59,803 nucleotides of DNA, from contig DXIF01000103.1 in NCBI GenBank assembly GCA_019113025.1, forward strand, positions 1 through 59,803, in the 5' to 3' direction. Source of the DNA: Candidatus Anaerobiospirillum stercoravium (GTDB taxonomy: Bacteria > Pseudomonadota > Gammaproteobacteria > Enterobacterales > Succinivibrionaceae). Both the position numbers and the translations under genes were made by a program. The notes under the pieces were generated by a model. That model did no database searches. It was not told the origin of the DNA and saw nothing but the letters and a program-made list of their open reading frames with translations. Below, one piece after another: positions 1-59,803 of the stretch; position 1 is the first letter of the stretch; every line of letters starts with the position of its first letter.

Positions 1-381
1 TTTTAGCGGGTGCCCCTTGTTAGGTGTCACCAGAGTTAACGCGCCTATGGCGGGCACAGCACAAAACTGCTGGGGACTGCTTTAACTCTTTGGTTGAGCA
101 GCCTGCTTGGCGCCGCACTGCGCGGTGGGACTTTTATTCAAGCGTAACTGGGGAAAGTTATCTCTTGGACAAGGTTCTGCCCGAAAAGTTGCAGCGGCTG
201 AGAAAAAATTTTTGTGCTCAGTGCCAAAGCAGAGACTAGCCTCATGAAGCTGCGCAAGCTTCACGTTTTTAAGGCGAGTTGGTGCTGTCATAAGCGCGGT
301 ACGTAGGTTGATGCCTGATCTCGCCTTATGGTCTGAGGCTCAGGGAGCGCCTACGTATTAACAGGGCTTAGGCCAAGTGAT

Positions 382-1644
382 ATGGGAATAATCAAGCAAG
401 CTTCTACTGTCCTTTTCTGCTCACTTCTTGCCGCCGGGGCACTCTTAGTTGGTTGCTCGAGTGAAAACAACAGCGACAAGCGTTACAACGAGGCGGTTGA
501 CGTAGCCAAGACTCAGCCCCAGGCGGAGGAAAAGGCGGCGGCATCTGCATCTGCATCTGCTGCATCTGCTGCCTCTGCATCTGCGCCAAGCGCGCCAGCG
601 CAGGCGTCAGATGCCAGCGCGCCCGCGCCGCTTCAGATCTCGGCTAACAACGTGGTCAAAAATGACAGCGGCAAGGTGCTATACAACCCGAATAAGAAGT
701 ATGGCTCCTTGTGGGAAAGTGAGCTCTTTAGCGACCAGCGCTTCCAGCTTAAGATTAAGCTCAGTGCCGCTGAGCAAAAGGAAGCTAAGATCTTAGCGCG
801 CTCCTTTGAGTCCCATATGGAGCGCGGCAAGTACTTTATGCACTACTTGCTCTCCGAGCTCAAAGCGCGCAATCTGCCCGCGGAGCTTGCGGCCATTCCC
901 CTCGTGGAAAGTGGCTTTAAGCTGCGCGCCAAGTCGCACGCTAATGCCCATGGCCCCTGGCAGTTTACGCGCCGCACCGGTAAGAGCTTTGGCCTGACCG
1001 TCACCTCAAGCTACGATGAGTTCTACGACTTCATCGCCTCAACTGAGGCCAGCCTGACCTACTTAGAGCACTTGTATCAGGCCTTAGATCAGGACTGGGA
1101 GTTAGCCTTTATCGCCTACAACCAAGGCGAGTTTGGGGTTAAGAAGTCGATTCGCCGGGCTAAGGCCGCCGGGGTTAAGAAGATTAACGCGCAGACTATT
1201 CCGCTGACCAAGACCGCGCGCACCTATTTATCGCGGGTGCGCTGCTACGCTGACATTCTGCATCATCCTGAAAGTTATGGGGTTAAGCACCCCGAGGTCT
1301 CCGACCACGCGGCCTTTAAGCGCATTGAGCTTGCCGGTACCGTCAACTCGATGAAGGAGGTCGCTAAGCTCTCAGGGGTTGACCTTGAGACCTTAAAGCA
1401 CCTCAATGCCGGTTACTTAACCGACTCGCTTAAGACCAACAAGGATCACGGCTTGTTAGTCCCGGTTGAGCACGTGCTCAAGCTCGAGACCGCCATTGCC
1501 ATGTTAAGTCCTAAGGACACGGCTAATCAGCGCCTTGCGGATCAAGGTGCAGCTCACGGCTCCGGCGCTGCCGACCAGCGTACCATCAATCCTAATTCCA
1601 ATGGCATTACCCGCGGGACAACGCAAGACGTAGCCTTGAATTAA
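382..1644 (+). CDS. mltD: MltD-like membrane-bound lytic murein transglycosylase (lipoprotein)
   Basis: Lipobox LVGC; SLT motifs IPLVES, GPWQF, AYNQGE; Ala/Ser-rich linker; one LysM-like segment (MKEVAKLSGVDLETLKHLN). Confidence 0.8.
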   Translation: MGIIKQASTVLFCSLLAAGALLVGCSSENNSDKRYNEAVDVAKTQPQAEEKAAASASASAASAASASAPSAPAQASDASAPAPLQISANNVVKNDSGKVLYNPNKKYGSLWESELFSDQRFQLKIKLSAAEQKEAKILARSFESHMERGKYFMHYLLSELKARNLPAELAAIPLVESGFKLRAKSHANAHGPWQFTRRTGKSFGLTVTSSYDEFYDFIASTEASLTYLEHLYQALDQDWELAFIAYNQGEFGVKKSIRRAKAAGVKKINAQTIPLTKTARTYLSRVRCYADILHHPESYGVKHPEVSDHAAFKRIELAGTVNSMKEVAKLSGVDLETLKHLNAGYLTDSLKTNKDHGLLVPVEHVLKLETAIAMLSPKDTANQRLADQGAAHGSGAADQRTINPNSNGITRGTTQDVALN

Positions 1645-1712
1645 GGCGCGCCGCGCGCTAGGTCTCGCCCCCAGCACCAATCATGTGCTGCGTGGGCCGC
1701 CGCTTAGAACCA

Positions 1713-1742
1713 AGCCCAGCTCCTCAAGTGAGGAGCTGGGCT
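1713..1742. terminator. Hairpin between convergent mltD-like and LysR genes
   Basis: Inverted repeat AGCCCAGCTCCTC-aagt-GAGGAGCTGGGCT; weak U-tails. Confidence 0.55.
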
Positions 1743-1801
1743 CGGTGCTTATGGGGCGTAGCATAACAGCACGGCATGGCAGCGCAGCATAGCAGCGCCG
1801 C

Positions 1802-2884
1802 TTAGAGCGGAATAGAGTGCTCGCCAAAGCTGGGCTCCGGGCCTTGATCCAGTTCGGGATGGTCGTAGTGATCCGGATGGTAGCTTGCTTGGTAGTTTTC
1901 TTGGTAGCTCTCTTGATAGTTCTCTTGGTAGCCTGAGAGTTCGCGCTTGACGCCGCCGAGCTCCATTATGATGGTGCATAGCTCGCCTAACTCCGCCGCT
2001 CCCAGATTCTTGCGCGCATAACAGCACAGCCGACGCTTAATCGCCTTGCCTTGAGCTAACAGCTCATAGCGCGTGAGCTTGGCGGGCGTTTCATGGGCGT
2101 GCTTGAGTAGGGACTTGTCGACTAGGAGCGCGCTTGGGCTCAGGGCGCTGCCCTCATGGCTTTGCAAGAGGCGCCGTCCCTCGGCCAAGGACGGAATGTA
2201 CTGATATCTGCCGTAGTAGTTACGCTCAAAGTGCAAGAGCTGCTCTAAGGCATGGCACTCGTCTTCAAAGTGCTCGCTCTCGCAGGCAATAATCAAGGTC
2301 ATGCCGTGCAAGGCGCTCAGCTCAACCTTGGGCTTGCCCGAGGGGTGAGGCGGCAGCTCGAGGCTCTTGGGCAGCTCAACTTGTAACTTGGTGGTAAAGA
2401 GGCTGACCTTGCTAAAGGACTGGGAGCTGGCAAGGCGCCGCTCATCGGAGACAAAGGCATTGATGCTGCCATTGCCAAAGAGGTCATAGAGCTCATCGTG
2501 GCTGCCATAAAAGAGCTCAAGCTCAAGGCCAGTGCGATTGAGCACTTGCTCGCTTAAGACCTGGGGCAAAGCGCCCTTTTCCATGGAAGACAATAGTCCA
2601 AGGCGCAGGGTCGAACCTAAATTGCGGTTAACCCGCTGCACTTGGACCACCAAATTGTCCATTTCATGGATGATCTGCAAGGCACGCTGATAGAGCAATT
2701 TACCTGCGGGCGTCACCTCAAAGCTGCGTCCCTTGCGGATAAAGAGCGGTACTTGCAGCTCCTTTTCTAAGGCGCGCATATGCTGTGACAAATTAGGCTG
2801 CGTGACAAAGCACTCGCGCGCGGCCTCCGAGAAGCTGTGCTTATCGACAATGGCAATAAAGTAGCGCAGCTGCATGATCTGCAT
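1802..2884 (-). CDS. LysR-family transcriptional regulator
   Basis: N-terminal HTH LRYFIAIVDKHSFSEAARECFVTQPNLSQHMRALEKEL..LFIR; SD AGGAG upstream; follows ligA in the same orientation. Confidence 0.9.
   Translation of the reverse strand: MQIMQLRYFIAIVDKHSFSEAARECFVTQPNLSQHMRALEKELQVPLFIRKGRSFEVTPAGKLLYQRALQIIHEMDNLVVQVQRVNRNLGSTLRLGLLSSMEKGALPQVLSEQVLNRTGLELELFYGSHDELYDLFGNGSINAFVSDERRLASSQSFSKVSLFTTKLQVELPKSLELPPHPSGKPKVELSALHGMTLIIACESEHFEDECHALEQLLHFERNYYGRYQYIPSLAEGRRLLQSHEGSALSPSALLVDKSLLKHAHETPAKLTRYELLAQGKAIKRRLCCYARKNLGAAELGELCTIIMELGGVKRELSGYQENYQESYQENYQASYHPDHYDHPELDQGPEPSFGEHSIPL
1879..1932 (-). repeat. 12-bp degenerate coding tandem repeat (YQEN/YQES/YQEN/YQAS)
   Basis: ggtagcttgctt ggtagttttctt ggtagctctctt gatagttctctt ggtagc on the + strand. 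Confidence 0.85.
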
Positions 2885-2957
2885 CGCTCAGCTCCTTGCT
2901 CTGACCGGGGGCGTAGGACAGCGCCTGCGCCCGTAGGCGCGTCCGCCCGTGCGGCCC

Positions 2958-6423
<3,466 letters not shown>

Positions 6424-6485
6424 AGAGAGGAATCCTTACCTCGCTTAACAAACATCAGGTAGGCGCCGGGCGCCGACCTTTGAGC

Positions 6486-6491
6486 ATTATA
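6486..6491 (-). promoter_or_regulatory. Possible sigma70 -10 box for zipA-ligA-lysR
   Basis: Perfect TATAAT on the minus strand ~60 nt upstream of the zipA start; no clear -35. Confidence 0.4.
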
Positions 6492-6739
6492 CGTGAATAG
6501 CCGCCCCGGGGCTTGCCTTGCGCCTGCGCCTTAGGGCGAGCCTGAGCAAGGCTGCGTATTTGGCGCAAGGGCGCGCGCATCAGGGGGCCTTTTGGGCTAA
6601 GATGAGGGGGGCTACTTGAGTTTAGCGCCAAGGGCGTAGCTAAAGAGTGTCGCGCCCAGAGCGTCGCGCCCATAACTCAAGTCGGGCCTAACTCAACTTA
6701 CGATCACCTCTCAATTTCGATCACCTCCAAGGGGTCACG

Positions 6740-7534
6740 ATGATCAAAGATAGTACCAATCAAGAGCTCAGTGTCTTTGAAGCGATTGGCTTTTTAGGTA
6801 CGGGGCTAAAGCTGGCTTTGTCCCCCCAGTGCCGCTTGTTTGTCATTATTCCCATCATCATCAACATTATTGTGCTCACCGCCGGTGGCTACTTTGTTTT
6901 CACCTCGATTAAGGGCTTTTTAAGCGAGTACCTTAACGTCTTGCCCGAGTGGCTGTCCTTTTTAAGCTACATCCTGTGGTTTATCTTGCTGTGCACGGTG
7001 GGCTTTGTCTTTTGCTACATCTTCTCGACCGTGGCCACCATCATCGCCTCGCCTTTTTACGGCATTCTCGCCGAGAAAGCGGAAGGCTTAATTCGCGGGG
7101 CGCCCTTTGCCGCAGGTTCTGATGACAGTATCGCGGCCATCATCAAGGACGTACCGCGCATCATCAAGCGTGAATTGCAGAAAATGGGCTTTTATCTGCC
7201 GCGCGTGCTGCTGTGCCTCATCATCACCGCAATTCCGGTGGTCAATGTGGTCGCTCCGCTGTGCTGGTTCTTGCTGGCCGCATGGATGATGTCGGTGCAG
7301 TACTGCGACTACGCCTACGATAATCACAAGATTGCCTTTGCTGAGATGCGCCATGACTTAGGCTTGCATCGCCTGTGCACCTTTGGCTTTGGGGCGGTTA
7401 TCGCCTTTGCTATGACCATTCCTCTGCTTAACTTGCTCATTCCGCCGGCCGCGGTTTGTGCTGGTACCAAGTACTACGTCGCCATGCGCGAGCGCTACAC
7501 CTTAGATGGCGCGCTGCGCCTCAACCAATCATAG
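6740..7534 (+). CDS. cysZ: Sulfate transporter CysZ / EI24-domain membrane protein
   Basis: IIASPFYGILAEKAE, KDVPRIIKRELQK, QYCDYAYDNHKI, IPPAAVCAGT motifs; divergent from zipA as in enterobacteria. Confidence 0.93.
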   Translation: MIKDSTNQELSVFEAIGFLGTGLKLALSPQCRLFVIIPIIINIIVLTAGGYFVFTSIKGFLSEYLNVLPEWLSFLSYILWFILLCTVGFVFCYIFSTVATIIASPFYGILAEKAEGLIRGAPFAAGSDDSIAAIIKDVPRIIKRELQKMGFYLPRVLLCLIITAIPVVNVVAPLCWFLLAAWMMSVQYCDYAYDNHKIAFAEMRHDLGLHRLCTFGFGAVIAFAMTIPLLNLLIPPAAVCAGTKYYVAMRERYTLDGALRLNQS

Positions 7535-7556
7535 CCCGTTGCGCTCGGACATCTGA

Positions 7557-7608
7557 GTTACACTCGGTCAGCTATGCCGCCTCGGTCAGCTAAGCTACAC
7601 TCGGTCAA
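7557..7608 (+). repeat. Short degenerate tandem repeat (3x CTCGGTCA core) in the cysZ-ptsI spacer
   Basis: agttacactcggtcagct atgccgcctcggtcagct aagctacactcggtcaac. Confidence 0.6.
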
Positions 7609-7647
7609 CGACGCGCTGAGCGCGGGAATTGTGCAAGGAGAACGGTC

Positions 7648-9627
7648 ATGTATTCCCTATCAGGCATTACGGTGTCAGAAGGCGTCAGTGAAGGGCGGGC
7701 CTTTCTGCTTATTCCCCGCTCACGCGAAGACGTAGTTGAGGTTGGTACCGTGCTCAATCCGGGCGAGGAAATTGCCAAGTACAAGCGCGTCAGCCGCGAA
7801 TTTGCCGCGATGCTCAATAACGCGATGGCGGGTACGGTGCCCGACAAGGTGCGCGACCTCTTTGGAGCGGTCGCCGCCTATATCACCAATAGTGACAATA
7901 CCCGCGCGATTGAATTGCAAATTGAGCTGGGCAAGTCCGCCGCTGAGGCGGCGCACAGCGTGCTCTTGCCCAAGATTGTGCGCTTAAGCCAGCCCACGGT
8001 GGAACTAAGTCCTAAGGCCCGGGCGCCCGAGCGCAGCGCCGCTGCAACTGATGGTGCCTGTGCCGTGGCAACTGATGGTGCCTGTGCCGTGGCAACTGAT
8101 GGGGCAAGGGGCGCGGGCGACGGCTCATGCTCGACCTGTGAGGCCTTAGAGCACAGCACGGCGTCAGGAGCTATGCGGGAGCTGCCGGTAGCGGATGTGC
8201 GCATGCGCGCGCTTAAGGACAGTGCCGAGCTGGCGCTTAATCCTGAGGTGCTGGCCGCGCAAGCGGTTCAAGTGGCGACTCGCGCGCAGCTTGATGATGA
8301 CGCCAGCGAAATGCAGGTGGTTGCCAACGAGCTCAACCTCTTGATGCGCGACTTCATCAGCACCATCAATCTCAACAAATTGGCCAATGAGGATCTGCCC
8401 CAGCTCTCTGAGCCGAGCGTCATCATTGCCACCGATTTAACTCCGGCCAGTTTCCTCTCGCTGCACACCGAGCTGGTGCGTGCGGTGGTGCTCGAAGATG
8501 GCGAGGCTTCAGGGCACTTAGCCACAGTGCTGCGCGACCTATGTATCCCGGCCATTTATGGGGTCAAGGGCGCGCTTACCATTGCCCAAGGTGAGCATGT
8601 GCTGGTTGATGCGACTCATGGTTCGATCTTGGTTGAGCCGCCCAAGGACGCAGCGCGGGCCTTAATTGCGCAGCAAGGGCGCTTTGATGAGAGCGAAGAG
8701 GGCGACGACAACGATTGCGTCATGACCGTGGCGGGGTCAATGGGTGCCATGGGACCTGCGGGCGCTTTAGAGCGCTTTGCCCGTTATCTGCACCAGGGCT
8801 TGGGGCTGTTGCGCTCGGAGTTCTTGTTTTTGAACTATCACCATGAGCCCAGCATCACGGAGATGACCCGGGCTTTTGCTGAGGTCTTCACCAAGATTCC
8901 TAAGGGTGCCCCGCTCACGGCGCGCACCTTTGACTTCGCGGGCGACAAAAAGCCGCTCTTTACCTTGGAGATGGATGATCATGGGCCGCTGCGCAAATAT
9001 GGGGCGCAAGTAGGCTCGGGCCTGTTAAAAAAGGAGCTCAAGGCGCTGCTCCTAGCCTCGGTGGGCCGAGACATCAACATTGTGTTCCCGCTGATCACGC
9101 GCTGCAGCGAAGCCAAGACGCTCAACAATCTGCTGGCGCAAAGTATTGACGAGCTTTTAGCCGAAGGCCGGGAGATCGGCAATGCACACGTGGGCCTGAT
9201 GATTGAGACTCCCGCGGCCGTGCTGTCGGCGCGCGCCTTTGCCGCCTTTGGCGAGATGTTTTTAATCGGGACCAGTTCGCTTGCGGAGTACGCCGCGGCG
9301 CCGCGGCCGCCGGAGGAGTACTTTACCCCGGCGCTAGCGAAGATGATTGCCATTGCGTGCAAGGCCGCGCATACCGAAGGGGTCCAAGTGGGCGTTGCGG
9401 GGCGCTTTGCGATGCGCATTGAGCTGTTGCCTTTCTTCCTGGCCTTAGGCGTCACCTATCTCACCACCGATGCTACGGCCTTACACAAGGTCAGAAAGGA
9501 GTTGCAGCGCCTGCAAGACCAAGGCTACAGCGCGCACTTTGATAGCAAGCTCTATCATGCGGTGATGGATTTGGCTTCAGCTCACGATTTACAGCGGCTG
9601 CTGTTCCACGACGAATTTTCGTTCTAA
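7648..9627 (+). CDS. ptsI: PTS enzyme I-like protein with degenerate PEP-binding domain
   Basis: SGITVSEGVSEGRA N-terminus, IIATDLTPA, His-domain motif GEASGHLATVLRDLCIPAIYG, GLGLLRSEFLF, RTFDFAGDK, GLMIETPAA; canonical GTND reads GTSS and GMCGE reads GVAGR. Confidence 0.8.
   Translation: MYSLSGITVSEGVSEGRAFLLIPRSREDVVEVGTVLNPGEEIAKYKRVSREFAAMLNNAMAGTVPDKVRDLFGAVAAYITNSDNTRAIELQIELGKSAAEAAHSVLLPKIVRLSQPTVELSPKARAPERSAAATDGACAVATDGACAVATDGARGAGDGSCSTCEALEHSTASGAMRELPVADVRMRALKDSAELALNPEVLAAQAVQVATRAQLDDDASEMQVVANELNLLMRDFISTINLNKLANEDLPQLSEPSVIIATDLTPASFLSLHTELVRAVVLEDGEASGHLATVLRDLCIPAIYGVKGALTIAQGEHVLVDATHGSILVEPPKDAARALIAQQGRFDESEEGDDNDCVMTVAGSMGAMGPAGALERFARYLHQGLGLLRSEFLFLNYHHEPSITEMTRAFAEVFTKIPKGAPLTARTFDFAGDKKPLFTLEMDDHGPLRKYGAQVGSGLLKKELKALLLASVGRDINIVFPLITRCSEAKTLNNLLAQSIDELLAEGREIGNAHVGLMIETPAAVLSARAFAAFGEMFLIGTSSLAEYAAAPRPPEEYFTPALAKMIAIACKAAHTEGVQVGVAGRFAMRIELLPFFLALGVTYLTTDATALHKVRKELQRLQDQGYSAHFDSKLYHAVMDLASAHDLQRLLFHDEFSF
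8044..8102 (+). repeat. 24-bp coding tandem repeat (ATDGACAV x2.5) in a ptsI insertion
   Basis: gcaactgatggtgcctgtgccgtg x2 + gcaactgatgg. Confidence 0.9.
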
Positions 9628-9729
9628 CCACCACGCTAACGCAAGCGGTACTTGGTAATGACCTAGGCGTTACTTGGTGACAACCTGCCACCTCGGTGGC
9701 ACCCAGCTCACGTGCGATAGGGGAAAGTA

Positions 9730-10293
9730 ATGGGATTTTTCTCTTCCTTGTTTAAGCGTAACTCAGATCACCACGAGCTCAGTGACAGCTCAGGGCGCAA
9801 GAGCGCGCCTAACGTCACTCCGGCCAATGCTGACGTCACGCTCTATGCGCCGGTGACGGGCACCTTACTGCCCTTAGAGGAGGTGCCGGATATTGTCATC
9901 TCCGAAAAGGTGATGGGTGAGGGCGTGGCGGTGGTGCCGGATAGTGAGAGCATTGTTGCCCCCTGTGATGGCGTGATTAGCCGTCTCTTGCCGACTAAGA
10001 ATGCCTTTGCGGTGCGCATGGACAATGGTCTTGAAATATATGTCAGCTTTGGGGTCGAGTCGATGGAGCTGCGCGGCGAGGGCTTTGCCACCAAGGTCGC
10101 CTTAGGCGATCAGGTCAAGCGCGGCGATCCGGTGCTGCAAACCGACACGCGTCTTATCGCCAGCCGCATCAAGTCCCCGATCACCTCGATGATCGTGATT
10201 AAGAGCTCAGGCAAAATCGCCAAGGTCACCAATGCCTCCGGCAAGTGCAATGCCGGTTTAAGCCCGGTGGTCTGGATTTCCTTGGCGCAATAA
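9730..10293 (+). CDS. crr: PTS EIIA-Glc (Crr)-like protein lacking the active-site histidines
   Basis: MGFFSSLF amphipathic N-terminus, YAPVTG..LEEVPD..SEKVMGEGVA..VAPCDG, MELRGEGF..GDQVKRGD; TKNAF and IYVSFG in place of TNHAF and LFVHFG. Confidence 0.85.
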   Translation: MGFFSSLFKRNSDHHELSDSSGRKSAPNVTPANADVTLYAPVTGTLLPLEEVPDIVISEKVMGEGVAVVPDSESIVAPCDGVISRLLPTKNAFAVRMDNGLEIYVSFGVESMELRGEGFATKVALGDQVKRGDPVLQTDTRLIASRIKSPITSMIVIKSSGKIAKVTNASGKCNAGLSPVVWISLAQ

Positions 10294-10525
10294 CCAGCCC
10301 AGAGGCGGCGGAGGGCGCCTGCGCTTGCCGCCTCAGTACGCTCTAGCCGTGAGGGCGCAAGCGCTTTTGGGCCGCGTAACGAGGAGAGCACTTGGTGCTC
10401 CCCTCGCGGCAAGAGGCGGCGGCGCAGCGGCGGTGCCGCCGTGGCCTTGTGCTGTGACCATGCGCCGCGACCATATGTCGCGACCTGGTGCAAGCGCGGG
10501 GGCGCAAGCGTCCCCTTGGTCCCAC

Positions 10526-10558
10526 GAAAAAGGGGAGCTCTGGGAGCTCCCCTTTTTC
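10526..10558. terminator. Bidirectional intrinsic terminator (crr / pntB)
   Basis: GAAAAAGGGGAGCTC-tgg-GAGCTCCCCTTTTTC, perfect 15-bp stem with A/T tracts on both sides. Confidence 0.85.
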
Positions 10559-10627
10559 AGGCGGCCTGCTCAAGCAGGCCGCCGGGCTCAGCTTAAGACT
10601 GGAGCTGAGCTGAGTGCGGTAGCACTC

Positions 10628-12130
10628 TTAGATGTTGGAGACGATTTCTTCCACCGTCTTCTTGGCATCGCCAAAGCACATGAACGAATTGTCCTTAAAG
10701 AACAATGGGTTCTGCACGCCGGCGTAGCCTACGTTCATCGAACGCTTGAAGACAACGACGTTGCGAGCCTTCCAAACCTCTAATACTGGCATGCCCGCAA
10801 TTGGGCTATTTGGATTTTCTAAGGCTGCTGGGTTTACCGTGTCGTTAGCGCCAATGACCAGTACGGTATCAGTATTCTCGAAGTCCTCGTTGATCTCGTC
10901 CATCTCAAATACGATGTCGTATGGTACCTTGGCCTCAGCTAAGAGCACGTTCATGTGACCTGGCAGACGACCGGCGACTGGGTGAATGGCAAAGCGCACC
11001 TCAATGCCACGCTCCTTTAACTTCTCAGTTAACTGAGCAACCGCATTTTGTGCCTGCGATACCGCCATACCATAGCCTGGGGCGATGATGACCGAAGAAG
11101 AGTTCTTTAACAGATCTGCAACTTCATTGGCCTTTAACTCATGGTACTCGCCCATCTCCTCGTCGCCTTGAGCTGCGCCACCTTCGGTGCCGAAGCCGCC
11201 AGCGATAACCGAGATAAAGGAGCGGTTCATGGCCTTACACATGATGTAAGACAGAATCGCACCTGAAGAGCCGACTAATGCGCCGGTGACGATTAACAGG
11301 TCGTTGGAGAGCATGAAGCCCGATGCTGCGGCGGCCCAACCAGAGTAGGAGTTCAGCATCGAGATGACGACCGGCATGTCCGCGCCACCGATGGCAGCAA
11401 CTAAGTGCACACCAAAGGCGAAGGCGATTAAGGTCATCAGGATTAATGGCACCACCGATGGGGAGGCCATGAACCAGATGAGTAAGAGGACCGAAGCGAC
11501 TAAAGCAGCTAAGTTGAGCCAGTGGCCGCCTGGTAACATTAAAGGAGCGCTCTTGAAGACGCGCAGCTTGTAGGTGCCGTTGAGCTTGCCGTAGGCAATG
11601 ATGGAGCCGGTGAAGGTGACCGCACCAATGAAGATGCCTAAGAAGATCTCAACTAAGTGAGTGTTGAACTCACCTGGGGTCATGGCGGCGGCGTGCTCGG
11701 TTACGGCCTCAGCAGCTTGCTTGGCGGCATCCATCATGGCAACGATGGTGGCCTGCGAAGCATCAAGTGGAACCGTAATCGAATCTGGAACGATGGCGCC
11801 TAACTCTAAGAACGAGTTGTAGCCTACTAAGACGGCGGCTAAACCGACAAAGGAGTGTAGGCACGCAATCATCTCAGGCATCTGAGTCATTGCGACGCGC
11901 CGGGCGACAAAGATACCGATACCGGCGCCAATGCACATGGCAACGACAATCAGTAAGAAGCCCGTGGCGCTACCTACTTGGGCAAAGGTGGCCAGTAAGG
12001 CAATGGTCATACCGACCATGCCCGATAAGCAACCATACTTAGCAGTTTCTTGCTTGGATAGACCGGCTAGGGCAATGATAAAGAGCAGTGCGGCCAAAAT
12101 ATAGGCCATGTGTATAGGACCTGCTACCAT
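10628..12130 (-). CDS. pntB: NAD(P) transhydrogenase subunit beta
   Basis: [76 protein letters not shown]. Confidence 0.98.
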
Positions 12131-12157
12131 TTTCTAAATTCTCCTGATCCTCAACTT

Positions 12158-13693
12158 TTACTGCTGTTTCTTGAACATGGCCAGCATACGGCGCGTTACC
12201 GCGAAGCCACCGAAGATATTGATCGAGGCAATCAGAACGCCGATGAAGGAGAAGGCGGCGATGATTGGGCTGGACGAGCTGATTTGCAGCAGTGCGCCCA
12301 CCACGATAATACCGGAGATCGCGTTGGTAACGGACATTAATGGGGTATGCAGAGAGTGGGTAACATTCCAAACCACGTAGTAACCGACCACGCACGCTAA
12401 GACGAAGACGGTGAAGTGTGGTAAGAACTTCTCTGGAGCATACAGGCCAATCAAGGCAAAGGCGACAATCAGGATACCCACTAAGGTGGCCTTAAAGCGT
12501 GGGGAGACCTGACGCTGCTCAACCTTCTTAGGAGCCTCAGCTTTAGTTGGAGCAGGAGCGGCCGAGACCGAGATCTTAGGTGGTGGGAAGGTAATCTCGC
12601 CATCACGGGTGACGCACATATTGCGTAAGATCACGTCCTCAAAGTCGACGTTGATGGAGCCATCCTTGTTTGGGCTGAGCAGCTTGGTTAAGTTAACCAA
12701 GTTGGTGGAATACAGCTGAGAGGATTGAGCGGGCAGACGGCACGCTAAATCGGAGTAGCCGATGATCTTGACGCCGTTTTCGGTAGTGGTGATCTTGCCC
12801 TCAACCGTCAGCTCGCAGTTACCACCGGTGGCGGCGGCGAGGTCGACGATGACCGAACCTGGCTTCATGCTCGCGACCATCTCCTTGGAGATGAGGCGCG
12901 GAGCAGGCTTACCTGGAATGGCCGCGGTGGTGATGATGATGTCGACATCCTTGGCTTGAGCGGCAAAGAGCTCCATCTCCGCCTTGATGAACTCATCAGA
13001 CATGACCTTGGCATAGCCGTCGGACGAGCCGCCTTCCTCATTCTTAAAGTCGAGCTTTAAGAACTCACCGCCCATTGACTTGATTTGGTCGGCAACCTCA
13101 AGACGGGTATCAAAGGCGCGGACAATGGCACCTAAGGAGTGAGCCGCACCAATGGCAGCAAGACCGGCGACACCGGCGCCAATGACTAAGACCTTGGCCG
13201 GTGGTACCTTACCTGCGGCGGTAACCTGACCGGTAAAGAAGCGACCGAAGGTGTGGGCAGCTTCGATGACGGCACGATAGCCTGAGATATTGGCAGTCGA
13301 GGAGAGCGCGTCTAAAGCTTGGGCACGGGAAATTCGTGGCACCATGTCCATCGCAAGGACGGTGACCTTCTTTTCCTTTAACTTCTCGACTAAGTCAGGG
13401 TTCTGTGCTGGGCGAATAAAGCTGACCAGAGTCTGGCCTTCTTTTAAGAGCTTGATCTCGTCGTCGGTAGGTGCATTGACCTTGTAGATAATGTCGCTCG
13501 ACCAAACCTCACGGCCACGTAAGACCTTGGCACCAGCGGCGGTATAGGCGGCGTCATCAAAGCTAGCATCGGCACCAGCATTGGTCTGAACAGCAACCTC
13601 AAAGCCCAACTTGATGAGCTTGGTTACGGTATCAGGAGTGGCAGCCACTCTTGTTTCGCCTTTCAAGCTTTCTTTTGGAATACCTATCAGCAT
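12158..13693 (-). CDS. pntA: NAD(P) transhydrogenase subunit alpha
   Basis: Start taken at ATG 13693 ([17 protein letters not shown]); [50 protein letters not shown]. Confidence 0.98.
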
Positions 13694-13791
13694 GGCTTCT
13701 TCCCGTAAAATTCCCAAAAACTAATCCTTGCTCTTAGCCTAGGTACGCCATGTTACCTAGGCAAGCTCGATCCATGTTAAGGCGCGCCCGT

Positions 13792-13868
13792 GGTTTTAGG
13801 CTGAGGCCTTAATTCAAGGCCTGGGGCCTTGGTTTGAGGCTTGAGCCTTGGTTCAAGGCTTGGGCCTT
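13792..13868 (+). repeat. 4x ~19-bp degenerate tandem repeat upstream of pntA
   Basis: ggttttaggctgaggcctt / aattcaaggcctggggcctt / ggtttgaggcttgagcctt / ggttcaaggcttgggcctt. Confidence 0.7.
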
Positions 13869-14549
13869 AATCCTTAGACATGCTTAAACGGGACTAAGGC
13901 TACCCTTGTCCCTGATCGGATGGCGCAAAATGCCATCGACTGCGGCGTTAAAGCTGATGTTCCAAGGCAGAAACGACTAACCGCCTCAAAGCTTATGCTG
14001 GTCAAAGCTTACGCTTTTAGGAGCTTGCGCTTGTGAGGCTTGGTGAGGTGTGGGCTTTGCCTTGATGGGTAAACCCAGCTGACCGACAGTAGCAAGTTGA
14101 TCCATTGCCCATCATGCAAAATAGCGCTGCAACTAGCAATAACAGCCGCGTGACTTTTAGAGCGAGGCCACAAAATATTAAGCTCGCGCCAGCGCCCAGC
14201 TGATCAGGCTTGAGCTAAGCTAACACAGCTTTAAGTCCATAATCTGACCCGCGCCATTTTGAACCGAATGTGCTCCATATTAGTAAATAATGGGGTACAT
14301 TCGTGCTCACTGGTATGCCACCTAACAAGAGGGATGTTCGCCCTTGGGGCAGCGCTTGGTCGGGGGGGTAAGGTTTTCGCGCGGTGGGCGCGCACCTCCC
14401 GTGCTAAAATAAGCCGTTTTTGACCTTTGACTTGACTTGGCCTTAAGGCCGAGGATGCGGGCGACCGCGCGGCGCACGGTACTGTTGCACTTGTGGCATG
14501 GGGGCGGGGCGCGGGATCGGATTTTTTGGGTTTGTGCGAGGACGCATGC

Positions 14550-15710
14550 GTGTTACGTAGTGACTTTAACTTTGACTTGCCCCACGAGCTGATTGCAAAC
14601 TTCCCCAGCGCTGAGCGGACGGCGTGCCGGATGCTGTGCTTGGACGGCAATAGCGGCGCGCTGCAAGACCGAACCTTTATCGATTTAAAGTCGCTCTTGG
14701 AGCCAGGCGACCTCTTGGTCTTCAATGACACCAAGGTGATCCCAGCCCGCATCTACGGTCACAAGGATACCGGCGGTAAGTGCGAGTTCTTAATTGAGCG
14801 CGTGCTCAATGAGCGCGAGGCTTTAAGCCATATTAAGGCCTCCAAGGCCCCTAAGGCCGGGAGTGTGCTCTATGTGGGGACGGAAACTGAGCCGTCTAAG
14901 TACAGCTTTGAGGTCTTGGGGCGCTCGGGCGATTTGTTCCATATCAAGTGCGCCGAGCACACCAAGGTGCTCGACATCTTGGACGATATCGGTCATATCC
15001 CGCTGCCCCCTTACATTCAGCGCCCTGATGAGAGCGCCGACAAAGAGCGCTATCAGACCGTGTACTCGCGCGAGCCGGGCGCGGTCGCAGCACCAACTGC
15101 AGGCCTGCATTTTGATGAGGCGCAGCTAGAAGAGCTCAAGGCCTATGGCGTCGATCTGGCCTTTGTCACCTTGCATGTGGGCGCGGGGACCTTCCAGCCG
15201 GTGCGTGAGGATGACATCTTAAAGCACCATATGCACAGCGAGCTAGTGCAGTTATCCGAGGAAGTAGCGCAAAAGGTAATTGACACCCACAAGCGCGGCA
15301 AGCGCGTGATTGCGGTGGGGACCACGGCGGTACGCTCCCTAGAAAGCGCTGCCACCTATGCCAAGGCCCAGGGCTTGTCCGAGGAGATCTGCGCCTTCCA
15401 TAACGACACCTCGATCTTTATCTACCCGGGCTATCACTATCAGGTGGTCGATGCCCTGATTACCAATTTCCACCTGCCTGAGTCGACTTTGATCATGCTG
15501 GTGTGCGCGTTTGCCGGCTTTAAGAACACCATTACCGCATATGAGCACGCGGTGGCTGAGCGCTACAAATTCTTTAGCTATGGTGATTGCATGTTCATCA
15601 ACAAGCGCACGCAGCCTATTGATTTGCCGCCATCGTGTACCCCAGAGGAGGCCGCGGCCGCGCAGGCGGCCGCGGGCGCTCAGCACTTTGGCCAAGGCCC
15701 TCAGGTTTAA
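14550..15710 (+). CDS. queA: SAM:tRNA ribosyltransferase-isomerase
   Basis: GTG start after GAGGA ([15 protein letters not shown]); [48 protein letters not shown]. Confidence 0.97.
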
Positions 15711-15783
15711 CTCATTCTTGGTTTAACTCAGCCCTGGGTTAACTCAGCCCTAGGTTAACTCAGCCCTGGGTTAACTCACCCCT
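15704..15783 (+). repeat. 5x 16-bp tandem repeat starting in the queA stop codon
   Basis: ggtttaactcattctt ggtttaactcagccct gggttaactcagccct aggttaactcagccct gggttaactcacccct; no spacers. Confidence 0.9.
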
Positions 15784-15794
15784 TTCCCTCCTAA

Positions 15795-16940
<1,146 letters not shown>

Positions 16941-17303
16941 TACCCGCAGCGGTGCGGCCTCAAAGGGCCGCCCCCAAGGGGGCCGTACCCAAAGCACCGC
17001 TCCCAAGGGAGCGGCCCCTAGGCGGGGCCCCAAGGGGTGGCCCGCGCGGCGCAATATCACATTGTCTGCGGACAAAACTTGACTTTGATTGGACTTTGCT
17101 CAAAAAATAATACTTTTTGCCAAGTGCCGGAGCGCAGTGGTGGGCGGTGCACCGTTTTTGCCCTAAGGCAGAGCTCAGAGTCTTTAGGTATGGTGCCCTC
17201 AAGGTCACAGCGTCAGGCTAAGCGCCTCGGGCGTTCGCCCAATTTTAGGGGTGCATCCCTAGGACGGGGCTCGGACCCTTGTGCGGGGCTCAGTTCCCCT
17301 GCA

Positions 17304-17357
17304 GGGCGCAGGTCCCATGCGGAGCGCAAGTTCCATACGGGGCGCAGGTCCTATGCG
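17304..17357 (+). repeat. 3x 18-bp degenerate tandem repeat upstream of yajC
   Basis: gggcgcaggtcccatgcg gagcgcaagttccatacg gggcgcaggtcctatgcg. Confidence 0.7.
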
Positions 17358-17399
17358 GGCTTGGTTTTGCTGTTTTGGTTGAACAATAAAGGTATTTAA

Positions 17400-17732
17400 A
17401 TGGACATTATCTCGGTAGCTCACGCTGAAGCCGCGGCTCCAGCTCCGGGCGGCGACATGAACATGCTCATCATCCTCGTAGTGTGCATGGTCGCGGTCTA
17501 CTTCTTCGTCATGCGCCCTAACAACAAGAAGCGCAAGGAGATGCAAAATCTCTTAAACGGCTTAGCCGTCGGCGATGAGGTACTCACCAATGGCGGTATC
17601 GCCGGTAAGGTGGTCAAGCTCCCTGACAACAAGGAGTACGTCATGGTCAACGTGGGTAACGATGTAGTGTTACAGATGAAGCGCAACTACATTGTTGCGG
17701 TTCTGCCTAAGGGCACCATTGAGTCAATGTAA
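17400..17732 (+). CDS. yajC: Preprotein translocase subunit YajC
   Basis: YFFVMRPNNKKRKE, LAVGDEVLTNGGIAG, AVLPKGTI; between tgt and secD. Confidence 0.96.
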   Translation: MDIISVAHAEAAAPAPGGDMNMLIILVVCMVAVYFFVMRPNNKKRKEMQNLLNGLAVGDEVLTNGGIAGKVVKLPDNKEYVMVNVGNDVVLQMKRNYIVAVLPKGTIESM

Positions 17733-17934
17733 CCTGAAGCTGGGAGGAAAGCCGTGCGGCTATTCTCCCAGCTGACAAAATGGCACATACAAATGCCGCC
17801 GCCTGGTGCGTCTTAGCATTTGTCCTTTGTGCCATTTTGCGTTTTGAGGCGGCTTGCGCGCCTAGATGTGGCCCAGCCTGAGGGTTGCCCCCCTGTGGCC
17901 TCTGAGGCGGCCAACGCTTTTCTTGGATTAGATT

Positions 17935-19815
17935 GTGTTAAACAAATTTCCCTTGTGGAAGAATCTCCTCGTGTTCTTTATCATCTTGGTGGGATTCTTC
18001 TACGCTTTGCCCAACCTATACGGCGAAGACCCGGCCTTGCAGGTGAGCGGCACCAACGGCAATCCCGTGACCGCCGAAGTTGCCACCTCGGTGGATAACC
18101 TCTTAAAGAGCAAGAACATCACCGGTGTATCCGAGCTTGATGAGCAAGGCCAACTGTTAATTCGCTTCAACAATACTGATGACCAGATCATGGCCAAAGA
18201 TCTGGTCCAAGATTACTTAGGCGAGCGCTATATCACGGCCTTAAACTTAGCGCCTGCCACCCCAGCCTTTATGCGTGCCCTAGGCATGCATCCGCTCAAG
18301 CTGGGCTTGGACTTGCGTGGTGGCGTGCACTTCTTGATGGAAGTCGATATGGACGAAGCCATGAAGAAGATGCGCGAGCAGCTGGTATCTGATTTGCGCA
18401 ATGAGTTGCGTGAGAACAATCTGCGCTTGGCCGGAGCCCGGGCTGAAGGTGAGGATGTAGTCATCACCTTCCGTGATGCCCCAACCCGCGATGCCGCGCT
18501 GGATTTACTCAAGAAAAATCACCGCGACTTCATCTTCACTGCCTTTGAGCGCTCCGATCGCTACTTCATTCGCGCCGCCTTAACCCAAGCGCGCTTATCG
18601 CAGATTCGTACCAGCGCGGTCGATCAGAACATCAACATTCTGCGTAATCGTGTCAACGAATTAGGTGTGGCCGAGCCGTTAATTCAGCGTCAAGGCGCCG
18701 AGCGGGTGGTAGTTGAGTTGCCTGGTGTGCAAGACACCGCACGCGCCAAGGAAATCTTAGGTGCAACCGCCACCTTAGAGTTCCGCTTGGTTGACTCCAA
18801 CGCTGACATCAACGCCGCACTCAATGGTCGGGTGCCACCTAACGATGAGCTGCACTATGATCGCAATGGTTATCCGGTGATCTTGGAAAAGCGCGTGATC
18901 TTAACCGGTGACCACATCATCGACGCTTCCTCGTCGACCGATGAGAATGGTCGTCCGCAGGTTAATATCTCGCTTGATGCCCGCGGCGGCTCGATCATGT
19001 CCCAGTTCACTAAGGACAATGTGGGCAAGGCCATGGCGACCAACTTCATTGAGTTCAAGGTCGAAGAAAACGACGACCCGAACGCCCCTAAGATTGGTCA
19101 GCCCGGCTATAAGCCAAAGTTTAAGAAGGTCGAGCAAGTCATTAACGTGGCGACCATTCAGTCGCGTTTAGGTTCGAACTTCCGTATCACTGGTATCGAT
19201 TCCTCGCGTGAGGCGCACAACTTAGCGCTCTTATTACGCGCCGGTGCCTTAATTGCGCCGATTCAGATTGTCGAAGAGCGCACCATTGGTCCATCCTTAG
19301 GTCAAGAGAACATTGATAACAGCTTACGCGCTATGCTCTATGGCTTCACCGCCTTAGGCTTGTTCATGCTCTTGTACTACAAGGCCTTTGGTTTTATCGC
19401 CAATCTTGCCTTGTTCTTTGACCTCGTGTTAGTGGTCGGTGTGATGTCGATGATTCCGGGCGCGACCATGACCTTGCCGGGTATTGCCGGTATTGTGCTC
19501 ACCATCGGTATGGCGGTGGACGCTAACGTGCTGGTCTACGAACGTATTCGTGAAGAGCTCAGGGCAGGACGGCCGGTACAGCTCGCGATTCACGAAGGCT
19601 ATGCCCGAGCTTTTGCCACGATCGCTGACTCTAACATCACGTCCTTTATCACCGCTTTCATCTTGTTCATGGTGGGTACCGGTGCGGTCAAGGGCTTTGC
19701 TTTAGTCTTGATGGTGGGTCTTGCGACCTCGATGTTTACCACCGTAACGGCCTGCCGTGCCGTTGTAAACCTGATTTGGGGTGGTAGACAGAATCTCAAG
19801 ACGCTGAGCATTTAG
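17935..19815 (+). CDS. secD: Protein translocase subunit SecD
   Basis: [60 protein letters not shown]. Confidence 0.98.
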
Positions 19816-19823
19816 GAGGGGGC

Positions 19824-20771
19824 ATGTTACAGGTTATTAAGGACACCACCGTAATTCCTTTCATGAAGTTAAAGGAAGTGGTGGAAATCCTGTGTATCGG
19901 TCTGGTGATCGCCTCCATCGTCTCGATGTGCACCAAGGGCTTAAACTGGGGTCTCGATTTTACTGGCGGTATTATCGTTGAAACCCATTACAGCTCGGCG
20001 GTGAACCTAGACGAAGTGCGCGCGGCCTATGCCGCCGAAGGCATTGAGGGCGTAGTCCAGAACTTTGGTTCCACCCGTGATGTCATGATCCGTGTGGCCC
20101 CCAAGGAGGACTTAAACCAGCAAATCGTGACCCACAAGATTGAGGCTGCCTCGGCCAAGATCGATCCTAACTACTCGATCACTCGTTCGGAGTACGTAGG
20201 TCCATCGGTCGGTGAGGAGCTGGTGGAAAGCGGCATCATCGCGGTGGTGGTCTCGCTGCTTGCGATTTTGATTTACATCGCCTTTCGCTTTGAGTGGCGT
20301 ATGGCCACGGGCGCGGTAATCTCGCTTGCTTACGACGTCATCGTGGTGATGGGCTGCTTCTCCTTCTTGCAGCTGGAGTACGACTTAACGGTGTTGGCGG
20401 CGGTCTTAACCGTCTTGGGTTACTCCCTGAACGATAAGATCGTGGTGTTCGACCGTATTCGTGAAAACGCCAGCCGCTTGCCGCGCGATATGAGCATGGA
20501 GCGCCTGTTTGACGTGTCGCTGACCCAAACGCTGTCGCGTACCATCATCACCTCGGGCACCACCTTGCTGACCGTGTTCGCCTTGCTCTTCTTTGGCGGC
20601 GACATGATTTTCGGCTTCTCCTTGGCCTTAGTCATCGGTATTATCTTCGGTACCTTCTCTTCGATTTACGTGGCTTCGACTTGGGCTCTGTTCTTAAAGA
20701 TCGAGCGCAAGAACCTGATTCCTAAGAAGATCGAGAAAAAGGAAATCGAGATGGAGTCGATGGACGACTAA
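19824..20771 (+). CDS. secF: Protein translocase subunit SecF
   Basis: GLNWGLDFTGG, EYVGPSVGEEL, GYSLNDKIVVFDRIREN, TLSRTIITSGTT; SD AGGAGG. Confidence 0.98.
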   Translation: MLQVIKDTTVIPFMKLKEVVEILCIGLVIASIVSMCTKGLNWGLDFTGGIIVETHYSSAVNLDEVRAAYAAEGIEGVVQNFGSTRDVMIRVAPKEDLNQQIVTHKIEAASAKIDPNYSITRSEYVGPSVGEELVESGIIAVVVSLLAILIYIAFRFEWRMATGAVISLAYDVIVVMGCFSFLQLEYDLTVLAAVLTVLGYSLNDKIVVFDRIRENASRLPRDMSMERLFDVSLTQTLSRTIITSGTTLLTVFALLFFGGDMIFGFSLALVIGIIFGTFSSIYVASTWALFLKIERKNLIPKKIEKKEIEMESMDD

Positions 20772-20864
20772 GGGCTACACCCTCGTCGTCTGGTCGGGTG
20801 CGGCGTCCGCCGCGCTGACGGCGAGCCCGTAATGCTGGGCTCGCCCCAGCGCCCCGCATGCGGG

Positions 20865-20913
20865 GCGCATAATAAACCCCGGTGGGCTCAGCCCACCGGG
20901 GTTTATTATGCGC
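20865..20913. terminator. Long perfect hairpin between convergent secF and smpB
   Basis: GCGCATAATAAACCCCGGTGGGC-tca-GCCCACCGGGGTTTATTATGCGC (23-bp stem). Confidence 0.8.
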
Positions 20914-20993
20914 GGCAGGCCAGCCTGCCGCTTCAGATGCGCCGTCGCAGACGCACCGGCGCCAATGCGCCGCCGTCTGGGCTGCGCCGTCAG

Positions 20994-21476
20994 CTAGGCC
21001 GACTTCTTCATCACGCGGGCCTTTTCGCGCTGCCACTGGCGCTCGCGAATGGTGTCGCGCTTATCGTGCTCTTGCTTACCGCGGGCGAGGGCAATCTCAA
21101 GCTTAGCCCATGAGCCCTTCCAATACAGGCGCAGTGGCATCAGGGTGTAGCCCTGACGCTGGACTTGGCCCATGAGCTTGTTGATCTCGCGGCGGTTCAT
21201 GAGCAGGGTGCGGGTGCGCGTCGGGTCGCATACCACAAAGGCGCACGAGGTCTTAAGGGGATTGATCGTCGCGCCCAAGAGCAGCATCTGACCATCCTTG
21301 ACCGTAACGTAAGCCTCCGAGATGTTGGCCTTGCCCGCACGCAAGGCTTTGACTTCCCAGCCTTGTAAGGACAAGCCCGCTTCGTAGCGCTCTTCGATGA
21401 AGTAATCGTGGCGTGCCCGACGGTTTTCGGCGATCAGGCTGCCGGAGTTACCATTATTCTTCTTTTTGCCAGCCAT
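20994..21476 (-). CDS. smpB: SsrA-binding protein
   Basis: IAENRRARHDYFIEERYEAGLSLQGWEVKALR, DPTRTRTLL, ARGKQEHDKR. Confidence 0.98.
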   Translation of the reverse strand: MAGKKKNNGNSGSLIAENRRARHDYFIEERYEAGLSLQGWEVKALRAGKANISEAYVTVKDGQMLLLGATINPLKTSCAFVVCDPTRTRTLLMNRREINKLMGQVQRQGYTLMPLRLYWKGSWAKLEIALARGKQEHDKRDTIRERQWQREKARVMKKSA

Positions 21477-21802
21477 AGTGGCGTACTCTCACCAAGGAAA
21501 ATAGGCAGCAAACAGGGCCTTACGCAATTTGGCCCATGCCTCAACCAAAACAAAAACGTCCATATTCATGCTGCTTACGGTAGCTTCCTGCGTAAGGCAG
21601 TGCAGTTGCTCCGTGACTGGGGGAACGGTTGCCACCAAGCTCACGCATCTTAGCACAATACCATGGACGCTGCCCTCACTTGTCGCCCCAGCGCAGGCTA
21701 AGCCAAGGTAAGCCATGCTCAGCTCAGCTTAGCTAAGCCATGGCATAATTTTCGCTCAAAAGGGAGCGATGGACGGTTCCAGTTCAGAGGATGTGCAAAG
21801 GG

Positions 21803-21857
21803 AGCTCAGTAGAAACTTTGAGAAAGCTCAGTAGGAACGCTGAGTAAGCTCAGTGGG
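21803..21857 (+). repeat. ~22-bp degenerate tandem repeat (AGCTCAGT core x3) in the smpB-MCP spacer
   Basis: agctcagtagaaactttgagaa agctcagtaggaacgctgagta agctcagtggg. Confidence 0.7.
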
Positions 21858-22247
21858 CGCGGATCCGCCGCAGCCCAGAGCCAGCGCCTGAGCCGCAGTT
21901 AGGTTCTAGCGGTGCACGGTCGGTGCTTGAAACGCCTTTGAAGCGCACCTGATTTTGGGGCCGGGGGGATCTGTGCAAAACGTTTGCGCTCCCGCTAAAG
22001 ATGGTAAGATATGAGCCAAATTGGTTGCAAAACCATAAGGGAGCTCAAGCTAGCCCTAAGGCGTGCCCCCTTGGTGGTAGGCTCGGCTCAAACGTGGTCT
22101 TGTGGGCGGCGTCCTGAAGGCTATTACGGGTCCAACCTATGACTTTGGCGCGGCGCTGTTATTAGGTGAAAGGGGCGCTGAGCTAGGGTTGCTTGGGGCT
22201 AAATGCTGATGCCGTGCGCGATGCGCACCAAGCGAGCAGGGATGATT

Positions 22248-24164
22248 ATGACTGAGAACAATTCGGCGGTTAACTTCGATCAGAGCGCAGGAATGGATCA
22301 CGCCGCTTCTTATGACGATACTCAGATCAAGTCCGCAGCTAATGCCGGGTCTGCTGCAGCAAAAGCGCTGCGCAGCAAGCAAGGTCCAAGCTCACTGGAT
22401 CGGATGGAGCTCGCGCGCCAAGGCGCCAGTGAAGTCGTGGCACGGCCACACCTGCCGTTTTTGTCCTCGCTCTTTAAGTTGCGCTTTTCGGGCATGTCCA
22501 TTGTCCACCGCCTCTATCTGTGCGTGGGCATCACTTTTTTGATGTTCTTAGTGGCCACGGTCGTGGTGTGCATCATGTCCCAGGGCCAAAAGTACGAGGC
22601 CTCAGGCTCGTCAGGTTTGGCGCAAGTGCAGCGTTACAGCAACAATATCAGTGCGGGGATCTTAGAGCTGGAAAATGCCATCCACGCCTTAGTGGTGGGG
22701 CAAAGCGCCGGTAACTTAGCTGAGGCCAAGGTTACCGCGGCGCTGCAATCGTTGCAGCAAAATTACTCTAGTTTGCAGCGCGCCCTAGCGACCGTGGCGT
22801 CAGGGCCGGTGCGCGAGACCTTAGAGCGCGCGATCTCCAGCGATTTGCAGCCACACATGGTCAAGCTCGCCTCCAGCTCCCAGCAGATTGTGGCGACTTA
22901 CAGCTCCGACCGTGAGCTGGCAGCCCGTTACGCCTATGAGCAGTCCTCAGGTGAGCTCATGCCCGCGTTATCGATTGTGCGCCGCCTCATCACCGTGGTT
23001 ACCACCAGCACATTAGAGCGCCAGCAAGCGGCCAACGAAGTAATGGTCTGGATTCAGGCCTCGCTCTTCTTAGGCTTGGGCATTTCGCTGTGCGTCATCA
23101 TTCTCACTAATATCACGATTCGCCGCTCGTTGCGCCGCGACACCAACTTGCTGCTGCAGCGTCTGATGCGCATGGCACAAGGTGATATGCGCGATAAGGT
23201 GGAACTCAAGGCGCGCGATGAGATTGGCTCGATTGGCCGTTTAGTTGACTATGTGGTCGACAACACCAATGGCACGCTGTCCTTGGTCAAGAGCGACGTC
23301 GACAAGCTCTATCACATGGTCAACACCAACTTAGCCTCGATTGATGCGGCCAATGACGCGATCTCGGTGCAGCGCAATACCGCCCAAAGCGTCGCGTCCT
23401 CGACCGCGGAGATGGAGAGTTCGGTTGAGAAGGTTACCGAGTTTGCCAAGTCGACCTTAGAAGAGGTCAAGAGCGCCGAAGAGGCCTCGGACACTTGCCG
23501 TCGCACCATGCAGGACAACATCACGACCACCCACAGCCTGTCGGATCGGCTGCGTGCCTCCTCTGAGGCCATCAACAAGATTCACATGATGAGCTCGCAG
23601 ATTGAGTCTATTGTGAAGACCATTGCCGACATTGCCGACCAGACCAATCTGCTCGCCTTAAACGCGACCATTGAGTCGGCCCGGGCCGGTGAGTCCGGCC
23701 GTGGCTTTGCCATCGTGGCCGATGAGATTCGTGAGCTTGCGATCAAGACCGCCAAGTCGACCAAGGAAGTCAGCCAGACCATTAACCTCTTGGAGCAGGC
23801 AGTCACCAACTCGGTCAACGTGATGGCCTCATGCGAAAGCGAGATGGACAACTCGCTGCAGCAAAGCTCGCGCGCCAATTCCTCGATTGAAGAGATTATG
23901 GGCATCATCGCCACCATCTCGGACATGTCCGAGCAAATCGTGATGTCGTGTCAGCTTCAGACCAACTCGGCCTCGGAGATCAACCAGAGCATTGCCCACA
24001 TCTCCAAGCTGGCTGAGGACAGCTACGACCAGATGGCGGAGCTCCAGACCAATATGCACGAGCTCAACGCCTTGGCCACCAACCAAGCCAAGGTCCTAGG
24101 CAAGTTCAAGTTGGCGCAAGTTACCGCCAGCGCGGCGGCGTCGGCCGATACCGCCTCGGCGTAA
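22248..24164 (+). CDS. Methyl-accepting chemotaxis protein (2 TM, helical sensor, HAMP, signalling domain)
   Basis: [40 protein letters not shown]; HAMP ([14 protein letters not shown]); start uncertain (22203-22248). Confidence 0.93.
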
Positions 24165-24304
24165 CCGCGCGCGGGGCCGCGGCCTAACGGCCTAACAGCC
24201 GCGTCCGCCGCCGCAGGCCCGCCGCGCCTTAGTCCGGCTGACGCGCGCGCCTTTGTCAGGCCGCCGCTAGCAGCAGCGGCGCTAACTTCAAGTTGCTTAC
24301 AACC

Positions 24305-24337
24305 AAGAAGGCTGAGTGCAGAGCACCGGCCTTTTTT
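24305..24337 (+). terminator. Probable intrinsic terminator after the MCP
   Basis: aagaaggctgagtgc..gcaccggcctttttt, imperfect stem plus T-tract. Confidence 0.55.
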
Positions 24338-24619
24338 ATTGTCGGCGTTTATTGCCGGCGTTGGCGGTTGGCGCGAAAACTCAGGATGGGGTGTACATAT
24401 GCAGGATTTTGGACCAAGCCCTAAAAGGTCAAGACACAGCTTCCCGCCAAATCAAGCTTAAAGCTCATAAATGGCGGAGAAAGGCTGGGACTATCTGAGG
24501 TTAGAGCTTATTGCAAGTCCGCAATCCTGCATATGGACGCAGGCTCGGTGCTGGCAGCGCAGTGGGATGGTCGCACGCAGGGATTGCTGCGCTTGGGGCT
24601 GGTTGAGCTGGTTGGCGCC

Positions 24620-24647
24620 TTGCATTTGGGGCGCACTGTGCTAAAAT
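24620..24647 (+). promoter_or_regulatory. sigma70 promoter of rpsO
   Basis: TTGCAT-16 nt-TAAAAT with extended TG and a GC-rich discriminator (GCGCGCC). Confidence 0.7.
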
Positions 24648-24656
24648 GCGCGCCGC

Positions 24657-24716
24657 TACCCTTCCTGAGTTTGTGATCGGAAAGGGCGTATCGTTATCAC
24701 AAAGGAGCAATGCACA
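24657..24716 (+). ncRNA. Ribosomal protein S15 leader (autoregulatory pseudoknot, variant)
   Basis: CCCTTCC-TGAGTTTGTGATC-GGAAAGGG stem-loop resembles the E. coli CUGAAUUAGAGAUCGG core; loop TTTGTGAT is complementary to ATCACAAA next to the SD. Confidence 0.7.
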
Positions 24717-24986
24717 ATGGCATTAACTGTCGAGCAGAAGGCAAAGATCGTTTCTGAGTTTGGTCGTGGCGCTAACGACACTGGCTCTCCTGAGGTCCAG
24801 ATCGCCTTACTGACCTACCGTATCGCTGATCTTCAGCCTCACTTCCAAGCCAACAAGAAGGATCACCACTCCCGTCGTGGTCTTCTGCGCATGGTAGCTC
24901 AGCGTCGTCGCTTATTAGACTACTTAAAGTCCTGCGACCACGGCCGCTACTTAGCCATCGTTGAGAAGTTAAAGCTCCGTCGCTAG
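24717..24986 (+). CDS. rpsO: 30S ribosomal protein S15
   Basis: [32 protein letters not shown], 89 aa. Confidence 0.99.
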
Positions 24987-25027
24987 TTCGACCTATAGCT
25001 TGAGGTACTCCTGCCTCATCACAGGAG

Positions 25028-25055
25028 AAAAAGGGCGACTTAGGTCGCCTTTTTT
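25028..25055 (+). terminator. Intrinsic terminator after rpsO
   Basis: aaaaagGGCGAC-ttag-GTCGCCtttttt. Confidence 0.85.
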
Positions 25056-26038
25056 ATTGGCCGCGCCGCGCCGCGTCCCAGCGCCACATCTCAGCTCAGC
25101 TCTCTTCCTCTGCTGGCGTGCTTGGCGCCGCGTCTGTGCCGCCTCTGCGCCGCAGGCCAGCCGTGCCGCTCCCTCTTGGGACTGAGCGTGCGCCCCCAAC
25201 CCTGCGCCGCGCCGTGCGCAGTGCCCCACGCCGTGCGCAATGCCCCGCGCCGTGCCAATCAACTAGTTTGCTCGCTCTATCTTGTTTCTGCCTCATCTTT
25301 TTCGCCGGTAGGCAGTAAGCGCCTTGGCGGCACTTACAGCGCATCACTTCCTCTGTGCGTCCTCCGTGCGTCCTCCGTGCGCCTCTTCCTTTGTATCGCA
25401 GTGCCGCTCTGCTTTTGGTTGACTGGGGGCAGCCGGGGAGCTGGTTCTGTTGAGGCACTGCGCCTCACGCGCTAAGCCCACTACGAACTCAGTGTGCTGT
25501 CGGCGTCCACGCCTATGCCTATGCCTACGCTTGCGCCGACGTCTGGGGCGTGAAGCGCTTGAAAACGTCGTTGGGCGCAACAATCTTGAGTATTTGCAGA
25601 TGCCATTATCAGCGCTTTCCCCTATAATGGTGTGCCAACTTGTCATAAGTGTATTTTGCTCGGGTGTTGCGCGCGTTATGGCTGCGTGCGGCACGGAACA
25701 TAAGATTTTTGCCACTTTCTCTTTGTTAAGAGCGCACGTTTTGCTTTAGGCCTAAAGCTTGATCTCAGGCTTCAGGCGTTTGAGTTTGGAATTTGCGCGC
25801 TGTTACCTCACAAAGTGACCATACTGCCCTACTGGTTGGTATGGTGGGTTTGCTTGGTCTTCTTGTGAGCCGAATTTTAGTGGTGCTGACGACACCTCGC
25901 TTGGGTCTTGGTTTCCAGTAGTTTTATTTAGCAGCGGGCTGCTGCACGCGCCTTGGGGGTGAATCAAGGTGGGGAAACTTCAGGCGGGGGCCGGGGCGCC
26001 CATGCGGAATAAAAGAAAGGGATCGGAGAAATTTTTTG

Positions 26039-28201
26039 ATGAATTTACAGCCTATCACCCGCACCTTTAAGTATGGTCGCCATACGGTTACGTTAGAGAC
26101 AGGTGCTATTGGTCGTCAGGCCGACTCTGCGGTGATCGCTTCGATGGATGACACCGTCGTCTTAGCTACGGTGGTCTGCAAGCGCAAGGATGCGGTGGAA
26201 GGCCGCGACTTCTTCCCACTGACCGTTAACTACCAAGAACGTGCCTATGCCGCCGGCCGGATCCCGGTCAGCTTCTTCCGCCGTGAGGGCCGCCCAAGTG
26301 AGAGCGAGACCTTAATTGCGCGCCTCATCGACCGTCCATTGCGTCCATTATTCCCAGATGGCTTCGTCAATGAGGTGCAGGTGGTGGTCACCGTGATGTC
26401 CGCCAATCCTGAGGTGCCAACCGACATCATTTCCATTATCGCCGCTTCGGCCGCGTTAGCTACCTCCGGTCTGCCATGGAATGGCCCATTAGGCGGTGCC
26501 CGCGTGGGCTTTATCAACGGCGAGTACGTCTTAAACCCAATCACCTCGGAGCTGGCCCAGTCCGACCTCGACTTAGTGGTCGCAGGTACCAAGCAAGCGG
26601 TGGTCATGGTTGAGTCAGAGGCTAATATCCTCCCTGAGGACGTCATGTTAGGCGCCGTCATGTACGGCCATGAGCAGCAACAGGTCGTGATCGACGAGAT
26701 CGAGGCCTTTAAGGCTCAGGTTAACCGTCCAGTTTGGGATTGGGTCAAGCCACAAGAAGACGAAGAGTTAGTTAAGACGGTGCAGGACTTAGCCCGCGAG
26801 GACGTCGGTGCTGCCTTCTATATCGTCGATAAGCTCGAGCGTCTCAACCGCTTAGATACCATCAAGGAAGAGGTCACCGCTAAGGTTACCGCCATGAAGG
26901 AGGAGTGGGCTGAGCTCTCCGATAAGATTGCTACCATCCTCTTTGAGCTCGAGCGTTCGATTGTGCGCGAGCGCATTTTGTCGGGGGAGAAGCGCATCGA
27001 CGGTCGTACTTTACGCATGATCCGTCCGATTACCGTGGCTACTGGCATTCTGCCTCGTGCTCACGGTTCGGCGCTGTTCACCCGTGGTGAGACTCAGGCT
27101 ATTGCTACTTGCACCTTAGGCTCCGAGCGTGATGCCCAGACCATTGAGGATATGACCGGTACCCGCACCGATCGCTTCATCCTGCACTACAACTTCCCGC
27201 CATACTGTGTGGGCGAGACCGGCTTAATCGGTTCGCCGAAGCGCCGCGAGATTGGCCACGGCCGCTTAGCTAAGCGTGCCTTACGGGCTGTCTTGCCTGA
27301 TGCCGAGAAGTTCCCATATACCATCCGTGTGGTCTCGGAGATCACTGAGTCCAACGGCTCCTCGTCGATGGCTTCGGTGTGCGGTGGCTCGCTGGCCTTA
27401 TTTGCTGCCGGTGTTCCATGCAAGGCCGCGGTGGCTGGTATTGCCATGGGCTTAGTTAAGGAAGGCGAGCGCGTCGCTATCTTAACTGACATCATGGGCG
27501 ATGAAGACCACTTAGGTGATATGGACTTCAAGGTTGCTGGTACCACCGAGGGCGTCACCGCCTTACAGATGGACATCAAGACCGACGGTATCACCCGTGA
27601 GATCATGCAGCAGGCCTTAACTGATGCTCACGCTGCTCGTATTCACCTGTTAAAGATCATGGGGACGGCTCTGCCTGAGCCTGAGACCGAGTTATCGCCA
27701 TTTGCCCCACGCATGATCTTGATCAATGTTCCAGCTGACAAGATCAAGGACATCATCGGTAAGGGCGGTTCGACCATTCGCTCGCTGCAAACTGAGACCA
27801 ACACCCAGATCGACTTAAGCGATGATGGCGTAGTCCGTATTGCCGCTTGCTCTGAGGCCGATGCTAAGGCCGCAATCGCCCGCATCCACGAGTTAACTGC
27901 TGAAGTTGAGGTGGGCAAGGATTACAACGGTAAGGTCGTCCGCATCACCGAGTTCGGCGCCTTTGTTAATATCCTGCCGGGCCGCGATGGCTTAGTCCAC
28001 GTCTCGCAGATCGCCGATGAGCGGGTCGACAACGTAGCTGACTACTTACGCGTGGGTGACACCGTCCGCGTCCGCGTCTTAGGCGTCGACGAGAGCAACG
28101 GTCGGATCCGCCTCTCGATTCGCGCTTGCCTCCAAGACGCAACCGCTGATGCTCCAGCTGCTGATGCTCCAGCCGATGACGTTGCTGAGCAAGAAGAGTA
28201 A
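26039..28201 (+). CDS. pnp: Polyribonucleotide nucleotidyltransferase
   Basis: [57 protein letters not shown] (IGKGG) and S1 domains. Confidence 0.99.
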
Positions 28202-28225
28202 TCACGTCGGCGCGTAGCTTACGGC

Positions 28226-28259
28226 AAAAGGCCTCGGTCCTAGGGATCGGGGCTTTTTT
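28226..28259 (+). terminator. Intrinsic terminator after pnp
   Basis: aaaaggcctcggtcc-tag-ggatcggggctttttt. Confidence 0.8.
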
Positions 28260-29101
28260 GTGTGCGCTCCGGTGTATCAGCGCCAAGGTAGCGTGCCGAC
28301 GCTAGCGGCGCAAGCAGTGCTGGGCGCTAATATAGTTCGTGGGGGCCGATCGTAGCTCGTTGCGCGGTGCGTGCTGGTGCCTGGTTGCGCCTTTGAGGGA
28401 ACGATTGGGCGGATGGTGGTGGGTGCTGGTGCCAGCGTGGGGCGGAAATGGGGCACGTGATCCTTTTTGGAGCGGGTTTGACCTCAGGTTGCGATTGGGA
28501 TTAAATAGGCAACTTTGCTTGCTGCGGACCTGGCGGACCCTTTAGGGCGTAGATATGCGCTTTGTGCGCATACAGGGAGGCCGTTTTGTTTGCGCCTGCT
28601 CAAAGCCTAGGATCCTGATTTTGCTGAAATCAGAATCGGTGCGCTAAAAAGGGCTGCAACAAGTTCAAAAATAGTGCAAACTAGGAAGACTTAGTATCGG
28701 TTTGGCTTGTTTTGGGGCGCAGGTCGGCTCATCGCGTCGTGAGCGCCGGTGTCCAATTAAACTGTGCCTGTGTCACCCCCACGGCTCCGGCTTTTAGGTC
28801 GGGCTATAAAAAAGTTAGCTCATGCTAAGTTCCGTCTGCTTAACTCTCATGATGCATTTAGGCTGGTCCGAAGCAGGGCGGGCCGATGCCATGGCTGTGG
28901 CGTGCGCTTGACGAGACCTTAATTGGCTCCGCCCAAGCTCAGCTTGTTAGCTCAGCTTTAAGCTTGACTTAGGTCGGAGACTAATGGTGTTGCTGTTGGT
29001 AGCTTAGGTTTGAGGTTACGGTGGAATTGCGGTGCTCAGCCGCGCCACGCGCATGTTGACAGGTCGGGAGTGGCTTGTTGGTTTTGGTTGGATCCTTTTT
29101 T

Positions 29102-30481
29102 ATGGCAACCCGTGAACATTTCTCTACCCGCTTAGGCTTCTTGCTGATTGCCGCAGGCTGTGCTATCGGCTTGGGCAATGTTTGGCGCTTCCCTTATATC
29201 GTCGGTCAATACGGCGGCGCCATCTTCGTTTTGATTTATGTCTTCTTCTTAGTCGCATTTGGTCTGCCACTTTTGATGATGGAGCTGGCCATCGGCCGTG
29301 CCTCACGCCGCTCGCTGGCCGGTTCCTTTGAGCTGTTACAGCCTGATCCTAAGAGCAAGTGGCATTACAACAAGTACTGGATGATCGCCGGTAACTACAT
29401 CCTGATGTCGTTTTACAGCGTCATCACCGGCTGGCTTTTGTATTACTGCATCAAGGGCTTTACGGGCGAATTTGGTGTCAACGCCGATGCTGCCACTTCC
29501 GGCGCTGAGTTTAGCGACATGCTGGCCTCGCCTGCGGCCATGTTGATGAACATGATCGCGGTAGTTGCTGTGGCCTTTGGTATCTGCGCTTGTGGTTTGC
29601 GCAAGGGCGTTGAGCGCGTTACCAAGCCGATGATGATCCTGTTATTTGCCCTGTTGATCTTCTTGGCCATTCGCTCGTGCATGCTGCCGGGCGTCTCTGA
29701 GGGCCTGGAGTACTACTTACGTCCTGATTTCTCCAAGATCGAGGGGCGCGTGATTGAAGTGCTGTCGGCGGCAATGGCGCAGGCCTTCTTCACCCTGTCC
29801 ATTGGTATCGGTGCCATGCAGATCTTTGGTACCTATATGGATTCGCGCCATACCTTAGCCTCCGAGGGCTTGTCGATCTTAGCCTTAGACACCACCGTAG
29901 CGTTCTTGTCGGGCCTCGTCATTTTCCCTTCGTGCTTTACCTACGGCATCGAGCCGGGCCAAGGTCCAAGCTTAATCTTCGTGACCTTAGTTTCGGTCTT
30001 CAGCCACATGGATAACGGCGCGTTCTGGGGTGGCTTCTTCTTTATGTTCATGCTCTTTGCTGCACTGTCGACTTTAATTGCAGTATTTGAGAACATCATC
30101 GCCATCACCATGGAGCTCTTTACCACCTCGCGGCGGCGCGCGGTCATGGTCAACTTCGTGATCATCCTGATCATCTCGTTGCCTTGCATCTTTGGCTTCA
30201 ACTATTGGTCGGACTTCCACCCATTAGGTGGCAGCTCGGTGGTCTTAGATCTCGAAGACTTCCTCATCTCCTATAACATCCTGCCATTTGGCGCCTTGCT
30301 CATCTGCGTCTTTATTACCGCAAAAAATGGCTGGGGCTGGGACAAGTTCTTGACCGAGTGCAATACCGGTGAGGGCGTCAAGATGCCTTCGTGGGGCTTA
30401 CAGTATTACCGCTTTGTTGTCCCGGTAGTTATCTTCTTGTTGATCGCTAACTGCTACTACACGGTCTTCTTTGCTAGCTAA
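29102..30481 (+). CDS. Sodium-dependent transporter, NSS/SNF family (paralogue 1)
   Basis: REHFSTRLGFLLIAAGCAIGLGNVWRFPY..GGAIF, GVERVTK, QAFFTLSIG, GPSLIF; ATG start at 29102. Confidence 0.95.
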   Translation: MATREHFSTRLGFLLIAAGCAIGLGNVWRFPYIVGQYGGAIFVLIYVFFLVAFGLPLLMMELAIGRASRRSLAGSFELLQPDPKSKWHYNKYWMIAGNYILMSFYSVITGWLLYYCIKGFTGEFGVNADAATSGAEFSDMLASPAAMLMNMIAVVAVAFGICACGLRKGVERVTKPMMILLFALLIFLAIRSCMLPGVSEGLEYYLRPDFSKIEGRVIEVLSAAMAQAFFTLSIGIGAMQIFGTYMDSRHTLASEGLSILALDTTVAFLSGLVIFPSCFTYGIEPGQGPSLIFVTLVSVFSHMDNGAFWGGFFFMFMLFAALSTLIAVFENIIAITMELFTTSRRRAVMVNFVIILIISLPCIFGFNYWSDFHPLGGSSVVLDLEDFLISYNILPFGALLICVFITAKNGWGWDKFLTECNTGEGVKMPSWGLQYYRFVVPVVIFLLIANCYYTVFFAS

Positions 30482-30637
30482 GCTCGGCCGCCCCAAGAGG
30501 GCCGCCTAAGACGGCAGTAGCCGTGCCTGAGCGCAAGATTAGCGCAAGTGAACTTGCGCTCAGGACTTGTTCCTTAAATGGCCTAGGGCTATGGATAGAT
30601 AGTCGTGGTCATTGATCGGTTTCGGAAAGTTTGAGTT

Positions 30638-32005
30638 ATGGCTCGAGAACAGTTCTCATCGCGTTTAGGCTTCCTATTGATTTCCGCAGGCTGTGCCATC
30701 GGTTTAGGTAATGTCTGGCGCTTCCCTTATGTGGCAGGACAGTATGGCGGAGCCATTTTCGTTCTCATCTATCTTGCCATGATGTTCTTGATCGGCGTGC
30801 CGCTTCTGACCATGGAGCTCTCCATTGGTCGCGCTTCGCGTCAGAGCTTGGGCAAGTCCTTTGAAACCTTAAAGCCCGGGAGCAAGTGGTATTTAAATAA
30901 GTTCTGGATGATCCCTGGCAACTACGTTTTAATGGGCTTTTACTCCTTGGTCACTGGCTGGATGTTCTACTACACCTTGCTGGTGGGCTCAGGGAGCGTT
31001 GAGGTGGGCATTGAACAGGCGCAAGCAGGCGCCATCTTCAATGAGCTCCTTGCGAGCCCTAACACCATGCTCATCTGCATGTTAGTCGTAGTGATTGGCT
31101 CGTTTTCGGTCTGTGCCTTTGGCCTTGAGAAGGGGGTAGAGCGCATCAACAAGCCGATGATGATCTTGCTCTTTGCGCTGCTCATCTTTTTGGCCTTGCG
31201 TTCGATTTGGCTGCCGGGCTTTACTCAGGGCGTCTCGTACTACCTGATGCCTAATTACGCGCAGATTGCTGAGCACGGTATCTTAAATGTGCTTGCCGCC
31301 GCCTTGGGCCAATGCTTCTTTGCCTTGGGCTTGGGCGTGGGCTCGATCCAGATCTTCGGCTCGTACATGAAGCGCCAAAATACGCTCACCAACGAAGCCT
31401 TCACTATTACCTTCTTAGATGCCATGGTCGCAGTATTAGCAGGCTTTGTCATTTTCCCTGCTTGCTTTAGCTACGGCGTGGAACCGGGTTCAGGTCCAGG
31501 CTTAGTCTTCGTGACCTTGGTGACTGTGTTCTCGAACATGGATTACGGTGCCATCTGGGGCGGTATTTTCTTCTTATTTATGCTCTTTGCCGCGGTTTCG
31601 ACCTTGATTGCTGTCTTTGAGAATATCATTGCGATCAGCATGGAGGTCTTCAATATCTCGCGTTTAAAGTCGGTGATCTGCAATTTCATTGCAGTGGTGC
31701 TGCTGTGTCTGCCGTGCCTGTACGGCTACAACTACCTTGCGGACATCCATCCGCTGGGGGGGCAAAGCACCATCCTTGATACCTACGACTTCGTGCTGAG
31801 CAATAACATTCTGCCTTTGGGCACTACCTGTTATGTGCTCTTTGTCACCTTAAAGCGCGGCTGGGGTTTTGACAATTATTTGCGCGAGACCAACTACGGT
31901 GTGGGCTTTAAGGTTCCTTACGGCGCCTTTAACTATTACCGCATCATTCTGCCGATCGTTATCATGGCCTTGTTTATCCAAGGCTATGTCGGCATCTTTG
32001 GTTAA
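30638..32005 (+). CDS. Sodium-dependent transporter, NSS/SNF family (paralogue 2)
   Basis: REQFSSRLGF..GCAIGLGNVWRFPY, QCFFALGLG, GPGLVF. Confidence 0.95.
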   Translation: MAREQFSSRLGFLLISAGCAIGLGNVWRFPYVAGQYGGAIFVLIYLAMMFLIGVPLLTMELSIGRASRQSLGKSFETLKPGSKWYLNKFWMIPGNYVLMGFYSLVTGWMFYYTLLVGSGSVEVGIEQAQAGAIFNELLASPNTMLICMLVVVIGSFSVCAFGLEKGVERINKPMMILLFALLIFLALRSIWLPGFTQGVSYYLMPNYAQIAEHGILNVLAAALGQCFFALGLGVGSIQIFGSYMKRQNTLTNEAFTITFLDAMVAVLAGFVIFPACFSYGVEPGSGPGLVFVTLVTVFSNMDYGAIWGGIFFLFMLFAAVSTLIAVFENIIAISMEVFNISRLKSVICNFIAVVLLCLPCLYGYNYLADIHPLGGQSTILDTYDFVLSNNILPLGTTCYVLFVTLKRGWGFDNYLRETNYGVGFKVPYGAFNYYRIILPIVIMALFIQGYVGIFG

Positions 32006-32125
32006 CCCTTTGTCAGGAAACTTGAGCGCTCAGCGCCTGTGGACGCGGCCCCCAAAAATTATGGGCTAGGACCGCGAGGTGGGGCGGGGCCTAAGGCCGG
32101 TCCCGGAGCGCTCCAAGGAGTTGTT

Positions 32126-33502
32126 ATGTCTCAACGCGAACAGTTTTCCTCGCGTCTAGGCTTCCTGCTCATTGCAGCAGGTTGTGCGATCGGTCTTGGT
32201 AACGTGTGGCGCTTCCCGTATATCACGGGTCAATATGGCGGTGCCATCTTCGTTATCATGTACCTCGTGTTCTTGCTGTTAATTGGCGTGCCTCTTTTAA
32301 CCATTGAGCTTTCGATTGGCCGTGCCTCGCGCCGTTCAATTGCACGTTGCTATGAGGTCTTAGAAAAGCCGGGCAGCAAGTGGCACTTAAACAAGTTCTG
32401 GCAGATCCCTGGTAGCTACATTCTGACCTCGTTTTATGGCGTGATCACAGGCTGGCTCTTGTTCTATTGCGTGGCCTTTGCCACCGGCTTCTTTGGCCAT
32501 AACACCACGCAAGAGGTAGCGGTGCAGAAGTTTAATGGCCTGTTAGCTAACCCTTACCTCATGTACACCTGCATGATCACGGTGGTGGCCGTCTCCTTTG
32601 GCATTGTGGCCTTAGGTGTGGTCAAAGGCGTTGAGCGCATCACCAAGCCGATGATGATCTTGCTCTTTGCGCTGCTCATCTTCATGGCCGTGCGTTCGGT
32701 GACCTTGCCGGGCTTTGCTGAGGGCATTTCCTACTACTTAAACCCATCGTGGGATAACATGAAGGCCGATGGCTTCTTAGCTGCGGTTTGGGCTGCCATG
32801 GGTCAGGTCTTCTTTACCCTCTCGATTGGCCAAGGCTCGATTGAGATCTTCGGTACCTATATGAGCAAGGAGCACTCCTTACCTAAGGAGTCGGTCTTAA
32901 TCTGCGTCCTCGACACGACGGTGGCGTTATTAGCAGGCTTTGTTATCTTCCCAGCTTGCTTTAGCTACGACATTGAGCCCGGCCAAGGTCCAAGCTTGCT
33001 CTTTATCACCTTAACCACCGTTTTCTCCAATATGGAGGGTGGCTTTTTTTGGGGTAGCCTCTTCTTCTTGTTCATGCTCTTTGCCGCGCTTTCGACCTTG
33101 ATTGCGGTGTTTGAGAGTATCGTCTCGATCTGCATGGACTTGTTTGGCATCTCGCGCGTCAAGTCAGTGGCGATCAACTTCGGCATCCTCGCCTTGCTCT
33201 CCTTGCCGTGCATCTTGGGCTTCAACTATTGGTCGGAGATTCATCCATTAGGTGGCACGTCCACCATCATGGACTTACAAGACTTCATCGTCTCCAACAA
33301 TATCCTGCCGATTGGCTCCTTAGTCTTCGTGCTCTTTATCGTGGGCAAGACCGGTATGGGCTTTAAGCGCTACCAAGAGGAGTGCAACACCGGTAATGGT
33401 CCGAAGCTGCCTAATTGGATGTCGTGGTACCTCAAGTTGGTACTGCCCCCTGTAGTCACCGTCATCTTGCTGGTCGGTTACTACAACATCTTCTTAGCCT
33501 AA
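32126..33502 (+). CDS. Sodium-dependent transporter, NSS/SNF family (paralogue 3)
   Basis: ATG 32126 after AAGGAG; REQFSSRLGF..GLGNVWRFPY, QVFFTLSIG. Confidence 0.95.
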   Translation: MSQREQFSSRLGFLLIAAGCAIGLGNVWRFPYITGQYGGAIFVIMYLVFLLLIGVPLLTIELSIGRASRRSIARCYEVLEKPGSKWHLNKFWQIPGSYILTSFYGVITGWLLFYCVAFATGFFGHNTTQEVAVQKFNGLLANPYLMYTCMITVVAVSFGIVALGVVKGVERITKPMMILLFALLIFMAVRSVTLPGFAEGISYYLNPSWDNMKADGFLAAVWAAMGQVFFTLSIGQGSIEIFGTYMSKEHSLPKESVLICVLDTTVALLAGFVIFPACFSYDIEPGQGPSLLFITLTTVFSNMEGGFFWGSLFFLFMLFAALSTLIAVFESIVSICMDLFGISRVKSVAINFGILALLSLPCILGFNYWSEIHPLGGTSTIMDLQDFIVSNNILPIGSLVFVLFIVGKTGMGFKRYQEECNTGNGPKLPNWMSWYLKLVLPPVVTVILLVGYYNIFLA

Positions 33503-33602
33503 GCGTAAGCGCGCGGCGGCGCTGCCGTGGCGCTACGCTCAGTGACGCTGCGCGCCGGCACCGCGTCGGTACGGACGCATCGGCCCCGCGCTCCAGCGCG
33601 GT

Positions 33603-33639
33603 CACAATGCCCCAGCGGCGCTGCCGCTGGGGCATTGTG
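33603..33639. terminator. Perfect 17-bp hairpin after the NSS cluster
   Basis: CACAATGCCCCAGCGGC-gct-GCCGCTGGGGCATTGTG; poor U-tail, so it may be a stabiliser or REP-like element. Confidence 0.5.
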
Positions 33640-33951
33640 CTTGGTGGGACGGCAGGCCCCACCAAGTGACAGCGGCAAATGGGCGCGGCGGAACTTATGG
33701 GCGTAGCGTTAGTCCAATGGGGCATGTGTCGGCCGTGCCGTGCGGCACGGCACGCGCGCTAGATATGGCATATGGGCCAAATTCTTGCTAGTGATGGCAG
33801 CATAACCATAGCCTGAGGCGTTCATCTGAGCCTCGGCGCTGGGGCGCCGCCTGAGCTGCGCTCTGGTGCTTGCGCTGACGCCATAAACGGGCGGGGATGA
33901 TAGGTTTTGTCTGGTGCAACTCGATTACGACGAGGGCACAAGGGGGATGTT

Positions 33952-36123
33952 ATGGTCGCACTGCTCCAATCTGAGCTAAGTTCTAAGCCTGCTGCAACTG
34001 ACCCTCGCGGTTGGTGGCGCCGCTGGGGCGCACCCTTGTGGTTGAGCGTCTTGTTGGTCTTGGGCTTTAGTGCTCTTCCGGCTCAGGCCGCGTCGAGCGT
34101 AGCCTCAGGCGGCATTAATCCTGATGGCACGGTCGATCCCAGCTTTGCGCTGTCGCTCAACCAAGACATGCAAGAGCGCCTTAAAAACATCACCCTTGAT
34201 TCCTTTAACGCCTTGCCGAAGTCGCGTATCACCAAGATGCGTGAGGCTTATATCCAAGCGGTCAACGCCATTAAGCGCGGCGATGAGGCGCGCGGCCTGC
34301 AAATTCAGCATGAGCAGCTGCAAGGCTATCCGCTCAATCTATGGCTTAATTACTACTATCTAGCTTATAACGTGCGCGCCGATAAGGTCCCGGCTGCGCT
34401 GCAATTTATCCAAAGCGGGCAGCAGCATGAGCTAGCTGGGCTGCTCAAGGAGCGCTATGCTCAGTTTCTGTCCGAAGAGCGCGACTATGTGGGACTGGCG
34501 CAGTTAATGGGGCCCAAGCGGATCGATGAGAGCAAGCTCAGTAGCTTAAGCTTTGCCCAAAAAAAGGAGCTGTGCCGCTTCTATGAGGCTAATTGGGCCT
34601 TAGATCGGGTCAATGAGGATGCGGTGAGCTTTGCCTCGCGCGTCTATTTGGATTTAGGGAATCGCCCGCAGGCCTGCGGTCCATTAATGGCGCTGTTTGA
34701 TGCTAAGGGCTATCTGACCGATAAGCTGATTTTAAAGCGCTTTGAGCGCGCCTACGTTGAGCGTTCCTACCAAGACACCACCAAGAGCCTAGCTCAGGTC
34801 TTAAAGCGGACTGACTTTAAAGATCGGGTGAGTGCTTTGCTCGAGCTTTATTCGGAGCCAAGCAAGCTCTTTGAGCAAGTGCAGACTAATGAGCCCACCG
34901 ATCACCGGGTCGCAGTCTTAGCCTTTAAGCGCTATGCCAATATTGCCCCGCGCTCGGCCCGGGCTGATCTCGAGCGCTTCATCACCACGTACCAGCCGTC
35001 TTCGACGGAGCTTATCGGCATCTACCAGATGTTTGCCCGCAATTTCCTCGGGCGCTCCTACGATAAGTCCGATGTGGCGTGGGTCGATCAAAACCTTTCG
35101 GCCTTGGCTTGGACTGATGAGTTAAAGGAGATGCGCCTGCGCCGCGCGATCTACTTTGCGCAGTGGGATAAGGTCTATGTCTTAATCGATCATCTGGCCC
35201 CTGATGTCCGCAGTGCCATCAATTGGCGCTATTGGAAGGGGCGCGCGGCCCAAGAGCTGGGCTTACATCAAGAGGCCAATACCATTTTGGCCGAGGTCGC
35301 CCAAGATCGCAGCTTCTTTGGCTTCTATGCGGCGCAGACTTTAGGGCAGGATTACGCCTTTAACTACGCCAAGATCGAGCCGAATTTTTCCTTCCCGCTG
35401 GATATCGCCACCAATAAGGCGGCGCTGCGCTTCTTTGAGCTCTTTGCCTTAGATGATGACAACGCGATCTACGAGTGGCGTGAGATTGCCAAGCACTCGC
35501 CTAAGCAAGAGGCCATGATCATGGCCCAATGGGCGCTGCAATCGGGCAATATCAGCTACGCCATTGATTATGTGGTGAGCTCGGGGGATTGGGACGCGCT
35601 CGATTATCGCTTCCCGATTGCCTATCGTAATTTCTACGAAAAGTACGCGCGCCAAAACGACGTCGACCTCTCCTTTCTCTATGGCATCTCGCGCCAAGAG
35701 AGCATGCTCAATCACAAGATCAGATCGTGGGCCGGAGCGGTGGGCTTGATGCAGGTGATGCCGGGCACCGCGCGTGATATCGCGCGCCGCGAGAAGTGGC
35801 GCTTTCAGGGAGTGGGGAGTTTAACTGACCCTGAGACCAATATCCGCTATGGCAGCACTTACATCCGCTGGATGTTAGATAAGTTCGACAACAACCGCGT
35901 TTTAGCTGCAGCCGCCTACAACGCAGGTCCGGGGCGCATTCCCCAATGGGCCTCCGATGATGCGCAAAAGCGCGACGTCGCGATGTACGTTGAGACCATT
36001 CCATTTAATGAGACCCGCAAGTACGTGCAAAACGTCTTGCTGTACGATGCGATCTACAACTTCTTGCTGACGGGCAAGCCGGGCGATTTGATCAAGCCCA
36101 ATGAGCTGAGCTATGCCTATTAA
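33952..36123 (+). CDS. slt: Soluble lytic murein transglycosylase (Slt70-like)
   Basis: Signal peptide (..ALPAQA); WRYWKGRA, RSFFGFYAA, ISRQES, AVGLMQVMPGTA, AAYNAGPGR, IPFNETRKYVQNV; start uncertain. Confidence 0.93.
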   Translation: MVALLQSELSSKPAATDPRGWWRRWGAPLWLSVLLVLGFSALPAQAASSVASGGINPDGTVDPSFALSLNQDMQERLKNITLDSFNALPKSRITKMREAYIQAVNAIKRGDEARGLQIQHEQLQGYPLNLWLNYYYLAYNVRADKVPAALQFIQSGQQHELAGLLKERYAQFLSEERDYVGLAQLMGPKRIDESKLSSLSFAQKKELCRFYEANWALDRVNEDAVSFASRVYLDLGNRPQACGPLMALFDAKGYLTDKLILKRFERAYVERSYQDTTKSLAQVLKRTDFKDRVSALLELYSEPSKLFEQVQTNEPTDHRVAVLAFKRYANIAPRSARADLERFITTYQPSSTELIGIYQMFARNFLGRSYDKSDVAWVDQNLSALAWTDELKEMRLRRAIYFAQWDKVYVLIDHLAPDVRSAINWRYWKGRAAQELGLHQEANTILAEVAQDRSFFGFYAAQTLGQDYAFNYAKIEPNFSFPLDIATNKAALRFFELFALDDDNAIYEWREIAKHSPKQEAMIMAQWALQSGNISYAIDYVVSSGDWDALDYRFPIAYRNFYEKYARQNDVDLSFLYGISRQESMLNHKIRSWAGAVGLMQVMPGTARDIARREKWRFQGVGSLTDPETNIRYGSTYIRWMLDKFDNNRVLAAAAYNAGPGRIPQWASDDAQKRDVAMYVETIPFNETRKYVQNVLLYDAIYNFLLTGKPGDLIKPNELSYAY

Positions 36124-36260
36124 GGCCGATTAGGGCCGACTAAGCGGAGCGGTACGCCACTGCGTCCGCCCCCTCGCGCCCCCGTCCACCGCCGCGGGCG
36201 GGACCGCAGTGGCGCACCGCTACGTGTTAGGACGAGGTTGGGGCGCGGCTCGTGCTCCTG

Positions 36261-37265
36261 CTAGGAGGCGGGGGCAAAGGAGTTGGTTTCGGCGAGGGTG
36301 TCGGGATTGGGTTCGCTGGAGGTCGGGACAGCCGGTTGACTGGGCGTGGTCAGCGGGGCTTGCTGCTTGCGCTGCAAGAATGCCAGCTCTTGCCGGATGA
36401 TGGCTAAGCGGCGCTTGACCATATGCAGCTCATCTTGGGTGAAGTAGCGTTCCGAGCCATAGAGAATGATGAATTTGTCATGGCCCGAGTAGCTACTAAA
36501 CTTGGTGTAGGCGTAGTTGGCGCCCACCTGATACCAAGCAAGGTCGTAGTGGTATTGCTGGCGCGAGAGCTCAATCATGAGCTGATTGAGCTCCCCGATG
36601 TAGGTGGCCACCTGCGCGAGCGGACTCTGCTTGGTATCAAGCGGCAGATAGAGCAGGTCGATTAATTGGCGTAATTGGTTTTGCACCTCGGTATCGTCGA
36701 TGTTGAGCACGACCATGATCGAAGATAAGCGATGGTACTCATCAAAGCGCGCTTCAACGCGCTCAAAACCCGCAATCGGGAGGCATGAAGGGCCGTGCAC
36801 GGTCAAAGCCGAGTCGGTGATCAAGAGATTGCAGGGATTGGTGACGGTCTCACCTTCGCTCCCAGCGCCCATGAGCTTGATATGCTCGGCGCGGGCTTTA
36901 AAAAAGCGCTGCCACGCTTGCTCATAATCGTGTAAGGTCGCCTTGCCAATGTACTCGTCGCCCAAATCCAAGGGCGCCAGCTGATAGCGGCGCATTTGGT
37001 CGTAGGCCGGATCGCGGCCCGGGTCGACGCGAATGGCGACGTTGTTGAGCGAATTGATTTCTTGCTCGTACTTTTGGCAGGCCGCGCAAGGCAGGCCGGT
37101 GCGCGCGGTATTGAGCGCTAGCTCCAATTTCTCAGTGGGCGCGCTTAGCGCTGAGGCGGTAGGGAGTAACAGTAAGAGCAGGGCCAGGCCCCCGGCCTGG
37201 TGCCAGAAACGGCCGTTACCAAGTTTGGGTTTGGTGTGAGCACGCAAGCGTGAAAACGAGATCAT
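36261..37265 (-). CDS. Hypothetical exported protein
   Basis: Long ORF with host-like codon usage; hydrophobic signal-like stretch LALLLLLPTASA; four Cys; no family recognised; start uncertain (37265-37310). Confidence 0.65.
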   Translation of the reverse strand: MISFSRLRAHTKPKLGNGRFWHQAGGLALLLLLLPTASALSAPTEKLELALNTARTGLPCAACQKYEQEINSLNNVAIRVDPGRDPAYDQMRRYQLAPLDLGDEYIGKATLHDYEQAWQRFFKARAEHIKLMGAGSEGETVTNPCNLLITDSALTVHGPSCLPIAGFERVEARFDEYHRLSSIMVVLNIDDTEVQNQLRQLIDLLYLPLDTKQSPLAQVATYIGELNQLMIELSRQQYHYDLAWYQVGANYAYTKFSSYSGHDKFIILYGSERYFTQDELHMVKRRLAIIRQELAFLQRKQQAPLTTPSQPAVPTSSEPNPDTLAETNSFAPAS

Positions 37266-37815
37266 TACCCTACTGCCCCTAGTTGATCGGCCATGCATGG
37301 GCCCGGTCATAAGCCTAGTACCAGCCTTGTTTTGCTCTAAGTCTGGGCCTAATCCTTGGGTTTAGTCTCAGGCTTGGATGCTGGTTGCAAGCTTTGCACC
37401 GACCAATCATTGAATGAAAACTATTTTCACAAGACGACAGAGCGTTACAGGCAAACTCAGTGCACTTTCAGTAAGCGCCCCAAGGCGCCCCTAAGCGGCT
37501 GAGCTCCTGCCGTGATGACTCTTAGCGCTACGCTTCGTAGCGCCAATCCCTTCAGCGATTATATACCTTTTGGGGGCGTGGTTGTACCTAGCGCCCGCGG
37601 TGGTGCGGCTCCATTAGTGAATTAAGTTAAGCCATTTTTAGGCCAGCCCTTTGGGGCAATTTTGTCCCCCGTGGGGTCACAAAAAATGCATGGAGGCGCT
37701 GCGCTCGGCCTGACTAGGCCAAGCCGCGGCCCGCGCGCAGCCCGCGCGTCCGCCGCGCGGCGGACGCGACGCGGCGGCCGACAGCGGCCGCCTGCGGGGC
37801 GCCGGGGCTTAGGCG

Positions 37816-40800
37816 TTAATGGCTGGGGCCCAAGAGCTCGTTGGGGTCAAGGCCCAGGGCCGCGAGGAACTTGTACTCCGGGCGATGCAGCGCGCGACTG
37901 AGGGCAAAGCCATTCTTATGGCCTTGGTTTTTGACGGTGGCAAGGCTCCAGAGCATGAGCTCGACGCTATTGAGTGGCAATTTTAGGCGCTCTGGGCTGC
38001 GCGCAATGGCCTGTTCCACTGACTCATAGAGGCCTTGGCCCAAGAGCGCCACGAGGCTGCCGAGCTGAGGCCATTCCCCTAATACTACGTCGCGTACTAC
38101 GGCGCGCGGGCAGGCGCCGTCTGGGCTGCTGCTAGCGTCTTGGTTGGTGGTGGCACCTGCTTGGTTGCTGCTAGCACCGTCTTGGGTGCACAGGGCGCGC
38201 ACCCGTTCCTCTAATTGTGCGCGCTGGGCGCTCGCGGCATAGACCAAGGCGGCGTCGAGATCGTCGCTGGCGAGCACGGCTTTAAAGGAGTGCAGAGCAC
38301 AGTACTGGGCAAAGTGCTCATCAAGCTCGGTGGATTGGTCGCTGTAGCATTGGAAGATTTGATCGACCAAGGGCTTGACCAGTCCTGGAGTGATGTATTG
38401 AGACAGCGGGGCGATGGCGCGCGCGGGTACCTGCGAGGAAGCGCTCATCAAGTCGTGTTGCGACTTTTGGTACTGCGTGTTGACCTGGGCGGTGTTGAGC
38501 ATCAGGATGTGCTTGAGCATCTCGCTATGGGCTTCATTGCAGTAAAGATACAGATACCACTGCTGGGGCTGTAGCTTGGTCGCATCATAGCTCACGCCAT
38601 AGAGCTGCGGCCACGATACAGGCAGCTTGCGCGCGCGCAAGGTCAGATCGTGGTACTTAAAGCAGGTGGCATTGGGGCCTAAGCTGCCATCTTCAATATT
38701 TTGGATGATCAGCTGGTGGATCTTGTCGCTCGTGGGGTCAAGCTCCATGATCAGGCGCTGTCCTTGCGCGCGCCACGTATGCAATTTATGCAAGAGGGTC
38801 GGGTAGGATAAGTCCGGCCGGGCCATGACCATGAGCGGTGCGGCAATGCTCATCGCGCTGTGGGGCAGCGCTGACGGGGGGCACAAGCTTAAGCCTTGGG
38901 CATAGAGCACGGAGCTTGCTTCCGTAAGCTCGCCTTCATAGGAGGCGCAATAGCACAAGGCGCCATGCTGCGGCAGCGCGAGGGCCGCAAGCTGCAGCGG
39001 GGCGCTCCCGCCCTTAGCGTTAGTTAAGGTTTCCGCTAACTTATGCACCAATTGCTCGGCCTGAGCATCAAGCGCTTGGATCGCCTCTTGGGCATCCGTG
39101 CCATTGGCTTCCGCCTCACTGAGGACTGCGAGCAATTGCTCTGTGGTGTGCTGCGCGATTGCGCGGCGCTGGGCAGCCTCGGCTTGGTGGTCGTAGGGAC
39201 GTGACAGGCGCACATCAAGCAGCATGGGCTCTAACGCGCCTGAGCCTGCGGCCGAGGTCACTACTACCGGGCGGCTCGGCAGCTCCGGCTGCGCGGCGCG
39301 GCGTTTACTGGCCTTAGTCACAGGATCAAGCTCAAAGGGTGCGGCCGGGAGCACGGTCACGGGCGCTGCTGGGCGCTGCGCTAATTGCTCAAACAGGGCC
39401 TCATTGTGGCTGCGCCAAAAGGCCTCGAGCTCCGAGGCGGTCAAGCACTGGGATAAGTGATTAAGGTGCTTGGCGCTAATCGGACCGCTCCAAGGCAGCT
39501 GATAGGCGCCCAGTAAGTCGTTGAGCTGGGCAAAAGTAAGCTTGGGGGTCAGTGCCGCGGCGATAATCAGGGTCGTAAGCAAGGTGGCGTCTTCGTTTGA
39601 GGTCACCAGCTCGCGGATCGCCTCAGGGATGGGACTGAGCTGACACAGCGCGGTTAAGGTCAGGCTGGCGCCCAGACTAGGCTCATGGGTGCGTGCGCTC
39701 GGCAGGGCGACAATATCGGTTAAATGCCACGGCAGCTGCAAAATGTCACTGTCCGGCCCAAGCTTAGTGCTCAACAGCTGGGTAAGCTCAGCTTTCAGCT
39801 CAGGAAAATCCTCTAAGCCGCGTTGGGTCAAGAAGGTCGCAAGATCAAACTTGCTCTCGACATCCAGCCCATGCAAAGCCAGAAACTCCTTGAGCGCGGC
39901 ATGACGGCCCGCCACCCGTGACGGCACCTCGATATAGCCCTCATAATCGTGCGCAGCGGCAGCCGCCGCAGCTGCCGGGGCAGTTGCCGCCGCCGCTGCC
40001 GCTGAGGTAGTTGCCACCGGGCTGATTGCAGCCTCAGCCGGGTTAGTGGCAGCGCTGGCGGTGGGCGCCGCCGGTTCCGCGCTGGGCGTAAGCGTGGTAT
40101 CTGCCAGTGTGGTATCTGTCCGCGTGGTATTAGCGTGCGCGTAATCTGCGCGCGCAACAGCAGCCTTGGTGCTAGCGGCGAGCGCCGTTGAGGCTGGAAC
40201 GGCCTTAGCCAGGAGCGTGGCGGAGGACGCCGCAGCGCCCACGCGCAGCGTATTAGCCGCAGCTCCCGGGCTCGCCGTTGGGGCGGTCGCAATTGCGGCG
40301 GTTGTCGTTGGTGCGGTCACCGTTGGGGCGGGCGCCGTTGGGGCGGTCGCAATTGCGGCGGTTGTCGTTGGGGCGGGCGCCGCATTGTGGGCCGCCACCG
40401 CTGCGGCTTCGTCGCGCAGGGTGTTGGACTGGGCCAGGGCCTGAAGCTTAAGTTTGAGCTTGCCTTTGGGGGCACGCGCTAGGTCGGACAGCCCCGTAAT
40501 TTGGGCGGTGTGCAACAAGGGCTTAGGGGTGGCGCGCTCTTGTTGAGCTGCGCGTTGGGCCGCCAGCTGCGCGGCCAGCTGTTCTTGACGCTGCGCCTCG
40601 CGCTCGGCAGCGGCGCGCTCCTTAGCCTCCGCCGCTTCCTTGGCCTTACGGCGGCGCACCAGCACGCGATTTTTAATTTCCTCGGGGTCGACATCGACAT
40701 TGCCCCGCTCCAATAAAGCGTTGAGCTTTAATTGGTTACGCTCGGTAATATCAGTAGCGCCCGGCTTGGCACCTAACTCCGCGTAGATCGCGTTAGCTAA

Positions 40801-41253
40801 ATCTTGGGTGGTGACGGGCGTACCCTTCGGGACGACTAACACGCCCGCCGGTCGATTGTTGAGGCGGTAAACGTCCACGTCCGCGTACTGGGGGTGCTCC
40901 TGTAAAAAGCGCTCGTTAAATTCGATCTTGCCCACGCCATTAGGCTGGTCGCCAAAGATGCGCCCAATGGTGACAGTGTTAAGGCGGGTATAGCAGCCGG
41001 TCTTCGGGCTTTTACCATAGACGCAGGTACCGACTAAATGGATAAAGTCCGTGCAGGTGGGATCTTTGATTCTTAGGCGACGCCGATTGGCGTACAAAGC
41101 CGGGAATTGGGCTTTGAGCGCCGCACAATCAGGAGCAGATGACATCAGATGCGACCAGTAGTAGTTGTGATAAGTAAGAGTGGGCATAACTAGGAGGTCG
41201 GCCTTTGCCGTAGGTGCAACCCCCTCGTGGTTAGCACTTAGTAACCACGCCAC
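37816..41253 (-). CDS. Large hypothetical protein with remote resemblance to IS1634-type (IS4-like DDE) transposases, probably inactive
   Basis: Uninterrupted 1145-codon ORF. Ordered segments TIGRI..GKIEFNERFLQEHP, SLGASLTL..LPWSGPIS, CASYEGEL, YLYLYCN, FKAVLASDDLDAALVYAASAQRAQLEE and KFLAALGL recall that family's layout. Large Ala/Thr/Pro insertion. Confidence 0.55.
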   Translation of the reverse strand: MAWLLSANHEGVAPTAKADLLVMPTLTYHNYYWSHLMSSAPDCAALKAQFPALYANRRRLRIKDPTCTDFIHLVGTCVYGKSPKTGCYTRLNTVTIGRIFGDQPNGVGKIEFNERFLQEHPQYADVDVYRLNNRPAGVLVVPKGTPVTTQDLANAIYAELGAKPGATDITERNQLKLNALLERGNVDVDPEEIKNRVLVRRRKAKEAAEAKERAAAEREAQRQEQLAAQLAAQRAAQQERATPKPLLHTAQITGLSDLARAPKGKLKLKLQALAQSNTLRDEAAAVAAHNAAPAPTTTAAIATAPTAPAPTVTAPTTTAAIATAPTASPGAAANTLRVGAAASSATLLAKAVPASTALAASTKAAVARADYAHANTTRTDTTLADTTLTPSAEPAAPTASAATNPAEAAISPVATTSAAAAAATAPAAAAAAAAHDYEGYIEVPSRVAGRHAALKEFLALHGLDVESKFDLATFLTQRGLEDFPELKAELTQLLSTKLGPDSDILQLPWHLTDIVALPSARTHEPSLGASLTLTALCQLSPIPEAIRELVTSNEDATLLTTLIIAAALTPKLTFAQLNDLLGAYQLPWSGPISAKHLNHLSQCLTASELEAFWRSHNEALFEQLAQRPAAPVTVLPAAPFELDPVTKASKRRAAQPELPSRPVVVTSAAGSGALEPMLLDVRLSRPYDHQAEAAQRRAIAQHTTEQLLAVLSEAEANGTDAQEAIQALDAQAEQLVHKLAETLTNAKGGSAPLQLAALALPQHGALCYCASYEGELTEASSVLYAQGLSLCPPSALPHSAMSIAAPLMVMARPDLSYPTLLHKLHTWRAQGQRLIMELDPTSDKIHQLIIQNIEDGSLGPNATCFKYHDLTLRARKLPVSWPQLYGVSYDATKLQPQQWYLYLYCNEAHSEMLKHILMLNTAQVNTQYQKSQHDLMSASSQVPARAIAPLSQYITPGLVKPLVDQIFQCYSDQSTELDEHFAQYCALHSFKAVLASDDLDAALVYAASAQRAQLEERVRALCTQDGASSNQAGATTNQDASSSPDGACPRAVVRDVVLGEWPQLGSLVALLGQGLYESVEQAIARSPERLKLPLNSVELMLWSLATVKNQGHKNGFALSRALHRPEYKFLAALGLDPNELLGPSH
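40273..40371 (-). repeat. Coding duplication with 60-bp period (PTTTAAIATAPTA x2)
   Basis: cgccgttggggcggtcgcaattgcggcggttgtcgttgg occurs at 40273 and 40333. Confidence 0.85.
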
Positions 41254-41612
41254 TGCGAAACTCTAAATACGAATCGAATAATGGCTCTCAGTTTAGCAAA
41301 GTTAGGCGCTAAAAGGCGGATTTATGCGAAATTGGCGGCGGGCATGCCCCTTGTGCAGCGCGCGGGCGCGATGCTAGAAATAGCGTTAGCGCAGCGGTAA
41401 CGGCGGCAAGTGGTGGAAGGCAGGTGGGGGAGCGCACGCTCGGGCGCCGCGGGCACGGCGGAAATAGGGGGAGCTGGGCGTAGCAAGAGCGCAGCAAAGG
41501 CGTGCGGCTTGGGCGCGGCTGGGGCGCGGCTTGGTTTGCGCGCGTAGCTTTGGCGTAGCTTTGGCGCCGCTTGGTTTGGGACGCGCCGCTGGGGTTGGGG
41601 TGGCCCAAAAAC

Positions 41613-41652
41613 AAAAAAAGCCAACGTCCGCTTGCGTGACAGTTGACCTTCT
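41613..41652 (-). terminator. Probable terminator downstream of tRNA-Leu
   Basis: Minus strand GGTCAAC...GTTGGC followed by TTTTTTT. Confidence 0.55.
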
Positions 41653-41671
41653 TGTCTCATTCTTTGTTATA

Positions 41672-41754
41672 TGGTGCCCAGGGCGGGACTCGAACCCGCA
41701 CTCTCGCGAACTACCCCCTCAAAGTAGCGTGTCTACCAGTTCCACCACCTGGGC
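41672..41754 (-). tRNA. tRNA-Leu (anticodon GAG)
   Basis: Reverse complement GCCCAGGTGGTGGAACTGGTAGACACGCTACTTTGAGGGGGTAG..GGTTCGAGTCCCGCCCTGGGCACCA; cloverleaf, variable arm, encoded CCA; similar to E. coli leuU. Confidence 0.97.
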
Positions 41755-41806
41755 ATATAACAACTATGTGTGTTGCTGGACATACTCTGTCGTCGCAACG
41801 GTGCCC

Positions 41807-41834
41807 ATTATAAGGAAAATTATCCCGCTGTAAA
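41807..41834 (-). promoter_or_regulatory. Stable-RNA-type sigma70 promoter for tRNA-Leu
   Basis: TTTACA-16 nt-TATAAT-GGGCAC (GC-rich discriminator), AT-rich upstream. Confidence 0.8.
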
Positions 41835-42147
41835 GAACTTTTTACGTAATTTTATGTAATTTCGGGCCTGCTCCCTGCGGTTGCGATTTCTAAGCCATTT
41901 TTAGAGCTGGCTCACAAATCTCAATAATACCTCCCCATATCTGCTTGCAAAATGTTGTGCCTTGACTTTTGGGGCTGTAATGCGCATGCCCGCTCGCGGG
42001 AAGTGCGCTATGATGGTCAGTGATGTCAGCTGCTCAAGAGCGGTGCTGGTATCAGGAGAGAAGCCGCGCCCAGTGGCGGTCAGACTCAGGCCTTAGGGCG
42101 TGACAGGCTGAGGCGGAGCGTAGGTCATGGTGACGCGCGGACAGCTT

Positions 42148-42188
42148 GCGTGGGACTGCCAAGCGCGTGGGACTGCCAAGCGCGTGGG
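42148..42188 (+). repeat. 17-bp tandem repeat x2.4
   Basis: gcgtgggactgccaagc gcgtgggactgccaagc gcgtggg. Confidence 0.85.
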
Positions 42189-42559
42189 GCGGGTGAGACG
42201 GTGTAGCTTCAGTGCTGATTTTGTGGGTGTGATCACAGTGTAAAGAGATGACGGCCCACGAAGTCTGGGTGAGATCTGCGTTTGGCATGAAAAGCGCTAC
42301 AAATGGGCTTCAGCGGGCTTGGGTTTACCGTCCCAATACGCAGTGTAAACGTTTAACTGTGGCGCAGAATCGGGATTGTTTGAGTGGGTGTAGGGCGCTT
42401 GAGCGCGCGGCACGGGCTTGAGCAAACTTGATGACGGCGTACAAGTTTGGGCTGAGTGGACGGCCCTTATTTTTGGGTCCACGACGGGACTGACATCGGC
42501 TCAAATAGGTGGTGAGCACCCCAAGACGCTCGCCCCAGAGGTCATCATCAAGGTTTGCT

Positions 42560-45500
42560 ATGGCTAGTTTCAGTGACAGCACTATGCAGCAAGCAGCAGA
42601 ACGCAATGCTGGAGGTACGGCTGGAGGCAATACTGTAGGTAATACGACCGCAGCAGGGGCTGATGAGTGGTATGACCAAGGCTTTGACCTCAATGATGAG
42701 AGCCAAATCTACGATTACGCCCAAAGTGGGATCAACCCGGACTTAATCCCGTCAGCTGAGCAAAAGCTCGAGGCCTCGGAGTACAACCAAGTACGCTCCG
42801 ATGCCCAAGAATCGTTGCAAGCGGGCAATTTAAAGCTCGATATCGAACAGGTCGGCCAAATCGCCGCCGGTAGCGCCGAGCGGCGGGGCCCGCGCCGCGG
42901 CACCATCACCGTGGGCGGTCAGGGCAAGATTGAAGATATCCCGCTTTCGCTCGAGCGCGAAATAGCACAAGACAGTATCTACACTGAAGCCTATCAAGCC
43001 AAAGCGAAGCAAGAAGAGGCCGCCGCCGCTGCCGCCGCCGCGGCCAAGGCTCAGGGGCCAACTAGCGTCTACAGCGATGATTATCTGGCGCAAAAGGAGC
43101 AAGCTGAGGCCAGTGAGGCGGCGCTTGATCCCAACCACCCTGACTATGCGGGGAACGATGAGTTTTCTACCCGTGTGAGCCACCCCGGAGGCTTAAGTGA
43201 TGCCGACTTGCGCTTCTTGCAGACCCAGCGCTTAAAGGAGCAAGAGGGCAGTGGCGCCAAGGCAGTACTGCCGCCTGATAGCGCTAAGATCAATCAGGTG
43301 AGCGCGGAGTCTCAGCCTCTGGGTCAGAGCCGCACGGCGTCACGCCGCGAGGGCTCACGCAATGAGCGCATCTTGCAGCGCGCGCAAGAGCGGCGCAATG
43401 AGCAGCGCGAAGCGCGGGAGCGCCGCAAGCAGCAGTTGCAAGAGCAGCAGGAGCGCTTGCAACAGCAGCAAGCCGATGAGCAGGCCCGCACGGAGGCGGC
43501 AGCCTCGCGCTTACAACGGGCGCAATTGAGCCGGGCGGCGCAAGAAGCGCAAGCGGCCCGCGCTGCCCGCCCCGATGACCAATACCTTAAGCATCAGGCC
43601 GCCGCGATGCTGGCGCAGCAACAGCGCTCGGCGCAGCGCTCAGCGCAGCGCTCGAATCTGCGCCCAGGGCAGCGTTCGGCCCAGTCGGCTCAGATCTCGC
43701 ACAATTTGGCGGTATTGCAGCGCCACAAGCAAGAGCGGGCCGCAGATTTAGCTCAGCGTAATAAGGAGCATCGCAATCAACACGCCGCGCAGCTTTATGC
43801 GCGTCAAGCTCGGGACCATGAAGCGGCACGGGTGCAGGCAGCCAAGCTCGCGCGTCACGGTTCCTACCAATTTGAGCCAGTGGAGCAACGCGCCTCGGCG
43901 TTAGATTCGCTGGCGGCCACCGGTGAGGCCTTAGTGCCGCAAGAGCAAAAAGCGCGGCTCTCCGCCTTAGATGCGGTGGGCTCAGGGGCCGAACTCATGG
44001 ACCAAGCCCCCTTTGATCCTGATTCCGATGCCGGGAGTGCTACCTTTAACGCGCTGCAAGATGGCTCCTATGCTCAAGCGCGCGCGCAAGAGCTCCAAGC
44101 CTCGGCTGAGGCCAAAGCTCAATATGAGGCTGAGGTGGCGGCTCGTTCGCAGGAGTTGCAAAGCCGTTTGGCACAACTTGATGCTAACCGCGCGGCGCAG
44201 GAAGCCGAACACGCGCAGCAATTGGCCCAAGAGCAGGCGCTTGCAGCTGAGTTTGATGCTTGGGCCCATGAAAAGGGCGGCCCCCTAGGGGCGGGCGCGA
44301 CGCATCGGCCGACGCGCAGCCTTGATGAGTTTGCCAACTTAAACACGCCGACGCATCAGCGCACCAAGAGTATCTACGATTTTGAGGATCTGCGCACCGC
44401 TGAACACCACCGCACCAAGAGTTTGGATGACTTCCAAGATATCTCATCAGGGCAGCGTGGCTTTGGTTCAGGTGCGGCGGGCAGTAGTGGCAGCGGCCAG
44501 TTTTTTGCGGCGCCGACAAGCAAACGGCCGCCTGCGGATTTGGTTTCAGGCGGGGCCACGCGCGAAGAGCATGACTTTGGCACCTATCTTTATGGCTCAT
44601 CGATTGGCGATTCGGCCTTAGAGCAAGATGCCAATATGCAAGAGTACGCTGATACTGACCACGCCTTTGAGGTGCTGCAGCGCAAGGGCAGGCGCATGGC
44701 CTATGGGCGCCAGCAAGCTCAAGTTCAAGCAAGTGAGCCCGGCATCGCAGTGGGCGCCGGTATTGGCCGCTCTGAGCTCAGCTCGGGCGGCGGTTACGAC
44801 GCCGGCGGCGGCGTGGGGCGCACTTATAGCGATGGTGGGGGCTCAGGGATTGAGGCCGGAGCCGGTTTAGGCCGCAGCGAGTTAAATCACCGCGCCAGCT
44901 ATGACGCCGGTGGCGGCGCCGGGCGCGGTCCGGGCGCGGCGCCCAGCACGTTTGAGGCGGTGGGGGGCTTAGGGCGCATGGGGGGACCTACGCGCGAGTT
45001 TATCCCTCAGCAACAGGGCCGCAATGGCCTGAGTTCATCCGATTACCTAGGACCAGCACAACGAGGAGCAAGTGTGGCTAATCAAATGCAAAACGGTGCA
45101 GGCGGCGCTGTGCGGCGGCCTCAAGGCGCTCACGAGGAGTTACCACCACCAACGGAGCAATTAGCAGATATGAGCACGGCTGGACATAGAGCGCGCGGCG
45201 AGCAAGAAAAGTCGCTCGAGGAGTTAGCCCGCGAGTATCCAGGCTTGTCGATGGAGCATCTTGTCAAGCTCAAGCGCTCTTCCAATCGTTGTCACTTGGT
45301 GTCACGTACCCCAGTGTTTGACGCGGCGTCCAACATTGCCATGTATGAACTTAAGTTCACTGCGGGCAAGGTGTTCCAAGTCAACGCCTTAAAGAGCGAG
45401 CATGTCTATCACGTGCTCTTTGGCTACTTTATTCGCCGCGGCGTGTCCTGCTTTATCGGGCGCAATCGCCATGTCCTGGTCATGATGCCGCTGACCTACG

Positions 45501-46564
45501 ACTTCGTCGATTACCTGGAGCGCTATTCGGTGAGCCGCGTGGTGCTGCGCATTTGCCCAGAGCAGCCGGTCACGCCGTCGGCCTTGCACTTGCTTACCCA
45601 GCTGCGCCGCAACGGCATGAGCTTTGCCATTGACCTGATGCTCCTCATCAAAAAGGAGTGGAACAAGGCGATCTTGTCGATTGAGTACGTCATGATCGAC
45701 ATGTCGGGCAAGGTCAACGAGCAGCTCAACGTGTTCCAGCGCTTAAAGAGCAAGGCGCCATGGCTCAAGACCATTGGTTTTAACGATACCAAGGGCGATG
45801 GCTATGCCTATCTGGCCAAGCGCATGATCGACTTCCTCGATGGCCCATTGTGGAACCCACCAATCGTGCTCAACCAAGACATCAAGAACTTTGCCACCGC
45901 GCAAAACGAGGTCTTGGTCTTGATCCGCGAGCTGTTCAAGGAGCAGCCTAATTACACCGTCTTCCAGCGCTTCTTAAAGGGGCATGAGTCGATGGCTCGC
46001 GATATGGCGGTGTTCTTGTATCGCTTCCGCCACGCTTCGCCGCGCCAAGTCCAGAACATCAGCGAGCTGTACAACTTCCTGTTGGAGTACAGCGCCAATC
46101 GCTGCTTCTCGGTCATGGCAGCGCGCGCCATCATGCTCACCTACATCAAGGCGGCCAATCACTCCAGCCAGAGCATCTTGCAGGAGCACTACATCCAAGG
46201 CTTGGTGCGCGGCTACTTCTGTGAGTACATCTCCAAGGTCTTCAACGACCCATTTGTTGAGCGCTACGGCTTCCAATCGGGCATGTTCTCCTTGCTGCAC
46301 ATGTTCTTGCTCAAAGAAGAGGTCGATGTCATCGCCGATGACAGCTACAACGACATCTTCGATCGCATTTACGGCGACAGCGAGCTGATGGCCGACATCA
46401 TCGAGTGTGTCCAAGCCATTGAGGCGACCGATCTCACCGCGATTTTCACCTTCATCCAGAAGTATCAGGTGCCACCGGCCTCCGTCTTGATCAGCTACGA
46501 AAAGGCCCTGATGCGCACCAATGAGCTCTTGCTGGTGCTCAACATCATCACCAACCGCAAGTAG
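42560..46564 (+). CDS. Giant low-complexity protein with C-terminal degenerate EAL-HDOD (YuxH/CdgJ-like) module
   Basis: ~900 aa of acidic, Gln/Arg/Ala coiled-coil and Gly-rich repeats; then VSRTPVFD..MYELKF, VVLRICPE..LRRNGMSFAIDLM, IEYVMID, FLDGPLWNPP and a helical HDOD-like tail (RGYFCE, FQSGMFSLL). Confidence 0.7.
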   Translation: MASFSDSTMQQAAERNAGGTAGGNTVGNTTAAGADEWYDQGFDLNDESQIYDYAQSGINPDLIPSAEQKLEASEYNQVRSDAQESLQAGNLKLDIEQVGQIAAGSAERRGPRRGTITVGGQGKIEDIPLSLEREIAQDSIYTEAYQAKAKQEEAAAAAAAAAKAQGPTSVYSDDYLAQKEQAEASEAALDPNHPDYAGNDEFSTRVSHPGGLSDADLRFLQTQRLKEQEGSGAKAVLPPDSAKINQVSAESQPLGQSRTASRREGSRNERILQRAQERRNEQREARERRKQQLQEQQERLQQQQADEQARTEAAASRLQRAQLSRAAQEAQAARAARPDDQYLKHQAAAMLAQQQRSAQRSAQRSNLRPGQRSAQSAQISHNLAVLQRHKQERAADLAQRNKEHRNQHAAQLYARQARDHEAARVQAAKLARHGSYQFEPVEQRASALDSLAATGEALVPQEQKARLSALDAVGSGAELMDQAPFDPDSDAGSATFNALQDGSYAQARAQELQASAEAKAQYEAEVAARSQELQSRLAQLDANRAAQEAEHAQQLAQEQALAAEFDAWAHEKGGPLGAGATHRPTRSLDEFANLNTPTHQRTKSIYDFEDLRTAEHHRTKSLDDFQDISSGQRGFGSGAAGSSGSGQFFAAPTSKRPPADLVSGGATREEHDFGTYLYGSSIGDSALEQDANMQEYADTDHAFEVLQRKGRRMAYGRQQAQVQASEPGIAVGAGIGRSELSSGGGYDAGGGVGRTYSDGGGSGIEAGAGLGRSELNHRASYDAGGGAGRGPGAAPSTFEAVGGLGRMGGPTREFIPQQQGRNGLSSSDYLGPAQRGASVANQMQNGAGGAVRRPQGAHEELPPPTEQLADMSTAGHRARGEQEKSLEELAREYPGLSMEHLVKLKRSSNRCHLVSRTPVFDAASNIAMYELKFTAGKVFQVNALKSEHVYHVLFGYFIRRGVSCFIGRNRHVLVMMPLTYDFVDYLERYSVSRVVLRICPEQPVTPSALHLLTQLRRNGMSFAIDLMLLIKKEWNKAILSIEYVMIDMSGKVNEQLNVFQRLKSKAPWLKTIGFNDTKGDGYAYLAKRMIDFLDGPLWNPPIVLNQDIKNFATAQNEVLVLIRELFKEQPNYTVFQRFLKGHESMARDMAVFLYRFRHASPRQVQNISELYNFLLEYSANRCFSVMAARAIMLTYIKAANHSSQSILQEHYIQGLVRGYFCEYISKVFNDPFVERYGFQSGMFSLLHMFLLKEEVDVIADDSYNDIFDRIYGDSELMADIIECVQAIEATDLTAIFTFIQKYQVPPASVLISYEKALMRTNELLLVLNIITNRK

Positions 46565-47177
46565 GCGCGCCGCCCATGCGCTCACGCACCGCGCCGCGCG
46601 CTGCCTGCGCCCACGTGCCGCGCTTGGCGCTGCCCGCGCTCACGCACCAGTGCTGCGCCGCCTGGCGCCACCGCTGTGCGCTGCTGGGGCCGCACGCGTG
46701 GTGCCACCCGCGTGCGGCCTCACGCATGGGGCTTTGTAATTCTTTTGACGATCGCTCGCGCAAAAGTCGCTCCAGCAAAGCGCCGCGCCGCGGTGCAGCG
46801 TGTGTTGATCAGCGAGGGTGCGTTCGCTTCGTGGTTGGAGCTAGGGGGCGGGGCTTGGGGTGAGCTTTATGCGCGCGGCCTTAATTGAGGCAGTGCTCGC
46901 GGCTTTTGGCACTTCAATTGCAGCTGGGCTTAAGATGGTGCGCACAAGGCGTTAGTGTGCCTTGCGCCTGCTGCATCATCAGTGCTTAAAGTCCGTGGTT
47001 TTGGGTTAGGTAAGAAGTAAGAACGCGGCCTTATTGTCGGTGAAATATATTTAGGACAAGGGCCTCAGGAGAGATGCACTGAGAGTGGACTCGCGGTAAG
47101 TCCCGCGTCAGCAAGTAGTTTAAGGCTTGATGCGGCTTAGGTAGGCTCGACTTGAGTTACAGATGGTTTTTAGGTAG

Positions 47178-48773
47178 ATGGCAGCTAATTCAGCAGTAAT
47201 GCAACCGCGTCCGACCGCAGCGGCGCCCCAGCGCGCTGCCGGTGCGCCTGTGGCCCACGCTGCTGCAGGTCAAGCGGCGCGCCCCGCGCCCAATGGCCGT
47301 CCTATGCCTAATGCCCCCGGCCGCCTCCAGACTGCTAATATGACGCCCCAACAGCTGGCGGCCTACCGGGCGCAACAAGCCGCGCGCGCCCAGCAAGCGG
47401 CGCGTGCGCCCGCGCAAGCTGCCGCCGGGGCCCGCCCCGGGCAGCCGGTTGCGCCCGCGGCCGCCGCGCCCCAGGATCCTGCAGCCAATCGCTGCCATTT
47501 GATCGCTCGGACCCCGGTGTTTGATGCGCACCGGGTGGTCCAGATGTACCGCTTGCGCTTTTCCTCGGGCAACAAGTTTGTGACCGATCGCATCTTGCCG
47601 CAGCACGTTGCGCCCATCATCAATGATTACTTCATTGAGCGCTCAATCGTGAATTTTGTAGGCTCCAAGTCCAAGGCCTTGATCATGATGCCGGTTAATC
47701 CTGGCCTCATTCCCTTGGTTAAAAAGGGCTTAGCCTCGCGTCTTGTGCTGCAAATCCCGCCCTATCAAGAACCCAGTGTGCAAGTGGTAAGCTTCATGTC
47801 GAACATCAAGCGCTTCGGCATTCGCTTTGCCGTAGACCTGATGGACGTGATGAAGCATGGCTGGCTTAAGGGCATCTTGCACATTGAATATGTCATGATC
47901 AATATGGGCAGCCAAGGCGCGTGGCAGCTGGCGGTGTTCCAAAAGCTCAAGGTCAAGGCGCCTTGGCTTAAGATCATCGCCTTTGGTACCAGTGAGTCGA
48001 CCTTACTTAAGATGTCGACTAGCTACCGGGCGGATCTGGTCATCTCCTCGATGAGCACCAGCACCATGTCCTTTAAGCAGTCACCGGCGTTAATGGAGCC
48101 GTTTCAGGCGGACATCATGTCGTTGGCGCATGAGCTGTTCTTGCCTAAGATCAACTTCCCTATCTTCAAGAAGTATCTGGCTGAAAACCGTGGTGTGCTC
48201 AAGATCTTGATCTACTATCTGCACCGCTTCAAGAAGGTGGGCCTCTCAACCTTGGGTAATTTAAGCGATATTTATCGCTATTTGGCCGAACACGAGCCAA
48301 TTCCCTCCTTTACCACCATCTTGGTTCATGGCCTGTTGACCCACTACACCAAGATCGTCCAAAGCTCGAGCTTGCATGTCATCGACGAGCTTTATCGCCG
48401 CATCTTAGTGCACGGCTACTTTACCCAGTACGTGATCACGCATCTGCCCAGTGCGACGGAAGCCGATCGCATGTACTGCTTTCAAACCGGCGTATTCTCG
48501 CTCTTGCCCGAGCTCTTACTAAAGACGCGCGAGGAGCTCAACTCCGATCGCTATCTCTACGCCATCACCAAGCGCATCAATGATGAGCACTCCTTAATCT
48601 GCCGCACCGTTAAGTGCTTGGAGGACATGGAGGCGAACAATCTCGAAGGCGTCTTTGATTTTGCCCGGACCTTTAAGGTCTCCTCGACCATTATCTGGGC
48701 AGCCTACGAAGATGCGCTCATTCGCGCTAACGAGTTCATGGTCGCAATGCAGGTGGTTTCTAGCCAGCGCTAA
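47178..48773 (+). CDS. Degenerate EAL-HDOD (YuxH/CdgJ-like) protein, paralogue of the upstream C-terminal module
   Basis: Shares NRCHL.xRTPVFDA, FAxDLM, IEYVMI, VFQxLKxKAPWLK, FQxGxFSLL, YExALxRxNE with the upstream ORF; ~100-aa Ala/Pro/Gln N-terminus. Confidence 0.72.
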   Translation: MAANSAVMQPRPTAAAPQRAAGAPVAHAAAGQAARPAPNGRPMPNAPGRLQTANMTPQQLAAYRAQQAARAQQAARAPAQAAAGARPGQPVAPAAAAPQDPAANRCHLIARTPVFDAHRVVQMYRLRFSSGNKFVTDRILPQHVAPIINDYFIERSIVNFVGSKSKALIMMPVNPGLIPLVKKGLASRLVLQIPPYQEPSVQVVSFMSNIKRFGIRFAVDLMDVMKHGWLKGILHIEYVMINMGSQGAWQLAVFQKLKVKAPWLKIIAFGTSESTLLKMSTSYRADLVISSMSTSTMSFKQSPALMEPFQADIMSLAHELFLPKINFPIFKKYLAENRGVLKILIYYLHRFKKVGLSTLGNLSDIYRYLAEHEPIPSFTTILVHGLLTHYTKIVQSSSLHVIDELYRRILVHGYFTQYVITHLPSATEADRMYCFQTGVFSLLPELLLKTREELNSDRYLYAITKRINDEHSLICRTVKCLEDMEANNLEGVFDFARTFKVSSTIIWAAYEDALIRANEFMVAMQVVSSQR

Positions 48774-48820
48774 GCGCGCAGCGCGGCGCACTTGCCCGCA
48801 CGCGGCAGCGCCTCGGCGCG

Positions 48821-48865
48821 CACAAAAACGGCGCCCCCAGCTAAGCTGGGGGCGCCGTTTTTGTG
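48821..48865. terminator. Bidirectional intrinsic terminator (EAL-HDOD paralogue / prs)
   Basis: CACAAAAACGGCGCCCCCAGC-taa-GCTGGGGGCGCCGTTTTTGTG, perfect 21-bp stem. Confidence 0.85.
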
Positions 48866-48924
48866 TGGGGCCGCCCGTGGCCCCGCCCCGGGGCCTCCTG
48901 CGGCCTTGGGGGGCAGGAATTTAG

Positions 48925-49875
48925 TTAGACCTGCTGGAACATGGCCGAGATCGACTCTTCGTTGCTGATGCGACGAATGGCCTCAGCTAACATTGGAGCT
49001 AAGGTTAAGTAGCGGATCTTGGAAATGGCGCGGGTAGCAGGAGTCGATGGAATCGAGTCGGAAACGACCAGCTCGTCTAAGGTCGAGTTGGAGAGGTTCT
49101 CACAAGCCTTGCCCGATAAGACTGGGTGGGTGGCGTAAGCCATTACGTGCAGGGCACCGCGCTCCTTTAAGGCGTCAGCGCACTTGCATAAGGTGCCACC
49201 GGTGTCGATGATGTCGTCGACGATGATGCAGTCGCGATCCTTGACCTCGCCGATGAGGTGCATTACCTCAGAGACGTTAGGCTGTGGACGACGCTTGTCG
49301 ATAATGGCGATGTCAGCGTTGTTTAAGAGCTTGGCGATGGCACGGGCACGGACGACACCGCCCATGTCAGGGGAGACGACCACTGGGTTGGTCAGGTTCT
49401 GCTGGAGCATGTCTTCTACGAAGATCTGGCTGCTAAAGCAGTTATCAACTGGGACGTCAAAGAAGCCTTGGATCTGCTCGGCGTGTAAGTCGACGGTTAA
49501 AACGCGATCCACCCCAACCGAGGATAAGAAGTCGGCTACGACCTTAGCGGTAATTGGTACACGGGCCGAGCGTAAACGGCGGTCTTGGCGGGCATAGCCA
49601 AAGTATGGTACTACCGCAGTGATGCGGCCGGCCGAGGCACGGCGCATCGCGTCAATCATGACAATCAGCTCCATGAGATTGTCATTGGTCGGAGCGCAGG
49701 TTGACTGAATAATGAAGATATCGCAACCGCGAACATTTTCATTAATCTGAACGTGGATCTCACCGTCGCTAAAACGGTCTACGGTTGCATTACCTAAACG
49801 AGTGTAGAGTCGAGCGGCAATCTTTTTTGCTAGTTCTGGGGTGGCATTACCAGCAAATAACTTCATATCAGCCAT
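48925..49875 (-). CDS. prs: Ribose-phosphate pyrophosphokinase
   Basis: [54 protein letters not shown]. Confidence 0.99.
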
Positions 49876-50187
49876 GGAATGATTCCTGAAAAGAACAAAG
49901 CTGGGGCAAGAGCAAAAGCGGCAGTTGACGGCAAAATCCCAGTTTGGAACCTAACTGGGGGCGCAACTGACTTTGCCTGATGCTGTGGCGCGCATTATAG
50001 CGCCTAAATGGGCAATTTTTCCCATTTTATGCGCGCGCGGCCTTTTTCTTGGGCCAGATGGTTAGCACTACCCCTCTGCCTTAAGAGCTCAACTCACATC
50101 CTCAAGGAGTCAGGGGCAGCACCATGCACGGCGCGGCGTTAATGCAGCCAGATCAAGCAGCAACCACATCAGGCAGTTGGTTTGAGC

Positions 50188-51228
50188 TTAGCGCACGCGG
50201 CTCTCACCTTTAACCTGAGACAAGGCCTGAATGGTCAGGGAGGGGCTGACTGCGCGGGTCCAAAAAACGGTCGCGCCGCAGGCAAGGCCAAGGCTTGAAC
50301 CATGCTGCGTCAGCTCTTCAAACCAGTGTTGCGCTGTAGCGGCATCAGGGCACGCCACAAAGCACGAAGCGCCGGTTCCCGACATTGCAGGGTGGCCGTA
50401 TTTTACCAATATGTCTAAAGTGTGTCCAATTTCACAGAATTTTTCCGTAACAACTGGTACGAGGTCATTACAGTAGAGCTGGGATACCACCTCGCTAGGC
50501 TGGCGCGGCGCAGAGTAATGCCGTTTGAGCTCAGGCGCGGTGAAAATTTCCTTAGTGCTGACATGACAGCGGGGCGTGACCACCAAGTATGACTGGGGCG
50601 CCAAATTAAGCGGCGTAATGAGCTCGCCGCGCCCTTCGACTAAGGCGCTCGTGCCATGCACGAAAAATGGCACGTCTGAGCCCAGCTGCGCTCCTAAGTG
50701 AGCGAGCTGCGCGGTCGTAAGGCCCAGCTCAAAGATGGCATTTAAGGCCAGTAAGGTGGTAGCGGCGTTGCTCGAGCCGCCACCTAAGCCGCCGCCCATG
50801 GGAATACGCTTATCAAGGCCGATCGTGACGGTCAGCGGGCGCTGACACGTGGCCTCAAGTAACTTGACCGCGCGATAGATCAGATTGTGCTCAAGCGGAA
50901 AGTTGAGCGCCGAGGTGCTAACCAAGGTCACGCTCTCCCGCGTTTGCACGCACGGCGTAGCTTGAGGCGGTGGCACCACCTGCCCTGCGCCATCAAGGGT
51001 GACGTAGGTGCGGGCTGTTGCCGCCGCCTGCTGATTGCTTGCGCTCAGCTGCGCGAAGGCCGCTGCCGCGTCGGTGCCGGGGCGTACGACCATGGTATCG
51101 CCAAAATCAAGGGGGGTGAACACCGATTGGAGGTTATGAAAGCCGTCCGGGCGCGGGCCGAGGACATAGAGGCACAGATTGAGCTTGCAGGGGGAAAGCA
51201 AGGTCAAGCCTTGGGGGGCGAAAGTCAT
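50188..51228 (-). CDS. ispE: 4-diphosphocytidyl-2-C-methyl-D-erythritol kinase
   Basis: SPCKLNLCLYVLG.RPDGFHNLQS, KRIPMGGGLGGGSSNAAT, LGSDVPFF, MSGTGASCF; Ala-rich insertion. Confidence 0.95.
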   Translation of the reverse strand: MTFAPQGLTLLSPCKLNLCLYVLGPRPDGFHNLQSVFTPLDFGDTMVVRPGTDAAAAFAQLSASNQQAAATARTYVTLDGAGQVVPPPQATPCVQTRESVTLVSTSALNFPLEHNLIYRAVKLLEATCQRPLTVTIGLDKRIPMGGGLGGGSSNAATTLLALNAIFELGLTTAQLAHLGAQLGSDVPFFVHGTSALVEGRGELITPLNLAPQSYLVVTPRCHVSTKEIFTAPELKRHYSAPRQPSEVVSQLYCNDLVPVVTEKFCEIGHTLDILVKYGHPAMSGTGASCFVACPDAATAQHWFEELTQHGSSLGLACGATVFWTRAVSPSLTIQALSQVKGESRVR

Positions 51229-51246
51229 ACGCTACTCCTAGCCGTC

Positions 51247-51870
51247 TTAGCGCTCGAGGCTCTGGATGGTACGGGTAAAGAGCAAGATGCGGGTATTGGG
51301 CCCAACAATCTCGATTTCGCTGGGCAGCGCTAAGTCCTCGACCGTCTGATAGTTGCGGTAGGTGATGACAAAGCTTGGCACCTGCGAGCTCACTAAGATG
51401 CCCGCCTCATTAAATTGGCTCTGGGCATTCGGGGCAATGCCCATAATCAGCTGATGGAACTCATCTAAAGGCAGCTGCATGGAGACCACTTGCGCAAAGA
51501 GCTCTTGGGGGCTGGGGGCCGTAAACAGCTTGCCTTGGGCCAACAGCTGGGCCGCCTCAGGGGTGACCTTTAAGTAGGCGAGCTCAGAGCCTAGGGAGCT
51601 GGTTAAGCGCAAGGTGTAATTGCGGCTATCTGAGCCTTGATAGAGGTAGTTAGCGCTAAAGCGTAAGTCCTCATGGACGATATTGGCGCGGCCAAACAAG
51701 CTCACCGCCTTAACCGCCTTGAGTTTAGCTTGCATCCCCTGCCAAAAAGCGGCATCGGTGACCATCGCCGAGGTCGGAATCGACTGGCAGCCGCTCATCA
51801 GGGACGTAAGGCCCAGCGCGACACTTAGGCCGAGGGCGCAGCTTCCCACCAACTTTTTCAGGTGCAACAT
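51247..51870 (-). CDS. lolB: Outer-membrane lipoprotein LolB
   Basis: ATG 51870 after AGGAGA; lipobox LMSGC; LRLTSSLG, LPL..IMG motifs; position upstream of ispE-prs. Confidence 0.8.
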   Translation of the reverse strand: MLHLKKLVGSCALGLSVALGLTSLMSGCQSIPTSAMVTDAAFWQGMQAKLKAVKAVSLFGRANIVHEDLRFSANYLYQGSDSRNYTLRLTSSLGSELAYLKVTPEAAQLLAQGKLFTAPSPQELFAQVVSMQLPLDEFHQLIMGIAPNAQSQFNEAGILVSSQVPSFVITYRNYQTVEDLALPSEIEIVGPNTRILLFTRTIQSLER

Positions 51871-51904
51871 CTCATGTCTCCTTGCGTGCTTGGCTGAATC
51901 GGCT

Positions 51905-53812
51905 TTAATCAGCGCTGGTGGTAGCACCGGTGGTAGCGCCGGTAGCAGTGCTGGCGGCACTTGGGGCAGTGCTACTTTCAGCGCTTAAGTGCGCTTGCGC
52001 AATCAAGTCGTAGACCTTGAGCAGCGCTTGGTGCTGCGTGCTGCCGCTTAGCTCCAGATCTAAGGTTTCAAGGCCTAAGAAACGTTGCTCGTGGGCAATA
52101 TGGGCTTTGACTTGGGCTAGGGTGGTGCTGCCGTAAACCAGTTCTAAGGCGTCTTCATAGTCCTTTAAGTTCTGACTGTCTTGGCACTGCAAGTATTTGA
52201 TCAAGCACTGGTAGAAGCGGCGGTGCTCGAGGCTGATGTTGTCGCGGGTGAAGGCGAGCGTCCACTGGGCGTACTCTAAGGCGCGGTCATAGTCCTCGGC
52301 CTCTAAGGCGAGGAGGCACTTTAACTCACCAAAGCGCAGCTGAGCCCACAGGCTGTCTGAGTCCGGCAAGAGACCAAGGCTTTGAGCGACAAAGGCATCG
52401 TCCGGGACTTCATCGTTTTCGAGCTCTTCGATGTAGTCGGCATAGGCTTGCGGCTCTTCTTGGGAGCTGGGCAGGCTGAAGATGCCTTCTTGGTAGCTGA
52501 GGTAATTGTTGGTGTTGTTGTAGATGAGATCGTCAAACGGGTAGATCTCAGACATGCCCGGGACGATGATGCGGTACACCGGCAGGCCCAGGTTTTGGTA
52601 GGTGCGCACGTAGATGTCAAAGCCCAGCTTGTCGATGATGTAGCGCAGGGCCTTGTATTGGTCATGGGTGCTCCCGGCAAAGTCCCACGACACGAACTTG
52701 AACATGGGCTTGCGCTTGAACATCTGCATTGGCAGCAGGCCGGTTGAGTCAATGAAGTGGCTTTCGATGTTGACGATGGAGCTGGTTTGCTCTAAGTCAA
52801 AGCTCGGCTCTTCAAAGGCGTCGAGGTCGCTTAAGGTGCGGCCTTGCATCAGCTCGGTTAAGGTGCGGTCAATTGCGACTTCAAAAATCGGGTGGGCACC
52901 AAAGGAGGCCACGCAGGTGCCATTGCTCTGGTTAAAGAGCACGATGCACACGACCGGATACTTACCCCCTAAGGAGGCATCGTAGCACACCACCTTCAGC
53001 TCCGCGCTTTGCATGGTTTGGAGCGATTCGTAGAACTTCGGGTATTTTTGCAAGATCTTGTCGGGGATGACCGGCAGCGCCAGGCCCTCGCGGATGATCT
53101 TGCCCTTAACGTAGCGCTCCAAAATCTCCGATAAGCCCTGAACCAGTGCCTCATACTCCGTGTTACCGGCGCTCATGCCATTGGAGGCATAGAGGTTATC
53201 GAGCAGATTGACTGGGAAGTAGACAATCTCGCCGTTACGCACATTGGTAAAGGGCAGGGAGCAGACGCCGCGCTCGATATTGCTGCTTTGCAGGTCGATC
53301 AAATGGTTTAAGAAGAGCTCTTCGGATTCCTCCTGACCGTGACTACTTTGGGCGGTGATCTCAGAAAGCTCGGGATCGTAGTCAGTGTTGCCGCGGGCGC
53401 TGTTGTGCAGTTTGCCATAGAGGGCACGCAGCTTGACGTTTAAGATCTCGGAGTTAAGGGGGGTAGGATCCTCGTCACTGTCATTAAGCTTAGTCCAGCG
53501 CTCATCTGGGAAGTGAACGAATTTGCCCTCTGAGCGGCTCTTGCCCAAGAAGAAGTCGCTAAAGCTCATGTGGGTGGCCAGGCGCTCATAAATCTCGCCA
53601 TAGGCTGAGCACAGGGCCGCTTCTTTAGAGGAGCCTTTGCCGTTGGAGTACAGGGCTGGGCACGAGGCCACCGAAAGATGCACCGACCAGACATTAGGCA
53701 ATGGGTTTAACCATTGCTCTTCGACTAATTCCAAGCCCAGCTTAGCCGCGACGTGCTTAAAGCGCGCTAAGGTATCCTCTAAAGCGGCATCCTTGCCAGC
53801 AATTTGCGTCAT
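51905..53812 (-). CDS. ycaO: YcaO-family protein (S12 methylthiotransferase accessory factor)
   Basis: GKDAALEDTLARF, WLNPLPNVWSVH, NGKGSSKEAALCSAYGEIYER, SNGMSAGNT..EALVQGLSEILER, SFGAHP, RIIVPGMSEIYP. Confidence 0.95.
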   Translation of the reverse strand: MTQIAGKDAALEDTLARFKHVAAKLGLELVEEQWLNPLPNVWSVHLSVASCPALYSNGKGSSKEAALCSAYGEIYERLATHMSFSDFFLGKSRSEGKFVHFPDERWTKLNDSDEDPTPLNSEILNVKLRALYGKLHNSARGNTDYDPELSEITAQSSHGQEESEELFLNHLIDLQSSNIERGVCSLPFTNVRNGEIVYFPVNLLDNLYASNGMSAGNTEYEALVQGLSEILERYVKGKIIREGLALPVIPDKILQKYPKFYESLQTMQSAELKVVCYDASLGGKYPVVCIVLFNQSNGTCVASFGAHPIFEVAIDRTLTELMQGRTLSDLDAFEEPSFDLEQTSSIVNIESHFIDSTGLLPMQMFKRKPMFKFVSWDFAGSTHDQYKALRYIIDKLGFDIYVRTYQNLGLPVYRIIVPGMSEIYPFDDLIYNNTNNYLSYQEGIFSLPSSQEEPQAYADYIEELENDEVPDDAFVAQSLGLLPDSDSLWAQLRFGELKCLLALEAEDYDRALEYAQWTLAFTRDNISLEHRRFYQCLIKYLQCQDSQNLKDYEDALELVYGSTTLAQVKAHIAHEQRFLGLETLDLELSGSTQHQALLKVYDLIAQAHLSAESSTAPSAASTATGATTGATTSAD

Positions 53813-54005
53813 AAAGTGCTAAAACCTAAAACCAAAAAACCAAACCAGCCCCGCAGGCACCGACGCCGCGGTCAAATCAGACAAAATTCCGGGAAACTTG
53901 GCATCATGATAGCACAGCCCCTCCCTGACACCGGCACGGGCGCTGCCTTGTTACAATGGGGCTAACATCGACTTGTGCCACCACTTCAAAAGAGGCCGAA
54001 ACATC

Positions 54006-55268
54006 ATGAGTGACTCCCAGCACCCCAACTTAGAGCAAGAGCCGAGCGCCGCCCCACAGGCGAGGCCTGTGCCGTCGGCCCAGCCCCAGGCCGCGGACGC
54101 AGGCGCGTCCCCGGTGACGGCCGCTGAGCCAGACTTGTCTTTGGCCTGCGCCGCTGAGTCCCAATTAGCGCCGCACCCAGCTTCGGCGCCAGCGGCCGAG
54201 CAAACCGCCGAACAAGTTGAGGCCGCGCCCGCAAAGCAAGCTGCGGAGCAAGCCACTGACCAAGCAGTTGAGCAAGGCGCTGGGCAAGCGGCGGCGCAAG
54301 CTGCTGACCAAGCTCAAGTCGTGGCTTCGGCGCCGGACTCTGCGCCGGGCGCGGAACCGGCCGCTGGTGCGGCGGGGGCGAGCGCCGGGCCGCTGCCGCC
54401 TGTGTTTAAGATGGGCGATGATGTCTCGGCCTATACCGGACGGCCGCGCTTTACCGCCGAGGACAACAAAGCGCTGGCGCAGAGCGCGCGCTTTTTTCGG
54501 CAGGCTATGACTACCGCGGCGCGCGCGCGGGGCGAGGAGTATGAGCCCTTTCAGCTTCCGGCTAAGATGCGCGCGCAGCTGGCCAAAATCGACGAGGAGT
54601 CGGCCCAGCTCAAGTACGAAGAGGCGCTAAAAGCAGGCTTAAGTGAGGAGGAGGCACAGGCGATTAAGGATAAGTCGTTAGCGGCGCTGTCCTCATTACA
54701 TGCGGTCAATGCCGAAGAAGATGAGCAGCTTAAGCAAGCGCAAAGCGAGCAGGAGCGCATTGACGCGGGGGGAGCACGCTTTTACCACAAGTACCAAGAG
54801 CTGCTCGAGCGCCAACAAGAGCACCAAGCCGCGAACAAGGAAAAAGTGAAGCGCAATCTCAAGGTGGCCTTTGTCGTAATCGTGGGCTTAGTCGGCTATA
54901 TGCTCTTTAGTAAGTTTGCTCTTGATAAAGATGCTGCCTCCATTGAGGAGCTTAAGGCTGCCTTGCCGCTGACCATTGATGAAACCACGGCCATGGTGCG
55001 CATCGACGATCGCAATGACGATTTCCGCATCTTCTTTGAGAAGGATCCCAAGGCCTTTGAGGGTTGGAGTGAGCACCAAAAACAGGCAGCGCTAGACCAA
55101 TTCAGCAAAAATGCACCTCTGTTGTGCAAAAATCAGCTGTTAAACCACATAATCACGTCGGGTAAAAAAGTCACTGTAATATTAGAGGCCACTGATAGAA
55201 GTTTCAGCCGCCAGTATTCGGTGGACCAATGCCCAACTACGGAAAATCGTGAGGGTTTAGATTTGTAG
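54006..55268 (+). CDS. Hypothetical single-pass membrane protein with disordered N-terminus and small Cys-pair periplasmic domain
   Basis: Ala/Pro/Gln-rich N-terminus, coiled coil, TM VAFVVIVGLVGYMLF, C-terminal LPLTIDETTAM..LLC..G..C. Confidence 0.7.
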   Translation: MSDSQHPNLEQEPSAAPQARPVPSAQPQAADAGASPVTAAEPDLSLACAAESQLAPHPASAPAAEQTAEQVEAAPAKQAAEQATDQAVEQGAGQAAAQAADQAQVVASAPDSAPGAEPAAGAAGASAGPLPPVFKMGDDVSAYTGRPRFTAEDNKALAQSARFFRQAMTTAARARGEEYEPFQLPAKMRAQLAKIDEESAQLKYEEALKAGLSEEEAQAIKDKSLAALSSLHAVNAEEDEQLKQAQSEQERIDAGGARFYHKYQELLERQQEHQAANKEKVKRNLKVAFVVIVGLVGYMLFSKFALDKDAASIEELKAALPLTIDETTAMVRIDDRNDDFRIFFEKDPKAFEGWSEHQKQAALDQFSKNAPLLCKNQLLNHIITSGKKVTVILEATDRSFSRQYSVDQCPTTENREGLDL

Positions 55269-55336
55269 GTAAAGCTGCGCGTCGCAGCGGGCTTGGTTGT
55301 AGGGCTGACTGTTTAGTTGTTGAGGTTTGATTCGTA

Positions 55337-56449
55337 ATGCTAAAGCTTGGTTTAGTCGGTTGGCGTGGTATGGTCGGTTCCGTCTTAATGGACCGTATGG
55401 CAACTGAAGGTGACTTCAAGTTATGCGAGAACTATTTCTTTACCACTTCGCAGGCAGGTCAAGCTGCGCCTAAGTACGACAACTTAAAGAGCGACGTCTT
55501 GCTCGATGCCTACAACATTGAGGCCCTGATGGGCATGGATGTCATCATCACCTGCCAAGGTGGTGATTACACCAATAAGGTCTACCCAGAGCTGATGAAG
55601 GCGGGCTTCAAGGGCTACTGGATTGATGCCGCCTCGTCCTTACGTATGGCCGATGATGCCGTCATCATCTTAGATCCGGTCAACCAAGACGTAATTGACG
55701 CCTCCTTAAATAAGGGCATCAAGACCTACGTCGGCGGTAACTGCACGGTCAGCCTGATGTTAATGGCCATGGCGGGTCTGTTTAAGGCCGACTTAATTGA
55801 GTGGGTCTCCTCCTCGACCTACCAAGCAGCCTCGGGCGCGGGCGCCAAGAACATGCGCGAGCTCTTAATCCAGATGGGCCAATTACACGATTGTGTTAAG
55901 GCTGAGCTGGCTGACCCTAACTCCAATATCTTAGAGATTGAGAAGAAGGTCCGTCAGTGCATGAACGCTGAGACCTTTGAGACCAAGTGCTTTGGTGCGC
56001 CACTAGCAGGCTCGGTACTGCCATGGATCGACAAGCAGCTGGAGAATGGCCAGAGTCGCGAAGAGTGGAAGGGCATGGCTGAGACCAACAAGATCTTAGG
56101 CTTAGCGCCAGCGACTGTCCCAGTGGATGGCAACTGCGTGCGCATCAGCTCAATGCGCTGCCACAGCCAGTCGTTAACCATCAAGTTAAAGCGCGATGTA
56201 CCAGTAAGCGAGATCGAGTCGATCTTAGCGGCCCATAATCAATGGGTTAAGGTGGTACCAAATGAGCGTGACATCACCTTACAAGAGCTGACCCCTGCCT
56301 ACGTTTCGGGCACCTTAACGGTGCCAATCGGCCGCTTACGCAAGATGATGATGGGCCCGCTGTACCTGTCAGCATTCACCGTGGGTGACCAATTACTGTG
56401 GGGCGCAGCCGAGCCATTACGTCGCATGCTGCGCATCCTCGCTAAGTAG
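55337..56449 (+). CDS. asd: Aspartate-semialdehyde dehydrogenase
   Basis: [63 protein letters not shown]. Confidence 0.99.
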
Positions 56450-56482
56450 AAGTCGCAGCAGTTAAACCGGGCCCTTGGCCCC

Positions 56483-56512
56483 AAGAAAAAGGCCCGTCAG
56501 GGCCTTTTTCTT
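56483..56512 (+). terminator. Intrinsic terminator after asd
   Basis: AAGAAAAAGGCCC-gtca-GGGCCTTTTTCTT. Confidence 0.85.
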
Positions 56513-56739
56513 AGGTCGGCGCCGCAGTTGCGCTGCCGGTGCGGCGTAATTGCGGCTTGAAGCTCCCACCTAAGGCAGCGCTGGGGCTCGGTTTGGGCGT
56601 AAGGCGCCGCGTGAGCGGTGGGCGCGGCTCGCTCCTCAGTTGGCCCTGAGCCCGTGGCAGATTGGCACAAAAAGTGGTAAGGTGCTAATAGGATTAATGG
56701 GCAGGGGCCCGCTATTCGCGTCGATCTTAGGAGGTCGCC

Positions 56740-57273
56740 ATGATTGCTAAAGAGCTACGCGACGTCTACCTCGTTGATGAATTGCAACTGGGGCAGCGTC
56801 TCAATGAATCGCTGCAAGAAGGCGATCAAACTGATTTCAATTTGATGATGGCGCTCTTGTCGCCGGACGTCACGGACGCGGCATGGACGCGTGGCCCGGA
56901 TGAAGGTCAAGCCCCGGAGGATCTGCGCGAGAAATTTTGCTTGCTCCCTGAGACGCGCAAATACGCCGAGAGCGACGACTTCGATCGCGGCCAAGAGTTC
57001 TCGGAGATGATTCATGACACCGAGGATGCCCAAGTAGGACGCAACCAGGTGTTCTTGGCTGAGTGCTTACGCCAAGAGCCGCTGACGCCATTCAAGCGCG
57101 ACTTAGCCCCAGAGGTCTACGCCGAATTAGCTCCGCTTAAGAAGGAGAAGGTACGCAAGCAGTTTGCCGGTGAGGTGCTCCAATACGAGACCTTCCAAGG
57201 CCGCAGCCAGCGCAACTTCGACGTCTTAGCCGAGATTCGCGAAGCGCAAACTCAAATTGACATCAAGAGCTAG
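56740..57273 (+). CDS. Conserved hypothetical protein, probably VC2046/SO_2500 family
   Basis: SD AGGAGG; LVDELQLGQRLNESLQEGDQTDFNLMMALLSPDV resembles the recalled N-terminal motif of that family. Confidence 0.65.
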   Translation: MIAKELRDVYLVDELQLGQRLNESLQEGDQTDFNLMMALLSPDVTDAAWTRGPDEGQAPEDLREKFCLLPETRKYAESDDFDRGQEFSEMIHDTEDAQVGRNQVFLAECLRQEPLTPFKRDLAPEVYAELAPLKKEKVRKQFAGEVLQYETFQGRSQRNFDVLAEIREAQTQIDIKS

Positions 57274-57335
57274 CGCCGCGCGGTCTGCACAGCATGTCGG
57301 CACCGCACGTCGGCACCGCACATCTGCATTTGGAG

Positions 57336-57370
57336 CAAGAACCCTGTCTTGGCAGCAAGACGGGTTTTTG
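57336..57370. terminator. Probable terminator between convergent genes
   Basis: caagaaccctgtcttg-gcag-caagacgggtttttg. Confidence 0.65.
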
Positions 57371-57618
57371 TTGCCTGCAAGAAAGCTTTAGCAGGTGTGC
57401 CGCCTCGCGCTAGCAGGAATTGTTAGGCTCCGTCAGGGGCCTTGGGTCCAAAGTTGAAATAAGCGCATAAGCCCCCTTACCCCCGCGTGGCGGGGACAGT
57501 TAAGAGTTCTCACTGCAACGGCACCCTAAGGGCGCCGTTGCCTGGGACTAGCCCCCAACTGGGTGGGACTAGCCTCAAACTAGGTGGAACTTACCTCAAG
57601 CACGCTTGGAACTTGCGC

Positions 57619-59532
57619 TTATTTACGAGAGCGGCGTATGGCGTTGCGCTGCTTGTGCAAGCGCTTGAGATGGCGCTTATGCTGTTGCTTTTCTAGGTGG
57701 CGCTTTTGGCACTTTTCGAGCTTCTGCGTTGGGGTCTGAGCCGCTGCGATATCGGCGGCACTCATCCCATCGTCCGCCGATGTATCTTCTGCACTTGCCT
57801 CAGGGAGCACCACTTCAGCTAAACCAGCGGCGACTAAGCAGGCCGCAGTTTGAGCTGAGCACTGGTACTCCTCTTGAGTGGCAATGGCATGGAGTGCTGC
57901 CGCAAGCTGCGCGGAGCTGGGCTTGTTCGCCGGATTTAGTACCGCGGCACAGGCTCCCTTATCCGTAGACGCCGCTACCTCCGAAGCGGCGGAGGTGGTG
58001 TCAGGGGCGTGGTCCATGGAGCTCAGTGGCGTATCAGTTGCGCCGAACTGGTCGGACGCGGCGCTTTTCGCGGCGCAGGTTTCTTGGTCCGTGGCGGCCG
58101 CTACCTGGTACGTGGTGGCCGCTACCTCCGAAGCGGCCGAGGTGGCTTCAGGAGCGTGGTCCATGGAGCCTAGCGGCGTATCAGTTGCGTCGAACTGGTC
58201 GGGCGTGGCGCTTGCCGCGGCACAGGTTACCTGGTCCGGGGCTGCCGCTACCTTCGAAGCGGCAGCGGTGGCGTCAGGGGCGTGATCCATTGGGCTTAGC
58301 GGCATCTCACTTGCGGGGGTGGCCTCAGCGCTGGCACTGGCGCTGGCACTGGTGGTGGCAGTGGAGTTGGGGGCGGCGGTGGCACGGGCCGTGCGTTCTG
58401 GACTCGCGCTTGCTGTGGTCGTGCTTGGCTCCGCCTTGGTGGTGCGGCGGGACTTAGTGGCACGCTTGGTGCGGGTCTGCTTTGCCTTAGGGACGATCAC
58501 GGTGTCTGCTAACATCTTGTGGATGTTGGAGTCGGCGTACTCGAAGGTATCAGGAGCGATCCAAGCTAAGTGCGGGTAGAGCTCAGGGAGCTTAGAGCTC
58601 CACTTTAGCAGCTGCTCGATGAACTCACGGGAGCTGAGCGTGAGCAGGTGCTGAATGCGCTTGACGTAGGCTCTGAGCTTGCGGGCATTGCAGCAGAGGA
58701 GCGGCCGGATTACGTCGTCCACACAGAGACGGGCGCCCTCAGGGAGTAGCGCACGTCGCTCTAAGAGCGCTTGCACGAAGTGCGATACTTCCTTGGCCGT
58801 GGGCACTGCGGAGAGGTCCTCGGCGCTGAGAGTGGTGAGGCCCGCGGCGACTGGATCGTCCCAGATGTGCGCGCACTCCTGACGCAGGTCTTGGTAGTAG
58901 GGGTGATCGCAGTTACGTTGCCACTCAATTAAGTGGCGCGGGGCATAGACGTTAAGCTGCTCGGACAGGCGGCTGAGCGTGTCGCGACTTAGGCCCAGTG
59001 GGGCGAAGCTCAGGTCAAGCATGGCCTCGGTGAGCAAGGCACGCTTGCTGGGCTTAAGCCAAGTTACGGTAAGGCTTGTGGCTAAGCCCAGTTCCAAGGT
59101 GCGGGGCTTGGCCTTGATCGTGACTTGCGTTCCATCGGGTAAAGTCTCAAGTTGCGCTTGAGCGCTGCGTTGCACCTTGGTTAAGGCGGTCACACCGCGC
59201 GCCTTGATCGGGCTTGAAGCAAAGCACGCTTCGCGCACCTTTAGCGGGAGAGGCGCGACAGCCTCAGTGCCGTTGAGATTGGGATAAAAGCGGCCGCTGG
59301 CGCCAGTGGTGGCATGGCCCGTGAGCTTTTGCTGCAAGGCTTTGCGCGCTGCGGCCCGCTGTTGCGCTTCAGTCGGCGCAGGCAACTCAACGCTGGGCGT
59401 CAGCGCGGGCGCCCCCGTGCCGCCAGGATGGGCTGCTTCAGCGTTAGGATCCATTGCGGCTGCGGCTGCGGCTGGTTCAGGCGCGCCCATCTCGGGTGCG
59501 GGCGCTGGGTGGGTAAGATTGTTATTAGGCAT
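57619..59532 (-). CDS. Hypothetical protein with globular core and C-terminal tandem repeats
   Basis: 637-codon ORF, SD AAGGAGG; Ala/Pro N-terminus, three ~42-49-aa repeats, basic C-terminus. Confidence 0.7.
   Translation of the reverse strand: MPNNNLTHPAPAPEMGAPEPAAAAAAMDPNAEAAHPGGTGAPALTPSVELPAPTEAQQRAAARKALQQKLTGHATTGASGRFYPNLNGTEAVAPLPLKVREACFASSPIKARGVTALTKVQRSAQAQLETLPDGTQVTIKAKPRTLELGLATSLTVTWLKPSKRALLTEAMLDLSFAPLGLSRDTLSRLSEQLNVYAPRHLIEWQRNCDHPYYQDLRQECAHIWDDPVAAGLTTLSAEDLSAVPTAKEVSHFVQALLERRALLPEGARLCVDDVIRPLLCCNARKLRAYVKRIQHLLTLSSREFIEQLLKWSSKLPELYPHLAWIAPDTFEYADSNIHKMLADTVIVPKAKQTRTKRATKSRRTTKAEPSTTTASASPERTARATAAPNSTATTSASASASAEATPASEMPLSPMDHAPDATAAASKVAAAPDQVTCAAASATPDQFDATDTPLGSMDHAPEATSAASEVAATTYQVAAATDQETCAAKSAASDQFGATDTPLSSMDHAPDTTSAASEVAASTDKGACAAVLNPANKPSSAQLAAALHAIATQEEYQCSAQTAACLVAAGLAEVVLPEASAEDTSADDGMSAADIAAAQTPTQKLEKCQKRHLEKQQHKRHLKRLHKQRNAIRRSRK
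57940..58302 (-). repeat. 3x ~126-147-bp coding repeat (PLxxMDHAPxxTxAASxVAA..DQxTCAA)
   Basis: PLSPMDHAPDATAAASKVAA / PLGSMDHAPEATSAASEVAA / PLSSMDHAPDTTSAASEVAA in the translation. Confidence 0.85.
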
Positions 59533-59563
59533 AATCTGCCTCCTTTGTAAGTTGAGGTACGGG

Positions 59564-59803
59564 TTAGAAGGTGAAACTCAGGGCAAAGGAGATACGGCTT
59601 TCCTTATCCGCATAGCGTGGGGTGTCCCCAATGCCGTGGCTAAAGTCGAGCTCAGCGCTGAGGCCATGGCCAACGTAGCTCAAGGCAACTCCGGCACTGG
59701 CGCCGCTATCGGGCAGATAGGAGCGGTCGTAGACCTGAGCAAACTCGAGATGAGGACTTAAGGTCAGCGCCTCGTAGTGGTCATAGCTGCGGGTACTGTC
59801 GGT
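59564..59803 (-). CDS. 3' end of an outer-membrane beta-barrel protein (possibly ShlB/FhaC TpsB-type), truncated by the window edge
   Basis: Not in the ORF track. Manual translation TDSTRSYDHY..SASAGVALSYVGHGLSAELDFSHGIG..SRISFALSFTF* shows alternating beta-strand patterns and a terminal Phe (BAM signal). Confidence 0.65.
   Translation of the reverse strand, partial: TDSTRSYDHYEALTLSPHLEFAQVYDRSYLPDSGASAGVALSYVGHGLSAELDFSHGIGDTPRYADKESRISFALSFTF

What the first reader, a model, noticed from the sequence alone, without database searches (positions are those of the whole stretch)
7648..10293. Catalytically dead 'pseudo-PTS' module: EI + EIIA-Glc kept intact, phosphotransfer residues lost, no HPr
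Seen: at the conserved zipA/cysZ-(cysK-ptsH)-ptsI-crr locus, only 113 bp separate cysZ from ptsI, so cysK and ptsH are absent here. Both remaining ORFs are full length without stops or frameshifts. In the Crr homologue, the positions of E. coli His75 (TNHAF) and phospho-acceptor His90 (LFVHFG) read TKNAF (Asn91, nt 10000-10002) and IYVSFG (Ser106, nt 10045-10047), keeping the 15-residue spacing; the membrane-anchoring N-terminal helix (MGFFSSLF) is retained. In EI the His-domain histidine is kept (SGHLA), but GTND reads GTSS (9268-9279), GMCGE reads GVAGR (9391-9405) and the ENPFLGWR motif is gone. Established: these residues are needed for Mg-PEP binding and phosphotransfer, and unphosphorylated EIIA-Glc is the form that binds and regulates partner proteins. 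Inference: this is a co-degenerated, selected pseudoenzyme pair acting as a protein-interaction or ligand-sensing module, locked in the 'dephospho' state or re-purposed to Ser phosphorylation.
Basis: partly seen in the sequence, partly recalled or inferred. Interest (0 to 1): 0.85.

Follow-up and report, generated by a model that had tools for sequence, protein, structure and literature searches.

The report
Dead sugar-relay pair kept as regulator
A group of gut bacteria (Anaerobiospirillum, Succinatimonas, Succinivibrio) keeps, under strong purifying selection, two sugar-uptake (PTS) proteins that have lost the residues known to pass phosphate, and the pair likely now works as a regulator, most likely of the enzyme that makes cAMP.

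Summary
The window holds the native ptsI-crr pair of an Anaerobiospirillum-like Succinivibrionaceae genome. The altered EI (EI*) occurs in 68 of 71 genomes of eight genera and in 0 of 27 other family genomes. None of 53 altered Crr (Crr*) sequences has His90. All 52 EI* sequences lack Asn454, Asp455 and Cys502, yet keep His189, Arg296, Arg332, Lys340 and Glu431. dN/dS is 0.01-0.16, so these are not decaying pseudogenes. The EI tree shows a 2.35-substitution stem followed by slow change.

The genome is not HPr-less. A Bacillota-like, catalytically complete EI is present, and a His-bearing orphan HPr has the same clade range as EI* (68 of 71 versus 0 of 27). Phospho-Ser is not general, because position 90 can be Thr, Ser, Arg, Lys, Asn, Gly or Val.

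Class I adenylate cyclase (94 of 98 genomes) gains two near-invariant motifs in its regulatory half only in this clade. Best guess (40%): Crr* is a locked adaptor on the cyclase and EI* is the phosphate-state reader. FrsA is a close rival target. Binding is untested.

The parts
7648..9627 (+). EI*: native ptsI orthologue, 659 aa, with all three EI domains and a remodelled PEP site
   Evidence: Pfam PF05524 (23.9 bits, just under its 24.4 cut-off), PF00391 and PF02896; PDB alignment; AlphaFold model pLDDT 75 whose best matches are EI structures; TIGR01417 score 159.8, below the 341.7 cut-off
8515..8517 (+). His290 (E. coli His189, the phospho-acceptor), retained
   Evidence: 52 of 52 EI* sequences; codon checked
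8812..8814 (+). Arg389 (E. coli Arg296), retained together with Arg426 (Arg332), Lys434 (Lys340) and Glu520 (Glu431)
   Evidence: each 52 of 52
9268..9279 (+). GTSS in place of GTND (Asn454 to Ser, Asp455 to Ser)
   Evidence: Ser-Ser in 52 of 52 EI*; Asn-Asp in 11 of 11 sister-lineage EIs
9391..9405 (+). GVAGR in place of GMCGE (Cys502 to Ala, Glu504 to Arg)
   Evidence: Ala 51 and Val 1 of 52; Arg 49 of 52
7993..8292 (+). Approximate low-complexity insertion in the helical (HPr-binding) subdomain, with a short repeated ATDGACAV unit
   Evidence: alignment; low pLDDT; length variants in other samples' contigs
9730..10293 (+). Crr*: native crr (EIIA-Glc) orthologue, 187 aa, without His75 or His90
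   Evidence: PF00358; PDB alignment; orthologue alignments
10000..10002 (+). Asn91 at the His75 position
   Evidence: Asn 34, Ser 9, Thr 8, His 2 of 53
10039..10047 (+). Tyr104-Val105-Ser106: new invariant Tyr (E. coli Phe88), and Ser at the His90 position
   Evidence: Tyr 53 of 53; His 0 of 53 at position 90, against 18 of 18 in other family lineages
6740..7534 (+). cysZ, the upstream gene; within 20 nt of the EI* start in most relatives
   Evidence: PF07264; 41 of 56 locus rows have 20 nt or less, some genomes counted twice
2958..6423 (-). ligA and zipA, synteny markers of the native ptsHI-crr locus
10628..13717 (-). pntB and pntA, downstream synteny markers shared with the sister lineages
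   Evidence: names from my reading of the sequences

Best explanation
This is the native enzyme I / EIIA-Glc pair of one Succinivibrionaceae clade, kept under purifying selection after losing His90, Asp455 and Cys502, and it likely works as a regulatory module on class I adenylate cyclase (CyaA): Crr* would sit on the cyclase's regulatory half as a permanently unphosphorylated adaptor, and EI* would be the switch that reads the cell's PTS phosphate state through its retained His189 and Arg/Lys pocket. Shown: the residue pattern, purifying selection, clade range, a separate complete EI and HPr, and new CyaA motifs in the same clade. Inferred from established chemistry: EI* cannot use Mg-PEP normally and Crr* cannot be His-phosphorylated. 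Inferred and untested: binding to CyaA, binding between EI* and Crr*, and loading of His189 by back-transfer from the imported phospho-HPr (or a conformational response to PEP-like anions). Confidence that the pair is a selected non-transport module is about 0.85; the number given below is for this specific mechanism.
For: (1) Selection. ptsI* dN/dS is 0.014-0.143 in 17 of 20 within-clade pairs (2 saturated; 1 near-identical pair gave 0.31). crr* is 0-0.164 in 19 of 20 pairs (1 saturated). cysZ, zipA and ligA from the same loci are similar. (2) Burst then stasis: a stem of 2.35 substitutions per site to a single EI* clade, sister to the family's less altered native EI (quick tree). (3) Not for transport: the glucose-class EIIB domain was found in 22 of 98 family genomes and in 1 of 44 in the largest genus. 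Crr* is the only EIIA-Glc domain in, for example, G017 (97% complete) and G109 (95%). (4) A phosphate donor exists. The other EIs keep all catalytic motifs, and the two tested score higher against Bacillota than E. coli structures (Atlas neighbours Bacillota). The orphan His15 HPr is in 68 of 71 clade genomes and 0 of 27 others. (5) The target exists: CyaA in 94 of 98 genomes, with its DxD motif intact in G000, and an intact-looking CRP in G000. (6) CyaA gains two blocks, IE[YF]AITxxD (E. coli about 405-414) and MRPE[FY]xxQ[VI]P (about 720-730), in 31 of 31 clade sequences and 0 of 20 others. Clade-specific columns are 24 of 93 conserved columns in the regulatory half against 7 of 114 in the catalytic half, Fisher p about 1e-4. 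(7) The old HPr-binding helix of EI* carries new invariant residues (Asp66, Arg69, Asn84), which suggests a retained docking site. (8) An independent family (f19) has His90-less orphan Crr in 5 of 5 genomes, with CyaA in 5 of 5 and FrsA in 0 of 5. (9) Literature, passages read: only phospho-EIIA stimulates the cyclase, though EIIA is complexed with it (PMC6877527), and an uncharacterised extra factor is needed (PMC2405797). A His-less Crr therefore needs another switch.
Against: All the clade correlations rest on one evolutionary event. Control proteins also show many clade-specific columns (CysZ 18 of 61, ZipA 18 of 52, with only 6-7 outgroup rows). Rate covariation over 17 genomes does not single out CyaA: Crr* correlates with FrsA 0.71, the EI* C-domain 0.71, the EI* helical domain 0.70, the CyaA C-half 0.63 and the control ZipA 0.51. 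FrsA, a known partner of unphosphorylated EIIA-Glc, is kept in 93 of 98 genomes. In locus L106, crr* follows cysZ with EI* missing and no EI* was found in that genome (86% complete), yet its CyaA keeps both motifs. Two f6 genomes have a divergent orphan Crr (one of them His-less) with no class I CyaA found, and families f14, f15, f16 and f30 have CyaA with no EIIA-Glc domain found. The residue after His189 is Leu or Ile, not a small residue, and Thr168 is replaced, which may impair phosphorylation of His189.
Confidence: 0.4

Rival explanations
1. Crr* is a constitutive 'dephospho' effector of FrsA (or of transporters and glycerol kinase), fixing these anaerobes in the fermentative state. EI* would modulate or sequester Crr*, or act separately.
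For: Unphosphorylated EIIA-Glc stimulates FrsA, and H91A is used as a dephosphomimetic (PMC6877527 passages). FrsA is in 93 of 98 family genomes. Crr*-FrsA has the joint-highest rate covariation, 0.71. G000 also has GlpK, MalK, MelB-like and LacY-like genes. Crr* persists without EI* in L106.
Against: FrsA shows few clade-specific columns (8 of 82, scattered), although the Crr* surface changed (Phe41 to Ile, Lys69 to Arg, Phe88 to Tyr). The independent His-less Crr family f19 lacks FrsA (0 of 5). It does not explain the invariance of EI* His189.
Confidence: 0.25
2. EI* is still an enzyme with new chemistry. It would use a different phosphoryl donor that needs no general acid (for example an acyl phosphate), or act as a phosphate sink or phosphatase for phospho-HPr, and pass phosphate to or from a new partner. 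Crr* would be a scaffold.
For: His189, Arg296, Glu298, Arg332, Asp335, Asp339, Lys340 and Glu431 are each 52 of 52, and the replacements are themselves invariant (Ser-Ser 52 of 52, Arg504 49 of 52) rather than drifting. The long stem followed by stasis fits neofunctionalisation.
Against: Mutations at C502, E431 and D455 strongly impair EI (PMC13598208 passage). Arg358, which contacts the phosphoryl group, is deleted and both dimer-interface loops are shortened (PMC5537066 passage; alignment). The fold search returned EI, PPDK and PEP synthase at the top, not another enzyme class.
Confidence: 0.2
3. The pair regulates or senses for the co-transcribed membrane protein CysZ (for example anion or sulfate sensing).
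For: cysZ and ptsI* are within 20 nt in 41 of 56 locus rows. The EI* pocket gains an Arg and loses two acidic residues.
Against: The adjacency follows from deletion of cysK and ptsH at an ancestral locus. The gap is 99-440 nt in Anaerobiospirillum loci. CysZ rates do not covary with Crr* (-0.23) or the EI* domains (-0.57 to 0.08).
Confidence: 0.07
4. Crr* has switched from His to Ser/Thr phosphorylation at position 90.
For: Ser or Thr in 43 of 53 sequences; Thr also in 4 of 5 f19 orphan Crr proteins.
Against: 10 of 53 have no hydroxyl there (Arg, Lys, Asn, Gly, Val) although the EI* motifs of the clade are uniform. The position lies in a beta-strand, where Thr is common (my inference).
Confidence: 0.05
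5. Decaying pseudogenes left over after a foreign PTS took over.
For: A replacement EI and HPr exist; EI* is missing at one locus (L106).
Against: Open frames across eight genera; dN/dS far below 1; dozens of invariant columns.
Confidence: 0.02

Closest known systems
Enterobacterial ptsH-ptsI-crr (EI, HPr, EIIA-Glc) controlling class I adenylate cyclase, FrsA and inducer exclusion
   Same: Same locus (ligA-zipA-cysZ-ptsI-crr), same folds, and the same candidate targets in the genome.
   Different: No ptsH or cysK at the locus; no His75 or His90 in Crr; no Asn454, Asp455, Cys502 or Arg358 in EI. The signal cannot be phospho-His90.
Sister Succinivibrionaceae lineages (genera g5, g7, g10, g11, g14), an apparent intermediate stage
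   Same: Native EI already lacks Arg358 (11 of 11). The locus HPr lacks His15 in the 4 loci where it is found and was not found in the others examined.
   Different: They keep GTND, CGE and Arg465 (11 of 11) and Crr His90, and lack the imported orphan HPr (0 of 27 non-clade genomes) and the new CyaA motifs.
Nitrogen PTS (PtsP, NPr, PtsN), a regulation-only PTS
   Same: PTS parts used without a permease, for regulation (PMC2405797 passage).
   Different: PTS-Ntr keeps a working phosphorelay, and PtsP has an N-terminal extension (about 750-775 aa). A separate ptsP is present in G000 and forms its own branch.
Engineered dephosphomimetic EIIA-Glc (H90A/H91A)
   Same: An unphosphorylatable EIIA-Glc that acts as a constant effector (PMC6877527 passages).
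   Different: Here it is natural and clade-wide, with a remodelled binding face and a co-evolved EI*.
Orphan His-less Crr in other families of the same order (f19, part of f6; found here)
   Same: Independent loss of His90 with the gene kept.
   Different: EI and HPr are gone from those loci rather than remodelled. The EI* profile scores above 800 bits only in this clade; the best hit outside the family is 257 bits among 301 genomes searched.

Membership tests
PTS enzyme I (PtsI, TIGR01417) | Helical, His-swivel and PEP-binding barrel domains | tested here: met
   (the N-terminal Pfam hit is just under its cut-off)
PTS enzyme I (PtsI, TIGR01417) | Phospho-acceptor His189 | tested here: met
   52 of 52
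PTS enzyme I (PtsI, TIGR01417) | Glu431 and Asp455 (Mg ligands; role recalled, importance in PMC13598208) | tested here: not met
   Glu kept 52 of 52; Asp is Ser in 52 of 52
PTS enzyme I (PtsI, TIGR01417) | Cys502, Asn454 and Arg358 | tested here: not met
   Ala or Val, Ser and a gap in all 52
PTS enzyme I (PtsI, TIGR01417) | Score above the curated cut-off of 341.7 bits | tested here: not met
   159.8 (window) and 198 (L081); sister-lineage EI 381; imported EIs 538 and 556
PTS enzyme I (PtsI, TIGR01417) | PEP-dependent autophosphorylation and transfer to HPr | not testable with these tools
   needs a bench assay
EIIA-Glc (Crr) | EIIA_1 fold and position after ptsI | tested here: met
   PF00358 126.6 bits; TIGR00830 112.5 above 97.5; PRK09439 138.5 below 212; synteny
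EIIA-Glc (Crr) | Phospho-acceptor His90 | tested here: not met
   0 of 53
EIIA-Glc (Crr) | His75 | tested here: not met
   2 of 53
EIIA-Glc (Crr) | N-terminal amphipathic membrane helix | tested here: inconclusive
   An MxFFSxLF-type start is conserved; membrane binding was not tested
EIIA-Glc (Crr) | Binds adenylate cyclase, FrsA or permeases | not tested
Nitrogen PTS enzyme I (PtsP) | N-terminal extension and PtsP branch | tested here: not met
   PRK11061 90.5, far below 583; a separate PtsP clade
Pseudogene | Stops, frameshifts or dN/dS near 1 | tested here: not met

The most novel reading that the evidence does not exclude
A carbon-signalling circuit rewired by swapping roles. After importing a Bacillota-like EI and HPr, this clade turned its native enzyme I from a phosphate writer into a phosphate reader that docks directly, without HPr, on a His-less EIIA-Glc adaptor and a co-evolved adenylate cyclase. 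Phospho-His189 of EI* then replaces phospho-His90 of EIIA as the cAMP switch.
Probability: 0.2. Interest if true: 0.88.

Novelty: new variant of a known kind. Interest (0 to 1): 0.7.

Why it matters
The PTS-to-cAMP link is a textbook circuit, yet how EIIA-Glc activates class I adenylate cyclase is unresolved. A sequence search found no solved class I cyclase, a fold search found nothing significant, and an extra factor has been postulated (PMC2405797). This clade is a natural experiment in which the phosphorelay residues were removed but the proteins were kept, and it marks two cyclase loops as candidate docking sites. It is also a pseudoenzyme pair that automatic annotation would call a working glucose PTS in common gut and rumen bacteria, including Succinatimonas hippei (L081) and the succinate producer Anaerobiospirillum succiniciproducens (L111). 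Metabolic models of these organisms would be affected.

Tried and rejected
Complex prediction gave no verdict: the queue was full for both EI* with Crr* and CyaA with Crr*, so no binding was modelled.

Expression is not shown. Four RNA-library runs held as contigs were laid on the locus. Contigs cover parts of ptsI* in all four and crr* in X14 and X18. X14 is flat across the whole stretch and may be DNA. cysZ was uncovered in three runs, which proves nothing.

The promoter and terminator scan was at chance level (1 promoter-like site against 1.5 expected; 5 terminators against 4.4).

Rate covariation first favoured the CyaA C-half but lost its specificity once controls were added. Domain-wise stem lengths in CyaA had weak support.

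A fold search of the CyaA model (pLDDT 86) found nothing at E below 0.001. Coordinates are not returned, so I could not check whether the two CyaA motifs are neighbours in space.

The EI tree is the quick search, and the tool flagged long branches. Orthology therefore rests mainly on synteny. No Bacillota sequences were in the tree, so the foreign origin of the second EI is inferred, not shown.

Ten literature searches returned no description of this pair in their listings. The library lacks most subscription papers. A review I wanted for cyclase Asp414 and EIIA surface mutants is not held, so the regulatory role of Asp414 is recalled only. PMC4434415 was irrelevant.

Four look-ups of earlier scan findings returned nothing.

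Among the 150 best representative proteins, 146 of 158 aligned domains kept His90. The exceptions were clade members, three fragments and a few scattered proteins I did not follow up.
Full report
Observation. The window is contig C48 of genome G000. It encodes ligA and zipA on the minus strand, then cysZ, a 659-aa enzyme I homologue (EI*, 7648-9627) and a 187-aa EIIA-Glc homologue (Crr*, 9730-10293). E. coli has the same order with cysK and ptsH between cysZ and ptsI; here the gap is 113 bp. Alignment to solved structures confirms His75 to Asn and His90 to Ser in Crr*, and GTND to GTSS and CGE to AGR in EI*. E. coli numbers below are for the mature EIIA; one search counts the first Met, so its numbers are one higher. 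An AlphaFold model of EI* (pLDDT 75) best matches EI structures.

Range. The closest named loci are Anaerobiospirillum (83-85% identity), followed by Succinatimonas, Succinivibrio and Avisuccinivibrio records. Among 98 family genomes, EI* matches at E of 1.4e-84 or better in 68 of 71 genomes of eight genera and in 0 of 27 genomes of nine other genera. The three misses are 81-89% complete. In a sample of 301 genomes of the order, the EI* profile scores above 800 bits only in that clade, 288-313 bits in sister lineages of the family, and at most 257 bits elsewhere. I examined residues in 52 distinct EI* and 53 distinct Crr* sequences taken from the loci fetched, not in all 68 genomes.

What is lost and what is kept. 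Crr* has His at position 90 in 0 of 53 sequences (Thr 29, Ser 14, Arg 4, Lys 3, Asn 1, Gly 1, Val 1), against 18 of 18 in other family lineages. Its face has new fixed residues: Ile for Phe41 (53 of 53), Tyr for Phe88 (53 of 53) and Arg for Lys69 (51 of 53). EI* keeps His189, Arg195, Arg296, Glu298, Arg332, Asp335, Asp339, Lys340 and Glu431 in 52 of 52. It replaces Asn454 and Asp455 with Ser-Ser (52 of 52), Cys502 with Ala (51) or Val (1), and Glu504 mostly with Arg (49), and it deletes Arg358. Mutations at C502, E431 and D455 strongly impair EI (PMC13598208, passages read). Arg358 contacts the PEP phosphoryl group, and the two loops that are shortened here form the dimer interface (PMC5537066, passages read). 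That Cys502 is the proton donor and Asp455 a Mg ligand is recalled knowledge. Normal PEP chemistry is therefore very unlikely, but the phospho-acceptor and the cationic half of the pocket are still under selection.

Selection and history. Nei-Gojobori dN/dS is 0.014-0.143 for ptsI* (17 of 20 pairs; 2 saturated; 1 near-identical pair gave 0.31) and 0-0.164 for crr* (19 of 20; 1 saturated). cysZ, zipA and ligA from the same loci are similar. A quick maximum-likelihood tree of 44 proteins puts EI* on a 2.35-substitution stem, sister to the family's other native EIs; the tool warns about long branches. The sister lineages look like an intermediate stage. Their EI keeps GTND and CGE but has lost Arg358 (11 of 11), their Crr keeps His90, and the HPr at the locus lacks His15 in four loci and was not found in the others examined. 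Other lineages keep crr without ptsI beside it, next to threonine-synthesis genes in four of the loci seen. An EIIA-Glc domain is found in 97 of 98 family genomes, whereas a glucose-class EIIB is found in 22 of 98. Crr is therefore being kept for something other than transport.

The replacement relay. G000 has a crr-ptsI-ptsH operon on C211, a second EI on C174, a PtsP on C259 and an orphan HPr on C64. All 11 such second EIs examined keep the four catalytic motifs. The two tested score higher against Staphylococcus than E. coli EI (organisms of those entries and recall), and the Atlas neighbours of one are mostly Bacillota. The orphan HPr is found in 68 of 71 clade genomes and 0 of 27 others at E of 1e-18, the same clade range as EI*. 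Five genomes checked each carry a long fructose-class EIIA-containing protein and a stand-alone mannose-class EIIA, which this relay could serve. Import and remodelling thus map to the same branch, but that is a single event.

Candidate targets. Class I CyaA is in 94 of 98 genomes, and G000 has its catalytic DxD motif and an intact-looking CRP. In the clade, CyaA carries two near-invariant blocks that are variable elsewhere: IE[YF]AITxxD, ending at the invariant Asp414, and MRPE[FY]xxQ[VI]P in the C-terminal domain (31 of 31 against 0 of 20; also in G000). That Asp414 matters for EIIA-dependent activation is recalled and could not be checked. Clade-specific columns are enriched in the regulatory half (24 of 93 against 7 of 114, p about 1e-4), but CysZ and ZipA give similar fractions with fewer outgroup rows. 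Both blocks fall in or beside lower-confidence loops of a CyaA model. FrsA is equally widespread (93 of 98) with few clade-specific columns (8 of 82). Rate covariation across 17 genomes links Crr* to EI* (0.66-0.71), FrsA (0.71) and the CyaA C-half (0.63), but also to ZipA (0.51); it does not link Crr* to the CyaA catalytic half (-0.01) or CysZ (-0.23). It does not decide between targets. In E. coli, unphosphorylated EIIA stimulates FrsA, only the phosphorylated form stimulates the cyclase, and EIIA is complexed with the cyclase (PMC6877527, passages read; PMC13353551 and bioRxiv 10.1101/2022.06.06.495059, passages read). An additional uncharacterised factor has been invoked (PMC2405797, passages read).

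Independent cases. In a sample of 131 genomes of the order, family f19 has one divergent Crr in 5 of 5 genomes, all without His90 and without ptsI or ptsH beside them. All 5 have CyaA and none has FrsA. In f6, 3 of 6 genomes have a divergent orphan Crr, two of them His-less; only one of the three has a (shortened) class I CyaA. Four families have CyaA with no EIIA-Glc domain found. His-less Crr has therefore arisen more than once and fits CyaA better than FrsA, but imperfectly. Within the clade, locus L106 has crr* directly after cysZ and no EI* was found in that genome, so Crr* can persist alone.

Mechanism. Shown: a selected, clade-wide pair without the residues for PEP use or His90 phosphorylation, alongside a separate complete EI and HPr and a remodelled cyclase. 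Inferred: Crr* is a constant adaptor on CyaA, and EI* supplies the variable signal through His189 (loaded backwards from the imported phospho-HPr) or through ligand-driven closure. I give this 0.4. Rivals are a locked FrsA or inducer-exclusion effector (0.25), new EI* chemistry (0.2), a CysZ link (0.07), Ser/Thr phosphorylation (0.05) and decay (0.02). No binding was modelled or measured.

Novelty. These are homologues, not functional members, of PtsI and Crr: defining catalytic features were tested and not met. Ten searches of the open-access library (listings only) showed no description of the pair. Subscription papers and all supplements were not seen. I rate it a new variant of a known kind, interest 0.70: the pseudo-relay itself is solid and surprising, while its output is still a hypothesis.

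Noticed in passing
L268-L272 (family f19), L273 and L275 (family f6): Orphan, His90-less crr homologues with ptsI and ptsH gone from the locus, next to a dapE-like gene and, in f19, cysK. An independent origin of a pseudo-EIIA-Glc.
   Followed up: partly
L112:4306-4569, L117:5687-5950, L118:4004-4321, L123:7041-7325: ptsH at the native locus of sister lineages encodes a full-length HPr without His15. These genomes have another His-bearing HPr-like gene elsewhere (for example L192).
   Followed up: partly
G000:C51:5836-9690: Adenylate cyclase of 1284 aa with long low-complexity insertions; open frames of 1317-2314 aa in the same genus against about 830 aa in the rest of the family.
   Followed up: partly
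L352-L356 (G000:C127 and relatives): Melibiose-permease-like transporters apparently fused to a fructose/nitrogen-class EIIA domain, seen in several clade genomes; the transporter family is my reading of the sequence.
   Followed up: no
L342-L346 (G000:C135): Stand-alone 135-aa mannose-class EIIA (DhaM-like, His kept) in 5 of 5 genomes checked, with no obvious dihydroxyacetone kinase genes within 1.5 kb.
   Followed up: no
G000:C262:1372-1860; L357-L360, L364-L366: A further His-bearing stand-alone EIIA-Glc gene, often inside a sugar ABC-transporter, transketolase-like and kinase operon; a possible local inducer-exclusion device.
   Followed up: no
window 8048-8100: Short tandem ATDGACAV repeat in the EI* insertion; contigs from other samples lack up to 24 nt here, in frame.
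   Followed up: no
G000:C211:21641-28465: Gene cluster that reads like a type VI secretion locus (my reading of the translations, not tested).
   Followed up: no
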